Source: a virus. From it: 14,855 nt of DNA. The position numbers were made by a program, and so were the translations under genes. Below, piece after piece: positions 1 through 14,855 of this stretch. The stretch lies in UHGV virus genome UHGV-1735138, one strand, 5' to 3'. Each line of letters begins with the position of its first letter. The stretch's first letter is position 1. The notes beneath the pieces were generated by a model. That model was given only the letters and a program-made list of their open reading frames with translations. It had not been told where the DNA came from and did not search any database.

Positions 1-13
1 CAACCATCTGAAC

Positions 14-103
14 GGAGAGATGCCGGAGCGGCTGAACGGACCGGTCTCGAAAACCGGAGTAGGGGCAACTCTACCGGGGGTTCAAATCCCCCTCTCTCCG
101 CCA
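14..103 (+). tRNA. serU: tRNA-Ser, anticodon CGA, 90 nt with long variable arm
   Basis: Sequence GGAGAGATGCCGGAGCGGCTGAACGGACCGGTCTCGAAAACCGG...GGTTCAAATCCCCCTCTCTCCGCCA matches the tRNA-Ser(CGA) of E. coli as I recall it; anticodon loop CTCGAAA, T-loop GGTTCAAATCC, 3' end GCCA. Confidence 0.9.
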
Positions 104-150
104 CTTTATCAATGACTTACGTCACTCACTTTTCACCGTCGATCCCCCTG

Positions 151-187
151 TTAGAACGGACTTAGAATATTCACTTAGAATTAGACC
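151..187. repeat. Four TTAGAA/TTAGAC direct repeats between tRNA and int stop; candidate integrase arm-type sites
   Basis: TTAGAA at 151-156, 162-167, 175-180 and TTAGAC at 182-187; two longer copies ACTTAGAAT at 160-168 and 173-181. Confidence 0.3.
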
Positions 188-188
188 G

Positions 189-1217
189 TCACGGGTTTCT
201 GCTCAGAACTGTGACATCCAGCACCGGAATATCCAGAGTCGGAGTTACTGCGGGTTTGCGATCATACGTCAGCACTTGCGCCTCTGTTTTGTGACCAGAG
301 AACAACTGCTTTTCTTTACTGCTTCCGTCGTAGTCTGAGATCCCCTTCGCTTTTAAATCGTGAAACGTTCCCGTAATCGGGTAGCCCAGCTTTTCACTTG
401 CCGCCGCCCTGGCTTTACGCCAGATATCGTTAAATCCGGTATAGCTGTATTGCCCGCCATATTTGTTACAGACCACGAAATGTTGTCCTCCCAACGATTT
501 CGCCTGCTCAAGTGCGAACGTCAGTCGCTCTGAATACTGTTTGATCTGCTTTTTGCCAGTCTTACCCTGTTGGATAAACAACCCCTTACTCATTACCTGA
601 TCCCACGTCAGCTTTCGTATATCGCCGATCCGCGTGGCGCACAGATAGGCGATCTCCATCGCGCACTGTAAAACGGGAGATGCCTCCTGATAAATTGCGA
701 TATATTCCTCGTCCGTGAAATAGTAGTCGCGGGGCTTGAGGGAAAATTTACTGACGCCCTGGCATGGATTCCCTTTTACGTATCCGCGTTCGTATCCCCA
801 GCGGAATACTCGCGACATACTGGCTTTTTCATGGTTCGCCTGTGTTTTGCTTTTCAGCCCCCGCTTGTCCATATACAGCCGCACGTGAGCAGGTTTTATG
901 TTGTCGGCTTTCATTTTCCCGAACGCTGCGAGTAATTTCTTCTGGTGCTGCAGGTAATCCTTTTGTGTACGCTGACTGAGTTCCAGATAGTAGGTGCTGC
1001 TAAGAAATTTGTTCCAGAGTTTACTGAACGTCATGACATCAATAGCATCATTCAGGATCTCTTCGTATTTCACCCATACCTGAGCAATTGACAGATCTTT
1101 AATTTTACCCAGCGTAATACACTCTCGGGGCGTTGGTTTGAAATAATAGCTGTATTTGTTTTTATAAACGCGGGGTGGCAGCTTATTATCTTCCGCGCTT
1201 TTTCGTGTTCTGCTCAT
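189..1217 (-). CDS. int: Tyrosine-type phage integrase, lambda Int family (342 aa)
   Basis: N-terminus MSRTRKSAEDNKLPPRVYK resembles lambda Int MGRRRSHERRDLPPNLY; length and position beside tRNA fit; start overlaps upstream stop (ATGA). Confidence 0.9.
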   Translation of the reverse strand: MSRTRKSAEDNKLPPRVYKNKYSYYFKPTPRECITLGKIKDLSIAQVWVKYEEILNDAIDVMTFSKLWNKFLSSTYYLELSQRTQKDYLQHQKKLLAAFGKMKADNIKPAHVRLYMDKRGLKSKTQANHEKASMSRVFRWGYERGYVKGNPCQGVSKFSLKPRDYYFTDEEYIAIYQEASPVLQCAMEIAYLCATRIGDIRKLTWDQVMSKGLFIQQGKTGKKQIKQYSERLTFALEQAKSLGGQHFVVCNKYGGQYSYTGFNDIWRKARAAASEKLGYPITGTFHDLKAKGISDYDGSSKEKQLFSGHKTEAQVLTYDRKPAVTPTLDIPVLDVTVLSRNP

Positions 1218-1432
1218 CAGATTGCATCAAAATTTGGTTGTTCTTCTTCGGCAATCTGCACGGACCTTGCTCCGGACAGCGCAGCGTTTACATGCGTCCA
1301 TGTGACGCGAGGTCGCCCATCGCGGCGTTTTACATAAGAGATCCCGGCACGGGTCAGGGCGCCGCATTGTTTTGACGGGAACTGGTAGCCGGTCAGTTCA
1401 ACCAGTTCCTCGTCGTTTAACAGATCGTTCAT
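1217..1432 (-). CDS. xis: Excisionase-like small DNA-binding protein (DUF4224-type), 71 aa
   Basis: Immediately upstream of int and coupled to it; MNDLLNDEELVELTGYQFPSKQ...RRDGRPRV pattern typical of small proteins beside integrases; start preceded by AGGAAAGACC. Confidence 0.65.
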   Translation of the reverse strand: MNDLLNDEELVELTGYQFPSKQCGALTRAGISYVKRRDGRPRVTWTHVNAALSGARSVQIAEEEQPNFDAI

Positions 1433-1592
1433 GGTCTTTCCTCATTATGTAGCTTATTGCGTCATCTGCCACATGGCAGGCACGGGCAATATCAGACTCG
1501 GTCAAGGCCTGTTTCCTGACGCTGGCCGACAGTCGGCCAATTTTGATATCAAATGCGGAGAGCAGAGTTGCTCCCGGTTGCCATCGCAGCAT
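1398..1592 (-). CDS. Hypothetical small protein (about 64 aa from the internal ATG at 1592)
   Basis: Track ORF 1398..1622; the ATG at 1592 has AGGAGG 6 nt upstream, so it is the likelier start. Overlaps xis 5' end by 35 nt. Confidence 0.35.
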   Translation of the reverse strand: MLRWQPGATLLSAFDIKIGRLSASVRKQALTESDIARACHVADDAISYIMRKDHERSVKRRGTG

Positions 1593-1641
1593 TGTGATCC
1601 TCCTGTTACTGGTGAATCGCAATGCTAGCGATGGTGAGTTT

Positions 1642-1824
1642 TTATTTCTGATTAGGCGTAATCAGTTCTGGTGGGGGGAATGCCGATTTCTCCCGCGTGA
1701 CCTTAATGTTTTCTGGCAGGTGTAGCCCAAGTTCGCAGCGACTCCGTGCTTCAATAATGCCATTGGTACCATCGGCAAGTACCAGGTGAACCGCGTCACC
1801 ACGCTTTAATGTGAGTTTAAGCAT
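1642..1824 (-). CDS. CsrA-like small RNA-binding protein (60 aa), putative
   Basis: By-eye alignment to E. coli CsrA: MLKLTLKRGD vs MLILTRRVGE, and LGLHLPENIKVTREK vs IGVNAPKEVSVHREE, with the Arg at the CsrA R44 position conserved; same length as CsrA; coupled to upstream gene (TAATG). Confidence 0.5.
   Translation of the reverse strand: MLKLTLKRGDAVHLVLADGTNGIIEARSRCELGLHLPENIKVTREKSAFPPPELITPNQK
1648..1665. repeat. Palindrome CTGATTA-GGCG-TAATCAG, copy 1 of 2
   Basis: Perfect 7-bp inverted arms with 4-bp spacer; near-identical element at 6613-6630. Confidence 0.5.
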
Positions 1825-2393
1825 TAGCGTACCCTCAGCGAACGTTCGCCGCGTTCCAGATGTGCGCCTGGTACCGGGTTTAATAACTCGGCTGGTGGTG
1901 TTTCTCCACGCGCCAGTATTTCGGCGGCAACCGCCTCCGCAGATTCAATCACTTCTTTAATGGCTCGCTTGTTTGGTGTAATAACCGTTTCTACATCAAC
2001 AAGTGACACGCCTTCATACTCATCCGGGATCTTATCTTTGCTATCGATAATTACCCGGATAGCCCCCTGTGCATCAGTAAATGTGTTTTTTGCGGTTTTC
2101 AGTTTATCCAGGCCAGCAGCTTGCAGGCAGGTGAGCATATGCTTCCGAATTGCTTTTTCCTTGCCTTCAAAGGACGTCTTACGGGTAGCCAGGCGAGACA
2201 TTTCTTCAGCGCAGGTACTGGCATTGCCCTGTAAATTGCGGCAGATGACCATCATGGCGTCCAGTTTGTCTCCCAGTTCTCCTTCCATACCTTCAAGCGT
2301 GTCGGCGATCATCTCTGGCGTCAGTTCGTCGGAGGTTTCCAGCAGGTCAATCAGGCTGGCGTATTCTTTTGCAATAGCGATAGCGGTGCTCAT
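1824..2393 (-). CDS. Siphovirus Gp157-family protein (189 aa)
   Basis: DTLEGMEGEL motif and C-terminal PGAHLERGERSLRVR match the Gp157 family pattern as I recall it; sits beside an annealing protein as in Sfi21-like phages; coupled ATGA overlap. Confidence 0.7.
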   Translation of the reverse strand: MSTAIAIAKEYASLIDLLETSDELTPEMIADTLEGMEGELGDKLDAMMVICRNLQGNASTCAEEMSRLATRKTSFEGKEKAIRKHMLTCLQAAGLDKLKTAKNTFTDAQGAIRVIIDSKDKIPDEYEGVSLVDVETVITPNKRAIKEVIESAEAVAAEILARGETPPAELLNPVPGAHLERGERSLRVR

Positions 2394-4606
2394 GCTGTTT
2401 GCTCCTGTGCGGCGGCGAGAGCGGCGAGGCGTTCGGTTTTAATGTCGGTGATACGGCGCAGACGTGATCCCAGATACGATGAATATTCTTTATCACCTTT
2501 GGCTTCCGCTGCTTTCCGGTGTACATCCACCTCGCGGGCGATGAGGCCAAATACCTTGTTTACTTCGTTGGTGGTTACCGCAGCAGACAGTGTGTTGGCA
2601 ACGTTGATAAGCTTCTCATCCAGTTCCTTACGAAGACGGGTGGCGTCTTCCGCATTCTCGCTGGCATTCTTGATATCAAACTCAGCTTTATTCCTCTGGC
2701 GGTATTCCGGATTGTCGTACAGGCCCATGAAAATATCGGCGCTGAATCCGAGAGGGGATAGCGCTTTCTTAACAGCATCCGTCCAGGATTTCTTCGGCGC
2801 TTCGCCGTCGCTTGTTGGTCCGTATTTAGTGTCGTAGATATAAGGTGTGCATCCGTAAGCCTCGGACTCACCACGAACACCATTCAACATGTACCAGACG
2901 CGTACCTTCATGGTGTGATGCATTTCGCTGAGATAGCCGCCTGTGCCATCGGGGATAATTTCCCAGGATAAGAGGCCATCACTTCCTTTCACTTTTCGCA
3001 ATATCGGTGCGCCTTTATCAAAACGCTCTTCCAGCACCTCTACACCCCAGCCAATACCAAACGGTCCAAATTCGCGAGTCGCTTTCATCGCTATATAAGT
3101 GCCGTTGATGGATGTGCCGCCGCCGTTCTGAGAGAAAGCACTCGTGAAGCGCTCATCGGTTTTGAATACGTTCTTCCACAATGCCAGGTTATCCGTGTCG
3201 TCTGAGTCCTTTAACTCCGTTTCGATAGCTGAGATTGCATTCTGCCGCTTGTGCTCTTCGGTATGGATCCGCTCAACCAGCGCGTCAACGTTTTGCACCA
3301 GGTCTTTTACCTGCTCGCTAAGTTTTTCTTGTGGAGGAGTCTCTTCTGCCGGGGTAATAGCTGCAGGTTCCCTCTGAGATACGGCGTTATTTTCAGGTAC
3401 GTCATACACATGGCGAGGCGTGACAAACTGCTCACGCAACTGCTGCAAACTACGTTCTCCAGCATTTGCTGCTTCGCTTTTTTCGACCTGATTTGAGGGT
3501 GTTTCTGACATCATCCCATCAATTGAGAATCGCCCGCCGCCGTGGTTGGTGACTTTTACATCATCCTTTGGTGCTGTTTCCTTTGGCTTCTCTTCAACAG
3601 CATTTGCATCACGCTGCCCGTTAGCTTGCAGCCAGTTGTCGATGTGACTGCGCAGGGATTGCGGGAAGTGGTACGTGTCTTTTGCGGGGGCGCTCTGAAT
3701 AACACCGAATACTGATGCGCGGTCATAGGCAAGGATCTGATCCGTTGTGCGCAAGGCCATTGACCAGCGTTTAAAATCCTCCCGATCCTGGCTGATTATT
3801 TCGTCTGCCGCTTTCAGGACGCTGGGGGTGATTTTTTCCGGGCCAACGGGTAACAGGGCGCAGGCAATTTCACGATCCAGTGTGGCGTGAGTCTGTTGGT
3901 AAGGACGTGCGGATGCTGTTTCTGGTTTTACCTCCGGCAGCATTTCATCGCGTTTACCGGGATTCTCTACCCATTTTTTTATAAATTTGGAGATAGTCCA
4001 ACTGGTCGGGTTTTGTTCCTGGGTATCGCAACTTGCCAAAATTGCATGTACCAGATTATTCAATCCAGCAATATGCATGTACTCGATGGGCTTACACGCC
4101 ACCATGGCATCAAGAACGATGCGGTTAAATGCGTCAACCTCATCCTCACTGTCAGTATCACTGTTGTCGAGCATCTCCAGGTATTCACGCGTCTGCGCAA
4201 GCAATTCACTGTCGACTTCGTTGGCGTCGTGGCTGAACAGCAGAACGGCGGCGAATCGTTCACGAGCCGGCAGTTTCATCAGGTCGTTAACCTGTGCGAT
4301 ATCTGCTGAACCGCTATCTACAACGGGGGTGTTAACTACCCATTTTTCGCCATCAAAACTGTGTTCTGTGGCGAACGTCTCATCAAACTCACCAACGCCT
4401 GGGCGCGGTTGGCCCGGGGCATCTTCCCAGATTTTAGGTTTGAAATAGTTGTCGCCGTGGTCAGGGTAGGCTTCCCACAATTTGCCGATGATGATGTTCT
4501 CGGCAACTTTTTTGTTAGGGGCGTCGATGGCGATGGCCAGCGCCGGGATCGCGCCGTTTTTGAGCGCGCCTTTTTTCGCTTCTAACAAGCCGTTAAAAAT
4601 GGTCAT
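2390..4606 (-). CDS. Rad52/Sak-family single-strand annealing protein with a roughly 490-aa N-terminal extension (738 aa)
   Basis: C-terminal region (about residues 490-640) aligns by eye to the Rad52 N-terminal domain: FGPFGIGWGVEV vs FGYNGWAHSI; VRVWYMLNGVRGESEAYG vs VRVQLKDGSYHEDVGYG; KKSWTDAVKKALSPLGFSADIFMGLYD vs [25 protein letters not shown]. Start preceded by AGGAAAGACC. Confidence 0.8.
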   Translation of the reverse strand: MTIFNGLLEAKKGALKNGAIPALAIAIDAPNKKVAENIIIGKLWEAYPDHGDNYFKPKIWEDAPGQPRPGVGEFDETFATEHSFDGEKWVVNTPVVDSGSADIAQVNDLMKLPARERFAAVLLFSHDANEVDSELLAQTREYLEMLDNSDTDSEDEVDAFNRIVLDAMVACKPIEYMHIAGLNNLVHAILASCDTQEQNPTSWTISKFIKKWVENPGKRDEMLPEVKPETASARPYQQTHATLDREIACALLPVGPEKITPSVLKAADEIISQDREDFKRWSMALRTTDQILAYDRASVFGVIQSAPAKDTYHFPQSLRSHIDNWLQANGQRDANAVEEKPKETAPKDDVKVTNHGGGRFSIDGMMSETPSNQVEKSEAANAGERSLQQLREQFVTPRHVYDVPENNAVSQREPAAITPAEETPPQEKLSEQVKDLVQNVDALVERIHTEEHKRQNAISAIETELKDSDDTDNLALWKNVFKTDERFTSAFSQNGGGTSINGTYIAMKATREFGPFGIGWGVEVLEERFDKGAPILRKVKGSDGLLSWEIIPDGTGGYLSEMHHTMKVRVWYMLNGVRGESEAYGCTPYIYDTKYGPTSDGEAPKKSWTDAVKKALSPLGFSADIFMGLYDNPEYRQRNKAEFDIKNASENAEDATRLRKELDEKLINVANTLSAAVTTNEVNKVFGLIAREVDVHRKAAEAKGDKEYSSYLGSRLRRITDIKTERLAALAAAQEQTA

Positions 4607-4636
4607 TGGTCTTTCCTCATTACAGGTCAGTGGTTT

Positions 4637-4966
4637 TTAGTAGGGGAGCTCATCGGTATCTGGCGTGTATTCGATGCAAAGTAACTGCTGGATTTTGTCA
4701 TCGATAGCAGCAATACGCTGTTGGGCGTCGGCGGCTGTATTCTGTTTTTGCTCACGCAGCTGCTCTACCTGTAAACCGATGATGTCGATTGGCTGGGGCT
4801 GGTTGACGGTAATTTCAATTTCGCGGCTTTCCAGAAGGATGTACCTGTCTGGAAAACCTTTAGACATATCTACGGTTGCAACTAAGATTTCCCCAGGACA
4901 GAAAGTTGAGGTTGGGAATGCATAATTTACATATAGCTTTACGGGGATAGTGGTGCGCGCTTCCAT
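4637..4966 (-). CDS. Hypothetical protein, first gene of early-left operon (109 aa)
   Basis: Good Shine-Dalgarno AAGGAG 5 nt upstream of ATG; no family recognised. Confidence 0.6.
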   Translation of the reverse strand: MEARTTIPVKLYVNYAFPTSTFCPGEILVATVDMSKGFPDRYILLESREIEITVNQPQPIDIIGLQVEQLREQKQNTAADAQQRIAAIDDKIQQLLCIEYTPDTDELPY

Positions 4967-5050
4967 AGCGACTCCTTGGTGATGTATACTCGGGACCGAT
5001 CAGCGAATATTGATCAGCTTCCATAGCGTCAGTGTCGTTGGTCTTTCCTC

Positions 5051-5074
5051 ATCACAAGTTTGGTCACTTGTGAT
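5051..5074. promoter_or_regulatory. Perfect inverted repeat ATCACAAGT-N6-ACTTGTGAT upstream of first early-left gene
   Basis: 9-bp arms, 6-bp spacer, about 85 bp upstream of the ATG at 4966. Confidence 0.4.
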
Positions 5075-5212
5075 AAATCCGAATGGTTTGGTCGCCGTTC
5101 GGGGTAACTGGCCCGCCTTGTGCGGGTCTTTTGCTATCTAAAGGGTGCCGGTTACGTTTCCGGCGTCGTTATGTTTCCATCACGACCGTACGGGGCTGGT
5201 CTTTCCTGTTTT

Positions 5213-5227
5213 GAGCTGGTCAGGCTC
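5213..5227 (-). promoter_or_regulatory. Degenerate copy of conserved junction hairpin (loop CUGACCA, stem GAGC/GCUC)
   Basis: Minus-strand reading ATGAGCCTGACCAGCTC...GGAAAGACC mirrors the intact junctions at 7125-7170 and 9561-9602, but no gene follows. Confidence 0.4.
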
Positions 5228-5340
5228 ATGGTCAACGCAGGTCAGGCGTGGTACTTCCTCCGGTCTTTCCCTGGTGTCACGCTGCGGGTTTGGCCTCTCC
5301 TGTTGGGGACTCAGGCACAGCGATAAAACCTGGCTGTGTG

Positions 5341-5369
5341 AAAAAATGGCCCATCGTGCGGACTGGGCA
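5341..5369 (-). terminator. Candidate intrinsic terminator inside the early-left leader
   Basis: On the minus strand a 5-bp stem (GCCCA/UGGGC, 10-nt loop) followed by CA and six U (plus-strand A-run 5341-5346). Confidence 0.3.
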
Positions 5370-5813
5370 AAGACTAAACACAGCAAATTGATGATGGGCG
5401 CCCGGAATCGAACCGGGTAACGGGCAGGGAGTTCCCGTTAAACACCTGTTCACCACAACCGGGAGCGCACTCCGCCATTTCAAAATTTAACGACAAAGCT
5501 CAAAGTTGAGTCGATGAAGTGCGCTCTCGTGTTGTAGCCAGGACTCTTCCCTGGTGGTCACACCGTATCGCCTTGATGGTGAATCAATCGCTCATACCTG
5601 GCTGTGGCTTGCACATTCCGGCTACCTGCTATGGAGACAACGCGTTAAGGCTCCGCTTCCATCCAGACCGCTTCGACACATGTGCCATATGCCGGCGAAG
5701 TCTTTCCCTCTGTCATCGTACTGGCGCCGACGCGCAAAATTTGGTGCCGTCTTTCCGGCTGTCAGAACGTGTTTCTGAACAACTGCCGCTGGGTAAGCGT
5801 TGTTGATGGAATG

Positions 5814-5842
5814 AATATAACTAAAGGTAATTTTATGTGCAA
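5814..5842 (-). promoter_or_regulatory. pL-like promoter (minus-strand -35 TTGCAC, 17-bp spacer, -10 TATATT) with embedded operator
   Basis: Plus-strand AATATA 5814-5819 and GTGCAA 5837-5842; operator-like TAACTAAAGGTA (5818-5829) lies between the two hexamers. Confidence 0.35.
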
Positions 5843-5851
5843 GGTGTTTTA

Positions 5852-5863
5852 TAACAAAAGTTA
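5852..5863. promoter_or_regulatory. Operator-like palindrome TAACAAAAGTTA (left operator)
   Basis: Identical 12-mer occurs at 6371-6382 in the rightward operator region; the flanking GTTAGTATTT is also shared. Confidence 0.45.
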
Positions 5864-5875
5864 GTATTTGGGGTG

Positions 5876-5921
5876 AAAATAAAGGCAATGCATTGAAAAC
5901 ATTGCCTTTATTTTATTTTTT
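5876..5921. terminator. Bidirectional intrinsic terminator downstream of the repressor gene
   Basis: Perfect 15-bp inverted repeat AAAATAAAGGCAATG / CATTGCCTTTATTTT (5876-5890 and 5900-5914), 9-nt loop, then TTTTTT on the plus strand; repressor stop codon lies in the right arm. Confidence 0.7.
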
Positions 5922-6326
5922 GGTGGGGGTTAGTTTCTTTCTGGTAACCAGTAACTCTTCAAATAAACGATTAAAGTTTTCAACTTTATCTTCTAATTCA
6001 ATTAGTTGCTTTTCTTTTTCTGACTCGGGTAATGAATCAAATAACTCTAACAATCTTTTTTGACGTGAATCCAGCTCTGTTGGTAATTCGTCTACCGGAG
6101 TTGGCGCCTGGTCTTCGTCACCAAAAAGCAGCCATGTGGCAGAACACTTAAGTGCATTGGCCAAAGCCAGCAAGTTCTGACCCTTTGGTTCATTTTGTCC
6201 GCTTTCCCATTTAAAAACGCTCACACTCGATCTTCCAACCATATCAGCAAGCTGTTGTTGGGTTAGACCAAGCTGTTTGCGTCTTTGAGATAAACGGTCG
6301 CTAAGCATCAAATTCTTCATCCTCAT
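5913..6326 (-). CDS. Phage repressor, HTH XRE-family, no LexA-like peptidase domain (137 aa)
   Basis: N-terminal LGLTQQQLADMVGRSSVSVFKWESGQNEP is a classic HTH; divergent from the Cro-like gene; C-terminal 70 aa acidic and coiled-coil-like, too short for an S24 domain. Confidence 0.85.
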   Translation of the reverse strand: MRMKNLMLSDRLSQRRKQLGLTQQQLADMVGRSSVSVFKWESGQNEPKGQNLLALANALKCSATWLLFGDEDQAPTPVDELPTELDSRQKRLLELFDSLPESEKEKQLIELEDKVENFNRLFEELLVTRKKLTPTKK

Positions 6327-6331
6327 AATAT

Positions 6332-6382
6332 AAGTTAACTTGACATAACTTTCGTTAGTATTTATGTTGCTAACAAAAGTTA
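6332..6382. promoter_or_regulatory. Right operator region: palindromes AAGTTAACTT (6332-6341), TAACTTTCGTTA (6347-6358), TAACAAAAGTTA (6371-6382)
   Basis: Three TAAC/GTTA palindromic sites between the divergent repressor and cro-like genes, overlapping the pR-like promoter. Confidence 0.5.
6340..6368 (+). promoter_or_regulatory. pR-like promoter (-35 TTGACA 6340-6345, 17-bp spacer, -10 TATGTT 6363-6368)
   Basis: Consensus -35 with correct spacing to a TAnnnT -10, 27 bp upstream of the cro-like start; GGAGGG ribosome-binding site at 6386-6391. Confidence 0.5.
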
Positions 6383-6394
6383 CGCGGAGGGATT

Positions 6395-6592
6395 ATGAAA
6401 ACAGAGACGGTTATTAGTTTTTTTGGTTCAAAGACAGCCACAGCCAAGGTGCTGGGTATATCTCAAGTGGCGGTTACTCGTTGGGGGGCAACAGTTCCTG
6501 AAAAGCGAGCTGCTCGACTCGACCATATCACTAACGGAGCACTGAAATATGACCCGACTTTTTACGATGTTCCAAAACATGAAAAAGCTTAG
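6395..6592 (+). CDS. cro: Cro-like repressor, P22 Cro family (65 aa)
   Basis: SFFGSKTATAKVLGISQVAVTRWGATVPEKRAARLDHITNGALKY closely parallels P22 Cro HFGTQRAVAKALGISDAAVSQWKEVIPEKDAYRLEIVTAGALKY (from memory). Confidence 0.85.
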   Translation: MKTETVISFFGSKTATAKVLGISQVAVTRWGATVPEKRAARLDHITNGALKYDPTFYDVPKHEKA

Positions 6593-6612
6593 CAAAGGGC
6601 GGCTTATTACAT

Positions 6613-6630
6613 CTGATTAAGCGTAATCAA
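6613..6630. repeat. Palindrome TGATTA-AGCG-TAATCA followed by TTTTT, copy 2 of 2; possible weak terminator or nut-like site downstream of cro
   Basis: 6-bp inverted arms with 4-bp spacer then ATTTTTAG; about 20 of 22 bases match the element at 1645-1667. Confidence 0.4.
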
Positions 6631-6651
6631 TTTTTAGCGACAGGAGACGCT

Positions 6652-14355: not shown

Positions 14356-14855
14356 GTAGCGTTAAATCTTCAAATTCCAGCTTACCTGCGCCGTCGGCAA
14401 TAAATACACCATTCATTATCAGAAGTTGGCAAGCAAGGATTATCAGGAACCATTTTCCGTAGCGTTTTTTTAGAGCGATTTCAGCTTCAAAATCTTTGTT
14501 GTTGAGTTGTTTGCGCTCATGCTCGGTATCAAGTGAACTCACCTGTTTCACAGATGTGAACTCGGTCAAGATTTTACTCTCAGTACGGGTGACTTGTTGA
14601 GATGGTGTAGCAGTTGGAGTTCTTTTGCTAGACGCAGCTACAGCCATTTTGCGAGCTTCGGCAGCTCTTTTTCTGGCTATTCCGTGAATACGGACAGATG
14701 GTTTTTTGGGGTCGTGCGAAATCTTTTGCAGAGTTGAAGTTTCATCAGGGGACTGAACCGGAGTTTCATCGTCCTCCGGCTCAACCTCTTCTGCTAACTG
14801 ACGGTGTAGGTTGAGGGAATCCTTCAGTCGGCGTGCAACTTCCTGTTTGAAACGG
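14276..14855 (-). CDS. Membrane protein with two C-terminal TM helices; 5' end probably beyond the window
   Basis: Track ORF starts at M 14647, but the frame stays open upstream to the window edge (...RFKQEVARRLKDSLNLHRQLAEEVEPEDDE...); hydrophobic segments WFLIILACQLLIMNGVFIA and GGTLTEVFGLVLVVTKYLF. Confidence 0.5.
   Translation of the reverse strand, partial: RFKQEVARRLKDSLNLHRQLAEEVEPEDDETPVQSPDETSTLQKISHDPKKPSVRIHGIARKRAAEARKMAVAASSKRTPTATPSQQVTRTESKILTEFTSVKQVSSLDTEHERKQLNNKDFEAEIALKKRYGKWFLIILACQLLIMNGVFIADGAGKLEFEDLTLQLYMGGTLTEVFGLVLVVTKYLFKRK

What the first reader, a model, noticed from the sequence alone, without database searches (positions are those of the whole stretch)
1645..1667. 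Two copies of a 22-bp palindromic element in different operons
CTGATTA-GGCG-TAATCAG (1648-1665, inside the 3' end of the CsrA-like gene) and TGATTA-AGCG-TAATCA (6614-6629, just downstream of cro and followed by TTTTT) match at about 20 of 22 positions. The cro-proximal copy is where a nutR or tR1-like element would sit in lambda. The pair could be hairpins bound by a phage factor or binding sites for a dimeric protein.
Basis: seen in the sequence. Interest (0 to 1): 0.4.

Follow-up and report, generated by a model that had tools for sequence, protein, structure and literature searches.

The report
Two binding sites for phage YdaT regulator
The two near-identical palindromes are most likely the DNA sites where the prophage's own lysogeny regulator YdaT (the stand-in for lambda CII) binds, one placed to switch on the repressor gene and one, not described before, to switch on the integrase operon.

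Summary
CTGATTAGGCGTAATCAG (1648-1665) and CTGATTAAGCGTAATCAA (6613-6630) are the only two exact matches in the window to TGATT-N6-AATCA (0.03 expected by chance).

That motif is the published, footprinted operator of YdaT, the CII equivalent of prophages CP-933P and Rac. The window encodes a YdaT-family protein 21 nt downstream of copy 2.

In 84 related loci (1.35 Mb), all 158 exact motif hits fall at these two positions. Half-sites never change, the central 4 nt vary, and the sites do not track swapped cI, cro, int or xis modules.

Copy 1 lies in coding sequence, yet its four half-site codons show essentially no synonymous variation. That indicates a DNA-level constraint.

On the minus strand each box is followed after 20-21 nt by a conserved TAnnnT hexamer. 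This puts the box centre near -41.5, a class II activator position. I read the sites as pRE-like (copy 2) and pI-like (copy 1) leftward promoters; this step is inferred.

An equivalent site sits 51 nt upstream of xisR in E. coli K-12 Rac. I found it in no paper.

The nut/terminator hairpin reading is not supported.

Verdict: a new member of a known kind, with a testable extension. Interest is moderate.

The parts
1648..1665 (.). Box 1: CTGATT-AGGCGT-AATCAG, a YdaT-box-type inverted repeat at the 3' end of the 60-aa ORF, upstream (minus strand) of ORF64-xis-int
   Evidence: It is present at the same place in 74 of 74 related loci that contain this region and in phage ZF40. Its codons are frozen at synonymous sites.
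6613..6630 (.). Box 2: CTGATT-AAGCGT-AATCAA, a YdaT-box between cro and ydaT
   Evidence: It matches the published TTGATT-N6-AATCAA at 11 of 12 positions. It is present 15-34 nt upstream of ydaT in 84 of 84 loci.
6652..7128 (+). ydaT: CII-like transcriptional activator, the proposed binder of both boxes
   Evidence: Pfam YdaT_toxin PF06254, 1.9e-15. PHROG 163 'CII-like transcriptional activator', 5.5e-42. PDB hits 3c4r and 8bt1. Recognition-helix residues Q62, R66 and W67 are conserved with Rac and CP-933P YdaT.
6586..6594 (-). Predicted extended -10 (TGC-TAAGCT) of a leftward pRE-like promoter; overlaps the cro stop codon; the hexamer starts 21 nt after box 2
   Evidence: TAnnnT is found at 20-21 nt in 39 of 39 distinct flanks, 30 of them with TGn, and in 0 of 20 on the other side of the box; background is 2.9%. 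Inferred; no TSS data.
1622..1627 (-). Predicted -10 (TAGCAT) of a leftward pI-like promoter, 20 nt after box 1; predicted start near 1615-1617
   Evidence: TAnnnT is found at 20 nt in 33 of 34 distinct flanks, and in 0 of 32 on the other side of the box. Inferred. Its conservation may also come from the leader hairpin.
1580..1633 (-). Leader hairpin: the 5' arm contains the predicted -10, the 3' arm contains the SD and ATG of ORF64
   Evidence: -27.3 kcal/mol, z = -6.4. 86.7% of cells are paired against 27-56% in slid controls. 40 cells have a change on both sides against 18.8 +/- 4.1 in shuffles, 0 of 500.
1398..1592 (-). ORF64 (MLRWQPG...), the first gene after box 1; function unknown
   Evidence: phrog_27062, 4.5e-34, full length. 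SD and ATG are conserved in relatives.
1217..1432 (-). Excisionase-like gene (DUF4224)
   Evidence: PF13986, 1.5e-16. PHROG 1266 excisionase, 2.4e-30.
189..1217 (-). Tyrosine integrase, next to tRNA-Ser (14-103)
   Evidence: PF00589; tRNA.
6395..6592 (+). cro-like gene
   Evidence: P22_Cro PF14549, 7e-20.
5913..6326 (-). cI-like HTH repressor, the presumed target gene of the pRE-like transcript
   Evidence: HTH_3, 1.4e-14.
1642..1824 (-). 60-aa ORF (phrog_2482) whose last codons carry box 1

Best explanation
Both palindromes are operator sites for the YdaT protein encoded at 6652-7128. YdaT is the functional equivalent of lambda CII in this ZF40-like lambdoid prophage. It is a tetramer whose dimeric HTH pairs read TGATT-N6-AATCA.

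After infection, transcription from pR produces Cro and YdaT.

YdaT bound at box 2, centred about -42 from a leftward extended -10 that overlaps the end of cro, would activate a pRE-like transcript. That transcript runs antisense through cro into the cI-like repressor gene.

YdaT bound at box 1, centred about -41.5 from a leftward TAGCAT, would activate a pI-like transcript for ORF64, excisionase and integrase.

What is shown here: the motif identity, the adjacent YdaT gene, strict positional conservation, and a DNA-level constraint. What is established in homologues only: YdaT binding to this motif and YdaT-dependent leftward activation. What is inferred here: the promoter geometry and the int-operon target.
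For: 1. DNase footprints define TTGATT-N6-AATCAA (CP-933P) and ATGATT-N6-AATCAA (Rac) at the ydaS/ydaT junction. Two YdaTs only 30% identical cross-bind each other's boxes. The Rac box is needed for up to 29-fold activation of leftward transcription.
2. The window has exactly two exact core matches, against 0.03 expected. One is at the cro/ydaT junction.
3. The adjacent gene belongs to the YdaT family and keeps the recognition-helix Q..RW residues.
4. In 84 loci with YdaT at 48-99% identity (1.35 Mb), all 158 exact core hits lie at these two positions: 84 of 84 and 74 of 74, and none elsewhere. Phage ZF40 has both.
5. The half-sites are invariant. The central 4 nt take 8 variants at each site.
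6. In 52 distinct genes, the box-1 codons are CTG 51/52, ATT 52/52, AAT 52/52 and CAG 52/52. Every other fully conserved degenerate column uses 2-5 codons.
7. The boxes stay the same when cI/cro (31% identity or unrelated) and int/xis (49%/42%) are swapped.
8. TAnnnT lies 20-21 nt after each box on the minus strand only: 33 of 34 and 39 of 39 flanks, against a 2.9% background.
9. Rac-type phages, whose YdaT is only about 33% identical, have the same two-site layout. K-12 Rac has TTGATT-ATTAAT-AATCAG 51 nt upstream of xisR. 47 of 47 Rac-like loci with xisR have it.
Against: - There is no binding or transcription data for this element.
- The outer base of the half-site is C, not the T or A of the published boxes.
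- In Rac the published YdaT-activated promoter (PracR4, predicted with BProm) is about 190 bp from the box, not adjacent to it. The class II geometry is therefore my inference.
- Both -10 hexamers overlap other constrained features: the cro stop codon, and the 5' arm of the leader hairpin that pairs with the ATG. Their conservation is not clean evidence for a promoter.
- Box 1 precedes the excisionase as well as the integrase, unlike lambda pI. An Int-only output is not obvious.
- Five loci with a lambda-type CII instead of YdaT still carry a perfect box 1. Their left arms are nearly identical to those of YdaT-bearing phages, so they look like recent recombinants.
- The related loci are not independent samples.
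Confidence: 0.72

Rival explanations
1. YdaT binds both boxes, but the function is not promoter activation at each site. One tetramer, which has two DNA-binding faces, could bridge the two boxes 5 kb apart and loop out the early-left operon and immunity region. Alternatively, bound YdaT could act as a roadblock or repressor: autoregulating ydaT and the replication genes at box 2, and blocking pL read-through into xis-int at box 1.
For: The YdaT tetramer binds two operator duplexes in ITC and native MS. The Rac paper proposes bridging of distant sites. There are exactly two sites per genome, at a constrained spacing of 4.4-5.5 kb. Box 2 lies between pR and ydaT.
Against: The minus-strand-only TAnnnT at a fixed 20-21 nt from both boxes is not explained by looping or roadblock. 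In Rac, ydaT expression did not change when the box was mutated, while leftward transcription rose 29-fold. Rac-type phages have a different spacing (about 7.2 kb) and often a third site.
Confidence: 0.15
2. The elements act as RNA hairpins. Either they form a nutL/nutR-like pair recognised by an antitermination factor, or copy 2 is a weak tR1-like intrinsic terminator between cro and the next gene.
For: Both can form 6-7 bp stems with 4-nt loops. Copy 2 is followed by a partly conserved T-run. Its position after cro resembles lambda nutR/tR1.
Against: - Copy 2 RNA folds at -3.0 kcal/mol, z = -0.4, and 57 of 200 shuffles fold as well. The terminator scan does not report it.
- Copy 1 on the leftward transcript is followed by AAATAA, not by Us.
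- The loops differ in transcript orientation and vary among relatives, while the stems show no compensatory change.
- In ZF40 and Rac only 5+5 bp with a 6-nt spacer survives. That is too weak for an RNA stem but fits the protein motif exactly.
- Copy 1 is about 4 kb from any pL.
Confidence: 0.05
3. The sites are bound by another dimeric protein, such as CI, Cro, Xis, Int, IHF, or the product of the 60-aa ORF or ORF64, rather than by YdaT.
For: No binding assay has been done for this element. Box 1 persists in five loci that lack YdaT. AATCAATTTTTAG at box 2 is one base off the IHF consensus WATCAANNNNTTR (my reading of the sequence).
Against: - The boxes are unchanged across swaps of cI, cro, int and xis.
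- Rac phages lack the 60-aa ORF and ORF64 but have the same two-site layout.
- The symmetric invariance of both half-sites does not resemble an IHF site, and box 1 breaks the IHF core.
- The same motif is footprinted by YdaT in two systems.
Confidence: 0.05
4. The pair is a chance resemblance, or a passive relic of recombination at module junctions.
For: The left edge of box 2 coincides with a mosaic breakpoint between this window and relative L001.
Against: 0 of 200 shuffles reach the observed count. Conservation is 100% in 84 loci, with variable flanks and frozen synonymous sites.
Confidence: 0.01

Closest known systems
YdaT-box of E. coli K-12 Rac (ATGATTCATGAAAATCAA) and operator OM of CP-933P (TTGATT-N6-AATCAA); PMC11879457, PMC9986795
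   Same: It is the same 5+5 bp core, TGATT-N6-AATCA. Copy 2 occupies the same place at the cro(ydaS)/ydaT junction. The same protein family is encoded next to it, with the recognition-helix R-W conserved. The expected output is also the same: leftward, repressor-directed transcription.
   Different: The outer base is C rather than T or A. The centre is A-NNNN-T, giving a 7-bp arm. The box lies 21 nt upstream of the ATG rather than on it (Rac) or inside the end of ydaS (CP-933P). The second, int-proximal copy is not described in those papers. No flanking OL/OR-type weaker sites were looked for in detail.
Lambda CII-dependent promoters pRE, pI and paQ (textbook knowledge)
   Same: The logic and the map positions match. 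One site lies between cro and the cII-equivalent gene and reads leftward towards cI. One lies at the int end of the left arm and reads leftward into int. In both systems the activator site sits over a poor -35 region, upstream of a modest -10.
   Different: Lambda CII reads a direct repeat, TTGC-N6-TTGC; this element has an inverted repeat read by an unrelated fold (POU-like HTH). Box 1 lies upstream of xis, and of an extra ORF, rather than inside xis. No third, paQ-like site exists in this family (0 other hits in 1.35 Mb), although Rac-type phages often have a third site.
Lambda nutR/boxB and tR1
   Same: It lies just downstream of cro, is a small hairpin-capable palindrome, and has a second copy in the leftward operon.
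   Different: The stem is weak and AT-rich. The loop is variable rather than specific. The loops are not identical in transcript orientation. No boxA was seen. Copy 1 is at the distal end of the left operon.
Lambda sib retroregulation of int (for the leader hairpin seen in passing)
   Same: An RNA stem is complete only in read-through (pL-type) transcripts and absent from activator-dependent (pI-type) transcripts. It could therefore make int-operon expression depend on which promoter made the RNA.
   Different: Here the stem is at the 5' end and covers the SD and ATG, so translation is occluded and the stem is cut off by the position of the start site. Lambda sib is a 3' RNase III site cut off by a terminator. 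This comparison is entirely inferred.

Membership tests
YdaT-box (operator of YdaT-family CII equivalents) | Inverted repeat with core TGATT-N6-AATCA (published: T/A-TGATT-N6-AATCA-A) | tested here: met
   Both copies match the 10-bp core exactly. Copy 2 matches 11 of 12 and copy 1 matches 10 of 12 of the 12-bp consensus (with for the consensus).
YdaT-box (operator of YdaT-family CII equivalents) | A YdaT-family protein with a conserved recognition helix is encoded in the same element | tested here: met
   PF06254, 1.9e-15. phrog_163, 5.5e-42. PDB 8bt1 and 3c4r. Q62, R66 and W67 align with Rac H56-R57-W58 and with the CP-933P Arg.
YdaT-box (operator of YdaT-family CII equivalents) | Located at the cro(ydaS)/ydaT junction | tested here: met
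   Copy 2 lies between the cro stop (6592) and the ydaT ATG (6652), and does so in 84 of 84 relatives. Copy 1 does not meet this feature; it is a second location, upstream of xis/int.
YdaT-box (operator of YdaT-family CII equivalents) | Direct, sequence-specific binding by YdaT (EMSA or footprint) | not testable with these tools
   Only comparative evidence is available: invariant half-sites, a variable spacer, frozen synonymous sites, and independence from the cI, cro, int and xis modules.
YdaT-box (operator of YdaT-family CII equivalents) | YdaT-dependent activation of leftward transcription | not testable with these tools
   The geometry is consistent: TAnnnT lies 20-21 nt from each box on the minus strand only. 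There is an experimental precedent in Rac and CP-933P only.
Lambda-type CII site (pRE/pI) | Direct repeat TTGC-N6-TTGC straddling the -35 region, with a Phage_CII (PF05269) protein | tested here: not met
   The repeat is inverted and has a different sequence. The regulator is PF06254, not PF05269. The element works like this family but is not a member.
nut site (boxA-boxB) of N-type antitermination | A boxB hairpin with the same specific loop in both early transcripts, placed promoter-proximally | tested here: not met
   In transcript orientation the loops are CGCC versus AGCG. The loops vary among relatives. Copy 1 is at the distal end of the left operon. The stems are weak.
Intrinsic (Rho-independent) terminator | A stable GC-rich stem followed by a U-run | tested here: not met
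   Copy 2 folds at -3.0 kcal/mol, z = -0.4. The terminator scan does not list it. Copy 1 has no U-run on the leftward transcript.

The most novel reading that the evidence does not exclude
YdaT-type CII equivalents may control integration through a previously unrecognised int-proximal box. It is conserved from ZF40-like phages to E. coli K-12 Rac, where it lies at NC_000913.3 1413503-1413520, 51 nt upstream of xisR.

In the ZF40-like family this promoter may be coupled to a 5' 'sib-like' switch. The -10 hexamer lies inside the 5' arm of a covarying leader hairpin that sequesters the SD and ATG of the first gene of the ORF64-xis-int operon.

If so, read-through transcripts from pL would be translationally silent (or would be cleaved), while YdaT-initiated transcripts, which start inside the arm, would be translated.
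Probability: 0.3. Interest if true: 0.6.

Novelty: new member of a known kind. Interest (0 to 1): 0.4.

Why it matters
This assigns a concrete function to a conserved pair of sites in a prophage carried by about a tenth of complete E. coli genomes (519 of 5426).

It extends the known YdaT regulon from the repressor promoter to the integrase/excisionase operon. That completes the analogy between YdaT and lambda CII.

It also gives a directly testable prediction in E. coli K-12. The roughly 100-fold rise of xisR/intR transcripts when RacR is depleted (PMC11014345) may be partly YdaT-dependent, through a site that published work did not examine.

Finally, the published Rac data could be re-read in terms of a box-proximal promoter: TATGAT lies 20 nt from the YdaT-box.

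Tried and rejected
- Close phage matches by megablast: only the tRNA-Ser end matched. Relatives were found through E. coli genomes and by protein search instead.
- nut/terminator reading: tested by folding and by the terminator scan, and rejected.
- The sigma-70 consensus scan is uninformative here: 6 promoter-like sites against 5.8 expected. It does not detect either proposed activator-dependent promoter, as expected for promoters with poor -35 regions. The promoter claim rests on conserved spacing, not on that scan.
- 'CsrA-like' identity of the 60-aa ORF: Pfam, BLASTP, PDB phmmer, hhalign (1.5%) and a single-sequence AF2 model with Foldseek all failed to support it. A monomer model of a possible intertwined dimer is a weak test, so the question stays open.
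- Co-occurrence test (does box 1 disappear where YdaT is absent?): it gave only recent recombinants (L183-L187, lambda-type CII) and deletion remnants (L219, L220). It is uninformative rather than contrary.
- HK639 and Klebsiella phage 5 LV-2017 (YdaT-like proteins, 30-32% identical): they have only one-mismatch sites near the start of their cII genes and no int-proximal site. The two-site layout is therefore not universal.
- IHF-site reading: rejected on symmetry and because box 1 mismatches the IHF core.

Full report
OBSERVATION

CTGATTAGGCGTAATCAG lies at 1648-1665 and CTGATTAAGCGTAATCAA at 6613-6630. They share 16 of 18 core positions, and 29 nt at 83% by the repeat finder.

A pattern derived from them is never matched as often in 200 shuffles. 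More tellingly, the independent literature motif TGATT-N6-AATCA occurs exactly twice in the window, against 0.03 expected.

CONTEXT

The window is the left and early part of a lambdoid prophage integrated next to tRNA-Ser(cga). The genes, in map order, are as follows.
- Integrase, 189-1217, minus strand.
- DUF4224 excisionase, 1217-1432, minus.
- A 64-aa ORF, 1398-1592, minus (phrog_27062).
- A 60-aa ORF, 1642-1824, minus (phrog_2482).
- Gp157/Gam-like gene.
- A 738-aa exonuclease.
- A cI-like HTH repressor, 5913-6326, minus.
- A P22-Cro-like gene, 6395-6592, plus.
- A YdaT-family protein, 6652-7128, plus (PF06254, 1.9e-15; phrog_163 'CII-like transcriptional activator', 5.5e-42; PDB 8bt1 and 3c4r).
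- A replication protein and a DnaB-type helicase.

Relatives are present in 519 of 5426 complete E. coli genomes. Pectobacterium phage ZF40 and phage BUCT708 show the same gene order.

Box 1 forms the last codons of the 60-aa ORF. Box 2 lies 20 nt after the cro stop and 21 nt before the ydaT ATG.

IDENTIFICATION

YdaT is the functional equivalent of lambda CII in some lambdoid prophages.

For CP-933P YdaT, DNase I footprinting defines a 5'-TTGATT-N6-AATCAA-3' inverted repeat at the ydaS/ydaT junction. The protein is a tetramer that binds two such duplexes (PMC9986795).

For E. coli K-12 Rac, the footprinted 'YdaT-box' is ATGATTCATGAAAATCAA, lying over the ydaT start codon. The Rac and CP-933P proteins are 30% identical yet cross-bind and cross-activate. 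The box is required for up to 29-fold activation of leftward ('reverse') transcription, which raises racR expression (PMC11879457). In CP-933P a leftward promoter between ydaS and ydaT is silent unless YdaT is expressed (PMC8630535).

Box 2 of the window matches the published 12-bp consensus at 11 of 12 positions and sits in the same place. Box 1 matches at 10 of 12, with a symmetric C...G at the outer positions. The window's YdaT keeps the recognition-helix residues, NNNRQKIF-RW, which aligns with Rac H56-R57-W58.

COMPARATIVE TEST

I collected 80 IMG/VR loci with YdaT at 48-99% identity, plus one E. coli relative, ZF40 and BUCT708. The set totals 1.35 Mb.

It contains 158 exact core hits, and every one is at one of two positions. 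One position is 15-34 nt upstream of ydaT (84 of 84 loci). The other is at the 3' end of the 60-aa ORF (74 of 74 loci that contain it). There are none elsewhere.

The half-sites CTGATTA / TAATCA(G/A) do not vary. The central four bases take eight variants at each site. In ZF40 the palindrome shrinks to exactly TGATT-N6-AATCA. This is the pattern expected of a protein site with a non-contacted spacer. It is not the pattern of an RNA hairpin with a specific loop.

Box 1 is in coding sequence, so I checked codon usage in 52 distinct gene sequences. All other fully conserved, degenerate amino-acid columns use 2-5 codons. The four half-site codons are CTG 51/52, ATT 52/52, AAT 52/52 and CAG 52/52. 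The single exception is TTG, which creates the canonical TTGATT. The constraint is therefore on the DNA.

The boxes do not track other modules. The E. coli relative L001 has an unrelated cro, a cI 31% identical, and int/xis 49%/42% identical, yet carries identical boxes. The homology breakpoints lie right at the left edge of box 2 and at the xis start codon.

HOW IT PROBABLY WORKS (INFERRED)

Read on the minus strand, both boxes are followed by a TAnnnT hexamer at a fixed distance.
- Box 1: TAGCAT, 20 nt after the box, in 33 of 34 distinct flanks.
- Box 2: TAAGCT or a close variant, 20-21 nt after the box, in 39 of 39 distinct flanks. 30 of these are preceded by TGn, an extended -10.

On the plus-strand side the counts are 0 of 32 and 0 of 20. 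The background rate is 2.9%. This spacing puts the box centre at about -41.5 or -42.5, the classical class II activator position.

The box 2 promoter would start near 6579 and read antisense through cro into the cI-like gene. This is the pRE analogue, as shown experimentally for Rac and CP-933P.

The box 1 promoter would start near 1615-1617. That is about 23 nt upstream of a conserved SD and ATG (1592) of ORF64, which is followed by the overlapping excisionase and integrase genes. This is the pI analogue.

CAVEATS

- Both hexamers overlap other constrained features: the cro stop codon and a leader hairpin arm.
- In Rac, the authors assign activation to a BProm-predicted promoter about 190 bp from the box. 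Their reporter also contained the box-proximal TATGAT that I find 20 nt from the Rac box.
- Box 1 precedes xis as well as int, unlike lambda pI.

GENERALITY

Rac-type phages, whose YdaT is about 33% identical, have the same layout.

E. coli K-12 Rac has three exact core hits in 13 kb, against 0.04 expected.
- The published YdaT-box.
- TTGATT-ATTAAT-AATCAG, 51 nt upstream of the xisR ATG, with TAACAT 21 nt further on.
- A third site inside ydaW.

Rac-SA53 and an Actinobacillus phage show the same arrangement. In 80 Rac-like IMG/VR loci, 80 of 80 have the ydaT box. 47 of 47 loci with xisR have the xis-proximal box at the same 51-nt offset.

None of the YdaT papers I could search mentions an int- or xis-proximal site. 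One paper reports that xisR and intR transcripts rise about 100-fold when RacR is depleted, a condition in which YdaS and YdaT are induced.

The layout is not universal. HK639 and Klebsiella phage 5 LV-2017 have only one-mismatch sites near their cII genes and none near int.

RIVALS

- RNA hairpin, nut site or terminator. The stems are weak; copy 2 folds at -3.0 kcal/mol with z = -0.4. The terminator scan does not list either copy. The loops vary and differ in transcript orientation. No compensatory change occurs in the stems.
- A different binding protein. This is disfavoured by the module swaps and by the Rac comparison.
- Looping or roadblock by YdaT. This remains possible and may coexist with activation, because the tetramer has two DNA-binding faces.
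- A weak point for my reading. Five loci with a lambda-type CII (PF05269) and an O-type replication gene keep a perfect box 1. Their left arms are almost identical to those of YdaT-bearing phages, so they look like recent recombinants.

SIDE FINDING RELEVANT TO BOX 1

The leader between the predicted -10 and ORF64 forms a hairpin at window 1633-1580 on the minus strand. It folds at -27.3 kcal/mol, z = -6.4.

In 29 distinct sequences, 86.7% of cells are paired, against 27-56% when the partner columns are slid. 40 cells have a change on both sides, against 18.8 +/- 4.1 in shuffles (0 of 500). G-U pairs are tolerated on the minus-strand RNA.

The 5' arm contains the TAGCAT hexamer. The 3' arm contains the SD and the ATG. 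A transcript that starts at the predicted box 1 promoter would lack the 5' arm. A read-through transcript from pL would carry the whole stem. This suggests promoter-dependent translation or processing of the int operon, similar in logic to lambda sib. It is untested.

VERDICT

The finding is real and is explained by known biology. Copy 2 is a new member of the YdaT-box class. Copy 1 is a second, conserved YdaT-type site in a position that has not been described, the lambda pI analogue, and the same kind of site is present in E. coli K-12 Rac. I score novelty as a new member of a known kind, and interest as moderate.

Noticed in passing
window 1580-1633 (minus strand): A strong leader hairpin (-27.3 kcal/mol, z = -6.4) with compensatory changes across relatives. 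Its 5' arm contains the predicted -10 of the box 1 promoter. Its 3' arm contains the SD and ATG of ORF64. It may make translation of ORF64-xis-int depend on which promoter made the RNA.
   Followed up: partly
L088 2504-2521 (NC_000913.3 1413503-1413520) and L088 12119-12136 (1423118-1423135): E. coli K-12 Rac has two further exact YdaT-type boxes besides the published one. One lies 51 nt upstream of xisR. One lies inside ydaW, and it recurs about 2.43 kb downstream of ydaT in roughly 40 of 80 Rac-like loci, so it may be a paQ analogue. Neither appears in the YdaT papers I searched.
   Followed up: partly
window 4604-4618(-), 5036-5050(-), 7156-7170(+), 9588-9602(+); variant at 1430-1446(-): An identical 15-nt translation-initiation motif, GAGGAAAGACCnATG, sits at the starts of at least four genes (0 expected by chance). 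It includes a 19-nt perfect inverted pair at 4600-4618 / 9588-9606. It may be a shared RBS cassette or a module-junction sequence.
   Followed up: partly
window 7767-7818: Three to four tandem 12-bp repeats (ACAGAGATTACT-like) lie inside the replication-protein gene 7389-8156. They look like origin iterons, as in lambda ori within gene O.
   Followed up: no
window 11193-11342 and 14208-14357: A 150-nt direct repeat (83% identity) flanks a roughly 3-kb segment. The segment holds an LprI-domain ORF (11411-12334, minus) and a 339-aa ORF with no Pfam match (13011-14030, plus). It may be a cargo insertion or the end of the prophage.
   Followed up: no
window 1642-1824 (minus strand): The 60-aa ORF (phrog_2482) resembles CsrA in size and in two in-register stretches: MLKLTLKRGD versus MLILTRRVGE, and PENIKVTREK versus PKEVSVHREE. 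No method gave statistical support (hhalign 1.5%, Foldseek nothing).
   Followed up: partly
L183-L187 (e.g. L183 3427-3801, 10160-10177): Five viral contigs combine this left arm, including a perfect box 1, with a lambda-type CII (PF05269) and an O-type replication gene instead of YdaT. They look like recent mosaics and would be natural test cases for whether box 1 needs YdaT.
   Followed up: partly
L003 42241-42258 (phage HK639): A perfect TTGATT-TTCTGG-AATCAA lies in the nin region of HK639, between HK639_61 and ninB. The cro/cII junction of that phage has only a one-mismatch site.
   Followed up: no
window 1523-1539: A perfect 7-bp-arm palindrome, TGGCCGACAGTCGGCCA, lies inside ORF64. It is followed by a T-rich run on the plus strand and scores as terminator-like for transcription antisense to the int operon.
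   Followed up: no

Follow-up and report, generated by a model that had tools for sequence, protein, structure and literature searches.

A conserved minus-strand RNA operon with an RprA-like seed probably occupies the ORF-free stretch behind a phage pL-like promoter

INTRODUCTION

Between its pL-like promoter and its first early-left gene, the viral genome UHGV-1735138 (14,855 nt, the whole of which is called here the window) carries a stretch, positions 4967-5813, in which no gene is apparent. What does a phage keep there? A reading made from the sequence alone had suggested a long structured leader, acting in antitermination or sequestering a protein, or the remains of deleted early genes. 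Comparison with related and unrelated phages leads us to another answer: the stretch is probably a conserved minus-strand non-coding RNA operon delivering mimics of host sRNA seeds, and neither a set of decayed genes nor a plain leader.

RESULTS

Coding content and conservation of the stretch

The longest ORFs in 4967-5813, which lie on both strands, encode only 95, 91 and 88 aa, and none is credible, in line with the sequence-only reading. Searches of the region's ORFs against Pfam and PHROGs gave no match except one PHROG at E=0.02, and the RefSeq records of relatives show no annotated feature at the equivalent stretch. In the alignment with BUCT708 (72% identical), the 189 mismatches are evenly spread over the codon phases (70/63/56) and 15 of the 19 indels have lengths not divisible by 3; in the neighbouring genes, third positions are in excess (471 vs 272 and 218). 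As judged by codon-phase bias, in-frame indels and protein homologues, the region thus behaves neither as a protein-coding gene nor as a pseudogene. It is nevertheless better conserved than the flanking genes (72% vs 61% identity to BUCT708).

Intact relatives had been expected to reveal whether genes such as an N-like antiterminator occupy this place. They do not bear this out: BUCT708, which was isolated as a phage and has a 37-aa ORF annotated near the region, shares the non-coding architecture, and SE11-type relatives have one extra small gene, of 74 aa, inserted beside pL. The stretch had also been called GC-rich. Its GC content (0.54-0.55) does exceed that of the sequence to its right (0.39-0.45) and to its left (~0.50), but the enrichment is modest.

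Promoter, operator and leader hairpins

The features of the locus are collected in Table 1. The operator-like 12-mer TAACAAAAGTTA recurs unchanged between cI and cro (6371-6382), with an inverted partner at 6346-6358. This pattern of repeats is compatible with an operator, and hence with a repressor-controlled pL-like promoter.

Table 1. Features of the stretch and of its promoter region (window coordinates)
Feature	Position	Strand	Basis or remark
Operator-like 12-mer TAACAAAAGTTA	5852-5863		overlaps -35 of the pL-like promoter
pL-like sigma-70 promoter TTGTTA-16-TAAAAT	5857-5830	-	promoter scan, operator overlap
Alternative promoter TGCACA-16-TATATT	5841-5814	-	given beside the pL-like promoter
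Leader hairpin 1, GCCG-GAAAGA-CGGC, holds one GGAAAGAC	5746-5759	-	comparison with BUCT708
Leader hairpin 2, GAGG-GAAAGA-CUUC, holds one GGAAAGAC	5697-5710	-	comparison with BUCT708
168-nt pseudoknotted scaffold RNA, helices H1-H5 and CACC/GGUG pseudoknot	5697-5530	-	covariance model
P6 long stem GAGAGCGCACU / AGUGCGCUC, variable apical insert	5460-5529	-	MFE fold
GUUGUGG junction and tRNA-like element	5394-5459	-	place of the tRNA-Arg(TCT) of ~35 sister loci
RprA(proc)-like sRNA, seed UUGCUGUGUUUAGUCUUUGCC 5386-5366	5338-5386	-	homology to rprA, Rfam, terminator scan
Intrinsic-terminator-like hairpin (scan: 5363-5349 + CATTTTTT), U-run 5346-5341	5369-5350	-	terminator scan
ORF-less junction module: GGAAAGAC 5270-5263 and 5206-5199, CCTGACCTGC 5246-5237, CCTGACCAGC 5224-5215	5199-5279	-	
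Terminator-like hairpin GGCCCGCCTTGTGCGGGTC + TTTT	5110-5135	+	terminator scan
Two GACCAAA-loop hairpins, 5102-5079 and 5074-5051	5051-5102	-	centroid fold
Decayed ribosome-binding site and start GAGGAAAGACCAACG	5036-5050	-	BUCT708 has ATG at the site

Five copies of GTCTTTCC had been noticed in the stretch. All five exist, with exact starts at 5041, 5199, 5263, 5700 and 5749, the last two lying about 10 nt from where they had been placed, and the three forms GTCTTTCC-N3-4-TGTCA are present at 5263, 5700 and 5749. The whole window holds 9 copies vs 0.50 expected, a number reached in 0 of 200 shuffles. Every copy is sense-oriented and reads GGAAAGAC on the local transcript, and four real genes use GGAAAGAC as their normal ribosome-binding site. 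Both leader hairpins are kept in BUCT708, hairpin 1 with one more base pair (GCCCG-GAAAGA-CGGGC) and hairpin 2 with a compensatory A-U to C-G change (GCGG-GAAAGA-CUGC).

The scaffold, a widespread pseudoknotted RNA

The largest module is a 168-nt RNA, the scaffold, whose family and covariance model (R1) were defined in the present analysis. The window carries a single copy, which matches R1 over its full length (138.5 bits, E 4e-38) with helices H1-H5 all intact, the pseudoknot, and the nearly invariant 19-nt core GGUAGCCGGAAUGUGCAAG. Covariation, proposed earlier as a check, strongly supports the structure. Helix positions are paired in 98.3% and 98.2% of cases vs 26-48% when the partners are slid, 10-11 pairs are altered on both sides, and the observed covariation was reached by 0 of 500 shuffles. 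The pseudoknot also covaries (C-G in 90, A-U in 22). Many pairs in the scaffold helices are G-U, which read from the opposite strand become A-C mismatches: of 112 sequences, 62 have G-U at position 3 of H1 and 109 have U-G at position 6. This pattern points to the minus strand as the RNA strand. H5 is capped by a GGAAGAG loop, which resembles GGAAAGAC. A conserved mini-ORF after H5 (AUG AGA GCA UU...) was considered and rejected: it occurs in some loci, but the window and many further loci lack its AUG.

The scaffold is present in more than 150 phage or prophage loci of Enterobacteriaceae, the only family among its host genomes, and in at least 120 viral contigs; the carriers include phages SPN1S, Tyrion, D6 and SJ46 and many P1-like phage-plasmids. 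The 99 true loci all score between 109 and 165 bits. It occurs in 695 of 5426 E. coli genomes (713 records), with no annotated feature among the matches listed. Among ~450 near-identical E. coli copies (of the 713 matching records overall), 447 retain at least 99% identity over the scaffold and only 13 over the whole 1-kb query. Small 'hypothetical proteins' have been called across it in several phage records and are probably spurious.

Rfam 15, searched at gathering and permissive thresholds with the window and 16 sister loci, contains no family matching the scaffold; the matches there were to neighbouring tRNAs only, plus unrelated C4, isrK and int-alpA elsewhere. Within the literature library searched, the core GGUAGCCGGAAUGUGCAAG appears in no paper and 'RprA-like' had no result, and neither the '50 genomes' ncRNA paper nor the Pas-sRNA and Minerva preprints mention the element. 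The family apparently has not been described before.

Scaffold context and exchangeable cargo

Discrete RNA modules of the stretch recur beside tRNA genes in unrelated phages. The scaffold itself is found in the terL-portal gap, at pL, upstream of ban and in the lysis region. In five sister loci (L008, L039, L119, L137 and L140), the -10 of a promoter detected by scanning ends 7-8 nt ahead of H1; L018 and L048 show the same spacing by eye, yet fall below the scan threshold. What follows this common 5' RNA differs between loci and can be a true tRNA-Arg, other RNAs or mRNAs. About 35 loci have a true tRNA-Arg(TCT) at +165..+241. The scaffold of P1-like phages is preceded by a tRNA-Met(CAT) and immediately followed by the ban gene, and that of L072 precedes an ORF. 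All tRNAs adjoining the scaffold are on its strand.

The terminal module carries an RprA seed in 28 of 155 loci and a RybB seed in 32 of 155, at the same terminal position. The identity of the RybB seed was checked against the verified rybB gene. The RybB covariance model did not match the terminal module of L024, because only the 11-nt seed is common to both.

P6 and the tRNA-like element

The scaffold is followed in the window by the long stem P6, whose apical insert holds the conserved motif GUCGUUAAAU. The same stem is formed elsewhere by compensatory sequences, with inserts of 39-97 nt. The next element is composed of a hairpin (5440-5418), a T-arm (CCCGG-UUCGAUU-CCGGG, 5417-5401) and a weak 4-bp GUGG/CCAU closing stem. 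Its only tRNA features are the T-arm consensus GGUUCGAUUCC and the closing stem. A true tRNA or tmRNA at 5456-5394 was rejected, as ARAGORN was negative and the Rfam tRNA-Sec model gave 19.3 bits vs 47. The only tRNA that ARAGORN reports in the window is a tRNA-Ser at 14-103.

A putative RprA-like sRNA with its own terminator

The 49-nt RNA that comes next has 83.7% identity to the 3'-terminal 49 nt of the annotated chromosomal rprA in 5424 of 5426 E. coli genomes. The two share the seed UGCUGUGU(G/U)UAGUCUUUGCCC, the terminator hairpin, the U-tail and the orientation, so that the conserved 3' seed and terminator that make up the RprAproc part are both present. RprAproc, the last 47 nt of RprA, is active alone (PMC9262595). 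The Rfam RprA model (RF00034) scores 37.4 bits (E 0.021), below the full-length gathering score of 70, since the phage RNA lacks the 5' half that activates rpoS. Nothing in it corresponds to the first 60 nt of rprA, which pair with the rpoS leader, and the tRNA-like element sits in their place. In other phages the RprA seed is kept despite different terminator hairpins. Targeting of the phage's own GGAAAGAC ribosome-binding sites by the seed was rejected, the duplexes (-8.9 to -10.6 kcal/mol) being weaker than the mean of the window background, -11.7.

A candidate intrinsic terminator had been pointed out, and scanning finds two terminator-like sites, 5369-5341 on the minus strand and 5110-5135 on the plus strand. 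The first has a GC-rich hairpin and a U-run on the transcribed strand and is homologous to the rprA terminator. It is mediocre in the window, where the stem core has 5 bp and the U6 run is preceded by a CA spacer; BUCT708 has a strong terminator at the same place. The idea of a long structured leader is partly right. The sequence is of a transcribed type and dense in conserved RNA structure, but it also consists of discrete modules and includes an sRNA with its own terminator.

Junction modules and hairpins of the second half

The ~370 nt after the sRNA (5340-4967) contain gene-junction modules devoid of ORFs (CCTGACCAGC + GGAAAGACC) and conserved hairpins. The two junction motifs also stand ahead of real genes, at 7132/7158 and 9567/9590. 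The decayed junction copy recognized earlier is indeed there, GAGGAAAGACCAACG at 5050-5036 resembling GAGGAAAGACCAATG at the exonuclease gene start (4606), and CGCTATGGAAGC occurs twice, at 5028-5017 and 4970-4959. A 68-nt block around the plus-strand hairpin is almost invariant relative to BUCT708; for a plus-strand sRNA ending at 5135, the promoter scan found no convincing plus-strand promoter. The hairpin at 5074-5051 covaries between the two phages (AUCACAAGU/ACUUGUGAU vs CCGUAGGG/CCCUACGG).

DISCUSSION

A model for the operon

We propose that derepression of the pL-like promoter would give a single transcript through all modules, and that many transcripts would stop at the sRNA terminator. 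Cuts of tRNA type and by RNase E, at the tRNA-like element and in an A/U-rich linker, could then free the ~50-nt sRNA. As the element fails the tRNA detectors, processing there by RNase P or RNase Z is a guess. Together with Hfq, the sRNA would act through its RprA seed on host RprA targets such as csgD, dgcM, ricI and hdeD and might rewire envelope-stress and biofilm control at induction or infection, while read-through of the terminator would supply the exonuclease, gam-like, xis and int genes. We infer the transcript ends, the processing and the Hfq binding of these RNAs from the sequence.

The scaffold would serve as a portable cis-acting leader placed ahead of tRNA, sRNA or mRNA cargo, depending on the phage. 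Its likeliest job would be to maintain the processivity of E. coli RNA polymerase, or to stabilize the transcript, over a long untranslated RNA; this is the weakest step of the model. Our leading guess for its role is a cis-acting leader, perhaps in antitermination. A bolder view, which we put forward tentatively and would not bet on, holds that the scaffold represents a new class of host-directed structured RNA that acts as a ribozyme, as a platform for processing or as a factor-independent modifier of RNA polymerase. It would give temperate phages of Enterobacteriaceae a universal 5' starting point for interchangeable RNA cargo, with which they deliver copies of the seeds of envelope-stress sRNAs of the host, RprA (Rcs) and RybB (sigma-E), to take over Hfq regulons. 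Such a takeover could, for example, shut down outer-membrane receptors, curli or conjugation.

Alternative explanations

The strongest alternative, which we still regard as rather unlikely, is a processive-antitermination leader similar to put. The nascent 5' scaffold would modify RNA polymerase and allow read-through of Rho sites and intrinsic terminators, that of the sRNA included. A prophage without N would thereby express its exonuclease, gam-like, xis and int genes, and the sRNA and tRNA-like parts would be passengers. This overlaps with the operon that we favour and does not exclude it. Several observations fit: the interval from pL to the first genes is free of N-like genes, scanning from the terminator to the first gene revealed no promoter on the minus strand, and the isolated phage BUCT708 has its strong terminator at the equivalent place. 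In several lineages the transcript begins with the scaffold, an arrangement shared with putL of HK022 (PMC9378689); the scaffold is confined to Enterobacteriaceae and also precedes mRNA cargo (ban, the ORF of L072). Moreover, an rrn-type boxA, TGCTCTTTAACAA, directly follows it in L091, with close variants in L035 and L048. However, the scaffold model reaches at best 5.1 bits over HK022 27500-33500 (nun-PL-cI-PR), there is no HK022 BLAST match, and a 168-nt pseudoknotted RNA differs from the ~70-nt two-stem put. Each prophage has one scaffold copy and none in the pR operon. The operon-end terminators also have to work for the sRNA U-tails; a scaffold followed by terminators that evidently set the sRNA 3' ends is awkward for a strong antitermination role.

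We consider it very improbable that small early-left proteins were once encoded here and left their ribosome-binding sites and junctions behind. Modules of this kind without ORFs are present, namely five copies of GGAAAGAC, two of CCTGACC(A/T)GC and a start context that occurs twice. In BUCT708 the last motif is followed by an ATG, with the 37-aa ORF nearby, and SE11-type relatives have their 74-aa gene beside pL. Yet the region is conserved above its flanking genes without codon periodicity, its central 360 nt are covarying RNA modules that are also non-coding in unrelated phages, no ORF has a family match, and no relative holds collinear intact genes whose frames break here. For 5710-5338, decay of genes is largely refuted.

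Equally hard to credit is a sponge, in which CsrA or another RNA-binding protein would be titrated by repeated hairpin loops of the GGAAAGA type. The motif is over-represented and lies in the leader hairpin loops, with a similar loop on H5. Nevertheless, GGA is not enriched (20 vs 15.4 +/- 3.3 in shuffles), which lends no support to the protein-sequestering RNA suggested earlier, and the region shows no dense array of GGA-loop hairpins of the CsrB type, just 5-6 sites in 850 nt. In addition, GGAAAGAC serves real genes, and a sponge leaves the invariant core and the pseudoknot unexplained.

Least probable of all is that a DNA-level element lies behind the conservation, be it a site of attachment or recombination, a replication origin or a signal in single-stranded DNA: the very different phage contexts and a tRNA-like fragment that could be an attachment-site scar would suit it, but the strand-specific G-U pattern, the pseudoknot covariation, the upstream promoters, the downstream terminators and the tRNA co-orientation point to a transcript, and a single-stranded-DNA stage is not known for the phages concerned.

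Significance

If the RNA operon is the right reading, ~13% of complete E. coli genomes contain an unannotated and highly constrained RNA family. Operons ending in exact copies of the RprA or RybB seed suggest a general viral tactic, in which host sRNA targeting ends are placed on a common expression and processing platform, and the reprogramming of host post-transcriptional networks by temperate phages becomes directly testable. With its invariant core and covarying pseudoknot, the scaffold is suited to structural and biochemical work on interaction with RNA polymerase, RNase or Hfq, or on catalysis.

Comparison with known systems

The phage sRNA is like RprA (RF00034) and RprAproc in seed, terminator hairpin, U-tail and orientation. 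It differs in having no 5' 60 nt for rpoS activation, in lying away from the rprA locus beside ydiL, and in being driven by a phage promoter inside a polycistronic RNA.

3'ETS-leuZ is a tRNA-linked sRNA released by tRNA 3'-end processing. Like it, the phage sRNA follows immediately on a tRNA or tRNA-like element and has its 3' end at the operon terminator; in contrast, it is phage-borne, the element in the window is merely tRNA-like and processing is presumed. The P1/P7 C4 and P4 CI RNAs are regulatory and are excised from longer precursors by tRNA-processing enzymes, but their architecture differs and the C4 model has no match at the scaffold element. GOLLD and ROOL are large ornate phage-borne RNAs of unknown function found beside tRNA genes. 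The scaffold is also phage-borne, ornate and tRNA-adjacent, although far smaller, restricted to Enterobacteriaceae and without an Rfam match. It recalls HK022 put in that it closely follows pL in an N-less lambdoid prophage and lies at the transcript 5' end in several relatives; unlike put, with which it has no sequence or structure similarity, it also occurs in non-lambdoid phages beside tRNAs.

Finally, the anti-sRNAs AgvB and AsxR, DicF, StxS and the Pas sRNAs are prophage RNAs of the Hfq type that enter core regulons (PMC4104026, PMC7547250, bioRxiv 10.64898/2026.05.13.724894). An Rfam search of the window gave no match to any of them. AgvB and AsxR mimic targets and thus act as sponges, whereas the phage operons copy the seed of the sRNA itself, which is that of RprA in the window and that of RybB in sister loci, and carry it on a multi-module platform that they have in common.

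A probable non-coding RNA operon downstream of the pL-like promoter

The stretch between the pL-like promoter and the first early-left gene (4967-5813) is, on the best reading, a phage non-coding RNA operon, in which a structured RNA of the scaffold family is combined with an element mimicking RprA, an sRNA of the host. It belongs to a lambdoid-type prophage of E. coli type, whose integration site is adjoined by a tRNA gene. Since the leftward genes lie on one side and the cI-like repressor on the other, 5813-4967 is read on the minus strand.

The promoter displays operator-controlled motifs: the 12-mer TAACAAAAGTTA overlaps its -35 and has a second copy in the cI/cro intergenic region. From this arrangement, we interpret the 12-mer as an operator bound by the repressor and the promoter as a true equivalent of pL. 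Immediately after the cI-like gene comes a perfect inverted repeat of 15 nt, flanked on each side by A- and T-runs, which resembles a bidirectional terminator placed between cI and pL. Relatives of SE11 type have an insertion just downstream of pL (window ~5790), comprising one additional gene of 74 aa, WP_000423305.1, with flanking sequence (L002 3047-3271, E. coli SE11). Elsewhere, an AT-rich segment (11411-14030, GC 0.34-0.43) includes a 307-aa ORF (phrog_5094) and a 339-aa ORF (phrog_8571) of unknown functions, possibly a moron (accessory gene) or defence cargo.

The sequence-only reading had described the stretch as ORF-free, and this held. Its longest ORFs (88-95 aa, mixed strands) gave no Pfam or PHROG matches apart from one weak PHROG hit (E 0.02), and no RefSeq feature is annotated there in near-identical prophages. 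Phages BUCT708 (OM816834) and BUCT709 (OM816835) are syntenic with the immunity and early-left region of the E. coli prophage, at 72% identity; 'Stenotrophomonas' as their recorded host looks doubtful. Compared with BUCT708, the region showed 189 substitutions distributed over codon phases as 70/63/56, without periodicity, and 15 of 19 indels were out of frame; neighbouring genes showed a clear third-position excess. The whole non-coding stretch is 72% identical between the two, and the adjacent exonuclease and 109-aa genes 61%. That earlier reading was also right about structured RNA and relics of gene junctions, while decayed genes were rejected as the main explanation of the region.

Annotations of small hypothetical proteins overlap or adjoin the scaffold in several phage records (L006 1347-1508, L010 1256-1507, L012 1286-1537), and the window's plus-strand ORF 5519-5806, lying over it, weakly matches phrog_6855 (E 0.02). 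These calls are probably spurious, with an RNA gene beneath. A conserved mini-ORF in scaffold loci was likewise rejected.

Features of the prophage and of the non-coding operon (window positions)
Feature	Position	Strand or direction	Remark
tRNA-Ser(CGA)	14-103		
Integrase	189-1217	leftward	
Excisionase	1217-1432	leftward	
Mu Gam-like / Gp157 protein	1824-2393	leftward	
738-aa exonuclease	2390-4606	leftward	
109-aa protein	4637-4966	leftward	function unknown
Terminator-like hairpin	5110-5135	plus, opposite to pL transcription	inside the 68-nt block
RprA-like terminal module	5386-5338	minus	
tRNA-like remnant	5456-5394	minus	perfect T-arm, 7-bp hairpin, weak closing stem
P6, long stem 3' of the scaffold	5529-5460	minus	
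Scaffold	5530-5697	minus	covariance model
pL-like promoter	5857-5830	minus	sigma-70-like, TTGTTA-16-TAAAAT; promoter scan
12-mer, two copies	5852-5863, 6371-6382		
Inverted repeat	5876-5914		
cI-like repressor	5913-6326	minus	
cro-like, YdaT-like, O-like and DnaB-like genes	beyond the cI-like repressor	plus	
Weak H4-model matches	7120-7143, 9541-9580	plus	covariance model
Weak H4-model matches	5213-5233, 5235-5249	minus	covariance model

A pseudoknotted scaffold RNA shared by unrelated phages

BLAST of the region against phage genomes matched the close relative BUCT708. A piece of 100-170 nt (window ~5694-5523) was also matched in unrelated phages, namely the uetakeviruses SPN1S, Tyrion, PAT1 and BUCT554, Klebsiella phages and the P1-like phages D6 and SJ46. 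These matches are intergenic or lie under small hypothetical-protein calls, in genomic places that differ widely between phages. The 19-mer GGTAGCCGGAATGTGCAAG was present in at least 120 viral contigs; a second, independent pattern was found in 22 Enterobacteriaceae genomes, with GGTAGCCGGAATGTGCAAG unchanged in all but one.

Five helices (H1-H5) and one pseudoknot were derived from 112 distinct sequences. Pairs alternate at H1 position 5 (G-C 74, A-U 36), H2 position 2 (C-G 61, U-A 51) and H4 position 2 (C-G 83, G-C 26), and the pseudoknot, formed by CACC of the H4 loop with a downstream GGUG, is paired in 112/112 (C-G 90, A-U 22). In a MAFFT alignment of 31 sequences, 98.3% of helix positions were base-paired, compared with 26-48% when partners were slid, and ten pairs were changed on both sides; a model-based alignment of 100 matches agreed with this result. 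The many G-U pairs in the helices fix the minus strand of the window as the functional one.

A covariance model built from the 31-sequence alignment recovered 99/99 true loci (109-165 bits), with tandem copies in one locus, and found one copy in the window (138.5 bits, E 4e-38). Tandem arrays of the unit exist, as in locus L029, where two copies (3992-4155 and 4799-4960) lie on one strand with ~640 nt between them. The scaffold is a member of a large RNA family, of which no description was found anywhere searched: Rfam 15 gave no match to the scaffold, either in the window or in 16 sister loci, and the core sequence was not found in the searchable literature. Within E. coli, the family was detected in 713 records and in 695 of 5426 complete genomes; 218 matches were on plasmids, many of which are probably P1-like phage-plasmids. 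None of the 40 E. coli matches listed had an annotated feature beneath it. A typical enterobacterial scaffold (154.7 bits) on a 1.7-kb contig of a 'Bacillota MAG' (L152, JAIIAN010000430.1) probably reflects contamination or misbinning, and an Acidovorax locus (L151), without covariance-model match, was discarded as a chance pattern match.

Modular architecture of the scaffold operons

In loci L008, L039, L119, L137 and L140, a good promoter is present, often immediately behind a terminator, with 7-8 nt between the end of its -10 and H1, and the scaffold would therefore form the 5' end of a primary transcript; L018 and L048 show the same arrangement by eye, below the scan threshold. In the window, ~125 nt separate pL from the start of the scaffold. 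Most loci continue after H5 with ACAAC, a long stem GAGAGCAUU / AGUGCUCUC or compensatory variants, holding a 39-97-nt variable insert, and then GUUGUGG. In ~35 loci, a bona fide tRNA-Arg(TCT) starts with this GUGG as its first four bases; elsewhere the GUGG begins different structured inserts, for which CCACAAC is the closing sequence. In P1-like phages, the scaffold lies between a tRNA-Met(CAT), just upstream, and the ban helicase gene, which follows directly. At the end of many operons there is a short module in which a single-stranded stretch is combined with a GC hairpin and a U-run.

The motif GUCGUUAAAU(C), conserved and single-stranded, is located at 5487-5496 (minus strand) and at equivalent positions in many loci, apically in P6-type stems and ~10 nt before the 3' strand; its likeness to boxA is only loose. 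In L091, the scaffold is directly followed by a small hairpin and then TGCTCTTTAACAA, an rrn-type boxA, and similar but not identical sequences occur after the scaffold in L035 and L048.

An RprA-like terminal module

Downstream of P6, the window harbors a tRNA-like remnant, rejected as a true tRNA since tRNA detectors were negative. The terminal module that follows corresponds to the 3'-terminal 49 nt of the chromosomal rprA gene (present in 5424/5426 E. coli genomes) at 83.7% identity, in the same orientation and including seed and terminator; RprA was also the best sub-threshold Rfam match in the window. The last 47 nt of RprA correspond to RprAproc, a processed form which is active alone and co-exists with full-length RprA; published targets of RprA are csgD, dgcM, hdeD, ricI and narP (PMC9262595).

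BUCT708 and other phages retain the seed UGCUGUGUGUAGUCUU with an entirely different terminator hairpin, a pattern to be expected if selection acts on the seed. The RprA seed occurs in 28 of 155 loci. Another 32 carry GCCACUGCUUU at the same terminal position, one nt after the CCACAAC frame. GCCACUGCUUU is identical to the first 11 nt of the 79-nt rybB sequence, which matched the chromosome at 100%, at a locus scoring as RybB. Modules of RybB type, with GCCACTGCTTT first and then a hairpin and T-run, lie ~250-275 nt downstream of the scaffold core (L020, L024, L025, L030 and others). Judged by sequence, a RybB seed mimic apparently takes the place, in these phages, of the window's RprA mimic. 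Two different envelope-stress sRNA seeds on one platform provide the strongest argument that the terminal module may be a working seed mimic.

Gene-junction modules in the second half

The second half (5340-4967) is specific to the window's prophage lineage. It contains junction-module copies, a decayed start, two GACCAAA-loop hairpins (one of them covarying), and a 68-nt block almost invariant compared with BUCT708. The terminator-like hairpin inside this block has no convincing plus-strand promoter and is possibly an antisense RNA or insulator.

The motif GTCTTTCC occurs nine times in the window (0.5 expected), always sense-oriented, the local transcript reading GGAAAGAC. For four copies, the ATG of a real gene follows after 1-2 nt (starts 1432, 4606, 7168, 9600), which identifies GGAAAGAC as the ribosome-binding site normally used by this phage. 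Another motif, CCTGACC(A/T)GC, lies ~15 nt upstream of two such sites (7132, 9567) and twice within the region (5246-5237, 5224-5215). Five GTCTTTCC copies are in the region, as first reported, at 5041, 5199, 5263, 5700 and 5749, the last two ~10 nt from the positions then given. With both motifs present, the region therefore holds ORF-less copies of a two-part gene-junction module. The copy proposed to be decayed indeed reads GAGGAAAGACCAACG (5050-5036) where BUCT708 has ATG. The two copies transcribed first (5749 and 5700) are within hairpins with GAAAGA loops, in which BUCT708 shows compensatory stem changes.

A scan with the scaffold model gave weak and incomplete matches between its H4 hairpin (loop UUCACCA) and the junction hairpin CGC-CUGACCA-GCG, none of them significant (E 0.4-9); there is also a resemblance between the GGAAAGA loop and GGAAGAG, the loop of H5. 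The gene-junction module could be related, in miniature, to the 3' half of the scaffold, or the two could bind a common partner. A CsrA-type sponge and sRNA self-targeting of the phage's own ribosome-binding sites were both rejected.

Proposed mechanism and comparison with put

Upon derepression, one transcript would be produced from pL, ending in part at 5341. RNase E or tRNA-type processing would release a ~50-nt Hfq-binding sRNA acting on RprA targets, and read-through would supply the recombination and excision genes. The scaffold is found only in Enterobacteriaceae, where it lies upstream of tRNA, sRNA or mRNA cargo, and its single-stranded core is invariant. Given these features and its predicted place at the transcript 5' end, it seems more likely to act in cis, through an interaction with host machinery, than to serve as a mere stabilising hairpin. 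Such a role could resemble that of put, the cis-acting antiterminator RNA of HK022: put-like antitermination by the scaffold would also explain how early-left genes could be expressed past the terminator without an N gene, although scaffold and put are not homologous.
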